This document shows, piece after piece, positions 1 through 64,000 of a DNA stretch of 64,000 nt. Source of the DNA: Callorhinchus milii (taxonomy: Eukaryota). A program made the translations under genes and the position numbers. The stretch is from contig NW_024704742.1 of NCBI RefSeq assembly GCF_018977255.1, forward strand, positions 75,084,001 through 75,148,000, read 5' to 3'. Every line of letters begins with the position of its first letter. Position 1 is the first letter of the stretch. The notes under the pieces were generated by a model. It was not told the DNA's origin and made no database searches. It saw nothing but the letters and a program-made list of their open reading frames with translations.

Positions 1-971
1 TGGGTAGAGAGTCGAGAGGGGAGCTGAAGACACAGTCAAAGAGAAAGGAGGCCTTGAAGGAGGAAAGGGAGGAAGCAGCGAAGGCACTGGGGGATAGAGT
101 TCCAGAGCCTCGGGGCTGAGAGGCTGAAGGCCCGGCCACCAATGGTAGGGCGGTTGGGGCGGGGGATGTGGAGCAGACCGGAGCCGGAGGAACGGAGGGT
201 ACGGGCAGGTAGGTAGGGGGATAGTAGGTCGGAGAGGTAGGAGGGAGCGAGGCCGTGAATGGCCTTGTAGGTGAGGATGAGGATCTTGAATTCGATCCTC
301 TGGGGGATGGGGAGCCAGTGGAGGCGAGCGAGGGTGGGAGTGATGTGATCGCGAAGCCTGGTGCGGGACAATACACGAGGTGCAGAGTTCTGAATGACCT
401 GCAGCTTGTGGAGGGAGGTGGCGGGAAGGCCGGCGAGGAGAGAGTTCCCATAGTCCAGCCTTGAGGTGATAAAGGCGTGGACCAGGGTTTCAGCCGCGTG
501 AGGGGTGAGGTAGTGCCGTAGTCTGGCGATATTCCGGAGGTGATGGAAGGCGGTGCCAGTTGTGGTGCGGATATGAGGGAGAAAGGACAGCTCAGGGTCG
601 AACAGAACCCCGAGGTTCCTGATGGCTTTGAGAGGTGGAGAGTGCAGCCTTGGATGCTGATGGTGTCGGCGCCTGAGGTGCGGAGGCGCTGACGTGAGCC
701 AATCAGGAGGGCCTCAGTTTTGCGCACGTTGAGCTGAAGAAAGTTGTCTCTCATCCAGGACTCGATGTCGGACAGGCAGTCTGTCAGGACATCGGTGGTC
801 GTGGAGTTGAGGGTAGAGGAGGAAAGGTAGAGTTGGGTGTCATCCGCATACATGTGGAAGTTAACCCCATGTCTGCGGATGATGTCACCATAGGGGGAGC
901 ATATAGAGGGTGAAGAGGAGGGGACCGAGGACAGAGCCCTGAGGGACATCGCACGAGACAGTGACAGGGAT
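1..971 (-). mobile_element. L2 (LINE2) ORF2 3' fragment, young copy, running off the window start
   Basis: Minus-strand frames give typical L2 motifs (GVPQGSVLGP-like, HMYADDTQLY, DHITPTLARLHWLPIPQRIEFKILILTYKAIHGLAPSYLSDLL); frameshifted; CpGs largely retained. Confidence 0.93.
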
Positions 972-1102
972 ACATAGAGGCTCTGATGGATACAGAGAGG
1001 CTTTCGTTTTTTTTAATTTTCCGCTGTCTGTAACGATGCTAGTATGGGGATGCCAGAGTCCTTACAAGCAGTAGGAAATTGAGAAACAGATACTGTCTGT
1101 AA

Positions 1103-1158
1103 TACACACACACTCACACAAACACACACGGACACACACACTCACACAACCACACATA
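1103..1158. repeat. Imperfect (CA)n microsatellite
   Basis: acacacacactcacacaaacacacacggacacacacactcacac. Confidence 0.85.
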
Positions 1159-1234
1159 CGTGAAATCCTGGAATTGTCCCTGCTTAATGTGCCTTTTTTA
1201 AGGACATTCTTATTCGAAAGATTCTTAAAAAAAG

Positions 1235-1555
1235 CAGGTCAGAAAGATGTGGATTCAAGCTCCACCTCACAATCTGAACTCATATTCTAGGCTGACACTC
1301 CAACGAATTACTGAGAGAACTTGAAGTTTGTACTTCTTTAAGTGAATGTCAAAAATCCCGTGAAACAATTTGAAAAGTTAGGGAGTTTCTCCTGGTGTCC
1401 TCGCCAACAAATTGGTCATGCACTTCAAGAGACCTTTCATGAGACAAAGTAACTGCTTCCTTTTTCTACAAATGTACACTCATTACACTGAATATTAACT
1501 ACTTGTGAAGTACTTTTGGACAATCCGATGTTATCAGTATTATCAAATTCAAGAA
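1235..1555 (+). mobile_element. Degenerate Deu-domain SINE (SacSINE1-like)
   Basis: gtcagaaagatgtggattcaag ... aggctgacactcc ... ggagtttctcctggtgtcctcgccaa ... aaattggtcatg; collinear with better copies at 50.8 and 55.9 kb. Confidence 0.65.
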
Positions 1556-1879
1556 AGTTTATTATGAAACTCAGTACGAGCAAGCTGTATCCTATAAAGG
1601 TTTTGTCTGAAAAACGACTGCATGAGTTCTGAAATGCTTGCTGTATAATCTATTTAGAGTTTGAAGGTAGATCTATGGAAACCACTGATCTGCTGCACTA
1701 ATCACTACTCCTGCTGGGTGCTCCCTTCCCACCGCCTTTTCTGACTCCTATCACTGCTCTACCATCCCACAGCCTCCCTCTGCTCCAGCCTGCGAATACT
1801 CTGTTAAGCCAACCATGGCAGACGCTGCTGGCTGTACAACAGCAGCTACTCTAACTGCCCTATCCCCCATTCTCACCAC

Positions 1880-3780
1880 AAGGACCATTGGCCCTGGGGG
1901 CCAACCTCTCCTCCCTCATCCACATCCACACCCTCCCTGTCAATCCTCCCCCTCTCACCTCATCTCCCACATTCCTCCACCACCAATTGTCACCTCCACT
2001 TCGGCCTACAAAATGTCCACTACCTCGCCAATAAAACATTCACCATCCAAGACCTCATTGTCAATGAAAACATCGACATTATCACCCTCACCAAAACCTG
2101 GGTCACTCCAGGCGACACCTTTCCCGATAGAGGCCATACCACCCGACTGCAGCTTCCATCATCATACCACACGGCCTTACCACCATGGTGGTGGTGTGGC
2201 TCTCATCTCCTGGTCTCCACTCGACCTATTTCCTTACTCCTCTGCAAGCTTCCCCTCCTTTGAGCACCTTACTGTTTATTGCCCCTCCAAAATTCTCCTT
2301 ATTTATCACCTCCCCAAAACCTCCCCCACCTTCCTCCCAAACATCTCCACCCTTCCATCTTCCCTCTCCCTTTTCTCCAAACGCCTCCTCATCCTAGGCG
2401 ATTTCAACTTCCATTTCACCCCCTCCTGCTCTACCTCTGCTGACTTGTCCTCTATCCTCTCCTCCCTCAACCTCTCCCTCCACATACACTCCGCCACCCA
2501 TCCATGGTCACCCTCTCGACCTGGTGATCACCCAGGATTTCACTATCTCGGACCTTACCATAACTGATAAAACTATCTTGGATCTCTTCCCCCTACTGAA
2601 CCTAGTTTTAGTCAAAGTGTCAAATCATATTCTGTCCATCTGCAACCAGGGCTCCCTCTGCTTCCTCAATCTCTCTGCTGCCTTTGATATCGTTGACCAC
2701 TCTATCCTCTTCCACCACCTCTCCTCTCACTGGAATCTTCATGGTTCTGTCCTTGAATGGTTCACATCCTACCTCTCACACCATCTCCACAAACGGTTTC
2801 TCCTCTAGCCTCGGCACCATCTTGTACGACGTTCCGGATGATACCCAACTGTATCTCTCTGCATCCACCCTCGACTCCAGATCCACTGCTGTTCTGATAG
2901 AATGTCTGTCAGACATCAAGTCCTGGATGAGAGCTAACTTTCTTCAGTTGAACGTCAACAAGACCGAGGCTCTCCTGATTGGCTCCCGTCAACGCCTCCA
3001 CACCTCAGGCGCAGACAGCATCACCATCCAAGGATACACAATCCACCTCACTGAGCCAGTCCGGAACCTTGGCATCTTGTTTGACCCTCAACTATCCTTT
3101 CTACCCCACATCTGTCTCGACTGCTCTGCCTTCCACCACCTCCGCAACATTGACCAGCTCAGCCACTGTCTCACATTGCAGGCTGCCGAAACCCTCAAAG
3201 ATGCATTCATTACATCCAGGCTTGACTATGCTAACTCCCTGCTTGTCGACCTCCTCGACTTCTCCCTTTGTAGGCTGCAGATCATCCAGAACTCTGCAGC
3301 CTGTGTCCTCTCCCACACCAGGCTTCATGACCCTATCATCCCATCCTCGCCCGACTCCACTGGCTTCCCATCACACAGAGGATACAGTTCAAGATCCTGG
3401 TCCTCACTTTCAAAGGCCTCCATGGTCTTACTCTCCCCTATCCCTGTGACCTCCTAACCTCCTACCAACCTGCCCGATCCCTCCGCTCAGCGGGCTCCGG
3501 CCTGCTTCACATCCCTGCCTCACCCGGGCCTTCAGCCACTCTGCATCCACCCTCTGGAATTCTATCCCGTAGTCCCTCTGCCTCGGCCCCTCTCTTGCCT
3601 CCTTCAAGACCTGTCTCAAGACAGTCCTCTTCAACCGTGTCTTCGGTCACACTCCTTCCCCCCCTGCCCTCCACCCTCCCCGATCCCAACCCCCAGCTTG
3701 GGTCCGAAACACTGATTGTCCAGCGTCTTGAGACATCCTCCTGACGTAAAAGGCGCTATAAAATGTAATTTTGTTATTGT
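1880..3780 (+). mobile_element. L2 LINE with APE endonuclease remnant, internally deleted RT and intact 3' tail
   Basis: LLILGDFNFH (APE), LNLSAAFDIVDH and DDTQLY (RT), NFLQLNVNKTEALLIGS, SRLDYANSLL; tail gacgtaaaaggcgctataaaatgtaattttgtt. Multiple frameshifts. Confidence 0.92.
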
Positions 3781-4076
3781 AACACAGAGAAAAGGTTGGT
3801 GTTCCTCCAGGAGTTGCACAGGTAGAATTTCTCTGCCAGATTTTTTGTCTGCAGCTCATTGCCACACTCATAACAAAAACTTCCATTTACTGATGGTTGC
3901 ACTGAATATTCCACAAGTTCTGTGCTAGAACAAGGCACCGCAACCCAATCAAAGCTCAGAACTCCACCTCAGGCTTTTACCAGTTTTCCATCTCTAAACT
4001 AAAGTGGTGGTGCAAACCACTATATCCATAGTGGCAAAGACAAATTCATTCTTGTTACGCATGTGTGCTAAAAGCA

Positions 4077-4192
4077 AAATGAGAATGTATGAAACATAGC
4101 TTATAAAAATGCTCACATTACCATAAACCAGTGATTACTGGTTTATGGTAACGTGAGCATTTTTATAAGTTATGTTTCATACATTCTCATTT
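4077..4192. repeat. 116-bp near-perfect palindrome (58-bp arms, no spacer)
   Basis: 4077-4134 is the reverse complement of 4135-4192 except at 4099/4170, 4117/4152 and 4133/4136. Confidence 0.95.
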
Positions 4193-4604
4193 GTATATAC
4201 AAATGTAATACAAAAATACTGGTTCAATTTTTGGGCTGCTACAGGTCGCGTGCCCTATTTGAGAAATGTTGGCGGGCCACATGAGCAATACTGTTGTTTC
4301 CCTGCCAGAAACATAACATTTATACAGCTTCTTTTTCAGCTCAGGACATCTCAAAGTGCTCGACGCTGCTGGCTGGGCACCTGAACTGGAAGCTGAGGGA
4401 GGTGGAACAGGGAGTGGAAAAGATTACTGAAAGCGCAGTGAAACTGTTAGGTCTTGATATGCCTTAAAATAGGGGAGGGAATTGGAGGGACTCCGGAATT
4501 GAGTTCCAGAAAACAGGGGCAAAAGAATAATGGTGAGGTAGATGAGTTGGGGGACACAAAGCAAGTAGGTGTTTGCTGGGCAAAGGGAACAGCCAGGTTC
4601 CGAC

Positions 4605-4712
4605 ATTTAATTAGATCATGGCTGATCTGTATTTCAACTAAATCTTTCAATTCCAATTTCCCGCTTTCTCCCCATATCCCTTAATACCCTGAACTACCAA
4701 AAATCTATCAAA
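4605..4712 (-). mobile_element. CR1 LINE 3'-end fragment
   Basis: tagatcatggctgatct ... ctccccatatcccttaataccc ... aaaaatctatc is the reverse complement of the CR1 tail at 5358-5508. Confidence 0.75.
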
Positions 4713-4769
4713 GATCGCAGAGGTAGGATGGGGAGGAGAGGTTGGGAGATGAGGGACTTAAGAGTTGTT

Positions 4770-6060
4770 TTTCACTGGGAAAAGAGGGAGCTTTCTGCAC
4801 GACACGTCGCTCAGTGTCTGTCCTCAGTCGTCATACCCCCGCAGCGGTAGATTTGTGGCAAACACAGGAAGCTGCTACATGGAGGGACTGCTCCAGTCTA
4901 CACTGATCTGTCACTGAGCACCCTGGAGGTCGAGTCGGCTTCACTGTGGAAACCTCTATTTGCCAAAGTCCCTCACACGAGGACCTGGAGTAAACAGCTG
5001 GTGCTAAGTAAGCCTGGTACGCAGCATTGGACTTGAGATCAAGGTGGCAGGCAAATCACAAGTTGTGTTGTAAAGGTCCTTGCACCACGCTGAAGGCAGA
5101 TGTCCGCCAGATAACTGATGAGGAAACTAAGGCTTTGGGTAACAGATGCTGGAAGGTGTTACCTGGAGTCTTGAACACGCGTTCATACATCCAGGGCTTA
5201 GAATCCACCTTGACTGATCTGCAGATACTGCTACTGCTCAAGCTCCGCACCTGCAACTGGTGGAATCATTGTTCAACAGGAAAGAATGAGTGTCCAAGCT
5301 GTGGCAATGCTGTCATGCATTTCCTCCTGAGCTGTTTTGCCCACAAGGCTGAAACTGATAGATATTTAAAAAATAGAGGGATTAGGGGATATGGGGATAG
5401 GGCAGGTAATTAGAGTTAGGTCTGAAGATCAGCCATGATCTTATCGAATGGCAGGGCAGGCTCGAGGGGCCGAATGGCCTACTCCTGCTCCTAATTCTTA
5501 TGTTTTTAAGTAAGCTCATAGGGAGTTCCTGGAATCTGCCATTCACCAAGAGTGGGCTCAAATACACCTTTGTTGGATATCAAATGACCTGGTCTGTCAG
5601 CAGGAATTGAAAGGGCAGACTCGTCACTGGGGGTAGAGATTCTTCCCACCACTCAGCAACTGTTAACTCTGCAAGCCAAAGCCCTAACGGGTAGGGTACT
5701 CCTATGCTGGACAAGCAACAGAAAAGTTTGAAAGACAGATAGTGCTTTTAATGGCAAGCTATGCAGTCTTAGGTGGTGAGACTCTGGCAATACTCCAACA
5801 ATCTTTGGCTCTTGCCAACCTGCACCTAATACTCTCAAGAATTAGGCAAGCTGGATGTGTCCCTCCAGGGAGGGAACTCATCCAACTTCTGTGGCGGTCT
5901 CAGATTCCAGGTCTTAAGTCAGGCAAGTCTACAATATTCCAGGGCACTGCTCATGATAGCTGAGCCAGCCTGGCTCATTGTAGGATTTGGAGGGGCAGAC
6001 CAGTCAATGGGAGAATGCAACAAGTACACAAGCAAAGTTAGGCCAGCCAGAGAAGGGAGC
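4770..6060 (+). mobile_element. 3' part of a non-LTR retrotransposon (RTE-X-like), interrupted by a CR1 tail
   Basis: ORF 5027-5413 contains LLKLRT...CPSCGNAVMHFLLSC (C-terminal CCHC motif of non-LTR ORF2). Downstream sequence (aaagccctaacgggtaggg ... aatggcaagctatg ... ggctcttgccaacctgcacctaata) recurs at 11, 28.9, 46.7 and 52.5 kb. Confidence 0.65.
5358..5508 (+). mobile_element. CR1 LINE 3' tail, young copy
   Basis: gatcagccatgatcttatcgaatggcagggcaggctcgaggggccgaatggcctactcctgctcctaattcttatg is a typical CR1 3' terminus. Confidence 0.88.
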
Positions 6061-6258
6061 AAATTAATATCATCCCCGAGCATATCTACATCAAATATAA
6101 ACAGGTTGAGAAGGAACCGGTTGGATTTGGGAAGATGGGGCGGGCAGGACAGAGTACATGAAATAGGCCAGTGCCCACTGAGTGCAGAGAGGGGTCAGGT
6201 TGGTCAGGTTCTGCCAAAACAACAGAACAATTGGGCACAGGCTACTCCAGAAACCCAC

Positions 6259-6380
6259 ATAATAATAATCCTTGCACTTGATACAGTGCCTTATCACGTC
6301 TTTGAGATGTCTAAAAGCGCTTCACAGAATATACTGTAAAGTGAATTGTGGGCGTAACGTGGCAGCCAATTTTGCACATG
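6259..6380 (-). mobile_element. tRNA-Ala-headed SINE, 3' fragment
   Basis: aataataatccttgcacttgatacag ... aagcgcttcacagaatatactgtaaagtgaattg matches the 3' end of full copies. Confidence 0.85.
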
Positions 6381-7724
6381 CCTTTACCAATCTTGTCGTT
6401 AACATGTCAGTACTGTGTAGCTCAGCATCAGAAGGGGAATCCCTACTAATGCAAACTGATTAAGGTGCTGTTGACACTGCTGCTATTTTAAGCAGCTCGC
6501 TTCCAGGATAGAAGAGATCCATGCCAGGGTTTAGTGAGGATCAGCTTCATGTCACAGATGGTTACACCCACAGAAAAAAAATCCTATACATGAGATAACA
6601 AAGGCTCAGCCACTGAGTGCTTTGCATAGGAAAGTACTTAAATTAGAACACTGCTCTGGTGGTAAAGCAGCAATGTATTTTTTTCCAAAGAGGCTTAATA
6701 AAATACATTTTCTTTAAAAAAGATTTTTTCAAAATGTGTTCATATCGCACATTACAGATAAATTAACTGTTAAAAATAAACAGACAAGCGTTATTTGCTT
6801 TAGAATGACTTTCATCATATATTAAAACTACAGAAGAGACTTCCTTTCTAAGTTATCAAACTTCTTAAATGTTGATACGCTGCCTTAAAGCAGCTCGGTA
6901 CAGCTGCAGTGTATTGCCATTTGTCCAGAGTGGGTTTCTGCACTGACAGACACTCTGCAGAATTTACTCTATTACCATGCAGCTGTCCTGATATTCCCAG
7001 TTTCTCACCGTCTGAAAGTGATCTCATCACATTTCACTCATTGCATTGAAAAAACCCCACCATTTGTCAGACATTTCAACAACAACAACAAATTGCATTT
7101 ACATTGCGTCTTTCACATCAATTGAAAGTTAATGATCTTCTTAATTCCCAAATTATATTCCGGCATTTTGTTCTGAAGCTGCATTCTGCTGTTTGTACTC
7201 CAGGAGGTTCACAGAGACAGCCCCCACCCCCCCCCCCCCCCCAGCCTGATTTCATATTGCTCACATTTCCACAATGATTGCTTGCTGCAGTCACACCAAG
7301 AGAAGGGAGAACCAAGACAAGTCTCACTTTAGGTCTTGCAACAAAGGGGAGAAAATAACCTTTCAAAAAGAGATACATTCATCTGTTTGTCTAAAGGAGT
7401 TTATTGTTCTGTATTAGTGCATTTTTAAATAGCGTTTGATCTGTACAATCAGACCGGCATTTATGCAGATCTCTTTACCACCACTGGAATATGTTTAAGT
7501 AGCAAAAATAACAGTTCTAACAATCCACAACTTTTGCTCTTATGCTGGTAAATCAGACTCTTCCCATTGGTCTCCTTGAGAAGGAAAGTCACCACAAAGA
7601 ACTGTTAGAAGCACAAACACTCAAAGTACCTTTCTACTTTTGCTCTTAAATCAACTCAAAGGCAGATTTTCAAACAAATTTCATTTAAACTCCAGATAAT
7701 TACTAATCTCAGAGTATATGCCAA

Positions 7725-8300
7725 CTTGGTTCAATGGGTAGCCCTGTCACTTCAGAGTCAGAAGGTTGTGGATTCAACCCCAGCGACAGGACTACGAACT
7801 CATAGTTAACAATCTAATGCAATGCTGGGGGAGTGATGCATTGTTGGAAGGTGCTGCCCTTCACATGAGATGTTAAACCAAGGTCCTGTTAACCTGTTCA
7901 GTGGGATGATAAAAGAACCCATGGCACTATTTGCTTCAAGTATCCTGACCAACACTACTCTCAAATAAAATTGGTCACTCACTTGGGCAAGTTCCTTACT
8001 CCACGCGCCTGATAATAATCCCTCAAGAAAATAAAAATAATTTGGTCACTTCAATCCATGACTGTTTGTGGGACACTGCTGTGCGTAGTTGGCTGCCGCG
8101 TTTCGCCCACAAATATAGTCGATTTATTTTACAGTCTATTCTGTAAAGTGCTTTGAGACGTCTAGAAGATGTGAAAAACGCTATATCAAATGCAAGGATT
8201 ATTATTATATTCACGACAAATAAACGGTTCCTAAATTTTACAGAAAATCTTGTGAAACGCTACAAGACATTTCAACATGCAGTGCTATATCAAACACAAT
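7725..8300 (+). mobile_element. Deu-domain SINE interrupted by a younger SINE (7983-8210)
   Basis: gagtcagaaggttgtggattcaa ... atgagatgttaaaccaaggtcc ... cccatggcactattt (Deu core); its tail resumes after 8210 (cttgtgaaacgct ... gtgctatatcaaa). Confidence 0.75.
7983..8210 (+). mobile_element. tRNA-Ala-headed SINE, 5'-truncated
   Basis: ttgggcaagttccttactccacgcgcct ... gctatatcaaatgcaaggattattatt. Confidence 0.9.
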
Positions 8301-8733
8301 TTGTGATAGCCACGGAATGGATCACTGACTGGAACACTAACTGTTCCTCAGTCAGTGTCTTCAAGTCGAAGAGTCTCAATGAGTGCAGCTTTCTGAGTCT
8401 GCAACTTTCAACAATGATTTCCTACTTTTCCTGCAGTTATTTAAACTGCTGCATTTACTGAACTGGTTTAAAAAACAGTTCAGTATTGTAGAAGAGGGGG
8501 TCACACATTGCAGTTCTCATCAAGCAATGAATGCCCTTTAGGGAGACATTAAAGATAACATGACACAGTTGGTGAAGAGAATGGAGTTTTGACCAGTGTC
8601 CTTGCCAACAATCTCCCAGATTAATTGAACATTCTGTTCATGAAAACTTTGCTGGTACATAGTTACAGTGTTTGCCAACAAAAATAGTTACTAAAATACT
8701 TATGAAACACATTACAATCCTTGCATTTGATAT

Positions 8734-9043
8734 AATAATAATCCTTGCATTTGATATAGCACTTTTCACATCTTCTAGACGGCTCAAAGCGCTTCACAGA
8801 ATAGACTGTAAAGTGAATTGACTGTATATTTGTGAGCGAAACGCAGCAGCCAATTGCGCACAGCAGTGTCCCACAAACAGTTGGGGATTGAAAATGACCA
8901 ATTTATTATTGTTTTGTTTTGGAGGGATTATTATTAGGCGTATGGAGTAAGGAAACTTGCCCAAGGTTTCGCCCTGCCTGGAATTGAACCCAGGTGTCTC
9001 GCTTGCAAAGCGAGTGCTCTAACCACTGAGCTACAGGACTCCA
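8734..9043 (-). mobile_element. Full-length tRNA-Ala(UGC)-derived SINE with L2-type tail (short variant, about 310 bp)
   Basis: Minus strand: A box TAGCTCAGTGG, anticodon arm CTCGC-TTTGCAA-GCGAG, B box GGTTCAATTCC, CORE-like ccttgggcaagtt, tail gctatatcaaatgcaagg(att)n. Confidence 0.93.
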
Positions 9044-9046
9044 TGA

Positions 9047-9190
9047 CTTCATATAGCACCTTATCTCATCTTCTAGACATCTCAAAGCGCTTCACAGAAT
9101 ATACTGTAAAGTGGATTGACTGTATATTCTGTGGACGAAACATGGCAACCAATTGCACACAGCAGGGTCCCACAAACAATTGTGGATTGA
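9047..9190 (-). mobile_element. Older copy of the same SINE; its tail tip lies at 8716-8733
   Basis: aatccttgcatttgatat (8716-8733) joins seamlessly to agcaccttatc... after removing the 8734-9043 insert. Confidence 0.8.
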
Positions 9191-11004
9191 GACATTATGA
9201 CATGAAGTGTTACAAAAGAGACAATTTTCTTTCTTATTGCATCCCAAAATCATGAGTGATGAATGCCAAGTCCAGACCGTCTCAAGAGTTGCATAATTTG
9301 AAGTCTAGAAGCCATTTTATATCAACAGATATCACTGTTCTGATCTACAGACACAGACGTTTAAGTAATTATCTATCACCTACACGTTATTTGGTAATGT
9401 GATATATATGGCAGTGGGGAAAAAGTCTGAATATTGGTAGAAACCACACAATTATTTTTCAAAGCTGACAGCCCCTGGTTAAGAGATATTGCCCATTTGG
9501 GTTTCAGCCAATTCCAGCATTAAAATAGTTCATTAATCTTCAGTGAATATTTGTGACTCACCGATTATCTTTATAGCAATGTGCCACTTAGTCTAAGAAT
9601 TAAGTAAGTGTTATCCTTCTCACTTATATTGCTATTGCCACCCCCTGTTTTAGTTCATTCATAGCATGCGCTATTCTACAGCACAGAAGGTCTGGCATAT
9701 AGCCTATTGTAAAACTCAGTCAATGTCCCTCTGTAACTCTGCTCAGATGTATTTTCTCCTACCTTATTGAGAAGCATCTCAGACCAGTACCTCTCTCAAA
9801 GTTCAGATAATGAGCAGATGGGAAATTGATGTAGTATTACTGTTCAAATGATAAGGCCTGGATACCCACAAAAAAAATTAAGATTTATTCATAAATAGAA
9901 GAAAGGTTGGCAGGAGAATTCCTTTCTACAATTCTTTCTAAAGATCTGCAATTCCATCTACTGCTGTTTGATCTCACCACCAGCTGAGTGGTAACTATTT
10001 TCATCTCGTTGAATTTGCATGAAAGATCTTTTATAAAGCATGACCTCATCAATATGTAAATGATCCATGGCTGTGCACTGGATCGACTTGAAATCCAGTC
10101 CACTACAATTAACACGTTAGAAGCTAGCTTTTTAATTCCGTTGGTTATATTTTCAGCAACTGATTTTTTCCTCAGATAGATCTTTTCAATGATTCTATAA
10201 GAGAGGGGAAGTGGGACTAGTTGGTGGATCTTTCACAGGCACGGTGGGCCAAATGGCCTCCTTCTTTGCTATAAAATTTTAAGTTTCTATAAGATGCAAT
10301 GGTTCTTTCTCGGTATAATTAGCCAACAGACCAAAAACAGACTAGAAAATATTACACTTGGTTTGAGAATTGAGTAAAAGTAAAACTTGCCTGGTTCGTC
10401 ACAACAACTATTAGGAATTAAAGGTCTACCCTGGGTAAGTTAATGCTGCCACACAAAGAAGGTTCTTATCACTGTAAGTCTCCCTCTCACACACACTCGC
10501 CAGTGTAGTTGCGTCAGGGCTATCCTAGCTTCAGTGCACTTGAAGCATTGTCATGTGAAGTCAATATGTACTGAGACCAAGGCTGATCTATGCTGTGTAA
10601 CTGCAGTGAGTAGCAGGAGAGTGAATTGTTGTATTTCAATGAAGGAAGAGCTATACGGGGTCAGATAACTCCACACAGATATTCTCTTGCATGCTCAGGA
10701 AAGTATGTACTGACTTCTTATTGTGTGTTTTTTTCTCAAGGGTTTTAGTTTAACCTGGTCTAAAAGGTCAATTAACAGTTCTTTGACTCAAAAAGAATAG
10801 CAAATGGAGGAAGTCCAAGACAATGTGACTGTACCGAGACATGTACAGATCATGTCTCGGTATGACAATGACCTTTAAGGTCTGCGGTGCTGTCACTGAC
10901 CAACTAATTGTTTTACAGATCCCACGCATCCTGACCAAGGTGGTCATTCTTCAAATGCGAGTGTGACAATGAGTATCACAGGCTACTTTCCCTCTGCCCA
11001 AATT

Positions 11005-11630
11005 TATGGTCAGCCAGATGTCTAATACAGAAACCCATCACCATGCTTAAGAGTATCCAAACAAGACAGAGTTCCACATATGTATGCCAGCTACACATGG
11101 AAATTTTCCTGTGTCTGGAATGGAATGCGCACCCTCTCCCTGGAGGGACACATAATGCTCACGTACTTTCAGAGAGTATTATAGGTGCAAGATAGCAACA
11201 GCCAAGGTTTGGGGATCGCAGAATTTGCATGGAGTAATGCTGGAGTTTTACCAGATTAAAAACCTCATAGCTTGCCATTGAAAGCATTATCTGGCAAGCT
11301 TGTCCAACTAGTGCCAACCCATCCCTTAGGGCTTTAAAAAATTTCAGGAGCTGAGTGAGAAGTATCCCTGCTCTTAGAACCTAGTCTGCCCTCAAAGTCC
11401 TATTGATGAGCCAGGCTGGCTGACCGATCATCGTCAGTGCCCTGGAGTACTGTGGGCTCACCTGGCTCAGGAACTGGACCACCAAGAACACCACAGAGGA
11501 TTGACTCAATTCCAATATTCTATTGCTAAGCATGTCAACTCAGAGCAAACAGATATATATATTATAGTTCTGTCTTGATATGAACATGACCTTTAGGGCC
11601 TGGGGTGCTGTCATTGATTAACTAATGCCA
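11005..11630 (-). mobile_element. RTE-X-like LINE 3' fragment (same family as 4770-6060)
   Basis: ctctccctggagggacaca, catagcttgccattgaaagca, gagccaggctggctga...cagtgccctgga are reverse complements of blocks at 5.7-6.0 kb. Confidence 0.7.
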
Positions 11631-11634
11631 TTGG

Positions 11635-11795
11635 CCCAATCTTACCTTCACCCAACATCCACACATGTACATTTTCTGATTAAAGTCACTGGTTGTAAAT
11701 TAGGAGCAGAAATCCTGGCTGATTATATTTCCTGCTCAAGCATGGAAGCCAATTGGAGTGTCCCATCACTGTCTTGGCTGTCATCAGCTAAGGGC
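11635..11795 (-). mobile_element. Ancient AmnSINE2-like SINE fragment (further piece at about 10920-10990)
   Basis: gtcactggttgtaaattaggagcagaaatcctggctgatt is the reverse complement of the aatcagcca...ctcc.gattgctatccagtgac motif at 21.4 kb; family name from memory. Confidence 0.5.
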
Positions 11796-13584
11796 ACCAG
11801 AAATTGCATTAATCTGCAAGGTTATTGTGAAACATTAAATCAACAACCACAAAAAAGTTCCAGAATGTATTGGATAATCCTGGGTGAAAACTACAACAGA
11901 TTCGACATGATAATTATTGCCAGCGATGATTATCACATGCAATCTGTTTGTAACATTATATGTTTCCCCCCCCACTATTTAGGTTACAATATAGAAACTG
12001 CACCCAATTTGAACTGGAAATGCCAATCATTGAAGCATTTTATGTTGTGCAGGACTGTATCATTCACAATATGGTTTGAGGACTAACTTAAGATGTCAGT
12101 GAAGTCTAACAGTTACATTGGTGCAAGTGCATCACTAAAAATGTAGCAGAACTAGGATAATAGAACCATAGAAATTCATCACACAGAAGGAAGCCATTTG
12201 GCTCCTGACTTTCCTCCATACTTCCTCCTGCTTCTTTATCTTGTTTTCTCCTCCCTCCTGCCATGTTAGTTTAAACTCTCCTCTCAACACTGGCTACACT
12301 AATAATTTGAGATATAATTTTGTCATAATTTAAGCAACATTATAGTTGATCACTGTTATCAATTCTATGGTAGGCTTTTCTGAGTTCTCAGTGATACAGG
12401 TAGTAACCACAATTAATTTTGAGTTACAAACGAAAGCCATATGTGCAGCACTTCCATCATTGCCTTACATGGCCATCCTCAGTAATTCCAAGAATGGCGA
12501 CAGAAAGCTTAAAGCCAGGCGATAATGATGAGGTGGGCAGGGTTTGTAAAATAGACCAGTGGTTGCCTAGCAGAAGGGAGTAGATGGGTAAGTTGAGTTT
12601 TAGAGGGTCACAGAGATAGCATGGGGCAAAACCGTAGATTTAAAAGTAGTGAGGACTAAGATCTTGAACTCTACCCTCTTGGGGGAGGGGTGGCGGGAGA
12701 GTGGAGAGCCAATGGAGCTGAGGGGTGATAGGCTCAAAGAACCTGGTGCGGGAGAAGACATGAGCTGCAGAGTTCTGAATGGTCTGCAGTTTGTGAAGGG
12801 AGGAGTTGGGAAGTCTGTCAAGCAGAGAGTTGGCGTAGGCTAGTCTTGACATGATGAAGACGTAGGTGATGGTCTTGACGGCCTGAAGGGAGAAACAGTG
12901 GCGGGTGTGGGAAATGTTGCAGAGGTGGGGGAAAGCTGAGTGGGTCATGGCACGTATGTGGGGTATAAAGGATAGTTGAGAGTAGGGGTTGCAACCTTGG
13001 TCCTCTTTAGGAATCCTAGGATTTCACAATTTTAATGCCCCAAATCCCACAATATCATCCAGGACGCCTGTGGTTGAACTCTGGACCAGCAGGGTACTGA
13101 GAGAAAGTGTCCCTCTGCTGGGAGGGCACCATAAGTTTTAAACGCCCGTCTGTCCACTCCCACCGGATTGTCCTCATGGCAACGTGCAGCCCGCTTCTGG
13201 CAGGGCAGAAAGCCAGCCTCATCTTCCATCTGTGTTTGGCCTTCATACAATCCCAAAATTCCGGTATTCTCTTCAATGGATCCGAGGATTTAGGAGAATC
13301 ATTGCCATACAGGATCCTGGGTTTGCAACTTCTAGTTGAGAGTTGAACAGGACACCGATGATTCCCTACTGGCTTTGTGAGGTGGAAAGTGTGTGTCTGA
13401 GTAGATTGGAAAGTGTGCGTCTGCTATCAGCACCTGAGGTGAGAAGGTGGTAACCAAAACCAAGCAAGAGAGTCTCTGTCTTTTCTATTTTTAACTGAAG
13501 AAAATTACCTCTCATCCAGAACTTGATGTCTGGCAAGCAATCAGTCAGAACAGCATGGGTTGCAATTCCGGGGATCCCATATGG

Positions 13585-13920
13585 TAATAATAATAATCCT
13601 TGCATTTGATATAGCACCTTATCATGTCTTCGAGACATCTCAAAACGCTTCACAGAATATACTGTAAAATGAATTGACTGCATACTTTGCGGGCGAAACC
13701 AGCAGCGAATTGTGCACAGCAGTGTCCCACAAACATACATTGAGTGACCAAATGTTTTTTTATTGTTTATTTTATTATCCCCAGGGAAATGATCCGCCAA
13801 TCCACTAACAATTGGGTTCCTACTTAAAGAGCTGTGTGGAGTAAGGAAATTTGCCTAATGTTTCACCCTGCCTGGGAATCAAACCCAGGCCCTCTCGCTT
13901 GTGAAGCGAGTGCTCTAACT
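13585..13920 (-). mobile_element. tRNA-Ala-headed SINE, long variant, nested in L2
   Basis: (taa)n tccttgcatttgatatagc ... ggagtaaggaaatttgcc ... gcgagtgctctaac; carries the extra internal segment (gatccgccaatccactaaca). Confidence 0.9.
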
Positions 13921-13934
13921 AATATACTAATATA

Positions 13935-14068
13935 CTAGCAGTAAATAGGGACCCAGTTGTTAGTCAATTGGTGAATCATTTTTCCGAGGATAATAATCCT
14001 TTAAAAAAAAACAATAATTTGGTCACTCAATCCACGATTGTTTGTGGGACACTGCTGTGCACAATTGG
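13935..14068 (+). mobile_element. Internal fragment of the long-variant SINE, inverted relative to its neighbour
   Basis: agcagtaaatagggacccagttgttagtc ... tgtttgtgggacactgctgtgcacaattgg. Confidence 0.85.
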
Positions 14069-17000
14069 TGTCGTCCAAACGCAAATGGAAGTTAACCCAA
14101 GTCTGCAGATAACATCACCAGCCAATTGAGGATACAGCCCTGAGAATCATCACAGGGACAGAAGAAGCTGTTGGCAGATACAAAGTGGAGTCATTAAGAT
14201 AGATAAGAAAGAAACCACACATGGACAGAATCAGGAACACGTATAAGCTGGGGGGAAAGGCGCTGGAGAATGATAGAATGGTCAACATTGTTGAAGGCGG
14301 CAGAGAGATCCCTGGGCAAAGATGCAAAGAATGTCATTTATGACTTTAACCAGGGCAGTCTCAGTAATGCGGGCAGGGCAAAAGCCAGATTTGAGGGGTT
14401 CATGGAGCGAGTGCAGGGACAGGAACAAGCAAAGCAATAACTTGTTGCAGTGTCTTGGAGAGGAGCATCAGATTGGTGATGCAATGGTAGATAGAGAACA
14501 GCGATTGGTTGAGGGAAGGTTGATTGGGGTAATGACAGCTGTTTTGAAGGGATGGGAACTGCCAGTGGACAAAGAGAGGCTGACAATGTCCAATAGTGAG
14601 GGGTCAAGGAGGTGGAGGTGGGAGCACAGGAGAGGGGTGGGGATAGAGTTGATGGAGCATGTCATGGGCTTAATTTTAGACACAACAGAGGAGAGGGAAG
14701 ATGGAGAGATGGGGTTAACTTTTGGAGGGAGGTATGGGTGGAGGAGGAGTGAAGGAGGCAGTAGCAAGGGCACAGGTAGCAGAGTAGATCCTCTCAATTT
14801 TGGACACTAGGAAGTCCATCATATTCTTGCAGTTGGAGTTGGAGCAGAGGATGGGCGAAGCACAGGAAGATGGGTGAAGGAACTGGTTTGTGGTGGACAT
14901 GAGGAGCTTGGGGTTGTCCTTGGCCTCCAGGACAATATTGGAGTAGAAGGATGATTTAGCGAAGGCAAGGGTGGAGTAACAGGTTTGTTTGTAGCCAATT
15001 CTGGCAGTGGATTGATAGGTTGGATTTGAGTCAGATGTGTTCAGCAAAATGCATCAATGATTTGAATGAACAGAGGTGGCTAACATACCAGGGACTTGCA
15101 GGGGTAGGAGGATGTGCAAGACATGATGGGGGCAAGGGTATCGACAATATTAGCGAGGGAGTTATGAAGAAGTGTGACCAGAAAGTAAGGTTTTTGCAGG
15201 AAGAGGGGGAGGAGTTGATCTGAATCGAGGACAGTGGAGAGGGGTGGAAGGAGTGGAAGTAGGTTGGGAGGCAGGAAGCAGGAGGAGTTGAGGGAGATGA
15301 AATAATGATCTGCAATGGCTTTATTGGTGACTATGATGTCAGGAATGGTGAAGCTCTGGTTAAAAAACAGGTCAAGCGGGTGACCATGAATATGGGTGGT
15401 GGGGGGAATTTGGAAGGAGAAGTTCAGAGAAGAGAGAAGGAAGAAATCAGCAAAGGTTGAGAAAGGAGTGAAGTGAAGATTCAAGTCACTCAGGATGAGG
15501 AGGGAGAATAGAAGGGTGGAGATTTGAGTAAAGTGCTGGGGGGGGGGGGGGGTGGGAGGAAGGGCAGGAATGGTAGACAAGGAGATTTTCTAGGGGGAGT
15601 TTGGAGGGTTGCTAAAGAGTGAGGTGTTCAAAGAAAAGAAAGGTCCAGAGGAGTAAGAGAATAGGCTGAGTGGAGACCTGGAGATGAGATTTCTGCTGTC
15701 TGTCCTAAAATTCCCCTTACAGCACACTGACCTGTGCCCTCTTGTCCTGCTTAGCATATCTGAGGCCTGACCTTTCAACATTTAGCCTGTTACCTAATTG
15801 TGATTTAAGAATAAAGTTCACACAGATTTAAGTAAAGGTCTTGAATTTAGTCTATTAAAGAACTTTAGAAAAGCGCAACCTTAAAATTGGCACCATACAC
15901 CATTAGAAATTTGTGGCACAGAAGAAGGCCATTCAGCCCATGTTGCCTGTGCCAATTCCCCCAAAAGCAATCTTAAATGTTAAGATAAAATAGTCGTCCT
16001 ATCTATGAGTATGTGGAATTTCATGCCTCTGAAACTATTGTTCGGGATTTGTTTTCAAATATATCCTTCCATTCCTCATCTCTCCCAAATCCGAGAAATC
16101 AAGTTCCAATAGCACACAGTAATACTGTAGTATCCAGTGAAAACAGCAGTGCTGTTGGAATGATTCAACTGTTTATAGATTAGCCTTATGACCCCCAAAC
16201 AGCAAACTATTGGTTGCCATTTTCAGAGATCACACAAAACAAATAAAGCTAGTTGGGCAACTATCTTATGGAAACTAAGCTCTATAGAGCTCACTGATAA
16301 TTTAAGGATGTGGGGAATATATATTTTTTAAATAAAGGAAGTTATACTCATGACTACACACAGAACTCTTCTTAATTTAGTTAAAAGGATTTTGCTTTGC
16401 AGAACTGTGTGTATCCCATGACTCAGGTCATTCTGGATCATGTACAGGAAAAATGCAATAACAATAATATCCTGTTGCTCCTCATACCACACACTGTCAG
16501 CTGATAGCACAGCTGTAGAGCTATCGGCACAGATGCAATTCCAGAGTCTGCTGGAAAGAAAGGATCCCTTCTCCGTTCATATTTTACTTGCAAGAACTTG
16601 TGATTTATTTCATTTCCCCAAATTTACCTGTAGTGTTTTTCAACTTAGTTATTGGCAGATTTCTGAGATCGGCAATTTCTATTGCTAACTGGTGAGGAAA
16701 AATGATTTGATGCAGCCTCCCTACATAAAGTGGTTTGTGCCTTTAGGCTTGGGCAGGTTCTTTGTGCATAATCAAATACCAGAATTATTAGATTTAAGGT
16801 TACAAGTCAAACAAATGCAACGCTTTCTGTGCAACTCATTTATTTCATGTGGTTTCTGCACCAAACACTCCTTGTGGCATGGGAGTGTCAACTGGAAATG
16901 TCTGTTGTGTATTGAGTAAATCAAATTGTTTCTCAACAGGAATAAAGTCAGTCTTGAAATCCAGATTGTCTGGTTTGTCAATTTTTTTTAGCAAAATTTA

Positions 17001-17156
17001 CTTAATAATTATACAATTATACAAAACTGCGATTGAATTGAAGCATTTTAAATGGCATATACAGGTAAAGTTTTCAGCGATGCATTATACATTCCTTATG
17101 GTTAATTACCACAGGAACGTGTCTTGAAACAACACAATTTCTTACCTTGAGCTCTT

Positions 17157-17783
17157 AACTCTGCAGCTCGTGTACTGTCCCGCACCAGGCTTCGGGACCA
17201 CATCACTCCCACCCTCGCTCGCCTCCACTGGCTCCCCATCCCCCAGAGGATCGAATTCAAGATCCTCATCCTCACCTACAAGGCCATTCACGGCCTTGCT
17301 CCCTCCTACCTCTCCGACCTACTATCCCCCTACCTACCTGCCCGTACCCTCCGTTCCTCTGGCTCTGGTCTGCTCCACGTCCCCCGCCCCAACCACCCTA
17401 CCATCGGTGGTCGGGCCTTCAGCCTCTCAGCCCCCAGGCTCTGGAACTCCATCCCCCAGTGCCTTCGCCTTGCTTCCTCCCTTTCCTCCTTCAAGGCCGG
17501 TCTCAAAACCTTTCTCTTTGACCGAGCCTTCAGCTCCCCTCTCGACTCTCTTCCCCCTCCTCGCTCCCTCCCTTCCCTCCCCCTGACCATTTCCCCCCTC
17601 CTTGCTCCCTCCCTTCCCTCCCCTCACCCTGACCATTTCCCCCCTCCTCGCTCCCTCCCTTCCCTCCCCTCACCCTGACCATTTCCCCCTGCTCGGGTCA
17701 TGACCCAACTGTGCAGCGCCTTGGGACGTCCTCCTGACGTGAAAGGCGTTTTATAAATGGAATCTTGTTGTTGTTGTTGTTGT
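17157..17783 (+). mobile_element. Young 5'-truncated L2 with complete 3' tail
   Basis: Nearly identical (inverted) to 1-390; tail gcgccttgggacgtcctcctgacgtgaaaggcgttttataaatgg..(ttg)n. Confidence 0.95.
17553..17695 (+). repeat. C-rich minisatellite (about 3 x 41-46 bp) in the L2 3' UTR
   Basis: Unit ccccctcctcgctccctcccttccctcccct(caccct)gaccatttc repeated three times. Confidence 0.9.
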
Positions 17784-18499
17784 AAATTATGTTGGTCATG
17801 TTGAATAGTTTTTCTGCCAAGTTACATTTTCCCATCTGTAATATGCTGTTGGAATTTGTATTTCTGTGCAAACCACTGAATAGCAACCAGGAGAATTTTA
17901 TTTAGACATTTAGACCACATTTTAAAGAAATCACAAATAGCATGTTATACAGAACCAGTAAAATAAAGATAAAAACATTTCCCATTCAATGTGAGCGGTC
18001 AATATTTCAGCCATTTCAATCCTAATCATACATTTAAATATTTAAATTTTCATGTCATAATGTTTAGAACTAATATTTGTTCCAGTGCCAGTATTATTGT
18101 GGCATCTACAGAACCTGTTTGGGTAAACCTTAATGACAATTGGTGGTCTCACACATTCCCAACTCCTCCAATAGTTGTGCACAGTTAAAAAGGCTATAAG
18201 TGCCCAATTCAAGACACTTCAGAAGATGAAATCCCATTTTTGTAAGGATGCTAACAGCATTTAGCACTTTCAACAAATGGAAACTCAAATGTGGCTGCTG
18301 GAATAAAAATTCTAACTTACAGAATTTACCACACATTAGCATGATTGCATCACCGCCCATGTGAATCTCCAGCTTAGTGTGAGAGAGGGAGTGGAGGAGT
18401 TCATGTCCTCAATTCACATATTATAGACCTGCCCAAGACTCCAGGTCACTGGGAGAATCCTGGAAGAGATTTGGATCATCATTAACCCCACCCATATTA

Positions 18500-18737
18500 T
18501 AATAATAATAATCCTTGCATTTGATATAGCACTTTTTACGTCGGGAGGACATCCCAAAGCGCTTCACAGAACACACTGTAAAGTGAATTGACTATATATT
18601 TGTGGGCGAACGCGGCAGCCAATTGCGCACAGCAATGTCCCACAAACAGTCCTGGATTGAAAATGACCAATTTATTATTGTTTTTGGAGGGATTATTATT
18701 ATTAGGCGTGTGGAGTAAGGAAACTTGCCCAAGGTTT
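18500..18737 (-). mobile_element. tRNA-Ala-headed SINE, head truncated
   Basis: Same body and tail as 8734-9043; ends at aaacttgcccaaggttt. Confidence 0.92.
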
Positions 18738-18789
18738 GGACTATATGTTGGAGTTACCAATGAAACCCCATTATTCTCCAAATTCAGCC

Positions 18790-19330
18790 TATCTTATAGA
18801 TCTCCTTTTTGCGGTTCAGGCATGTATATCTGTTTACTGACACAACTTGGAGCTTCCTTTTCTTTCCATCTGGGGTGACCAAGTATGGAGGGAATTATCT
18901 GCACTCGATACCAGAAAAAAAAATCTGCCCCTCAGCAATCCATTTGCCGGTTTATTGCTTCCTAACACTGAGGTTTCGTATCACAAGCCACAAGTAAACT
19001 AATATTCCTGGATCTCCTTCAGCTACCATTTTTGTCAAATTTTGTTGCATCCCATCCATGGAATAAATGCATTTTCTTATTTTTACTTATATGTAGTACC
19101 TTGTATTGATCTGTATTAAACTTGTTTGCCTGTGATCAGGTCAAGTGTATACCTTACTGAAATCTCTATGCAAATTATTCTGTATTGTGGACTGCCTCCT
19201 CCGATTGCAATATAATGAAGCCTGGAAATATAGCTAACTTCAACTGAGTCTGGAAATCTCAGTCACTACCCTATGCACGGAACAGAAGGGGTCCTTCCTT
19301 GTACAGACCCCTGAGACACTATCTTTGGTT
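18790..19330 (-). mobile_element. Old CR1 RT-region fragment
   Basis: ggaattatctgcactc, taccttgtattgatctgtattaaact, acagaaggggtcc...acagacccctgagacact resemble the antisense of CR1 RT; heavily decayed. Confidence 0.45.
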
Positions 19331-19554
19331 GGTCCAAAGCTGACTTGGATTGCTATTAAAATAAAGCTAGTATCTGGGAAGGTGGCATTGGAATGGCATG
19401 CTCACAGCTGGGCCAGTGAATCTTCAGAGCCTTTGAGTGAAACTATTCTCCTAAAATCAGGGGAGATCACTTCCAAACACATCATTAGAGACAAGTTCAA
19501 CTACAAGTTCTGTTCATGTGAAAATGACCACAACATATTTCACCCTCCTGAAAG

Positions 19555-19655
19555 AAAAGTATATAAGCTGAAAATCTGAAATAAAACCAGAAATCGACAG
19601 CAAACCACTTAGCAGAATAAAGTGGAAGATAAATTTAAAAGCTTCATCAGAAGTG
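19555..19655 (-). mobile_element. Old Penelope-like pLTR remnant
   Basis: gctgaaaatctgaaataaaaccagaaat resembles 26076-26100; cttcatcag is the reverse complement of the hammerhead core CTGATGAAG. Confidence 0.45.
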
Positions 19656-19899
19656 AAATAGACAACTGGTAGCAGAGAAGATAGGAGTTAAAAAAAACCA
19701 TGAGAGAAGTTAAAATACGATGACATCCTGATGCAGCAGATTATGAAATGCTGTTTATTAGAGAGGTTGTAGCCTTCCACGATGACCATCATTTCTCTTG
19801 TCTCCGTCCTGTAAAGGTTCTATTTCAACCTCACAGGTTTTCAGTTTCTGCCATAACTACTCAGATGATGCAAATTTTAGCACCAAAGTTTAAGAAATG

Positions 19900-20975
19900 G
19901 CCTTCTTTATCCTTCACTATCTATTCCCTCACTTATGACTGAGAAACCCTGATTTGGTCTATCCCTTTACCTTGGTCACTCATCTGCTCTGACAACGTTA
20001 TGAGCGCCATACCCTCTCTCTCTCCCCTTCTCACTGTCTCCTCCAGGCCCCTCCATTCAGGCTGACCATGCTTTGCTTCCGGTCTCAACGGGCCTGTTTG
20101 CCACTCCCAAAATGCCCCCTCTTCTACTTCCACTCAGTCCTTCTCTTCTTTATGGACCATTCGACCGTCTCCCTCTGCTCTAGCCTGGGCATCCACCGCC
20201 GGATTCATTGGGGCACTCAGCATTGGTTGTCCCAGATCAGCCACCCCAACTGCCCATCGCCCACTCTCTTGGCAAGGTCGGCCTCCGGAATATACACCCC
20301 ATTTTAACTCATTGACATCTACACCCACGTCAACCTGGCTGCTCCTCCTCCTCCCCCTGCTAACCCACATCCAGTCACTGACCAGGACCACCTTCCTCCA
20401 CCTCCAGCACATTGTCAGCCTCTGACCGAACATCACACCCTATGAAGCTGAAACCCATTTTATGAAAACCATGCTTTCATCACCTCTCACATTCCAATGC
20501 TCTGCTCGCCATGTCCACCATTGATAAAATCCAATTAATTCAAAACTCCGCCACCCATATACTTATCCTCATCAAACTCCATACTCCCATCACCCCACTC
20601 CTTGCCAGGCACTAATGGCTCTCGATTGCAGAACGGATCAACTTCAAAATGCTCATATTCGTTTATAAATTGCTTTATGCCCTGGCACCTCCCTACCTCT
20701 CCGACCTTCTTACACCCCACTCCACTACCTGTCGCCTTCACTCACCTGGCTCCAGCTTCCCACACTCTCCAACATCGGCAGCCACTATGCCTCAAATTAT
20801 GGAACTCTCTGCCTCAATCCCTCCGCCCTGCCTCCTCCTTGCCCATCTTCAGACCCACTTCAACTATACATATGGTACTTTCCCATTCTCCCTGGCTTGG
20901 CGTCAAGCTTTGCTATTTTTGAGTGCTCCAAGTTGCTACTCTACATGAAGGGTGCTATATAAATGAACATTGTGT
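19900..20975 (+). mobile_element. Old L2 fragment (RT to tail)
   Basis: catgctttcatcacctct, caaaactccgcc, ctccctacctctccgacctt; tail gaagggtgctatataaatgaacattg. Confidence 0.8.
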
Positions 20976-21329
20976 GGTTTGAGTCATGATCACAACAGCC
21001 AGCATGACATTTTCTATGGAACTTGTCCCCAAACTCCCTTATGTAGTGATTTAGTCACTTTTGGTTGAAGTGTGCGTTGTGTCTTAACATTGCAACACAA
21101 AATAGCAAGTAAAGAATATGATGCAATAGATTTGACCACATTCATTTCTTATGGACTCCTCATACCATAAAACCTTCCTGATAACTTCAAAGAAGGAGAT
21201 CACTTCCTTTTGTGAAACCAACTGTTGAAACTGTGTTGAATTCTACCACTTTTTGTTCTCTTAAGCATCATATTTCAATCTTCTCCCAAGCAAATGCAAA
21301 GAGCATAATTAAATGATAACAACCCATGC

Positions 21330-21610
21330 AAAGTCCCGGGTTCAATGACTCTGCCCTGAGTAAATTAGTCTTAGAAAATTGACCTCCAGATTCAGGAGGG
21401 AATAATCAGCCATGGTCGCTGCTCCCGATTGCTATCCAGTGACTCCTGCTGAAACGTGTGTGTGTTTTGATTTAAATGAGTACACAATTTGGCTTAGGAG
21501 TAATGTTCTCCTTGGTTGAATAGTTTGCCAGCTACAGAAGTTGGGCTCACACTAAGAATGGTCACTTGGATGAAGACTGCCAGTCCCCATACTCCAGCAC
21601 AGAGAGGAAA
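21330..21610 (+). mobile_element. Ancient AmnSINE2-like SINE
   Basis: gtcccgggttcaat (B-box-like), aatcagccatggtcgctgctcccgattgctatccagtgactcctgctg, aagaatggtcacttgg; also at 43.3 and 57.3 kb; family name from memory. Confidence 0.55.
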
Positions 21611-21802
21611 GAAAATTGGAAGAAACAAAAAGGGAAAAAGTAATTGTATTTTACTACCGTGAATTAATGTGATGCTTTTGATAACTTTCAAGCAATGATA
21701 ACTATGCTTGTTGATTTCTGTAGACCATTGTGAATACCTGTCCAGTTTAATTTCTCTTGATACTCTAATCATCTGCACTGTTGCATGAGGAAATATTTTT
21801 AC

Positions 21803-22385
21803 AACAACTTGCATTTATACAGTGCCCCTCACACAGCGTAGCATCCTAGAGCGCTTGACAGTGGCGATGCATGACATCGAGCCCGGAATACGTGACCGCT
21901 GGCATGGTCGAAGAGGAAGGTCTTTTGGTGCGATCTGAAGATGGGGAAGGGGGAAGGCGGAGGAATAGAGGAAAAGTGTTTTAGAGTTTCAGGGCATAAT
22001 GGCTGAAAGCATGGCCACCGATGGTGGAACGGAGGGGCAGGAGGGTCATGCAGTAGGTCGGAACCAGTCGAGCGGAGACAACGGCTAGTGGGTTGGGAAG
22101 TAAGCAAGTCAGAGGCAAGGAGGTGCCAGGGCATAAAGACATGTGAAAACTAATGCGAGGATCTTGAAATTGATCCGATCAGCAATTAGGAGCTAGTGGA
22201 GCCTGGCATTAACTGGTGTGATAGGGGCAAGGAATTTAGTGTGGGTGTTTATGCAGGCGGCGGAAATTTGGATCAGCTGAATCTTGAGCATGGTGGAGCT
22301 GGGGAGGCCAGCAAAGAGGGCATTTGAAGAGTCAAGTCAGAAGATGACAAACACATGAACGAATGTTTCGGCTGTGCCTGGGGTA
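21803..22385 (-). mobile_element. L2 3' fragment (older subfamily)
   Basis: Tail acaacaacttgcatttatac; minus frame ASDLLTSQPTSRCLRSTGSDLL. Confidence 0.85.
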
Positions 22386-23334
22386 AAGTTGGAACAAGTC
22401 TGTTGTTTGCAGTGTGGTTCTCCTTTCAGCAGAAACCACACATTGAGCTGTTAAAAAATGCAAGTCTTTCTACCTGCTGTTTACAGCTCCCTTTTAGAAC
22501 AAACACTTCACAGCCTTTTCCATCACTGAGACACAAAATGCTCCCCTTCATTCTAGATCAATGCTTGAATGATTCTGATGCTCATCTCACACTACCCAGT
22601 ATGTTAAAGCTCATTTCTTTTATTGTGCCTTATCACTGTGGTAACCAGCACATTGGAGTGCCCTAAATATTAACTTAGCAAGGACATCCAGCTTTCACAA
22701 GCACCACGTGATCAAACAGTAACCCATTAGAAAACAAGAAACCCATTAAACGTCAAAGCTTTCTGGTAAATTACATTATAACTGACATCTCACATTTACA
22801 CCTAAAATCAACAGGTTTGTAAACAGCAGTCTAGCCAGTTTACAATAATCACTATATATGGTACAGCGCCTTATCACCTCATCAAAATACCTCAAAGCAT
22901 TTCCTAGGATTTCACTGGCTACATCTGTAAACAAAACTTCCTGCAAATTCTCTAATCATCTACAAATGTAAAAATGTAAACAGGATCACTTGGTAGTTGA
23001 CTAACAATTGATAGGTTACTGAAAAATAAAAGATCAAAACAGTGAGCCAATAATTTCTAGCATAGAGACTGCTATAAGCCATGCATACCTAAATGGTTCA
23101 GTAGATGAGCAACAGACTCAGGGTTGTAAAATTCTTGATTGAAATGCAGATAGGTCCACTCAACCCTTCATCCACTGATGTACATTAGTAACTGGGAGGC
23201 AACATGCCTGGCAAAGCAATTGTTGATGGTTGAGATTAGAGGAGCAGACATGTCCTGAACCCTGCAGACCAAAATCCTAGTGGATAGAGCAGTCCTAGTG
23301 AGAAGACTATTTTGTAAAGTTAAATTGATCAGTC

Positions 23335-25225
23335 TACAGGTGGTGGAGGGTGGAGTGTGGAGGGCAGGGGGGGGGAAGCAGGGTAATTGAAAGTACGGTC
23401 GAAGAGGAGGGTCTGGAGATGGGTCTTAAAGGAGGCTCGGGAGGGGGCGAGGTAGAGAAACTGCAGGATGGAGTTCCAGAGGGTGAGGGCAGAGTAGCAG
23501 GAGGCCCAGCCACCAATGGTGGGGCGGGCGAAATGGGGACGTGAAGCAGGCCAGATACCGCTGAGCGGAGGGAGCAGGCAGGATGGTAGGGGGTTAGGAG
23601 ATCGCAGAGATAGGGGGGAGCAAGACCATGGAGGGCTTTGAAGGTGAGGACCAGGATCTTGAACTGTATCCTCTATGTGATGGGAAGCCAATGGAGTCGG
23701 GCGAGGATGGGGTTGATAGGGTCACGGAGCCTTGTGCAGGAGAGGGCAAGGGCTGCAGAGTTCTGAATGATCTGCAGCCTATGGAGGAAGGAGTTGGGGA
23801 GGCCGACAAGCAAGGAGTTTGCATAGCCAAGCCTCGATGTAATTAATGCATGTATGAGGGTTTCGGCGGCCTGCGGTGTGAGACAGTGGCAAAGCCGGGC
23901 AATGTTACGGAGGTGGGGGAAGGCAGAACGGGTCATGGCTTGGATGTGGGGTAGATAGGATAGCTCAGGGTCAAACAAGATGCCAAGCTTCCGGACTGGC
24001 TCAGTAAGGTGGAATACGCATCCATAGATGATGATGCTGTCAGCACCCGAGATGTGGATTTGCCGATGGGAGCCAATCAGAAGAGCCTCGGTCTTGTTGA
24101 CGTTCAACTGAAGAAAGTTGGCTCTCATCCAGGACTTGAGATCTCACAGACATTCCATCAGGACAGCAGTGGTCCTGAAGACAAGAGTGGAGGTAGAGAG
24201 GTACAGTTGGATGTCATCTGCAAACATGTGGAAGTTGACCCCAAGTCTGCAGATGATGTCACCAAGAGGGAGCATATGGCTATTGAAGAGAAGGGGACCA
24301 AGGATAGAGCCCTGAGAAACGCTGCATGAGACTGTGCGGGTGCTAGAGGAGAAACCGTTTGTGGAGATGAAGTGGAGGTGGTGTGAGAAGTATGATCTGA
24401 ACCTGTCAAGGACAAAGTCATGAAGGTTGAGGTGAGAGAGGCAGTGGATGAGGATGAAGTAGTTGATGGCGTCAAAGGCAGAGAAGTCAAGGAGGACGAG
24501 GAGGCAGAGAGAACCCTGGTCGCAGATGGACAGAATATCATTTGTCGCTTTGACCAGAGCTGTTTCTGTGCTGTGGGCAGCATGGAAACCCGATTGGTGA
24601 GGTTCATGAAGGGAGTGGCGGGAGAGGAAAGAGCAAAGCTGGGAAGCAACAACTAGTTCCAGGACCTTGGAGAGGAAAGGGAGGTTGGTGATGGGGTAGT
24701 AGCTTGAGAGCAGAGATGGGCTCAGGGAGGGTTTTTTTAAAGATAGGAGTGATGATGGCTATTTTTAATGGGGTGTGAACAGTACCAGTGGACAGTGAGA
24801 GGTTTCTAATGTCTGTGAATAGGGGGGCAAGGAGGTGGAGCTGGGAGGTAAGGAGAGTCGTAGGGATGGGGTAAAGGGAGCAGGTGGTCGGTTTCATGTG
24901 GGTTATAGTGGTGGTGAGAGAGGAGTGGGAGACAGGTTCAAAGGTGTGGAGGGAGATGGTTTGTGGCCGAGTTGGGAGGGGGAGATGGGGAGGGGTAGTG
25001 GTCAGAAGAGCAGAGGCAGCTGAGTGGATCCCCTCAACTTTGGATTCAAGGAAGTCCAGCATCGCCTCACAGTTGGCATTGGAAGTGAAAATGGGTGAGG
25101 TGTGTGAGGGTGGGCGGAGGACCCGGTTGGTGAAGAGGAGCCTGGGGTTCTCCTTGGCCTCCAAGATTGTCTTGGAGTAGAACAACAATTTAGTGGCGGT
25201 GAGGGCAGAGCGGTAGGAGTCCATC
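23335..25225 (-). mobile_element. L2 LINE, RT domain to 3' UTR
   Basis: FYSKTILEAKENPRLLF, MKPTTCSLYPIPT, LKIAIITPIFKK, MRANFLQLNVNKTEALLIGS ... SRLGYANSLLVGLP ... LARLHWLPI. Confidence 0.95.
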
Positions 25226-26058
25226 TTAATCCTGAATTTTCCCAGGTACTGCATAAGCTCTTTTCCCGACAGGTAGAAAAACCTGGTTAGAAGGGCCGCT
25301 GTCCTTCTCGTGTCCCAGCAGGAGTCGTCCCGCACTCCATGAAGAAGGATATTGGGGGCAGTGCAAACAGATGGGACAGGGAAGCTTAGACACTGGAAAT
25401 CACAAATGACATTCTCTCCATCAGGGCTTTCTGCCCCCTTATCAATCTTGACCTCTCTGCTGCCTTCAACACTATTGACAATTCTATTCCTCTCCACCAT
25501 TTTTCCTATCCACTCCATCTTCACGATTCTGTCCTTGCCTGATTTTATTCTTACCTACCGCAATGTCTCAATTTCATATCTGTCATCGGCGTTTCCCCCA
25601 CATCGACACATGTAACATTCTTTACATACTCCTGCTTGATAATGCCATCCTCAGGGACGAGGATAAGTTCCACATATGAGGATGGCACCCAAATATCTCT
25701 GCCTCCAATCTCAATTCCAGGGCCACTGCTGTTCTGACCGATTGCTTGTTGTACATCAAGTTCTGGATGAGAGCTAATTTTCTCCAGTTGAATGTTGATA
25801 AGTTAGAGGCCCTCTTGATCGACTCCCGTCAGCACCTTCTCACCTGAGGCGCTGACATCTTCAATCTACATGGATGCACACCCACCTTATGGAGTCAGTG
25901 TTTTGTTCAATTCTCAACTGTCCTTTAAACCCCATTACCTGACGTGTTCAGCTTTCCCCCACCTCTGCAACATTATCTTCCTCCACCACTACCTCGCTCC
26001 TGGTACCACCGCAGCCCTTATTTATGCTTCCATCATATCCAGGCTACATTACACCAGC

Positions 26059-26742
26059 GCAAAATACTGCAGATGCTGGAAATCTGAACAAAAACAGAAG
26101 TCACCTGGAACACTCAGCAGGTTAGGCAGGTCAGGTCAGGTCATCTGCAGACTTAGGGTTATGGTCTGAAATTATTGAAATCTATATTGATGCCAGAGGA
26201 CTGTAAGGTTCCCAGCAGATAAATGGGATGCTGTTCCTCGAGCTTGCACTGTGACTGATTGGAACAGCCTAGGAGACCGTGGATGGAGAGGTCAGAGTGT
26301 GAGTGGGAGGGAGAGTTGAAGTGGTATGAAACCGGAGGCTCAGGTTTGTGCTCGCGGACAGAACGGAGATGTTCGGCAAACCGATCACCCAATCTGGTTT
26401 CGTCTCCCCAATGCAGAGGAGACCATATCATGAGCAGCGAATGCAGTAAACTACATTGGTGGTAGTACACGTGAATCACTGTCTCACTTGATTGCAATCC
26501 CCTCATCTTTGTTTTGCATCATTAACATCTCTTTAACCCATCATTCCCTGTCTTCTACCCCATTTTCTCTTTTGTCTTCCTCGCCCTGCCTCCTCCCTCT
26601 CTGTTAGCCCTTAAAAGCCTCTCTCTCATAACATGCCCCAGTTCCGACGAAGGGTCGTGGACCCGAAATGTTGACTCACTTTTCTTTCTCCGTAGATGCT
26701 GCCTGACCTGCTGAGTGTTCTCAGCGACTTCTGTTTTTGTTT
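26059..26742 (-). mobile_element. Penelope-like element: GIY-YIG endonuclease remnant between inverted pLTR segments, 14-bp TSD
   Basis: Minus strand NVVYCIRCS..GLLCIGET, then after a frameshift RLGDRFAEHLRSV...HFNSPSHSHSDL...LEEQH..YLLGTLQSSGINIDF; TSD tacattacaccagc at 26045-26058 and 26743-26756; 26089-26129 pairs with 26699-26739. Confidence 0.93.
26640..26677 (+). ncRNA. Minimal (type I) hammerhead ribozyme motif, core mutated
   Basis: CCGACGA (consensus CUGANGA) - A - GGGTC/GTG/GACCC stem II - GAAA - TGTT; located in a PLE pLTR, where such motifs are known. Confidence 0.7.
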
Positions 26743-27153
26743 TACATTACACCAGCTGTCTGCTCGTCGCCTTCCCAACTCTTCTGTTGGGAGCTGCAGA
26801 CCAATTAGAACTCTTCATCTTGTATCATCTTCTGCACTAGGTTCTGTGAGCCTATCACCCCCATCCTTGCTTGGCTCCATAGGTTCCTCATCCCCCCAGA
26901 GAATTGAGTTCAATATCCTCAAGCTCACTTTTAAATCTCTCATTAGTCTTGTCCCACCCCATCTCTGTGACCTTCTAAAACTATAACAATCTGCCTTCTA
27001 CATGCCCCACTCCACCATTGATGGTCTGGCCTTCAGCCTTTCTGCATCTACTCTCTGGAACCCCTTCACCTTGTCCCTTCCCTCTATATAAAGTTATCTA
27101 TATCAAGACTTTGTTCTTTGGTCATTTTCCCCTCCCCACCCCCAGCTTGGGGC

Positions 27154-27213
27154 AAACCCCTCGACTGTCCAGTGCCTTGGGTTAAACCCCTCGACTGTCC
27201 AGTGCCTTGGGTT
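27154..27213 (+). repeat. Perfect 30-bp tandem duplication in the L2 3' UTR
   Basis: aaacccctcgactgtccagtgccttgggtt x2. Confidence 0.95.
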
Positions 27214-28854
27214 GTCCTTCAGACGTAAATGGTGCTATACAAGATGCAATTTGTTGTTCTTTGTCATTGTTGACAAATGGGGCGGAGCAGCGGAGACTAA
27301 TGGGATAATGCAGGAAGAAAAATGTTCTCATTCCAGACCCATAGTTAATATGAAGATTCTTGAAAGTAAATGATTTAATAACCCCGTAAATGATTATTTA
27401 GTAAGTCTTTTTGAGCTACAATTTAGCATTAATGCCCAGGCAGTGCCAAAGTCGTCTATAATAATACCTTTCTCTCAATATAATAAAAAAATCAGGACAT
27501 TTCTATAAAGTATGTGGGTTGCTTCAGCAGGGGATTTTAAAGACCAAAGCTATAAAATGCAACAAAACAGACGATGTGTGCTGCACACGATAGACAGCAC
27601 CACATTCCACCCACATGCTCCACAGATGCGTACACTTGGCTACCCACTCCCCACACATAGTCAAACACTGAACACACATAACCAGAGCTTAAACTCTGCA
27701 TATACAGATATCACCTCACCACAATTATTAAGCTCCAGTGAACCACCTATCTCAATCCCAAAATATTCCCAGAGACTTTTGTCAGGTTCCTCCCTAATCT
27801 TGGTTGATGAAACCTATGTACCTCAGAACTGACTCATTTTACAGAGACTTATTTTACATCATGATGTAAAACAGGAAGCAACATGAAAATAGCCTAGTTC
27901 TCTCCACAATGTCTAAAAACGTGAGTTATACTGTAATCTTCCAAACTTAACAAATTGTTACAAACAAAATCTGTACCAGAATGATCAATAAGTTGTGCAT
28001 TTCATTGCTTCTTTAGGAAGGGAGAATTGAAGTCTAAAGCATGTTTTAGGAGTAGGTTCCTTTCCCAGAGTAGCAAGCATGACTGCTTTTATTGCTGAAA
28101 GCCAGCACCAGCCCCATCCATGTCTGCCAACGAAGCAGCTATTTTAAGCTGTCCACTAATGACCCTGCTATCAGCTTCGGAGCTGTGCAATACAAATTTG
28201 GCACAAACAAGGGGAAAGTTCTAATTCTGCCCCATTATTGCCTGGAAGCATAAAGTTAGATTTTGAAGTTGGAGATATTGCTGAATACACACAATACTCG
28301 TAGGACATGATTCACTCATTCAAGTGGCTTCAGAGATGTTAGGTTCACCACGTTTATCTGGTAATGCGTTTGTTTGCATACAACCATGCGGTGGAAGTTC
28401 AGTGCGATGTCTGACCTACAGACCACACGCAGTTGTAATCGCTGCTATAAGTATCAACAGCAGCTTAAGTGCAACAGTGGCAGGTCAGCATAATTCACAG
28501 AAAGATTGAAATAAAATTTCCACTGCAATTTCCCATCTTCTCTAAAAGTGCTAAACACAGAGATGAGACAATTTGCTGCCAGTCCATGGCCCTTAACAGA
28601 ATGACCTCCAAAGTGAAGGTTTTCCCTTCACTTGAATTCTATTCTGGAAATTCAATACAAGAAATTTATAAAGAGGCAGGAATGAAATTCACACAATTTT
28701 TCAATAAAGTAAATTTAATCAGACGTTTTCTACAACTTGGGTGACCAATTAGGATTTTATTCTAAATAAGAAACAAAGCTACAGATACATATTATTGTTT
28801 CAGAGTCAACTTGATGTTTTGAATAACAACTGAAAGGATGGAAACTGTGACCAT

Positions 28855-29100
28855 ATTTTTTGATCAGCTGGGTGTCTTGACACATGTGGAAATTCATCAC
28901 CATGCTTAAGAATATCCAAACCAAGATTTCCCTGCACCCACCTATACATGGGAATCCCAGAGATAGATTGTTGGAATGGAATGCGCACTCTCTCCTTGGA
29001 GGGACACGTACTGCTTACCTAATTCTGGAAATTATTAGGCACAGCGTGGCAAGAGCCAAGGCTTGGGGACCCTATAGTGTGCATTGGGGTACTGCTTGTT
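28855..29100 (-). mobile_element. RTE-X-like LINE 3' terminus
   Basis: ttttttgatcagctgggtgtcttgacacatgtgg ... catcaccatgcttaaga ... tggaatggaatgcgcac ... ggcaagagccaagg; matches the 11.0 and 52.5 kb copies. Confidence 0.7.
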
Positions 29101-29819
29101 AACCTCTGAGAAGACAAGCACGCAGGGTTATGAGGCTTCAGGTGGTTTAGTTTCAGTTGTTCAGATATGGAGCGGTTTACTCTAAATTTTTTAAATTACA
29201 TTTGTACAACAGATTGAAACATTTTAAATGATAAATCATGCAAATCTCTGTGTTGCAGTGCAGGAAAAGCCATAACCTCAAGAACAGCACGTCAAATAGA
29301 TCAGCAATCTATTTCACAGGGTAGATGATTAAACAACAATTGTGTTAAACTAGTAAATAAAACACCAGTGTTTAAAGTCAAAAGAAAATCAATCAGCCTT
29401 TATATATTAAAACTGAAGAGAAATGCTAGAAAGGGTAAGAATACAGGAAATGCCTCCTACAAAGCTGCACAAGTTTTTAAGGACTGAATCAAGCAGGTTT
29501 CTGCCACGATCACAGAAGCAGCTTTCATTTGTGTCATTATGATAGTTATGTTTGATGCATATTTTAACTGTTGTCCAGAGTCTAGACAGATTACATTTGT
29601 TTTATAGCAGACAAAGGTCAATAACTCAAAGCAACCCAACCCAAGTCAGCTCTAATTGACACTAAACTGGAAGTCTCACTTACGGAGGCCATAAAGATGG
29701 CTTGTGTGGGACATGGGATCATATTGACTGCGGGTGGTCTGAGTTCTGGATTAAATGTGAAAGAACAATGAACATGATTTTATTTAAGAAAAGTGCAAAT
29801 TTGAACCAGGTAAATACTG

Positions 29820-29950
29820 TAAACAGACAGAGCAAGTCAGATACACAGAGAGAGTCAGACAAACAGATAGACAAGAGACCAAGCGAGTCCGACCAATAGA
29901 AAGTCAGACAGACAGACAGACAGACTAGAGAGAGCGAGTCAAACAGAGAT
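29820..29950. repeat. Degenerate (GACA/GA)n simple repeat
   Basis: cagacagacagacagacagactagagagag and flanking variants. Confidence 0.75.
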
Positions 29951-30179
29951 ATTATATCTGCACTGATTTCATATCCACAATGGGCCTGTCTTAATTATTT
30001 TGAATACCAAGCTCTCTCTGTACTTGTGGATATCAGGATCCTTGTTATGGATTCAGGGTGATAATCACACCTAAACTGTTGTGAAACTTTGTATTTTTTA
30101 AACATGTAATAACAAAGTAACCTTGAAAAACCAATTTGTAGCTAATGCATAGATAATGACACATCGTGCATGCTGATGG

Positions 30180-31140
30180 ATATTTGAAAGGCTACAAAGA
30201 GGCAGGAAAAATAAAGAAGCCATCTATAGTAGTAGGAACCTTGGAGGAGTAAAGGGCCAAAGAGATCTGGGGATTCAGATCCACAGATTTCTTAAAAGGA
30301 GCTACACAGTCAGGTAAGGCTATAAGAAGGCCAATGGGGTCATAGATTTTGTATCCTGAAGACTAGAATATAAAAGTGAAGAAAGGATATTGAATTTATT
30401 AATTTTAGAGAAGTGAGTTCCTCCGTTAACCTGGCCAACAATCCAACAAATAAAATTGGTCATGCACTTCGTGGCTGTTTGTGGGAAATTGCTTTGCACA
30501 ACTGGCTGTTGCATTTCGCCCACAAACATGTAGTCAAAACCACTTTACAGGATATCCTGTGAAGCGCTTTGAAACAATGTAATACTGTGCTAATATCAAA
30601 TGCAAGGATTATTATTATTTATACAAAAACTTGGTTAGACCATATTGAATTACTGTGTCCAATTCTGGTTCTTACATGACCAGAAGGATATAGTAGTGAT
30701 GGAAAGAGTACAGCATAGGCTTACAAGGATGATACTAGGAATGGCAGGTTACTGCTATCAGGATAGACTGATTAGGTTGGATTTTTTTTCTCTAGAGAAG
30801 AGATGTTTAAAGAGGGGCCCAATTCAAGTGTTTAGAATTACAAAACGGTTCCATAGTGTTAACATAAACTCCCACTGGTTGGACTAGATAATGACTAGGG
30901 GGATCAAAAAGATAATTTAAGAAGAACTACTTCACACTGTGAGATTAAGGAACTCACTTCCTGAAACAATGGTTGAATCAAATAATACAGATGCATTCAA
31001 GAGGAAACTAAACCTTCACATGAGGTAGAAGGGAAGAGAAATGTATGTGAGGGAGTAAAGGAATGGGTGGAGACTGATATGGAGTACAAACACCATCCAA
31101 GACTCATTGGGTTGAGTGGGCTGTTTCCATGCTGTACATG
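30180..31140 (+). mobile_element. CR1 LINE 3' fragment, interrupted by a Deu-SINE 3' piece (about 30410-30620)
   Basis: agagatctggggattcag; NYCVQFW..HDQKDIVVMERVQHRLTRMILGMAGYCYQDRLIRLDFFSLEKRCL is the CR1 ORF2 C-terminus. Confidence 0.88.
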
Positions 31141-31144
31141 CTTT

Positions 31145-31350
31145 CAAGAATTATACAGCACAGAAGGAGGCCATTTGGTCCATCATGTATGTACTGGCTC
31201 TTTGAAAAGAGCTATCCAAATCAATACCACTCCCCCGCTCTCTCCCACAGCCTTGCAAATTTGTCTTTCCCAAATAATTATCTACTTCTCTCTTAAAAGT
31301 TGTTATCGAATCGGCTTCCACCACCCTTTCAGGCAATGCATTCTAGATCA
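31145..31350 (-). mobile_element. CR1 3' end
   Basis: PERVVEADSITTFKREVDNYL; terminus tggaccaaatggcctccttctgtgctgta. Confidence 0.88.
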
Positions 31351-33058
31351 CTTAACATTTCAAAGTCAGCAGCTTTCAGCAACAGTTCTTGGTTTTAATT
31401 TCAAAACATTAATTTTGCAAATGTCATACAACAACGTATGGAAGAAGACATCCAGAACTCCACACTTTAATGCTAATTTTGTTTTTAAAAAACTTGCTGA
31501 AGTTTACAAAGTTGAACGACTTGCAATAGCCTTGGGGCACCCTCCAATGTGAAAGGTGTTATACAAATGTAATTTTGCTGTTGTTGCTGTAGATCAGAGT
31601 ATTATTTGAATCGCACTCCAAAGTCATGGAATGAAATGAGAAATGGTATGTGTCAAAGCAGATCTTCAGTCCACACAGCAAAGACACATGTAATACCTTT
31701 GGGACCAAGTCCCAACCATGCATTTTTGTAGAAACTATCATCAACTTATTTTACTCCATACACTGTACTCACTGCTCTTTTGAAATTGTTTGAAAACATA
31801 GAAAATATGCTCTGCCAGCCTCACAAAATAGTCTATGTATGCTTTTTATTCTGAACAGGTAATGTGGTCTAATAACAGCTCAGAGCTTGTGATCTTGAGC
31901 TATAGTTCCTCAGCAGCATGCACAAGTTTCGATTTTTTAATGTTTTGTTTGCATATTGAAGGAGAATTTTTCTGAGAGATGGCATGAGTAAACCTGCACC
32001 AGCATTCTAGTGCTACTTGTGATCATAGAGCATACTACTAAAATATTTGTAACTGGACATGAGTTGCTTTTATGTGACTTGGCTTTCGGTTGTGACGATT
32101 TAATTAGGTTTCTTGTGGGCTATATCAATCAAATCCTCTTCCCTGTATGTAAGTAAGTCAAACACTTGGATTGTTTCAAAACCCACATTCAGGAAAGCTT
32201 TGATAAATATAAAACAAAAAACAATGTGCACTTATTGGACACCTTTCATATACAATAACATCTCCAAGCACTTTACAGAGATGTTGTGGAGACCCAAGCA
32301 ATGTGGAAAGTTGGAGAGAGGTGACCAAAGGCAAGGTCAATGAAATAAGGCAATTAGAATGGTTTAAAATAGGGTGGGAGGGTGCAAGGTGGAGAGATTT
32401 GGGGAGGGAAATCCAGAGAGCAAAAAGGAGCTTATTGGTGGAAGCCCAAGGCTGTGTTGGGAGTGAGGTAAGAAATTGAGACAGCTGATATTACAGAGAA
32501 AAGATGCAGTGCTAGGTTGCCCAGCAACACAAACATAGGAATCTGACCCAGGGGTTTTGAAGCACTTTACAAAACAGAATTATCCGACTGTGCAGGTTCA
32601 GTTGATATTCTTTTACTTTTATACAAATCAGTGATTCTCCAGTTTGAGAGTTTCTGTGATGCGGCATTTCATTGTGTCTTTAATATCTCAATTATTTCAA
32701 TTCTTTAAGATTGATTGGTAAAAATATCATTATAAAAATGCTTTTAAAAAAGGTGTCAAAACAAAGTTCTGAAGAGGAAAGTTTCCTCTAACATTGATAC
32801 ACAATTGTTGTGGATTGCATCCTCTCCAAGGTATTCACTGAGATGGGTGCTTACCTTTCTTGGTTCTTCTTGGAGAAACCTTGGACCTGAACCATATTAG
32901 AGTTCAGAAATTGAGTGTACGATAGTAATATCCAACTATCTCATGATCGTTTCATTCATAAGACATCAAAGAAACAATAATGGAAGACCACAGAATATCT
33001 CACAACAACGGAGAAATTGAATTCTAGCCACTCTGAAACGCAAGCGTCATTGCAGAAG

Positions 33059-33383
33059 AATAATAATAATCCTTGCATTTGATATAGCGCTTTTCACATC
33101 GGGAGGACGTCCCAAAGCGCTTCACAGAACACACTGTAAAGTGAATTGACTGTATATTTGTGGGCGAACGCGGCAGCCAATTGCGCACAGCAATGTCCCA
33201 CAAACAGTCATATGGATTGAAAATGACCAGTTTATTATTGTTTTTGGTTTTGGAGAGATTATTATTAGGCTCTGTGTGGAGTAAGGAAACTTGCCCAAGG
33301 TTTCGCGCTGACCTGCCTGGGATTGAACTCAGGTCTCTCACTTGCAAAGCGAGTGCTCTTAACCACTGAGCTACAGGACTCCA
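33059..33383 (-). mobile_element. Full-length tRNA-Ala-headed SINE (short variant)
   Basis: Minus strand tggagtcctgtagctcagtgg ... ctcgctttgcaagtgag ... gcgctatatcaaatgcaaggattattatta. Confidence 0.94.
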
Positions 33384-35079
33384 CAAAATCATAATGGGTT
33401 GCGTAACAATGACTGAGACACAAATAGTCACTCCTTCTGGTATCCAAAACAGTTGACATGCCACCTCACAGGAACTCCATCCAATCCGAGCCAATCTCCT
33501 TCAAACACCAAATTCTCCAGTTAGGGCAATAGTATACCTCTGTTACCAGAAGGAGTCCCATGTATGACTGGAAATCCTTATCAAATTTAGACTCGATGGA
33601 CTGAATGACCTCCTTCAATGTTATAATTTGCACGGTTCTATGGATTTCAGCCACATTGTCAAAAATAATTTTAAAAAAGAAAATTGTGTGTTTAGTATCT
33701 ATTAATCAAACTACAGAGTCCCTTAAATGTCAGCATTAGCCGAGTGAAGAGGCTCCAAGATTCTCTTTACATATTTGCTATTGAGCACATCAGCATTAGG
33801 ACTGTTCACAAATGGAGAAATACACTGGATGATTTATGTGGCTGTAAATGTATCTCACTTCAATGTTAGGTGGAAACATTGTAGCCAACAATAGTTTCAG
33901 TGCAAAACAATAGGGTTTTAAATGGTTTAACTGAAAATATCAACTGTGCAGCAATTTCATTAAATCATTTGCAGTTTGGATCACAACGCTGACTGTGTTG
34001 AGCTAATTGAAACATAATTACTGTATTCTGAGGAGCTTCAAATACTTATTATGGATTTTTGTGTAGAGCCAATATACTGCGATTTGGTTGATAAGGTATG
34101 ATTTAGTCAGTGCATGAAGGTTAGCAGATTCTGTGCGAGAGAGGTAACTGTCAAATACCTTCTAACATCAGTCCCACTCTGGTTTTCACTACACATGGAG
34201 CTCCGGCAATTACTTTCTCTCATGTAGGGTAACACTCTCAGCAATAGCTGCATGTTTATTCATGGCATGAACAATTAGAATCACCCTCCAGGAGTCTTCT
34301 AGCAATTCACACAGGTCCTCAATTTTAAACAACAAATGAAGGCAATGCATTTGGAATACACAAGTTAGATACATTAGATAACATGGGCTTTTATTCATGG
34401 CCCACAAATATTTGAGCGCAATCAAAATGCTAATCCTAATGACTATTTATCCATCCCAATAACTTAAAAACAACTGATAGTTGGTTTGTTTGTACTGGTG
34501 GCACAGCATAACAAAGGCCACACATTCACTAATCATTTCCCTTTTCTTTTGTCTCTTTTTCTGTTTTCATTTTGCCACCTGGCTCTTTCAGCAAAGGCTA
34601 TTGATAAAATCCCTTGCCGTTCAGACACGCTAACCCGTTTAATTACATTTTTTTAAAAAAAAGAAAAATCACGATAACGACTGTAGCCGATTTGGGGCTG
34701 CAGTGGCTTGGTGGGTGGAAGATATCAGAGCCCCAAACGATCCGTGGCTGATCACGGTGGGTTTTTTAATAGCCATCAATGGAATTAGACTTCAATGGAG
34801 ACCATTCTGGAGTTAGGAGTCCAGAAAGGAAATTCCAATGCACAAACAGTAAAACAAGCAGCTAAAAAGCGTCGGCTCCACGATCCTCTCATCGGCAGTG
34901 TACTTATTACAAACATGGGGCCCCAAAACAGCCGAGAGAATGGAGGACTTGCTGCAACCCCCCCCCCTCCCCTGGTCGCTAATGGTGTGGGAGGCTTGGG
35001 TTTCATTTCTTTCGGTTGCCCCTGACCTTGCAGTCCCTCGGTCCTTGGGATCCATAATCCATTCTTAACTGCCCCCGTC

Positions 35080-35081
<2 letters not shown>

Positions 35082-35110
<29 letters not shown>
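35082..35110. repeat. (GT)n microsatellite
   Basis: About 14 perfect TG units. Confidence 0.95.
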
Positions 35111-35423
35111 CTGGCTGTCACTCTCACAAGCCAACGAAGGCTCTGACACACATAAAACCAGAAGGCTGCATTTCACGGGGCTCTGGAAACACCAACACAA
35201 GAGCACCACTCTGCTTCCCTGAGCCATTTCAGACTCGCGCTTCTCTATTTTTATTCAGAACAACCTTACTTTCCGAAGCTGTGAGGGGGCAGCTGGTTTG
35301 GCTTGAGGACACTTCAAACGATAAAACATTATTTTTTTGGGGGGTTTAAAAAAAAATTTTAAAAATTCTTAAAAGACAACAACAAAATCTCGTGCATGTC
35401 CAACACGAAGACATAAACAGTAC

Positions 35424-35484
35424 CTTGTTCCCACAGTGATCACTCTCCTTCCAGTGTGTGCGTTTCAACAATAACACTTCAAAC
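35424..35484 (-). other. tet2: Probable 61-nt internal 5' exon
   Basis: Acceptor tttttttttcgcctcttttAG|G (AG at 35486-35485) and donor AAG|GTACTG (GT at 35423-35422); gene assignment rests on the adjacent TET2-like exon 1. Confidence 0.62.
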
Positions 35485-35638
35485 CTAAAAGAGGCGAAAA
35501 AAAAACTACATGAGGATAAAGTGACACTGTCAATTCTGGTTAGTTTAAAATTTAAAACACACGCACAGAAGCAGAGGGGAGAGGGGGAGGGGAAGGGGGG
35601 GGGGGGGGGCAGCAGCAGAAGCCCAACTAAACACTCAC

Positions 35639-35726
35639 CACATCAAGACAGAAGAGATACAAAATCTGATAGTTTCTTTATCAAACTAATATTGTCAGCC
35701 ATGTTGGAGAAGCTTTGGCTAATTTT
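35639..35726 (-). other. tet2: Probable alternative first exon/leader with a 19-codon uORF (5' boundary uncertain)
   Basis: Strong donor GTG|GTGAGT (GT at 35638-35637), YY1-type caacATGGct, no good upstream acceptor (poly-G precedes the AG). Confidence 0.55.
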
Positions 35727-35838
35727 CTAGCCCCCCCCCCCCATTTCCCCCTCTTTCATGAGATCATGCAAAGTTCATTTTCATCCACTCTCCCCCCGAC
35801 GGAAAGAAAACGATCAAATGAGAAACAGAAAGCCTTAC

Positions 35839-36050
35839 TCGGTGGCGGGGAAATCACTGCAGGCCTTCGCCTTCCCTCCGACGTCGCGGAATCCAGCAGC
35901 AAAAAAAAATTTACAATCCGTCTCCTTTCAAACAAAATCCTAAAGGGCAGCCATTTTGCTTCCTTCTGCTCCTCTACGAAAGCAGACTGGGCTTCACATC
36001 AATATTCATACAGCAGCAGACTGACGTCTATTATCATCACCCACCAAACC
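35839..36050 (-). other. tet2: Non-coding first exon, TET2-like (TSS not defined)
   Basis: Minus strand gtgatgataatagacgtc...tatgaatattgatg...ctgctttcgtagaggagcagaaggaagcaaaatggctgccctttaggattttgtttgaaaggagac closely follows human TET2 exon 1 as I recall it (...tatgaatattgatg...ctgctttcgtagagaagcagaaggaagcaagatggctgccctttaggatttgttagaaaggagac); donor CGA|GTAAGG at 35838-35837. Not database-verified. Confidence 0.8.
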
Positions 36051-36520
36051 CCAGTGCTGCTGCTCCCCAGCCCAAAGTTTGCACGTGACTAGCATTTGCA
36101 CCAACAAGTAGGTATTGTGTGGGGAAGATCAGTTCGCCTGTTTGGGTGACTGTAAATCATTTCCCTACGAGATCCTTAAACACAAAGGGACCCCTATGAT
36201 TTCTGACTGCACAATAGTGAACATTACTGAAGCTGCACTGAAACTCTGGAGTGGAGCGCACCGCACAAGGACTGCCCTCTCCCCCATCGGCTCCTATTGG
36301 TATCCCCCCCACCACCTCCACCCCTTGATCACTCAGCGGCCACCCACCGAGCTGCTCAGGCACAAAAAAAAACAAAGGTTAGAAAAATGACCCAGACCTT
36401 TCTTTATTAATAATAATAATCTTGGCTTTTAATCCTCCTGATGTTGCAGTGCAGTTTTCTGAACACTTCCTGTTTCTTTTCTTCTGCAGTACTTCACCCA
36501 CTTCCTATCTTGCAACACGC
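35940..36520 (-). promoter_or_regulatory. tet2: Pol II promoter region with YY1, CRE, E-box, CCAAT and ETS motifs
   Basis: GCCATTTT 35950-35957 (YY1), TGACGTC 36022-36028 (CRE-like), CACGTGAC 36082-36089 (USF/MiT E-box), ATTGG 36296-36300, CACTTCCT near 36463 and 36501; locally raised CpG and no recognisable TEs. Confidence 0.72.
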
Positions 36521-37310
36521 TCATCCCATCTTTTTTTAAAAAAAAAACCCCCACCCTTTTAACGTTTGCACAGGGGGCTGTTATTTATTTGGAACTCGTA
36601 GGTTGGAACCCCTCTTGACCTGAAACCCCCCCCAGAGAGTCAACAGGACAAGAACCCCGACCATCCATCCCGTCTGCCATCCCCAATTGGTGCAGCCCAT
36701 GTGGGTTGTGCAGGAGAAAAACCAGCCACGTGCAGTCAGTGCTGCACCAGCTAATGTCTGTGCCATCAGAGCAGTCATTCCCTCCAGTCAAATGCACCCC
36801 CTAAACATGTCTTTGCTTAGATCTCAAGTTTATGTTGATCTTCTCTGGACTTCAGAGTTTTAAAAATAATTGAGGCGTTTTTTTTCTGAGACCCCGACTT
36901 TGCAAGTATTTTTTCTTTTAAGCACGAAGTCTGTGGATGTGATTTCCTTCGCGTGTTTAAATGTGTCTCCTTTCGGAAGTACATTGTGTCACTTCTTGCT
37001 CTCACTCCTTTGAAATGTAACTCTGAGCAGAACAGGTGGTTCGTGTTGGGAGGATAATCCGCTCTGGCTGTGCACCAGCTATAAACCACCACTGGCCCCT
37101 TCCTGCCAGTCAGCCTTCCTAACCAATGTGACATTTGTTGACTCTGAACAGAATGCACATCCCCCACCAGTCAGCCCGGGAGATAGTCAGTGTGCTTCAA
37201 ACTAAGGGACATTACGTAAATTTAGAGTGCAGGGGATGGGAGATGGCTCCAATTTACTGAAACACTTTTACATAGAATTTTACAAATCTCGGCCGATCTA
37301 TCATTATGTG

Positions 37311-37670
37311 TGGAGACCTGTAGCTCAGTGGTTAGAGCACTCAACTCGCAAGCGACAGTTGGATTCTCACCAAAGCGAAATGTTGGGCAAGTTTCCTTAC
37401 TCCACACGCCTCTGTTTACCCAGCAGTAAGTAGGAACCTGGTTGTTAGTCGATTGGCGGATCGCTTTTCCGGGGATAATAATTCCTTCCAAAAAAAAATT
37501 GGTCCACTTAAATCCACGACTGTTTGTGGGACACTGCTGTGCACAATTGGCTGCCAAGTTTCGTCCACAAAATACACTGTCAAGTCACTTCACAATATAT
37601 TCTGTGAAGCACTTTGAGACATCTCAAAGACGTGCTAAGGCACTATATCAAATGCAAGGATTATTATTAT
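37311..37670 (+). mobile_element. Full-length tRNA-headed SINE (long variant, about 360 bp)
   Basis: tggagacctgtagctcagtggttagagcac ... ctctgtttacccagcagtaagtaggaacctggttgttagtcgattggcggatc ... (tta)n. Confidence 0.93.
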
Positions 37671-38881
37671 GCACGCTAGAGGCAACCCATCCAGATTTAA
37701 TGTAATGGTCTATTTCTACTTAAAATAGACCCATTTCTCAATAAAATTCTTTATTTTATCCCACACTAACTGTGGGTTAATCCAAACACTATCCAACCAA
37801 CCCAAAATTCAAACCGTTCAGAAGTTATAGAAAGAGCTATCACACTTGACACAAATATTTTGGATACAATGTTATAGACTCTTACAAATATAAGTCTTTC
37901 TATCTGCTTGTTTGTTACAGCATCTCCAGGTCAATCATGCAGAAATATTTAGCTAACCAGTTGAAAATGAAATGATACATTGGGGTATTTTTCCTTTTGT
38001 TTAAAATTAGACTTGAATTGAAAGGGAATAAAAGTAATGAGATGTTTTTATGAAAAAAACTGCTTCTAAATCATTATTTGTTCCCACCTGCATGACAAAA
38101 TATATTATATATACACAAGCAATTTTAATGCTGGACTTTAATCTTTCAACACGGGCTTCAGGTGCTCATTAGAAAAATTCTCGGAGAGGCGAGATTGTGT
38201 TTCAGGCTCATGGCAACTTAATGAGAAACTCTGAAGAAAGGATTCAGAAGTCTGAAAAACTGCTTTGCTGATTAACCTCAGTTCCACTCTTCCACCCACG
38301 CCCATCCTGCCTCAAGTACCTACCACTTTGTTACTGCATCTATTTCTTACCCACCTCAGCAAATGTGGTCCCATTCCAGTGCTGAATTGACCACGGGCCA
38401 TTATGCAAGTGTTAAGGGCAAATCAACTTGGAATGATTTATGGGTTGTAAAGGCAAGTGATACTTTTTCTACGCAGTGGTTCAAACAATGATGGCACGGC
38501 TGCTGTTATTTACTTTTCGCACACTAATTACTTAGTCACAGCAGGGCAAGTGTGAACTGGGAGCTGCATCCTGATAAGAGTGGTGTTTGTCAACAATGAT
38601 ACAGAGCAATGGGCCAAGTACCAAGTTAAGGCACCTTGATTCTCCATTAATTTTTCTTACAAACCAATTTTCTGAGAGCATCTCTCAGGATGAAACTACT
38701 TTTCATAATTTCTGATCTTTATTTCTCCAATTTTTCCTACATCTTAGTGAAAACATATGTGGTGGGTAACAGTGTTCAACTGCCCTTCAGCTGTCCTACA
38801 CCGGTCTCTCACTCCAATCCTTGTGGGGATACAGTAGCTCTCTATCTCTATCGAATGAACTTTAAAAACATCATCCTCAAA

Positions 38882-39184
38882 TGGAGTCCTGTAGCTCAGT
38901 GGTTAGAGCACTTGTCTCAAAAGCAAGAGACCTGGGTTCCATTCCTGGCAGAGCTAAACGTTGTGCAAGTTTCCTTACTCCACATGCCTCTGTTTACCTA
39001 GCAGGAAGTAGGAACCTGGTTGATAGTCGATTGGCGGATCACTTTTCCGTGGATAATAATTGGCTGCCGTGATTCGCCCACAAAATATACAGCCAATTCA
39101 CTTCATAGTATATTCTGTGAAGCTCTTTGAGACGTCTCGAAGACGCGATAAGGTGCTACATCAAATGCAAGGATTATTATTATT
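38882..39184 (+). mobile_element. tRNA-headed SINE, long variant with internal deletion
   Basis: tggagtcctgtagctcagtggttagagcac ... caaatgcaaggattattattatt. Confidence 0.92.
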
Positions 39185-39264
39185 GAAATACCTTTACAAG
39201 CACAATAGTGTTCCACAAACAGCCATAATGTATTTTATTTTGTGAAATTGTTGCCAGTTCACTG

Positions 39265-39971
39265 GGAGAATTTCCTACAGTTGAATATGAACAAGACTGA
39301 GGCCCTCCTGATTGGCTCGCGCCAGCGCCTCAGCACTTCAGGCTCTGGCAGCATCAACCTCCATGGTTGCACACTTCAACTCACCAAGCCAGTCAGGAAC
39401 CTAGGTGTCTTGTTCGACCCTCAACTGTCTTTTCTCCCCCACATTCAAGCCATGACCCGCTCTGCCTTCCCTCACCTCCGTAACATCAACCGACTCCACC
39501 ACTACCTCACCCCTCAGGCCGCTGAAACTCTTGTTCATGCTTCATCACCTCCAGGCTTGACTATGCAAACGTCCTGCTTGTCGGCCTTCCCAACTCCTCC
39601 CTCCACAGGCTGCAGATAATCCAGAACTCTGCAGCCCGTGTCCTCCGTGACCCCATCTCCCCCACTCTCACCCGATTCCATCGGCTCCCTATTCTTCAGA
39701 GGATCCAGTTCAAGATTTTGGTTCTCACATACAAAGCCCTCCATGGCCTCACCCCAGCCTACCTCTGCGACCTCCTAGCCCCCTACCAACCCGCCCACTC
39801 CCTCCACTCAGCCAGCTCTGGTCTGCTCCAGGTCCCCCGACCCATCTTGGCGGGAGAGCCTTCAGCCACTCTGCCCCCAACCTCTGGAATTCCATCCCCC
39901 AGTCACCCTGTCTCACCCCCTCCTTAGCCTCCTTCAAGTCCCGCCTCAAGACCCTCCTCTTTGACCATGCC
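39265..39971 (+). mobile_element. L2 3' ORF2 fragment
   Basis: ENFLQLNMNKTEALLIGSRQRL...VRNLGVLFDPQLSF...[18 protein letters not shown]. Confidence 0.93.
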
Positions 39972-40279
39972 AACGTATATTTTGAAGATGTTCCCGATTT
40001 GGAAGTGTTTCACAGAGGCTGATTTTCATTTGATCACACTATACAGAATGAAAGATACAGAAAGGTTGGAAGCTAACTCCAGATGTCAATTGCTCCCCAA
40101 TGTTTCAATATAGGGCACAGACAGGCCTCTCCATTGTAGCAGTACAATATATAACAAGAATTTTGACTGACAGGTTATGGCAGAAACCACATTTGTATAG
40201 CATTTAAATGTGGTACTCATTATTGGTAAATAGATTATTATTGGCAGCCATTGCACACATATTACTTATATAATTATGT

Positions 40280-40845
40280 ACAGTTCTGGGGATCAAAATA
40301 CTTCAGCGGCCTGAGGGGTGAGTAGTGGTGGAGTCGGGCGATGTCATGGATGTGAGGGAAGGCAGAGCGGGCCTTGGAGAGTATGCAGAAGAGATTTACC
40401 AGAATAATACCAGGGATGAGGGATGTGGAAAGACTGGGATTGTTCTCCTTAGAGCAGAGAAGGTTGAGTGGAGATTTTAATGGAGGTGATCAAAATTATG
40501 AGGGGTTTTGATAGAGTAGATAGGGAGAAACTGTTTCCTCTGATGTGTGGGTCAGTAACCAGAGGGCACAGAGATACAGATTTATGATAATTGACAAAAG
40601 AACTAGAGGGGTGACGAGGAGATTGTTTTTACCCTGAAAGTAGTTATGATCTGAAATGCACTGTCTGAAAGGTTGAAGCAGATTCAAAAGTCGATTTCAA
40701 ACGGGTATTGGATAGGTTTTTGAAAACAAAAATTACAGGTCTATGGGGTAAGGGCAGGAGAATTGGACTAGTGGATAGCTTTATCACAGGCACAATTGGC
40801 CAAAAGGCCTCCTTCTGTGCTGTAAGATTCTATGATTCTATGACA
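40280..40845 (+). mobile_element. CR1 3' fragment with tail
   Basis: ttggagagtatgcagaagagatttaccagaat, ttctccttagagcagagaagg; terminus ggcctccttctgtgctgtaagattctatgattctatga. Confidence 0.9.
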
Positions 40846-42384
40846 TTGTACAGAGCAACATGTGTGCAAATATTAAACCAAAATATTATTTAGATTTTTT
40901 TCATTAAGAGTTGAATATATTGATTCCCATTTGTACATCATATTGGCATGCATTGTTGAATTGATCTGTTTATTGAGATCATGATGTAGAGCCTATCTTG
41001 AGCGATTATCCAATATCAGCAGCCAAACAGTAATACAGCTCAATGCAGTTGTTAAGGAGAGCAACCCTCAGAGCAACCACCTGTTTAATATGGCCAAGAC
41101 AACAAACAGCTCTGTCTTCAGGAAGCTGTGCTGTGAAATTCACTCAATAGCAATGCCCGCATCCCACCAGGAAATAATGAGTGCCACTTGTCTCTGCCAA
41201 ACAGGCATGATCGCAGTCTAACTAAAAGTACACTCTGTTTATACAGCGGATTGAATTTACATTAAATTTAATGATCCAAACCTAGTTCAACCTTGTGACT
41301 CTCTATAGCACACCCTGGGCAAGATTGAAGTAACAGCTGCTGGTGGTAATTTAGTTTGGTGTGAAGTGCTTGGGTGTCAACTGCAAAGGATTATTCTCAT
41401 TATCATTATTTGGATATTCACTTCATGGGCGTTGATGAGACATTGTGAATTGTGCAAATTAGCTGCTGTGTTTAGCTACAAAATACATAGTGACTAAATG
41501 TTCGAGTACAGTAAAATATTCTTTACAGAATTTCAACATACCCATCCTTATCCTCATGATTTCTGCCTGACTTTTAAATTTTAAAATTTTAAGATTTTAA
41601 AACCTGAACATTTGCCTTTTTTTCCATGGAAACTAGATGTAACTACATCTCTCCTTTCCCCCCTCCCAACACCAATAGATGGCACATTTTATAGAAAACT
41701 CTGTGAGGCACTTTGAAGCATTTTGAAGTGATAAGGTGCTGTATCAAATGCAAGGATTACTTTAACTATTATCATTGGCAATGTTGTTATATTGCAGTCA
41801 AACCATTTGATGAGTATTGATTGACAATGCATATGAAGCCCTCACCTACTCCCGCTTTGCTGAAACACTAGCAGTTGCCATTATTGCCATCTGCAAAGCA
41901 TGGAATTTCAGTACCATTTCATGGGTTGCTGGTTTAACCCTGATTCAATGAGGCATTTCCTCCTAATTGAATGGGTATCGAAGACCATTTAATTTGCAAA
42001 GAACTTCAGGACATAAAAGTCATGCACTTTAAAAGAACTTGAGATTAGAAATATTTTGTTTTTGGCACATAAAGATTTATGAACACGTTTAATAGTTTCC
42101 CAGATAAAGCTTAAAATGGAATGGGAATGAAAACTCTATAAGAGATAATTACACATAAAGGAATCCCTTTTTTGGAAGAGGGAGTGATGACGGCGGTTTC
42201 GGGGGGAATGGAAGTCTGCAGAGAGGGACAGTTGACTATATCAACCAGCAGGGGGCAGAGGAGGGGGGTTGAGTGACCAGGAGCTGGGTGGAGAGAGGTA
42301 GAGGCAGCAGGTAGTGATCTTTGTGTTGATGATGATGGTTGAGAGGGAGGAAGGAGAGTCAGGTGAGTCCACCAACAGCACAAT

Positions 42385-43150
42385 ATTATTCGTAAAGAGA
42401 AGTGCCCCAGTCCTTCCCCATCGATCCCATCCAATACGTCGTTGATGAACACATCAAACAGGGTGGGTGACAATGGGCAGCTTTGCCTTATCCCACTTTC
42501 CAGAGGGATTGGCTCAGTGAGTTCAGTATCTACCAATACACGAATCTTGGCAATACACATTTTGGATAAAATCCAGAATTCAGCCATGTATTCCCATGGA
42601 TTCCAGTTTCATCAAGAGGGCCTCATGAGGCACTAGGTCAAAAGCCTTACAAAATTCGATGATCGCGAATTTGGTGGATTTCCCCTCAGCTTTATGACGT
42701 TCTGCGATTTCATACAGAGACACAACTTGTCCCACACATTCCTCATGAGAACGGAAGCCTGCCTGTTCCATCCTGATCAAATCCCGAGCCTCCCAATGTG
42801 TGCGATACATGTCCAGTGACTCCTGAAGCACCAATTTTAGAGTCACTGAAATCAGCGAGATCCCTCTGAAGTTACCAGTTTCACTAGAGTCACCTTTCTT
42901 ATGGACAGACTCCACAATTTCATTCTGGAATACTGATCGGGTGTGTGCCTCAGAGAGAATCCAGAGACCAGGGCTAAGAGGGCAGCTTCAAGGTGAGTTA
43001 GGGATTCCATTGGCAAGGCACCACAGTGCAGAGTCCATCTCCTCCCAGCGGATTGGGTCATTAAGGCCTTCAATGTGGCCCATGCCTTCCGCCAGCTCTT
43101 CCAACCTCCATGCAGATGGATCTCTGCTATGTTCTGTTGGGTCAAATGCC
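42385..43150 (-). mobile_element. Reverse-transcriptase fragment of an RTE/RTE-X-like non-LTR element
   Basis: HKKGDSSETGNFRGISLIS, EQAGFR, EFCKAFDLVPHEALLMKL, GIRQSCPLSPTLFDVFIND; frameshifted; motifs differ from the L2/CR1 copies here. Confidence 0.85.
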
Positions 43151-43309
43151 AACTCTGCGTAATGCTCCCTCCAGTGTCAGCGTAAACTATGTGACTTCCA
43201 AATATCAATGTGGATTTTGAACTCACAACCTTCCGACTTAAAGGCAAGGGTGCCACCAACTGAGCCAGTTGATGCCTTTGGTGCCATTAAGCCACAAAAA
43301 CAAGGCAAT

Positions 43310-43595
43310 GCAATTTGCAAGTCCCAGTTCTAGTCTGTGCTGAGTTGACTGATATCAGCTAATGTAGCAGTTGTGGCATAAACTCCTGGATAAGAAGGAA
43401 AGATTAGATGGAGTATCCTGGTTGCAATCCAGTGACCTCTGCTGGAAAGTGTGCATGAGTACAGGATCAGGTCTGTCTGTGATTCTCCCCATAGCTGAAC
43501 AGTCAGTCAACTCTTGTATTTGTGCCAATTGTTGATTCTTTTCAGCACCTCTAGGTCATCAGGTAGCTGCTGACATCATGGAGCCACACTACCTA
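43310..43595 (+). mobile_element. Ancient AmnSINE2-like SINE
   Basis: gtctgtgctgagttgactgatatcagct ... caatccagtgacctctgctggaaagtgtgc ... acaggatcagg. Confidence 0.55.
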
Positions 43596-44132
43596 TGTGC
43601 AGGAAGCTGTCTGGTCAGTAATAAATGCAGGAAATGTACCACACTTCCATATCCCATGGACCCACAATGTGCCTATGTTACATCTGAACCCACAGTATAC
43701 TGAACTTAGGCTCAAATCATCCATGCCGGTGTTTATACTCCACACCTCCTATCCTCTCACCTACATCCCTCTGTCTTGGAGTTTCAAGATTATTCTATCT
43801 AATTACCCTATCATAACCATAAACATGGACATGATCCCTTTGTGAAATCCCAAGGTCTAGGTTGAGTAAGATGCAATATCATGTTGTCACATTTTCTTTT
43901 GATGAAGGAAATTAATTTTACACCCAGGATGGATCAAAAGCCTTTCACTTCACAGTAATGAATATGGAGCATAGAGTTTTCCTGCTGTGTGAAGTCTTAA
44001 ACACGGAAAGGAGGCCTTTCTAACAGTCTCAAATACGTCACTACCTTGAATTGCAAGATGAATGTTCTAGCAGATATGCAACATAAGGATCTACTTACTA
44101 CTCAAATGTTTAGCATGCAGTTAGTTATACCA

Positions 44133-44362
44133 AAAACAAAAGTCACTGGGAACATTCAGCAGGTCAGACAGCATCTATGAAGAAAGGAAAGTGAGTCAAT
44201 GTTTCGGGTCCACGACCCTTCGTAAGAACAAACAAAGGAATCGTGGACCCGAAACATTGACTCACTTTTCTTTCTCCATAGACACTGCCTGACCTGCTGA
44301 GTGTTCCTAGCAACTTCTGTTTTTGATTTCAGATTTCCAGCATCTGCAGTATCTTGTGTTTT
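44133..44362. mobile_element. Non-autonomous fold-back element made of two inverted Penelope pLTR ends, 13-bp TSD
   Basis: TSD gttagttatacca at 44120-44132 and 44363-44375; 44131-44214 pairs with 44241-44325; same sequence family as 26059-26129 and 26641-26742. Confidence 0.92.
44193..44229 (-). ncRNA. Minimal hammerhead ribozyme motif, core mutated
   Basis: Minus strand CTTACGA-A-GGGTC/GTG/GACCC-GAAA-CATTGAC. Confidence 0.62.
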
Positions 44363-44689
44363 GTTAGTTATACCATATCTGCTGACCTGGCTACAGCTCC
44401 CAAATAGTTTCAGAGCACAAACTGAAGGAATTATGCATCATGTTGGATCTTTACACCCTCCTTATTAATTATCATTGGACATGACTTAGTTGATACTTTG
44501 ACAGGCTGGAGTACTTCCTCTCCTTGTGCTATCTGACCTGGAACTAACTATAAGCCAAATAAATGAATAGAGGTATAAAGCGGAAATCTCTCTGAAATAA
44601 TAGGGTTGAGAGTTGAGGCAGTATTTCCTGATGTGCAGTATTATAACCACCGTGGTGCAAAAGATAGTTTTGTTCATCCCAAATGTGTG

Positions 44690-45065
44690 AAATCATCACC
44701 TGAGTTTGCAGGACTGTTTGTCATACATGAGGAATACTGTCCTGTGAGACCACACTGAGAAGAGCCCTCTGTTGTTCTCGTCTCTCTTCAAGGACAGCAA
44801 GGTCCCAATGCAGGTTTAGCTTGTGGTATATAAGACCTTATAAGATCTGTGTCAAAACAATTCTCCTTCATGATTCCTGAGCATGCAACCAAGGGGTTTC
44901 ATCTAGCCTTCTTGGGAAGTCCAGGCCCAAGCAATGAGGTGGATTTGAAGTAAACAGAGGAAGGGAGGGAGGACTCCAGCCTACATTGACCTGTCACTGA
45001 GCACCCTGTAGGTGGACTCAGTTTCACAGTGGGCACATGAGGACATAGATTATCCAGCTGGTGCA
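44690..45065 (+). mobile_element. RTE-X-like LINE internal fragment
   Basis: ctccagcctacattgacctgtcactgagcaccctg matches ctccagtctacactgatctgtcactgagcaccctg at about 4891-4925; left boundary uncertain. Confidence 0.55.
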
Positions 45066-45134
45066 TCAATTAATTATTTCATATAGAAATGTAAAAAGAA
45101 GTTTGATGACAAAGAGTTGTTCTTAACTTAAAGA

Positions 45135-45900
45135 AACAACAGCAATTTACATTTATGAGCATATATTGTACCTTTCGCATCAGTAGGATATCTTAAACCA
45201 CTTCACACAACTGACAGCAAGCTCAAACTGGGAAGGGTGGGGGAGATGACTGTAGGCACAGTCGAAGAAGAAGGTCTTTAGGCACAATCAGAAGATGGGG
45301 AAGGAAGGGGCAAGGCAGAGGGATAGAGGAAGAGTGTTCCAGAGTTTTGGGGCGTAGTGGCTAAAGACACGGCCGTTGATGGTGGAATGGAGGGTACGAG
45401 GGAGCAGAGGCAGCGGGTAGTAGGTTGGGGAGTAAGCAGGTCGGAGAGGTAGGGAAGTAACAAAGCATGAAGAGATTTGAAAATGAGTGTGAGAATTTTG
45501 AAATCGATCCAATTGGCAATAAGGAGTCAGTGGAGCCTGGCTAGATGGGGGTATGGAGTTTAGAATGGGGGATGCCAGGATTTTTGGATCAACTAGATTT
45601 TTTGGATGGTGGAGCCTGGAAGATCAGTGAGGAAGGCATTTGACTAGTCGGAGGTGGGTGACATTGCAAAAAGCTAGTGAGAGCCTACATGTTCAGCTGG
45701 GATGAACAAGATACTGAGATTCTGCACTGGCTATGTGATAGAGTGTGCATCCATGCAGGTTGATGCAGGTAGTCCCTGAGGTGAGAAAGCGCTGATGGGA
45801 TCAGCCAAGAGAACCTCTCTCTTGTCGACATTGAGCTGTACAAAGTTAGAAATTATCCAGGACTTATCACAACAACAGTGGTCTTGGAATGAGATAGAGT
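45135..45900 (-). mobile_element. Old L2 3' fragment
   Basis: NFVQLNVDKREVLL, LPYLSDLLTP, GRVFSHYAPKLWNTLPLSL; tail aacaacagcaatttacatttat. Confidence 0.85.
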
Positions 45901-46714
45901 TGGGTGAGATCTGAGTTATCGAGGGAGAGCGTATAGGTAGTGAAAGGAGAGGACAACGATTGAAGTCGTCTGAAATTACTTTGTGAGAGATAAATGTGTC
46001 GATGATGAATCTAATGACAAATTCAGAACAGAATCTGAGGGAGATTAGGAGGGAGGACATGTTGGGCAAATATGCCAATAGGTTTAGAGAAGGAATAGTA
46101 GATAATAAAAATCTTGAGTGCGAGATTGGAAGCAAAGTTAAGAGCAAACACATTTACTGTTTATCTTCAATATTTCATTCAGACTATTCGGTAAAATCAT
46201 ATAACCATAGAACTCCATGGTAGAGTTTGAGATCACTCATCCCATTGTATTAATGTAGGTTTTGCTTCTCCAAATAATTCAATCTATCCTTATTCCAATT
46301 CCCTGCTTGTTTTCCATTACCCTCTAATGTTTTCCCCCACAATTTGGTATCATCCAGGAACTGAGATGATAGAGATATAGGAACACAAAGACAGAAGGAG
46401 CCCTGTTCTGTTTACAATAACCTCATGAAAATCATTATGACTATCACGAGTCTAAGTCCAATCTCAGGAGGTCATTGCTAATCACTACTCCACAATTAAA
46501 ACTATTAGACTGCCTTGATAACTGCCTTCTGTTCTCTATCAATTGGATCTTTAATTTGCAACATCCTCCTTGAAGAACTTAATCAAATACTTTCTGAAAA
46601 TCGGCAGCATTAGCAATTGTTATGGCAATAAACATAAGTCAGTTTTACTGTTGACTATGGAACCAGCGATCTGCATATTGAAGTAACTGAATACAACACA
46701 GAACAGCTCATCAA

Positions 46715-47112
46715 TAGGATTTACTGGGGGGCAGGGAATCCTCCCATTCAACTCCTGTTAACCCTGCAAACCAAACCTCAAAGGGTCAGATGTTTCTGGA
46801 TGCATAAGCAGTGGGAAAGCTTGCCAGACAATACTTTCAATGGCAAACTATGTGGTTTTACCTGGTTAGACTCCAACAGTAACCCAACACACACTCTGAA
46901 GTCCCCAATTTGGCTCTTGCTAACCTGTACCAAATATTCCCCAGAATTAGTGAAAAGGATGCTTCCTACCAAGGAGAACGTGCATTCCATTTCAATGTAT
47001 AGGAATTTCCATATATAGGTGGGAAGCATGGAACTCTCAGTTGTGGTTGGAAACTCTTAAGCACTGTAATGAGTTTCCCCATATGTCAAACACCCGTTTG
47101 ACCAAAAGAAAG
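46715..47112 (+). mobile_element. RTE-X-like LINE 3' terminus
   Basis: ctcctgttaaccctgcaa, cagtgggaaagcttgccagacaatactttcaatggcaaactatgtgg, catatgtcaaacacccgtttgaccaaaagaaa. Confidence 0.7.
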
Positions 47113-48481
47113 CACCACGTGCAACTGAAAACATTTAATTTTGAAATACTGGTATTTTTCATCCAAACCTTTCATGATCTTGTGATCTTCTGTTCACTGA
47201 TCCACCTGAAAGTTTTCTCTGCGTACCCATCAGGCCCCACTGGCTTAATGTCTTCTAGTGGATCAACATCAAGGTCCTACTTTGTAGGATTGTATATCTT
47301 GCGAAGCAATTTGAGACACCCTTTCAATGTGAAAGGCATTATATCTCATGTAAGGATTATTAGGACCCTTGTGTTTGCAACTACAGGTAATGTTGCTAAT
47401 TCTTATTTTGGGATTTGTGTGAATAATAACTGTAAAATGTATCAAAAAATAGTTTTTGTGAACAATTTAGAAGGAATTCTGTGTTGGTGAAAAGTGTATA
47501 GTTTCAAGTTTAGAAGGATCAATGACTGTATATGGTATGCTTCATATTTGCGGCAGTCTTAAAGATTTTCTCCTCCCTGGCTTCTCTCAGACTGTGCTGA
47601 CAGATTTTATTGCCCTCTGCTGACATATTTCTTTCATGGCATCTCAATTCAGTGGTCTTAATTTGGCACAAGTCAAGTGCTGATGTTGTTATTTCCCTAA
47701 TCTGAAAAAGTTTAATGTATATTTTTGGGGGAAGGGCTGAAGAGGCCAATTGTTTGTTAGATTTGTCGTATAATAATAATAATCCTAGCATGTAATCGTG
47801 AAGTTTCAAAGTGCTTCATGGGATTTTACTGCAAAGTATAGTGATTGTATTTAGAGACAAACACTGGCAGCAAATTTGCACACAGTACTGCCCCACAAAC
47901 AGCCATGAAGTGAATGATCATGAAGTAAATCACCAATTTTCTCTGGACAATTTTTTTCTTAAGATTAATCTTGAGGAACATTTGTTTTATTACACAGGAG
48001 GAAAGATAATTATGACTATAAATACAGTTAAAGGTTTCAACTAACTGATCCACTGGTAGAAAGTGACACACTGACTGATGCAATAAACTTTCTACTGTAC
48101 CTTTAATAGCCTTACACAATGTGAACAACAGGAAGCAGAACTAACTATTTCAGTCTTAATATGCAAAAAATAATTACACAGTAACAAGTGATCCAGTAAC
48201 GCCACTTGATACAGCAAAACTCTGATCTGTATTAATGGTATAATTGCCTAAGTAGTACATCTACCCAAATCTCATTCAATTTCCTATTCACTCCATTTAA
48301 ATTTATCTGCACTAATCGTATTAACAATCGCATAATTCGTAACGTCCCTACCGCACTTTCCACTACCGCACTTACTGGCTGCCGGGTCAAAATTTTGTTT
48401 TCCGGTCTGTCTCAAACAGAACACTGCACATGTGCACCCTGACCCTCTCTGCACCCTACACCTGTATAACTCAAGCATTAG

Positions 48482-48794
48482 AATAATAATCCTTGCATTT
48501 GATATAGTGCTTTCCACGTCTTCTAGACGTCCCAAAGCGCTTCACAGAATATACTGTAAAGTGAATTGACTGTATATTTGCGGGCGAAGGCGGCAGCCAA
48601 TTGCGCACATCAATGTCCCACAAACAGTCATGGATTGAAAATGACCAATTTATTATTGTTTTTTGTTTTTTGGAGGGATTATTATTAGGCGTGCGGAGTA
48701 AGGAAACTTGCCCAAGGTTTCGCTCTGCCTGGAATTGAACTCAGGTCTCTCACTTGCAAAGCGAGTGCTGTAACCACTGAGCTACAGAACTCCA
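48482..48794 (-). mobile_element. Full-length tRNA-Ala-headed SINE (short variant)
   Basis: Same head, body and tail as 8734-9043. Confidence 0.94.
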
Positions 48795-49248
48795 CATTAT
48801 ATACATGTAAGTTTTCAAAATGTTACCTTGGACCATGAACCCTGCATTATATTATCTCTGTGATGTTATATTTCATACACTTGTGTGTTACAATATTTTA
48901 GAACAAAGTTGACTTCAGCTGCTGGTGCTTAAACGCTCTGAGACGCTGCCTTGTGTGGAGAGTACTATATAAATGGAAGTTATTATTGTTGTGTGTCAAG
49001 TCTTGCTCTGTAACATTGTTGCCTCTGGATCAGAGTGTTGTGGTTCACAATATATTTGAGTTTCCCTTCCAGAAACATAACCCGTAAGAATCATATAGAA
49101 ATCCTGTTTTAAATTGTGTAACCATATTACTGAATTTCACTATATGTTAGTTACAATGCAAACTTTAAATAGCGAATACAATAACAACAACAACAAGATT
49201 ACATTTGTATAGCGCCTTTCACGTTGGGAGGACGTCCCAAGGCGCTGG

Positions 49249-49551
49249 AATAATAATCCTAGCATTTGATATAGCGCTTTTCACGTCTTCTAGGAGTCTC
49301 AAAGTGCTTCACAGAATATGCTGTAAAGTGAATTGACTGTATATTTGCGAAACGCGGCAGCAAATTGCACACAGCAGTGTCCACAAACAGTCGTGGATTG
49401 AAGTGACCAATGTATTATTGTTTTGTTTTGGAGTGATTATTATTAGGCGTGTGGAGTAAGGAAACTCGCCCAAGGTTTCGCCTGCCGGGAATTGACCCCG
49501 GGTGTCTTGCTTGCAAGGTGAGTGCTTTAACCACTGAGCTACAGGATTCCC
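49249..49551 (-). mobile_element. Full-length tRNA-Ala-headed SINE abutting an L2 tail (49180-49248)
   Basis: aataataatcctagcatttgatatagcg ... aaccactgagctacagga. Confidence 0.92.
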
Positions 49552-49552
49552 A

Positions 49553-49672
49553 AATGGCTGCTTCACCCACAAAATATACAGCCAGTTCACTTTACAGTAT
49601 ATTCTGTGAAGTGCTTTGAGATGTCTAGAAGACGTGGTAAGCCCCGCTATATCAAATGCAAGGAATATTATA
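49553..49672 (+). mobile_element. SINE 3' fragment, inverted relative to its neighbour
   Basis: cacaaaatatacagccagttcactttacagtatattctgtgaagtgctttgag ... gctatatcaaatgcaagg. Confidence 0.88.
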
Positions 49673-49854
49673 ATTTGTGTAGTACCTTGATTATATTCGT
49701 ATTGAACTTCATTTGTCAGTTACCCGCCCTCTGTTTGCAGGACATGTGCTGCTTCCTCTGATTCCACAGTTCTCCCTTTAATATAGGAGCACATGCCAAT
49801 GAAATGACATATATACAATATATACAATAAATATATACAATATTATATATTATA

Positions 49855-50425
49855 TCTTGTTTGACACTGAACTGCCCTTTCTCCCCCACATCCGCACCAT
49901 CCAAAACTCTGCAGCTTGTGTACTCTCAACCACCGGGCTCTGTGACCCCATCACTCCCACCCTCGCCCGGCTCCACTGGCTCCCCATCCCTCAAAGGATA
50001 GAATTCAAAATCCTCATCCTCACTTTCAAGGCCCTCCACGGCCTTGCCCCCTCCTACCTCCCTGACCTGTTGACCCCCTATCAACCCATCCGCTCCTTCC
50101 ATTCAGCAGGCTCCGACATGCTCCAGGTCTCCCGCCCAACCCGCCCTACCATCGGCGGCGGGTTTTCAGCCTCTCTGTCCCCACACTTTGGAACTCCATC
50201 CCACAATCTCTTCGCCTTGCTCCCTCCCTTGCCTCCTTCAAGGCACAACTCAAGACCTTCCTTTTTGACTGTGCCTCCAGCCGCCCTCCTACCTCTGCCC
50301 TCCCTTGTCCCAACTCGGCCCCCCCCACCCCACGCTGGGGTCCTAATCCCCGACTGTTCAGCGCCTTGGGACGTCCTCCTGACGTGAAAGGCACTTTACA
50401 AATGTAATTTTGTTGTTGTTGTTGT
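49855..50425 (+). mobile_element. L2 3' end with tail
   Basis: IQNSAACVLS...DPITPTLARLHWLPIPQRIEFKILILTFKALHGLAPSYL; tail ...gacgtgaaaggcactttacaaatgtaattt(tgt)n. Confidence 0.94.
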
Positions 50426-50791
50426 AGACTGGCACATAAGGTTGCCAACTTCCCAGTTTCTCAAAACTGCACACATGCTCGCACACAGCCCAGACACTTT
50501 ACACGCTTTAAGTAAGGATTTTTTTTATTGTGCAAACAACAATCAGACTTTTGGTTTTTGGTCAATGCTTCTGATTGGACACTCAGATTCCCTTAACACC
50601 AGACTTTCCAGCCCAAGACCAATGGTTGACAACCTTAATTGAGAGAGATGTCAGGGAATAAGGATACTAACATCTACATCCTTCCTTCTTAGTGGTTTTG
50701 ATGGCACCACTGGAACTAGTCAGGGTCAGTCTGGCCCAGTTGGTAGCACACTCACCTTTGAGTCAGAAGGTTTAATCCCCAATTGGAATTT

Positions 50792-51160
50792 AATAATAAT
50801 AATAATTCTTGCATTTGGTATATTGCCTTACCATGGCGGAAGGATGTCTCAAAGCACTTCACAAGAATTACTGTGATGTAGAGTGACTGTGTATTTTTAG
50901 GCAAATGTGATAGCACAATTGTGCACAGCAATTTCCCATAAACAGTCTTGGAATGAACAACCAATTTTATTTGGGGGATTCTTGGCCAGGACACCAGGAG
51001 AAACTCCCTTCTCTTTTCAGATAGTGCCATGAGATCTTTAAGGTCCACCTGAACATGCAGACGAGACCTCGGTTTTAATGTCTCATCCAAAAATGGCACT
51101 TCTGATAATGCAACAGCCCCCCAGCACCGCATTGGAGTGTCATCTTAGGCTATGGGATTT
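50792..51160 (-). mobile_element. Deu-domain SINE (SacSINE1-like)
   Basis: Minus strand gaagtgccatttttggatgagacattaaaaccgagg ... aaagatctcatggcacta ... ggtgtcctggccaa is the Deu core; its 3' half matches the tRNA-Ala SINE tail. Confidence 0.85.
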
Positions 51161-51221
51161 CCAACACGGAACTCATGTTGGCTATGCTGACAATCCAATG
51201 CATTTAGAGCACTAGTACTTT

Positions 51222-51505
51222 GGATCAGAGGTTAAACCAAGGACCTGTTTGCCTGTTCATGTGGATGAAAAAGATCCCATGGCACTATTCAAAAACATAA
51301 GTGCAATTCTCCCAGTTTTCTGGCAACAATTCACCCCAAAAATTGATCATTCACCAACTAACTATTTCTGTACACTGATAGGCTACTGTGATCTACCAAT
51401 ACACAATCACTACACTCTACAGTAAAATCCTGTGAAGCTCTTTGAGATGTTTCAATAATGTGATAAAATTGCACTTTATCAAATGCAAAAATTGTTATTG
51501 TTATT
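51222..51505 (+). mobile_element. Deu-domain SINE, 5'-truncated
   Basis: gttaaaccaaggacc ... aaagatcccatggcactatt ... ctgtgaagctctttgagatg ... tatcaaatgcaa. Confidence 0.8.
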
Positions 51506-52446
51506 ATCACAAAGACAGACTTTAATCTGGTCCCATATTACTAATCTCCAAATTCAGGAAGAAATTAGTGTCAACCATGGAGTTTAAAGTTTAAAGATTA
51601 CATTCAATACTCAAATACACAGTTATTAGACATCCATTGTGAAGGGTAATCATTCTGCTAACTACTGTAGCTGCTAAAATCTGTAAGCATAGTTTTAGAT
51701 TTATTTGAACTACAATGATCCTGTGTGCTTTGATGATTTGAGTGTGCTTGATGATAGACATCTGTGGGTCTCAGAGAAAGAGTAAAATAATCTCACGTTC
51801 TTCATCCTTCATAGCACTGTGCATCATTGTGATCTCTCCTGGGGATAAGTTAGATACACGCTTTTATTTACAATATGATCCATTTATGGTTTTATTATTT
51901 ACTAGCTGTAGCTGTTGCAGCGATGCTTGCAACCAAAGGATTCAATATAGAATGTAGATTGACACACATACAGACATTTAATATTTATTGATACTCATCT
52001 GGGGGAACTCCTGTGGGAGGACTCATTTTGGCTGTGCTGTTCTTTGAGTGAGCAACTAATTTTGGCACGCTGTTGCAGTACTTTCAAGATTGAAGTGCAG
52101 CCGCCTGTTTTTTGTTCTTCAGTTTCATTTATTGGGCCTTCTCTCTTTTGTCTAGGATTTTTACTTATCCTTGAAAGGTTTGATTTTTGCTTAGGCATCT
52201 TTATGATAAATATAAGGCACTTTAAAAATATAATTTTATTGTTGTTGTTGCTGCAGTTTAGCTTCATCTGTGTTCTTTATTTTGTTCCCGCCGACGCTTG
52301 GCTACGTCCTCTGTGACGCACAATGCCACAGCGCCACAGTCAGACAGATATTGTTGTTTTATTTTATAGATTTATTAGTATAGATAATCCACTGTATCCA
52401 AATGTTTCATAAAACAGGTTAAAGTAGCACTTTAGCAAGTTCATGC

Positions 52447-52965
52447 TTTTTTTCGGTCAGCCCGGTGTCTGACACATGCGGATACCCATCACCATACTTT
52501 CCAGAGATGTTTATTGGAATGGAATACACACTATCTCCCTGGAGGATCTTCCTGCTTACCTAATTTCAGAACGTATTAGGTGCAAGTTGGCAAGATCCAA
52601 GACTTGGGGATTCCAAAGTGTACATTGGGGTGCTGCTGGAGTCAAACCAGCTAAAACCACATAGCTTGCCATTGATAGCATTGTCTTCCAAGCTTTCCCA
52701 CTGTTTGTCCAACTAGGACCAACCTATTGGTTAGTGCTTTGGCTTGCAGGGTTAACAGGAGCTGAGTAGGTTGACTCTCTGTCCCCAGTGACTGGTCTGG
52801 CCTTGCAAGTCCTGCCAATGAGCCAGGTTGGCTGTTCTATCATCAGCAGTGCCCTGGAATACTGTGGACCCGACTGGCTCAGGAACCAGACTACTGAGAC
52901 CACCACAGGGAGCTGACTTGATTCCTACACCTGTTGCCAAGCATGTCACTTTGGAGCCAGTTCAG
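52447..52965 (-). mobile_element. RTE-X-like LINE 3' terminus (best-preserved copy)
   Basis: Minus strand ends ...catgtgtcagacaccgggctgaccgaaaaaaa; shares all blocks with the 5.6-6.0, 11.0-11.5, 28.9 and 46.7 kb copies. Confidence 0.72.
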
Positions 52966-53249
52966 CTCTAAGGAGACTCTGCTTACCTACCAATGCCCGC
53001 CCCCTCTCCCCCACACCCCCAACTTGGTAGCAAGTTCATGGCTGATTAGCTCTTCTAAATGCCTTTGTGAAGGATGTAAAAGAGTCACTGCTTTTGGAAC
53101 ATTAATTCAGTTTGGAATATTAATTCAACATTTTCAGTTAGTGTTTGATTTTGATTGTTTTATAAATAGATTTGACGATACTATTAACACTGGGCTACAG
53201 GCAAAAGTTATCACATTTGCAATATTGATACTGCAAATCAATAATGAAT

Positions 53250-53376
53250 AAATCACAGGGCCGAGGGAAAAGGCAGTTAAATCGGACTGAAAGGACAGCT
53301 GTTTAAAAGAACCAGCACAGACATGATGGGCCGACTGGCCTCCTTCTGTGCTGTAAATGTCTATGCTTCTATGATA
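53250..53376 (+). mobile_element. CR1 3' tail
   Basis: gacatgatgggccgactggcctccttctgtgctgtaaatgtctatgcttctatga. Confidence 0.85.
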
Positions 53377-54184
53377 TGGCATCTCTAACTTGGTTTTAAA
53401 TGTTAAATTTTACAAAATTGTAATAATACTTTGCAATATGTTGTTTTGGTATTGGTATAATGTTTAAATGGTTACAATGTTCTTTAGCTCTTCTCCTGTT
53501 GCACTTTCCAATCCTAATGTGATTTTAATTATATTTTGTCAATTTTTTTTCATGACAAAAGATCAAAACATTTTACATACTCAAACCAATATGGCCACAT
53601 TCTAGCCTCTGTGCAGCCCATTACACGTGGAGCAATGTCCCATATTCAAATTGTGATAATGACACACACATTTTCACCCTAAATTTTACTGAGAACATAG
53701 AAATCATGTGATGTTCTCTAGCATATTGTGCACCGGGCAGTCAGATGCCTGTTTGTATCAGAGGCCTGAAATTACAAACTATTTTGAGACCATTTTGCCT
53801 CAAACAATAAGATTGTGCAGAATTGTGGAAATTCTTGAATTCAATCTGAAATTAGAAGTTGTCTTTCCACCTTTGTTCAAAAATGATCATTTTTCAAATT
53901 AAGACGGAATTTATACATGTTCAACAAAATGGGCCTCCAGGCTAAGACCAAGTGAAATTTCTGGGATTCCATAGAAACACAGGGGTAATATTTTCAATGT
54001 TTCATAACATGCCATTCATGTTAATTAACTGCGCAGCTCCTGAGGACATCAGCTCAGGTAATTGGGAGTGGGCAAAAGATTACCCCAATAAACACAAATG
54101 TTCAGCAGAGAAGAAGGCTGACATCTTATTTCAAAATGGAAAACGCAGTTGAGTAAAGTCACTGTGTGCAATAAAATACAAGCG

Positions 54185-54490
54185 GGAGAATGAGGTGCGA
54201 TGGTATATCTGGAAGGGCATGTTCCCCTGTGGAATATCTCAGGGCGCAATCCTCGGCCCCTCGCTCTCCTAAACTACCTGCACCTTCTTGGTGACATAAT
54301 CCACAGAAACGGGATTAACTTCCACATGTATGCATAAGACACCCGAACTAAAAGGCCATTTCCACGGTTGATTCCAGCTCCACTGATGTTCTGTCTGCTT
54401 GTCTGTCAGATTTAAAAGATCTGGATGAGCCAGAACTTTCTTCAATTACTATGAAATCCATCCTTCTCAGCTCCCGACAATGTCTCCTCT
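54185..54490 (+). mobile_element. L2 RT fragment
   Basis: tcagggcgcaatcctcggccccT, aacttccacatgtatgc, tggatgagccagaactttcttcaa. Confidence 0.8.
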
Positions 54491-55849
54491 CTTATCACTC
54501 CGTGAAGAGAAGCACCAGAATCGCCTGAACCAACAACTAAACTCGCTCTGTGATGTTACTTCTGCATGCACAGTTTTCAAACCTCCAGGCTAAGTATTTT
54601 TTCATCATCTTTTTCCCACAATCTCCCTCCTTTCCCTTCCAGTCCTTTCTCATCCTAATCTTTTTTTCTCTCTCAAATCTTCACTAGATTATTTCAGTGG
54701 TGAGGGATAATGAATAAACAACAACAACTCTTCGAGGGCAAGTCGGAGGGATTGAATCAGAGAGTTCCAGAGATTCAGAGCTTAGTGGCTGAAGGCGTGA
54801 CCACCACTGCTGGAGCGGAGGGGGCAAGGGACAAATAGGAGACCGGGATTCAACAATCTGAGTCTACACTTTGACTCAGATTGTTTGAATCCTGGGAGCA
54901 GAAGACAATTTATTCACTATCCTCTGCTCGTGAGATTCAAACAATTGCACTGCTCATACCGGCATTTCTCAAAAAAGCAAGACCAGACCAGACCTTTCTC
55001 CTCGTTGGTCTGGTCAGCCGGGGTTTAAGTATATATCAATTAAACACAATAAAAGTACTAATGTTACTGGAGACATAAGGAGCAAAACTCACTGATAGGA
55101 TACACTCCAGATGAAAACATACACTTTAAATAGATTTGAAGTAAAATGCCACATGCTACTTACCTTCAATGAAAACATGTGCTTATCAAAGATCTTGCCA
55201 TTGGATCAAACATAAGAAGTACCCAATTAAACAATGCCAACGTTCAAGGTTTCTTCATTTTTCTCAAGTTTGCGACATGCCACATTTATTACTGCTCCAG
55301 TTAAAAAGGAAGACAAATGTGAATTGTTCAAATTACACTGAACAGCATTTGCTTCTGGCTAATCTGAGTCCATATGTCTGGTGCAACATGTGATTAAAGG
55401 CGCAGTATCACTCCACTTCCTGTGATGTAAGATCTGTGGTTTCAGACAAGCCTCTGCTTGTTCTGACTGATATCCTGAGTGTCATGCTCTGCTGAAAGAA
55501 AGGGTGAACTTGGTATGAACATAGCCACTGTCACCAAGGAGAGATTCCTTCCAATTCACTAATATAACACAAAGCGTATCCACTTCAGTTTCTAACACTT
55601 ATTATATTTAGGGGCGATTTCATCAGTGTTGATGACATATCTACAGCAACAACTTCCATTTATATCACTTCTATAATTTCATTACTATAAAAGAATGTCT
55701 CAAAGTACTTGCTAAATATAGTGGTGAACATCAAACAAGAAAACCAAAGATTTAAACACGTTAATAAACAGATGTGTTTTTATGTGTTGTTATCATGCAT
55801 GTAATAATCTTTCTCAGCCAGGGAGGCTAGATGGCTGACTTCCTCCTTA

Positions 55850-56265
55850 AAGATTTGCATTTCATATAGTACCTTAGCATGCCTTTGAGATACCTCAAAG
55901 CTCTTCATAGGAATTACCATAAAGTGCAGTGACTGTGTATTTTGTTAGTGAAAGCAGTAGCCAATCTGCACACACTAATGTCACACAAACAGCCATGAAG
56001 CAAATTACCAATTTTATTTTGGGGGTTGATGGCAAGGACACTAGGAGAAACTCCCTTCTCTTTTCAATTAGTACCATAGGATCTTTAACATCCAACTGAA
56101 CAGGGAGACAGGACCTCGGTTTTACATCTGAAGGACAGCTCCTCCAACAGTGCAACACCCCCCCAGCACTGCAATGGAGACTCAGCCTTTGAACCGCATG
56201 AGTTCAAAGTCCTGATGTGGCACTTGAACTCACAACCATCTGACTCAGAGGTCTGAGCCAGGCTG
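55850..56265 (-). mobile_element. Near full-length Deu-domain SINE
   Basis: Head gagtcagatggttgtgagttcaagtg, core aaaccgaggtcc...aaagatcctatggtacta, L2-type tail. Confidence 0.83.
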
Positions 56266-56401
56266 ATGCCTGTTATTGCCTTCAGTTCCGTGAATCTTAA
56301 TATTAACTTGTTATCTCTTATGTGGCTCATTATCAGATGCTTTCTGAAAATCCATATAAATAACATCAATTCTCCTTTATCATTTCAGTAGATCTGAACA
56401 T

Positions 56402-56670
56402 AACAACAACAACAAATTACATTTATATAGTGCCTTTAACTTCGAGAGGACACCCCAAGGTGCTGGACAGTCAGGGATTTGGACCCAAGCAAGGTGTTAG
56501 GATCAGGAGAGGTGGAGGGCAGGGAGAGTTAGAGTAGGAGGGTGACCAAGAGCGTGGTTGAAGTGGAGGGTCTTGTGATGGATCTTGAAGAAGGCAAGGG
56601 AGGTGGAGCGGGAGGGATGGGGGATATGGAGCAGGCTGGTGACCGCTGAGTGGAGAGATCGGACAGATCG
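56402..56670 (-). mobile_element. L2 3' end
   Basis: (aac)n aaattacatttatatagtgccttt ... ccaaggtgctggacagtc. Confidence 0.85.
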
Positions 56671-57269
56671 ATATAGCAAATATAATAGAAAATAACTATT
56701 ATATCTGTGAGACACGATTGACTCTTCACAAAACCACGCGACCTCTCCCTGATTTGTACATATTTATTCAGCTGCTCAGTTATTATTCCTGACGTTTCAG
56801 TCATTTACCTACAATTACAATAGAACCATTAACAGTTACATCACAGAAGGAGGCCCATTGCACATGTGCTGAGTCTGAAAGAGCACTATATTTAGCGCTT
56901 TTCTTCTGCCTCATCGCCTTACACTATTTTATATTTCTCCTTTACAGATGTTTAGTGCCGCTGAACACTGTTAGCCTGCTGGCCTCATGACTGCTAACAC
57001 TGGGCTCCAATGACATGCCATCCAAACAATACAGCCTTTAATCACTCTGCTTCAGCTGGAATCTCTACAACACAGGCTACAGGAATTTTCAAGGCTTTGC
57101 TGAAACGAGCAAACACAAGCAATCTATATGTTGTTCTTTGTTATTTGATTTCTAATGTGTTTATAGAACAGTTGTTTACTTGCTTCGAGATCCCAATTTT
57201 TTTTCGAACTTTCTTCTCAGTCACATATGGCTCTATTCCTCCGCTCACTCTGCTCGTGCTGGGGTGTGG

Positions 57270-57535
57270 TTTCATGGGCATTGGTTGCCCCCAAAGCATC
57301 AGCCCAAGTGGCTGTTGTTCATGTGCCAGCCTCAGCAGTGAGTGTCAGCAGACTGCAGAGGGCAGTCACACCCATGTGTGCCTGATCTTGCCCCCCCTCG
57401 GCTGCCACACATGCCCACTACCAGTAGAGGGTGTGTTTTAAGGACGGCAGCATGAATTTTCCCATTCCTATCAATAAAACCAAGCTGTTTTATTTTACCC
57501 ACATAGCCTTTCTTAGACCAGCTAACTCAGCACAT
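57270..57535 (-). mobile_element. Ancient AmnSINE2-like SINE
   Basis: cccaagtggctgttgttcatgtg, cagtgagtgtcagcag, cagctaactcagcaca are reverse complements of blocks at 21.5 and 43.3 kb. Confidence 0.5.
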
Positions 57536-57914
57536 ACCAGTGAGCTCCCAATCCATAAATGACAGCTCTATCCATTACACCGTCAGGGTTGCCTCACCAT
57601 CTCTTTTTATTGAATCATTAGTTTAGGTCTTGGTAACTCAGCTGCTCGTGAAGGAACCACCATCTCTACCCCACTCCCTTTCCTGTGAAATAATTCCTGC
57701 TTATTCTCACTTATTCCCTTCTCATCCAAATTCACCTAAAAAAACATTTTTTCTTCCTTTTGGATACGCCCTCCAAAGTTGTGCTCCACCCTATATTGTT
57801 TTCTTCATATTTCTGTACATCTCTATCAGGTCCCTCTCAACTTTTCTCTGTTCTAATGAAAACAGACCCAACCTTGCCACTCCTTGTGTCAATCTAAATT
57901 TCTCGATTCTTGTG

Positions 57915-58195
57915 TCAGATAGCACTCTCGATTCAGAGTCAAAAGGTGATGGGTTCAAGTTCCAGCCCTGGACTTGGAACCCATATAGTCTAAGATCACA
58001 CTCCAATGCAATGATGTCATTGTCAGAGTTGCCATCCTTCAGATGAGATGCCAAACCAAGGTCCAGCATTCCCATGCAGGTGACATGTCAAAGATCCCAT
58101 GGCACTACTTGAAACATGAAGAAAGTTTACCCTCATGTCCTGGCCTACAATCCCCAAACAAAACTGCTCACCTCCTCCATGGCTGCCCTTGGGAC
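57915..58195 (+). mobile_element. Deu-domain SINE, 3'-truncated
   Basis: gagtcaaaaggtgatgggttcaag ... cagatgagatgccaaaccaagg ... aaagatcccatggcactac ... catggctgcccttgggac. Confidence 0.82.
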
Positions 58196-60309
58196 TGTAG
58201 GATTCTGTAAAAATGTATTATATAGTAACTCAAATTATATTTGCGATGTTTATATATATATTTGAAACATACGATGAATCTCATATGAGGGTAGCTAGTT
58301 GTAACTAGCTTCAAAGAAGATCTTTGCTCAAGGAGGAGAAACAAAAGACTATTTATAAACAACATATTGCTTTCATTCCTTATCAATTTTCTCATGGAAA
58401 AATGGTCTGCAGCTGGAGAGAGCTATGTTGCATTTGTTTTTACAAAGGAAGCATCTTGAAAAGACAATAGGTGAAAGGTCACCTGATCAACAGTATAAAC
58501 AGAGATCGATTCGAGAGAGGACGAAATTGGAATTTGGAATCGCAAACCATATTCCAGCTTCTAAAGAAGGAAGATCAAGACTACGATTTAAATAACTCTA
58601 AACATACAATAATATCTGGATACTTTTGGGTGATATCAAACTGGAAACCGTACAACAATACGTGGATACCTTTTGATGGACATATATTTGGATTAAATTG
58701 GACATTGGTCCCCTATCTCTCCCACAGCATTTGGTTTGGTCAACTTAAATTGTTGTGAACTACAGTATACGTGGATACATAAGCATAATTGGATGTATTC
58801 TTTTAATTACATATAACCATTATTAATCTGAATTAATAAACCTTGATTAATTGTACAACATTTGTGACAGTCCTTACTTCATCACAGTCATGAATTTAAA
58901 TTTAACTTAATTTTCTGGTTAGGAGACTTTTGAAACTGCAAAACTGGAAAGATGTCTTACTTACATGCAAATAATTGGAAAAGGAGATACTGGATATTTT
59001 AGCCACTGAGAGGACAGTTTTTTGGGTGCTAGAGAAGAGCGATTGGTACCAAATGCTGCATTGCATGTTCTCACCTTCACTTCACCCCCCCCCCCACCCC
59101 ACCATTAAGTTAAATGATTATTGACTGCAGCTTAAAATATAATAAACATGTTAAAATCTCCACGCTGAGATGAGAAGCAAATCAATTAATTCAAAGAAAA
59201 GCTGTTTTCCAATATAGTGTGGTGGCAATCTCAGCAGACGTGTTCAACTGAAATGTGTGATATTGTGCAGGTCAAACAGGAATGAACCTGTCTTTTACTG
59301 CTGCAGATTAGCAGGTCAGGCAGGAGAGGAACAATCAAACATGTCAAATTAGGATTTCACAGAAATTACGTTTAATTTTTCCTTCATGAATTTGAGCTCA
59401 GAACCCCACAGGGAAGAGAGCACTGGCACATGTTGCCATGGTGATGACATTACACTTGCAGCAGAATCACCCAGTCACTTATTTCAAAGCCTTGTTTAAA
59501 AATGCCCAATTTAGCTGCAGCGTAATTCTTCCTCCAGTGTGTTTATTCTCTGCATATCTCACGTAAGCTTTATTATCCATCTGTGGAAAAAATGCCTGGC
59601 GCAGTCCTACTCTCGGGAGTTTAATACAGGCTTCAGATCTCATTGTACAGAGCAGGTAGCTGTTGCCCATATTAAAACATGATGAAAAACCACCACACTC
59701 AGGCAATTTCAATTTGGGACATGGCAATTGCTTGTTAAAACAATGGCATTGCACCAACACAGGCATTTCTTCTTAGGTCAGAGGCAAACATTAAATCGCC
59801 TGGGACTGGGGTGAGGGGGAGGCAAGCAGAGCTACTTGAGGGTTCATGTTTACGTACTAATGACATGCCTGGTGAAGGAAGAAGTGTAATTGAGACATCT
59901 CCCTGTCATGGTCTCGGTAATTCAACAACTGAGCCAGTCAAGTCCACAGTATTCAAGGGAACCATTGATGACGGACAAGCCTGGCTCCTCAATTAGATAT
60001 AATTATAATGATAAACCTTGCATTTGATATGGTGCATTATCACATTGTCAAAAAATCTCACACACTTCATAGGATTTACTATAAAGTGTAGTGACTGTGT
60101 ATTTGTAAGTGTGGACATCCTTGCCTCCTGAGATAAATGTACAAATCAAAACTCCAAGGAATACGTAATGCTGTCTGACAAGCAGTGAAATCTTATCAAA
60201 TATTCAAACTGGGTAACTGTGCAGTGTTGATTGTTTAAGGTCCAGCCATCCCTATTGGGGTTGTTCACTGAGCATTGACAGACAGCTGACTGTCGCTCAT
60301 ATCTGTGCT

Positions 60310-60600
60310 TGAGGGAGTGACTGTGTACTTCAGTAATGGGGCACTGGCTGACCTTGGGATGAGACATTGAACCAAGATCCTCATCAAATGGACATTTTCA
60401 TGACAAGTATTGAAAAAGAGAAGGAAGTTTGATCCGGTGTCCTGGCCAATAATCCTCCAGATAAAATTGATCATTTATTTAATACTCTTTGTGGGACATC
60501 GCTGGGAACAAATTGGCTGTCATGTTTGATACATTTACTTGTTAAGTGCTTTGAGACATGTTGAGATGACAAGGCACAGTATTGAATCCAAAGATTATTA
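60310..60600 (+). mobile_element. Deu-domain SINE, degenerate
   Basis: ggatgagacattgaaccaag ... ccggtgtcctggccaat ... tttgtgggacatcgctg ... aagtgctttgagac. Confidence 0.78.
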
Positions 60601-61103
60601 ATCTTATCAAAATAGAAACTTGGAAACTGACTGGATTTCCCGGACTCAGGCGCCATTGTCATCAATTCTACAGGAGCAGACAATTACAAGTAAGTGGGAC
60701 TATAATGACAACAGGTCATCTATTTCATTAGCAACCAGAGAAGATGGGAATCCGGACTTCCATTAGGGAACAACAACAATTTTACATTTATATAGTGTCT
60801 TTCATGTCAGGAGAATATCTCAAAGTGCTTCACAAAGCTACCTAGGAGTCCAAGCTGGGAGTGGGGCAGGGGGAGATAGAGAGAATTCTATAATTTTGAA
60901 GGTACCTCCCCATGGGGATGTATTTCTCTTGAGGAAGTGAGCTGGAGGCATCTGCAGAGGGAATTAAGTTGTGAGAGGCAGATAGCTGCAGCTATCAATC
61001 GAGAAAGACTGAATCATTGGAAGAAGCCAAGCCCAGAGCTTCTGCTCACTCCAACCATTCTGAGTAGTAAAGCTAGTTTAAGGCAGTTGGACTGAGAATG
61101 CAT

Positions 61104-61340
61104 TAGAATACATTAGAATATACAGCATGGAAACAGGCCATTTGGCCCAACTGGTCTATGCCCGTGTTTATGCTCCACATGAGCCTTCTCCTGCCCTTCC
61201 TCAACTGATCCTTTAAGCATAACCTTCTATTCCTCATGTACCTATCTAGCTTTCCCTTAAATACATCTAAGCTATTTGCCTCAACAACTCCTTGTGGTAG
61301 CATGTTCCACATTCCTACTAATCTCTGTTTGAAGAAATTT
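61104..61340 (-). mobile_element. CR1 3' end
   Basis: WNMLPQGVVEANSLDVFKGKLDRYM; terminal ttctaatgtattctaatg repeats. Confidence 0.9.
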
Positions 61341-61480
61341 CACACAATTGGCTGCCGCATTTTGCCTACAAATAAACAGTCAATTCATTTTATAGTCTAT
61401 TCTGTGAAGCGCTTTGGAATGTCCAGAAGACGTGAAAAGTGCTATATCAAATGCCATGCTAAATATTATTATTATTATTA
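61341..61480 (+). mobile_element. tRNA-Ala SINE 3' fragment
   Basis: cacaattggctgccgc ... ctgtgaagcgctttgg ... gctatatcaaatgc. Confidence 0.85.
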
Positions 61481-61969
61481 TAAAAGCAAAGCAAAGAGTA
61501 CCTATGGTCAAAAACAATTGTAGTGCAAATGCAAATTGACTATAAGAAGAGCAAATTGAATTTTATTTTGACATGGGGACATTGAAAACAAGAGTAAAAT
61601 GATAATGTTCATTTTTTTCTCCATTATTGGTTAGAATGTAATGAATGTAGCGTTGTCTTCTGTTTCGGGAATCACATAATTGAAAGAACGTCACAACCAT
61701 AGAGAGGATAGCGTTGCTATTTTAGGATGAGAGATTAAAATGATAATCCTTGTATTTGATATAGTATCTATAATATTTAAATATTGTCAAGTGATTCACA
61801 GATAATTGTCAAATGTAGAGATAGGATATTTTTAGGCCCAAGTGTCAGCCATTTTCTGCACTATAAGCTCCAACAAACAGTCATGAATTTATCCTGGGGG
61901 GATTACTGGCGAGGACACCAGGAGGAACTCCTTTTCTTTCCAAATGGTGGGCATAGGATCTTAGTGTCA

Positions 61970-62340
61970 GCCTAGCTCAGTTGGTAAAACTCTTTCCTCT
62001 TAGTCAGAAGGGTATGGATTCAAGCCTCCACGGTGGGACTTTCAACTCACAATCTAGCCTATATGGTACTCCACTACTGTGGTGGGGGTATGCTGCCCAG
62101 TTGTAGGACCTGTCTGGTCTGCCTGGTGAGGTGGACATTAAAGATTCCATGGCACTATTTCAAACGAAAGATTCTGGCCAACAATCCTCCAGATAAAATT
62201 GGTCATTCATTTCATGGCTGTTTGTGGGACATTGATGTGTACAAATACACAGTCACTGCACTTTACAATAAATCCTGTGAAGTGCTTTGAGATATCCTCC
62301 CTACATGAAAGGTGCTATGTCAAATGTAAGGATTAATTAT
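61970..62340 (+). mobile_element. Near full-length Deu-domain SINE (an inverted partial copy lies at about 61740-61965)
   Basis: tagctcagttggta ... agtcagaagggtatggattcaag ... aaagattccatggcactattt ... ctgtgaagtgctttgag ... ggtgctatgtcaaatgtaagg. Confidence 0.82.
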
Positions 62341-63374
62341 TTCCATCTTTAATTCATGGAGACTGATAAGTGTATTTTATTGTCGGCCAGTGTTAGTCTG
62401 ACCTTGATCATTTGTACCTGTGTGATTAGTGCATCCCACAAAATAAGCTCAGAAGGAGTGAAGCCAGAAGAAGGTGAAATTTGCAGTTCCTGAAAAAGGG
62501 ACTACTGAGATGGCATCCGATAAAGATAGGCCAGACAATCGTAAACTTGTGACACTCATTATTTATGCTGTCATCAGTTTCATTACTATATCAGTTGTTA
62601 ATTTTTTGTTTTCTCTCCCCTCATTCAAATACACGGCCTACTATTCTCTGCATTTGATACAGCACGTTTTACATGAGGAGGATGTCTTAAAGAGGATTCA
62701 TTGTAAAGTGTAGTGATTGTGCTTTTATAGGTGAATGCAGCAGAATGTAAGTTCAGGTAATTTACAAAAGTCCTCCGCGCGCGTAGACAATTCCAAATTC
62801 TTGCCAGGACCACTCTCCTAGTGCACGTTTTGTTGTAAAGTTAAGCGTAGGGACACTCACCCCAGTAATTGAGTTTTGCTGAGGGCATCAACACAGCTGC
62901 AATGCATCAGTGGTGATCATTGAACTATGTAATGTTTTGAGGGATTTGGTCTATCTTATTCATTTTATTTATTTAAATTGTATTGTTATTCATTTTAAAC
63001 GTTAGGGAGGATTTTTTTACTTATTTTAAATATTGAGTAGGATTTACAGGTATTTATTTTATTACAATTATTTTAAATGCATTAACACTGGCCTGGAAAA
63101 TCCATCAGAAGGTCCAGATCTCTCCCCTCCCCCCACACCCCACCTTTAGTCTAGTTAGCCAGGGCTGAGTGTACTGCAGGTATCTGGGGTCCTAAGGTTG
63201 ACCTTGGGGATATCAAATTTTTAAATGCATTTTAGCTTGAAAAGTTTCCATTTGCTGCCACCTTGTGTAAGGAACATTGTAACATGGTAACGCAATAACA
63301 TAGGAACTGGAGGCCATTCAGGCCATTGAGCCTGTGCTGCCAATAACAAGTTGTGCCTAGCTCACAGTCTAAGA

Positions 63375-64000
63375 TATAGCCCTGAGAAAGGATGACATCC
63401 AATTCTATCTTTTTGGCTCCACACTTGATTCAGGGACCACTGTTGTTCTGTCTGTATTGCCTATCAGATATCAAGTCCTGAATGAAACCTAACTTTCTCC
63501 AATTCAGTGTTGACAAGTTAAAGGCTCTCCTGCTTGGCTCCCATCAGCACCTTCCCACCTCAGAAGCTGACAGTATCAATCTACATGGATGTACACTTTA
63601 CCTCATGGAGCCAGTGTGGAACCTCTGTATCTTGTTCAATTCTCAACTGACCTTTAAAGCCCACATCTTTGCTGTGACTCATTCAGCTTTCCCCCACATC
63701 AGCAACATTGCCCTCCTTCACCACTACCTCTCCCCACAGGTGGCTGAGACCCTTATCGATGCATTCATCACATTCAGACTAGACTATGCCAACTCGCTGC
63801 TCACCAGATTTCCCAACTCTTCCCTCCACAAGGCGCAGACCATCCAAAACTGTACAGCTTGTGTCCTCTCCCACATTAGGCTCTGCAAAAATATCACACC
63901 CATTCTTCTTCGGCTCCACTGTCTCTCTAACCCCGCAGAAGGTCCTTGTCCTCACTTTGAAATCGTGTCATGCTCTTGCCACACCCTATCTCCATGACCT
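63375..64000 (+). mobile_element. L2 ORF2 3' fragment, running off the window end
   Basis: NFLQFSVDKLKALLLGS...AETLIDAFITFRLDYANSLL...NITPILLRLH. Confidence 0.92.

What the first reader, a model, noticed from the sequence alone, without database searches (positions are those of the whole stretch)
35839..36100. Deeply conserved non-coding first exon/core promoter of TET2 in an apparent cartilaginous fish
Seen: a TE-free minus-strand block with YY1, CRE-like and E-box motifs and a GT donor. Recalled: about 120 nt of it follows human TET2 exon 1 closely. Established: mammalian TET2 lacks a CXXC domain, and the neighbouring CXXC4/IDAX gene is thought to have split from it by inversion. Inference: conservation of this leader across jawed vertebrates would mean the stand-alone TET2 promoter predates the chondrichthyan/osteichthyan split and is strongly constrained. 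It also contains a 4-codon uORF (ATG GCT GCC CTT TAG) on the YY1 site.
Basis: partly seen in the sequence, partly recalled or inferred. Interest (0 to 1): 0.7.

Follow-up and report, generated by a model that had tools for sequence, protein, structure and literature searches.

The report
Elephant-shark counterpart of TET2 main promoter
A short stretch of an elephant-shark-type genome matches published pieces of the main human TET2 promoter and first exon, so the switch that starts this DNA-demethylation gene is probably as old as jawed vertebrates; this is a new example of a known kind of conservation, and the link to the shark's coding exons is not yet shown.

Summary
The features are there: a 3.9-kb stretch without self-repeats, single USF-type E-box and CRE-like sites, a YY1-type site carrying a 4-codon ORF and a GT donor at 35838. 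Two published human TET2 promoter oligos find their best match in 64 kb inside the block, 19 nt apart on the minus strand: 18/20 (0 of 200 shuffles) and 16/20 with an exact 14-mer (0 of 200). Ten other oligos gave no match there. LINE proteins point to Callorhinchus milii (17 of the top 18 hits). Best reading: orthologue of human TET2 Pro2 / exon 1b (0.85). Not shown: the full 120-nt alignment, the start site, the exon end (a stronger donor lies at 35638) and splicing to tet2 coding exons, which are not in the window. A shark tet2 gene is in print and a separate CXXC4 beside it appears to be, so the dating adds little. The ATG is part of the YY1 core, so its presence alone does not show uORF function; a conserved TISU-like brake on TET2 translation is the bold reading (0.2). 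Interest 0.33.

The parts
33397..37301 (.). Island without self-repeats around the promoter, flanked by tRNA-derived SINE copies
   Evidence: longest of 32 such stretches; no other window hit for 33451-35800 and 36101-37250; multi-copy hits for both flanks; CpG o/e 0.42
36082..36089 (-). USF-type E-box (GTCACGTG); probable proximal promoter element
   Evidence: only minus-strand copy in the window; binding not tested; human counterpart not tested (guide 18 gave no match above chance)
36022..36029 (-). CRE-like octamer (AGACGTCA); probable proximal promoter element
   Evidence: only minus-strand copy; label is from my knowledge of the CRE consensus; binding not tested
35994..36013 (-). Anchor 1: best match in the window to human TET2 promoter guide TE#20
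   Evidence: 16/20 with exact 14-mer at 36010-35997; guide from PMC13376164 Supplementary Data 3; 11 of 200 shuffled windows reach 16/20, 0 of 200 reach a 14-mer
35955..35974 (-). Anchor 2: best match in the window to human primer TET2-Pro2-Rev (3' end of the Pro2 reporter, +1024)
   Evidence: 18/20, orientation as for a minus-strand gene, 0 of 200 shuffled windows; primer from PMC6566030 Table 1
35960..35985 (-). Predicted main transcription start zone (inference only)
   Evidence: YY1/TISU-type motifs sit just downstream of start sites (PMC2518114; PMC8384218); no RNA data
35950..35957 (-). YY1-type core, TISU-like, overlapping the upstream ATG
   Evidence: YY1 occupies the mouse and human TET2 promoter (bioRxiv 10.64898/2026.01.27.701530), site not mapped in the passages read
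35940..35954 (-). 4-codon upstream ORF, purine at -3 and G at +4
   Evidence: translation not tested
35833..35841 (-).
   Evidence: CGA|GTAAGG, 95th percentile of minus-strand GT sites under an approximate, recalled frequency matrix
35633..35641 (-). Second, stronger candidate donor (exon end 35639): alternative end of this exon or of another first exon
   Evidence: GTG|GTGAGT, 99th percentile under the same matrix; use not tested

Best explanation
The block is the elephant-shark orthologue of the dominant human TET2 promoter (Pro2) and non-coding exon 1b. It is a TATA-less promoter in which E-box (USF/bHLH) and CRE-like (CREB/ATF) sites upstream and a YY1 site just downstream of the start drive broad transcription on the minus strand. 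The short exon splices from 35838 (or 35638) across an intron of more than 35 kb to tet2 exons left of the window. The sequence is kept mainly because transcription factors read it as DNA; the ATG is part of the YY1 core. Shown: motifs, two anchors to human TET2, taxon. From papers: Pro2 dominance and YY1 occupancy in mammals. Inferred: start site, splicing, factor binding in the shark.
For: Two oligos from two unrelated papers have their best window match inside the block, on one strand, 19 nt apart: 18/20, 0 of 200 shuffles; 16/20 with a 14-mer, 0 of 200 for the 14-mer and 2 of 21,300 random 300-nt stretches for 16/20. Pro2 is the strongest human promoter and holds the largest human-mouse homology blocks (PMC6566030). 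The first coding exon is about 87 kb away in human, which fits its absence here (longest ORF 337 aa; 28 of 82 ORFs scanned, 3 hits, all reverse transcriptase). 17 of the top 18 relatives of a window LINE protein are labelled Callorhinchus milii; all 20 so labelled among 120 listed are 58-75% identical, the rest at most 55%. The shark has tet1/2/3 (PMC6976628). Earlier notes put GAK, SMARCAD1, LIN54/SEC31A, LARP7 and IL2 on this same chromosome (unchecked; that these are human chromosome 4 genes, like TET2, is my knowledge for the five, and one search gives chr. 4 for TET2). Local CpG enrichment and repeat depletion fit a promoter.
Against: Only 40 human bases support the match. 10 of 12 oligos tested gave no match in the block above chance, including the exon-1b primer Pro2-RT-For (+1082) and guides 18 and 19, so the likeness seems to fade on both sides. 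I picked guides 18-20 (3 of 20) after seeing that guide 20 looked alike. Guide 20's 16/20 alone is reached by 11 of 200 shuffled windows, and Pro2-For has a 15/18 match 20 kb away reached by only 2 of 200, so single hits can mislead. No tet2 coding exon, no cxxc4 and no exon 2 were found in the window. No classical CpG island. The human Pro2 reporter ends just before the position of the ATG and is still 75- to 90-fold active, so the YY1 core is not needed for reporter activity if the alignment holds.
Confidence: 0.85

Rival explanations
1. Homologous to the human TET2 Pro2 region but not the working first exon in the shark: it acts as a minor promoter or enhancer, or the exon ends at 35639, and most tet2 transcripts start elsewhere.
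For: Human TET2 has three promoters within 2.5 kb; the named donor is moderate and a stronger one lies 200 nt on; the exon-1b 3' primer has no match; no RNA evidence was obtained.
Against: The matched part is the one reported as dominant in human and mouse; a donor follows 116 nt after anchor 2, and human exon 1b runs at least 81 nt past the same point (primer positions).
Confidence: 0.08
2. An unrelated housekeeping-type promoter (another gene or a long non-coding RNA) that resembles human TET2 because both carry common E-box, CRE and YY1 motifs.
For: These motifs are common in vertebrate promoters; the window was chosen for its likeness; synteny next to the window is untested.
Against: Both anchors lie between or beside the motifs rather than on them (36013-35994 and 35974-35955); the local chance of the second anchor is about 1 in 10,000; the chromosome context fits (unchecked).
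Confidence: 0.05
3. A detached or duplicated copy of the tet2 5' end, a promoter of a paralogue (tet1/tet3), or foreign DNA in the assembly.
For: The neighbours of the window could not be read.
Against: Human TET1 promoters are reported as non-homologous to TET2's; the anchors differ from human at 6 of 40 bases and are embedded among this genome's SINE and LINE copies.
Confidence: 0.02

Closest known systems
Human TET2 Pro2 promoter / exon 1b (Lou et al. 2019, PMC6566030; whole text read, figures not held)
   Same: Two published oligos of the region match at 34 of 40 bases, same strand, 19 nt apart; non-coding exon far from the coding exons.
   Different: The paper compares human with mouse only. 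Pro1, Pro3 and the ends of Pro2 have no detectable match here; the shark region is 50% G+C with modest CpG enrichment, whereas human TET2 has a promoter CpG island.
Hyperconserved vertebrate 5' leaders that are really promoters, e.g. Hoxa9 E-box (bioRxiv 10.1101/2020.06.29.165878 and PMC9456764; passages read)
   Same: Deep conservation at a 5' end, with a USF-type E-box; DNA-level reading explains the conservation.
   Different: Those are defined by 250 nt or more of high-scoring PhastCons overlap; the support here spans 59 nt. Tet2 was not found in the main text or in searchable supplements; the preprint's Table S1 could not be read.
TISU elements (PMC2518114; passages read)
   Same: YY1-type site with an ATG near the presumed start; in 36% of TISU genes the ATG is not the main start and is out of frame or followed by a stop, as here.
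   Different: The base before the ATG differs from the TISU flank quoted in the paper; distance to the real start site and any effect on translation are unknown.
YY1-TET2 axis in mouse and human (bioRxiv 10.64898/2026.01.27.701530; PMC7055126; passages read)
   Same: YY1 occupies the TET2 promoter; the shark block offers a candidate site.
   Different: The first paper does not map the site in the passages read; the second uses a different predicted motif near -270 and reports repression.

Membership tests
Orthologue of human TET2 Pro2 / exon 1b | Sequence homology to the human Pro2 region | tested here: met
   2 of 12 oligos match in the block (18/20, 16/20), both best in 64 kb, 19 nt apart; only 40 bases; 10 oligos without a match
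Orthologue of human TET2 Pro2 / exon 1b | tet2 coding exons downstream on the same strand, cxxc4 upstream and opposite | not testable with these tools
   No genome held; none in the window; earlier notes name no such gene
Orthologue of human TET2 Pro2 / exon 1b | Chromosome homologous to human chromosome 4 | tested here: inconclusive
   AI notes list GAK, SMARCAD1, LIN54/SEC31A, LARP7, IL2 31-75 Mb away on the same piece; unchecked and distant
Orthologue of human TET2 Pro2 / exon 1b | Transcription start in the block and splicing from its donor into tet2 | not tested
   No RNA result obtained; two candidate donors
Cartilaginous-fish genome | Resident retroelements closest to chondrichthyan ones | tested here: met
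   17 of top 18 hits labelled Callorhinchus milii (one LINE fragment tested); window G+C 42.8% against 42.3% for that genome
Hyperconserved 5'UTR (h5UTR) | At least 250 nt overlap with PhastCons LOD 500 elements | not testable with these tools
   Definition; no alignment tracks; Tet2 not found
TISU element | YY1-like motif with ATG, purine -3 and G +4 | tested here: inconclusive
   Purine -3 and G +4 present; -1 base differs from the flank quoted; the full consensus was not in the passages read
TISU element | Position within about 30 nt downstream of the start site | not tested
   Start site unknown
Functional uORF | Ribosome occupancy and effect on main-ORF output; conserved stop | not testable with these tools
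   ORF present; human counterpart is recalled only; none of the 12 titles listed concerns a TET2 uORF
CpG-island promoter | High G+C and CpG o/e above 0.6 over several hundred bases | tested here: not met
   0.72 over the chosen 262 nt at 50% G+C, but 0.52 over 701 nt and 0.48 over 2.5 kb

The most novel reading that the evidence does not exclude
The YY1 site doubles as a cap-proximal, TISU-like start codon whose 4-codon ORF has been kept from chimaeras to humans. It would catch most scanning ribosomes, make TET2 output depend on reinitiation, and so set TET2 protein dose after transcription, perhaps in a stress-sensitive way. TET2 lost its CXXC module and would then have gained one composite element controlling both its transcription and its translation before jawed vertebrates split.
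Probability: 0.2. Interest if true: 0.65.

Novelty: new member of a known kind. Interest (0 to 1): 0.33.

Why it matters
TET2 is a dose-sensitive tumour suppressor in blood, and its promoter has been compared only between human and mouse in the paper read. A shark counterpart would narrow the 410-nt human Pro2 to a core of roughly 60-150 nt and name candidate sites (E-box, CRE-like, YY1) to mutate, including a site for the YY1 occupancy reported in 2026. It would also suggest a cheap test for translational control by a tiny uORF. As evolution it is unsurprising: conserved promoters and leaders between elephant shark and mammals are a known class, and a separate shark tet2 is in print.

Tried and rejected
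Whole-genome synteny: no genome held. Rfam at gathering scores: 6 matches, all tRNA-like, none in the block. Public runs: no RNA holder listed; the shares of sampled words were not used as evidence. No read-mapping result was obtained, so splicing stays open. Oligos without a match in the block: Pro1-For, Pro1-Rev, Pro2-For, Pro2-RT-For, Pro3-For, Pro3-Rev (7 of the 11 Table 1 primers were run), guides 18 and 19 and a TET2 qPCR pair (3 of 20 full-length guides were run). A strict scan for downstream internal exons gave 0 candidates; thresholds were tight, so this says nothing. The three-motif cluster occurs in 1 of 300 shuffled windows, but the motifs were chosen from the finding, so I give it little weight. 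Pfam: 28 of 82 ORFs scanned, no TET or CXXC domain. Earlier scan notes: nothing near, no look-alikes, nothing on TET2 or its neighbours. Literature: searches listed no title on a shark or fish TET2 promoter, none on a TET2 uORF, none on USF/CREB at TET2; I saw listings only, and most subscription papers are outside the library. Tet2 not found in supplements of PMC9456764, PMC7484617, PMC10690280; these may not list all genes. Xi et al. 2007 and Sohni et al. 2015 are not held. A protein-coding reading was rejected: the plus-strand 139-aa frame at 35673-36092 has no other support; it was not among the 28 scanned.

Full report
1. The observation. On the minus strand the block holds a USF-type E-box (36089-36082), a CRE-like octamer (36029-36022), a YY1-type core (35957-35950), an ATG at 35954 that opens four codons, and a donor CGA|GTAAGG after 35839. 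The first two motifs occur once on the minus strand of the window; no TATA-like word was found in 35700-36700. About 34% of the window has self-BLAST hits; the longest stretch without any is 33397-37301, with SINE copies on both sides. CpG o/e is 0.72 in the block and 0.13-0.34 in 17 other repeat-free stretches, but there is no classical island (0.47 and 0.34 in the covering 500-nt bins). The motif labels come from my knowledge of the consensus sequences.

2. Is it TET2? No vertebrate genome could be searched, so I tested the recalled likeness with human sequence printed in papers. Lou et al. 2019 (PMC6566030, whole text read; Figure 1 with the sequence is not held; no supplement) describe three human TET2 promoters about 87 kb upstream of the first coding exon. 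Pro2 is dominant and the best conserved with mouse. Of 7 Table 1 primers run (of 11), TET2-Pro2-Rev matches 18 of 20 bases at 35974-35955, oriented as for a minus-strand gene; 0 of 200 dinucleotide-shuffled windows reach 18. PMC13376164 lists 20 full-length guides for the TET2 promoter (Supplementary Data 3; passages). I ran guides 18-20, chosen after seeing that guide 20 looked alike. Guide 20 has its best window match at 36013-35994, 16 of 20 with an exact 14-mer. 11 of 200 shuffled windows reach 16/20 somewhere, 0 of 200 reach a 14-mer, and 2 of 21,300 random 300-nt single-strand stretches reach 16/20. The two anchors lie 19 nt apart on one strand. Against: the other 10 oligos gave nothing in the block, among them the exon-1b primer at +1082 and guides 18 and 19; and Pro2-For has an unrelated-looking 15/18 match at 15682-15665 that only 2 of 200 shuffles reach. 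The case rests on the two best hits falling together, not on either alone.

3. Whose genome? A LINE reverse-transcriptase fragment (24144-24755) has 17 of its top 18 relatives labelled Callorhinchus milii; the 20 so labelled among the 120 listed are 58-75% identical, all others at most 55%. Earlier AI notes on the same chromosome also say elephant shark and place GAK, SMARCAD1, LIN54/SEC31A, SOD3, LARP7 and IL2 on it, 31-75 Mb away (unchecked). These are human chromosome 4 genes by my knowledge, and TET2 is on chromosome 4. This fits but is not local synteny.

4. Surroundings. The window has no large host coding exon: the longest frame is 337 aa, and of 28 of 82 frames scanned three hit Pfam, all reverse transcriptase. 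So tet2 coding exons, if present, lie more than 35 kb downstream, as in human. Two donors compete: 35838 (95th percentile of minus-strand GT sites) and 35638 (99th), under an approximate recalled matrix. Human exon 1b extends at least 81 nt past anchor 2 (primer positions); the nearer donor gives 116 nt. No RNA result was obtained, so start site, exon end and splicing are open.

5. How it most likely works. A TATA-less, broadly active promoter: bHLH (USF-type) and CREB/ATF-type factors bind upstream and YY1 just downstream of the start. YY1 motifs are enriched just downstream of start sites in TATA-less human promoter classes (PMC8384218, passages), which puts the predicted start near 35985-35960 (inference). 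YY1 occupies the TET2 promoter in mouse progenitor cells and thymocytes and in human CD4 T cells (bioRxiv 10.64898/2026.01.27.701530, passages; supplements closed, and they may map the site). PMC7055126 (passages) reports YY1 repression through a different predicted motif. One caution: the human Pro2 reporter ends at the base aligned just before the ATG and is still 75- to 90-fold active, so the YY1 core has not been shown to be needed. Conserved E-boxes explain several 'hyperconserved leaders' as promoters (PMC9456764, passages), the closest precedent.

6. The uORF. It is real as sequence, with a purine at -3 and G at +4. But the ATG and the G belong to the YY1 core, and four more ATGs lie upstream in the block. 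YY1-type TISU elements are known; in 36% of such genes the ATG is not the main start and is out of frame or followed by a stop, and the authors suppose it inhibits translation (PMC2518114, passages). So the arrangement is a known class. A conserved stop outside the YY1 core would be the informative sign; in human it is recalled only. None of the 12 titles concerns a TET2 uORF.

7. What is known already. TET2 and CXXC4 are 700-800 kb apart and opposite in human and mouse, read as a split by inversion (PMC3653909, passages). The shark has tet1, tet2 and tet3 (PMC6976628, passages), and its Figure S5 text has a PPA2-TET2-CXXC4-TACR3 block where the shark rows should be (columns are not kept, so the assignment is inferred). 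The split therefore seems dated before the cartilaginous/bony divergence already. C. milii is reported as the slowest-evolving vertebrate genome (PMC3964593, passages), which lowers the surprise. I found no title on a shark or fish TET2 promoter (listings). Also consulted: PMC8661906 and PMC3977158 (passages), bioRxiv 10.1101/2020.06.29.165878 (passages; Table S1 closed and may list Tet2), PMC7484617 and PMC10690280 (supplement searches only). Sohni et al. 2015 is known to me only as cited in PMC6566030.

8. Verdict. Probably the true orthologue of human TET2 Pro2/exon 1b (0.85), apparently undescribed but of a familiar kind. Interest 0.33. The bold reading, a conserved TISU-like uORF that limits TET2 translation, has probability 0.2 and would deserve 0.65.

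Noticed in passing
   Followed up: partly
window 36510-36295 (minus): Further upstream motifs in the repeat-free island: two ETS-like words (36506, 36471), a CCAAT (36300-36296) and GCTGAGTGAT (36337-36328). Guide 19 shares a 9-mer with the last, at chance level (97 of 200 shuffles).
   Followed up: partly
window 8969-9040, 13872-13929, 33308-33380, 38885-38956, 48720-48791, 49481-49545: tRNA calls by Rfam (6) and ARAGORN (4 of them; Ala and Leu) that are most likely heads of tRNA-derived SINEs, since they sit in a repeated unit of about 320 nt.
   Followed up: partly
window 42111-43286 (minus): A broken reverse-transcriptase fragment (Pfam RVT_1 on 42583-42987) in a stretch without self-repeats, so a different LINE type from the dominant one.
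   Followed up: no
window 26159-26518 (minus): A 119-aa frame that looks from memory like a Penelope-type endonuclease fragment; no Pfam hit at 0.001.
   Followed up: partly
window 35082-35110 and 17553-17689: A (TG)14.5 microsatellite in the presumed first intron, inside the repeat-free island, and a 46-nt tandem repeat of 3.1 copies at a LINE end.
   Followed up: no
window 15682-15665 (minus): 15/18 match to human primer Pro2-For, 20 kb from the block; 2 of 200 shuffles reach it; taken as chance.
   Followed up: no
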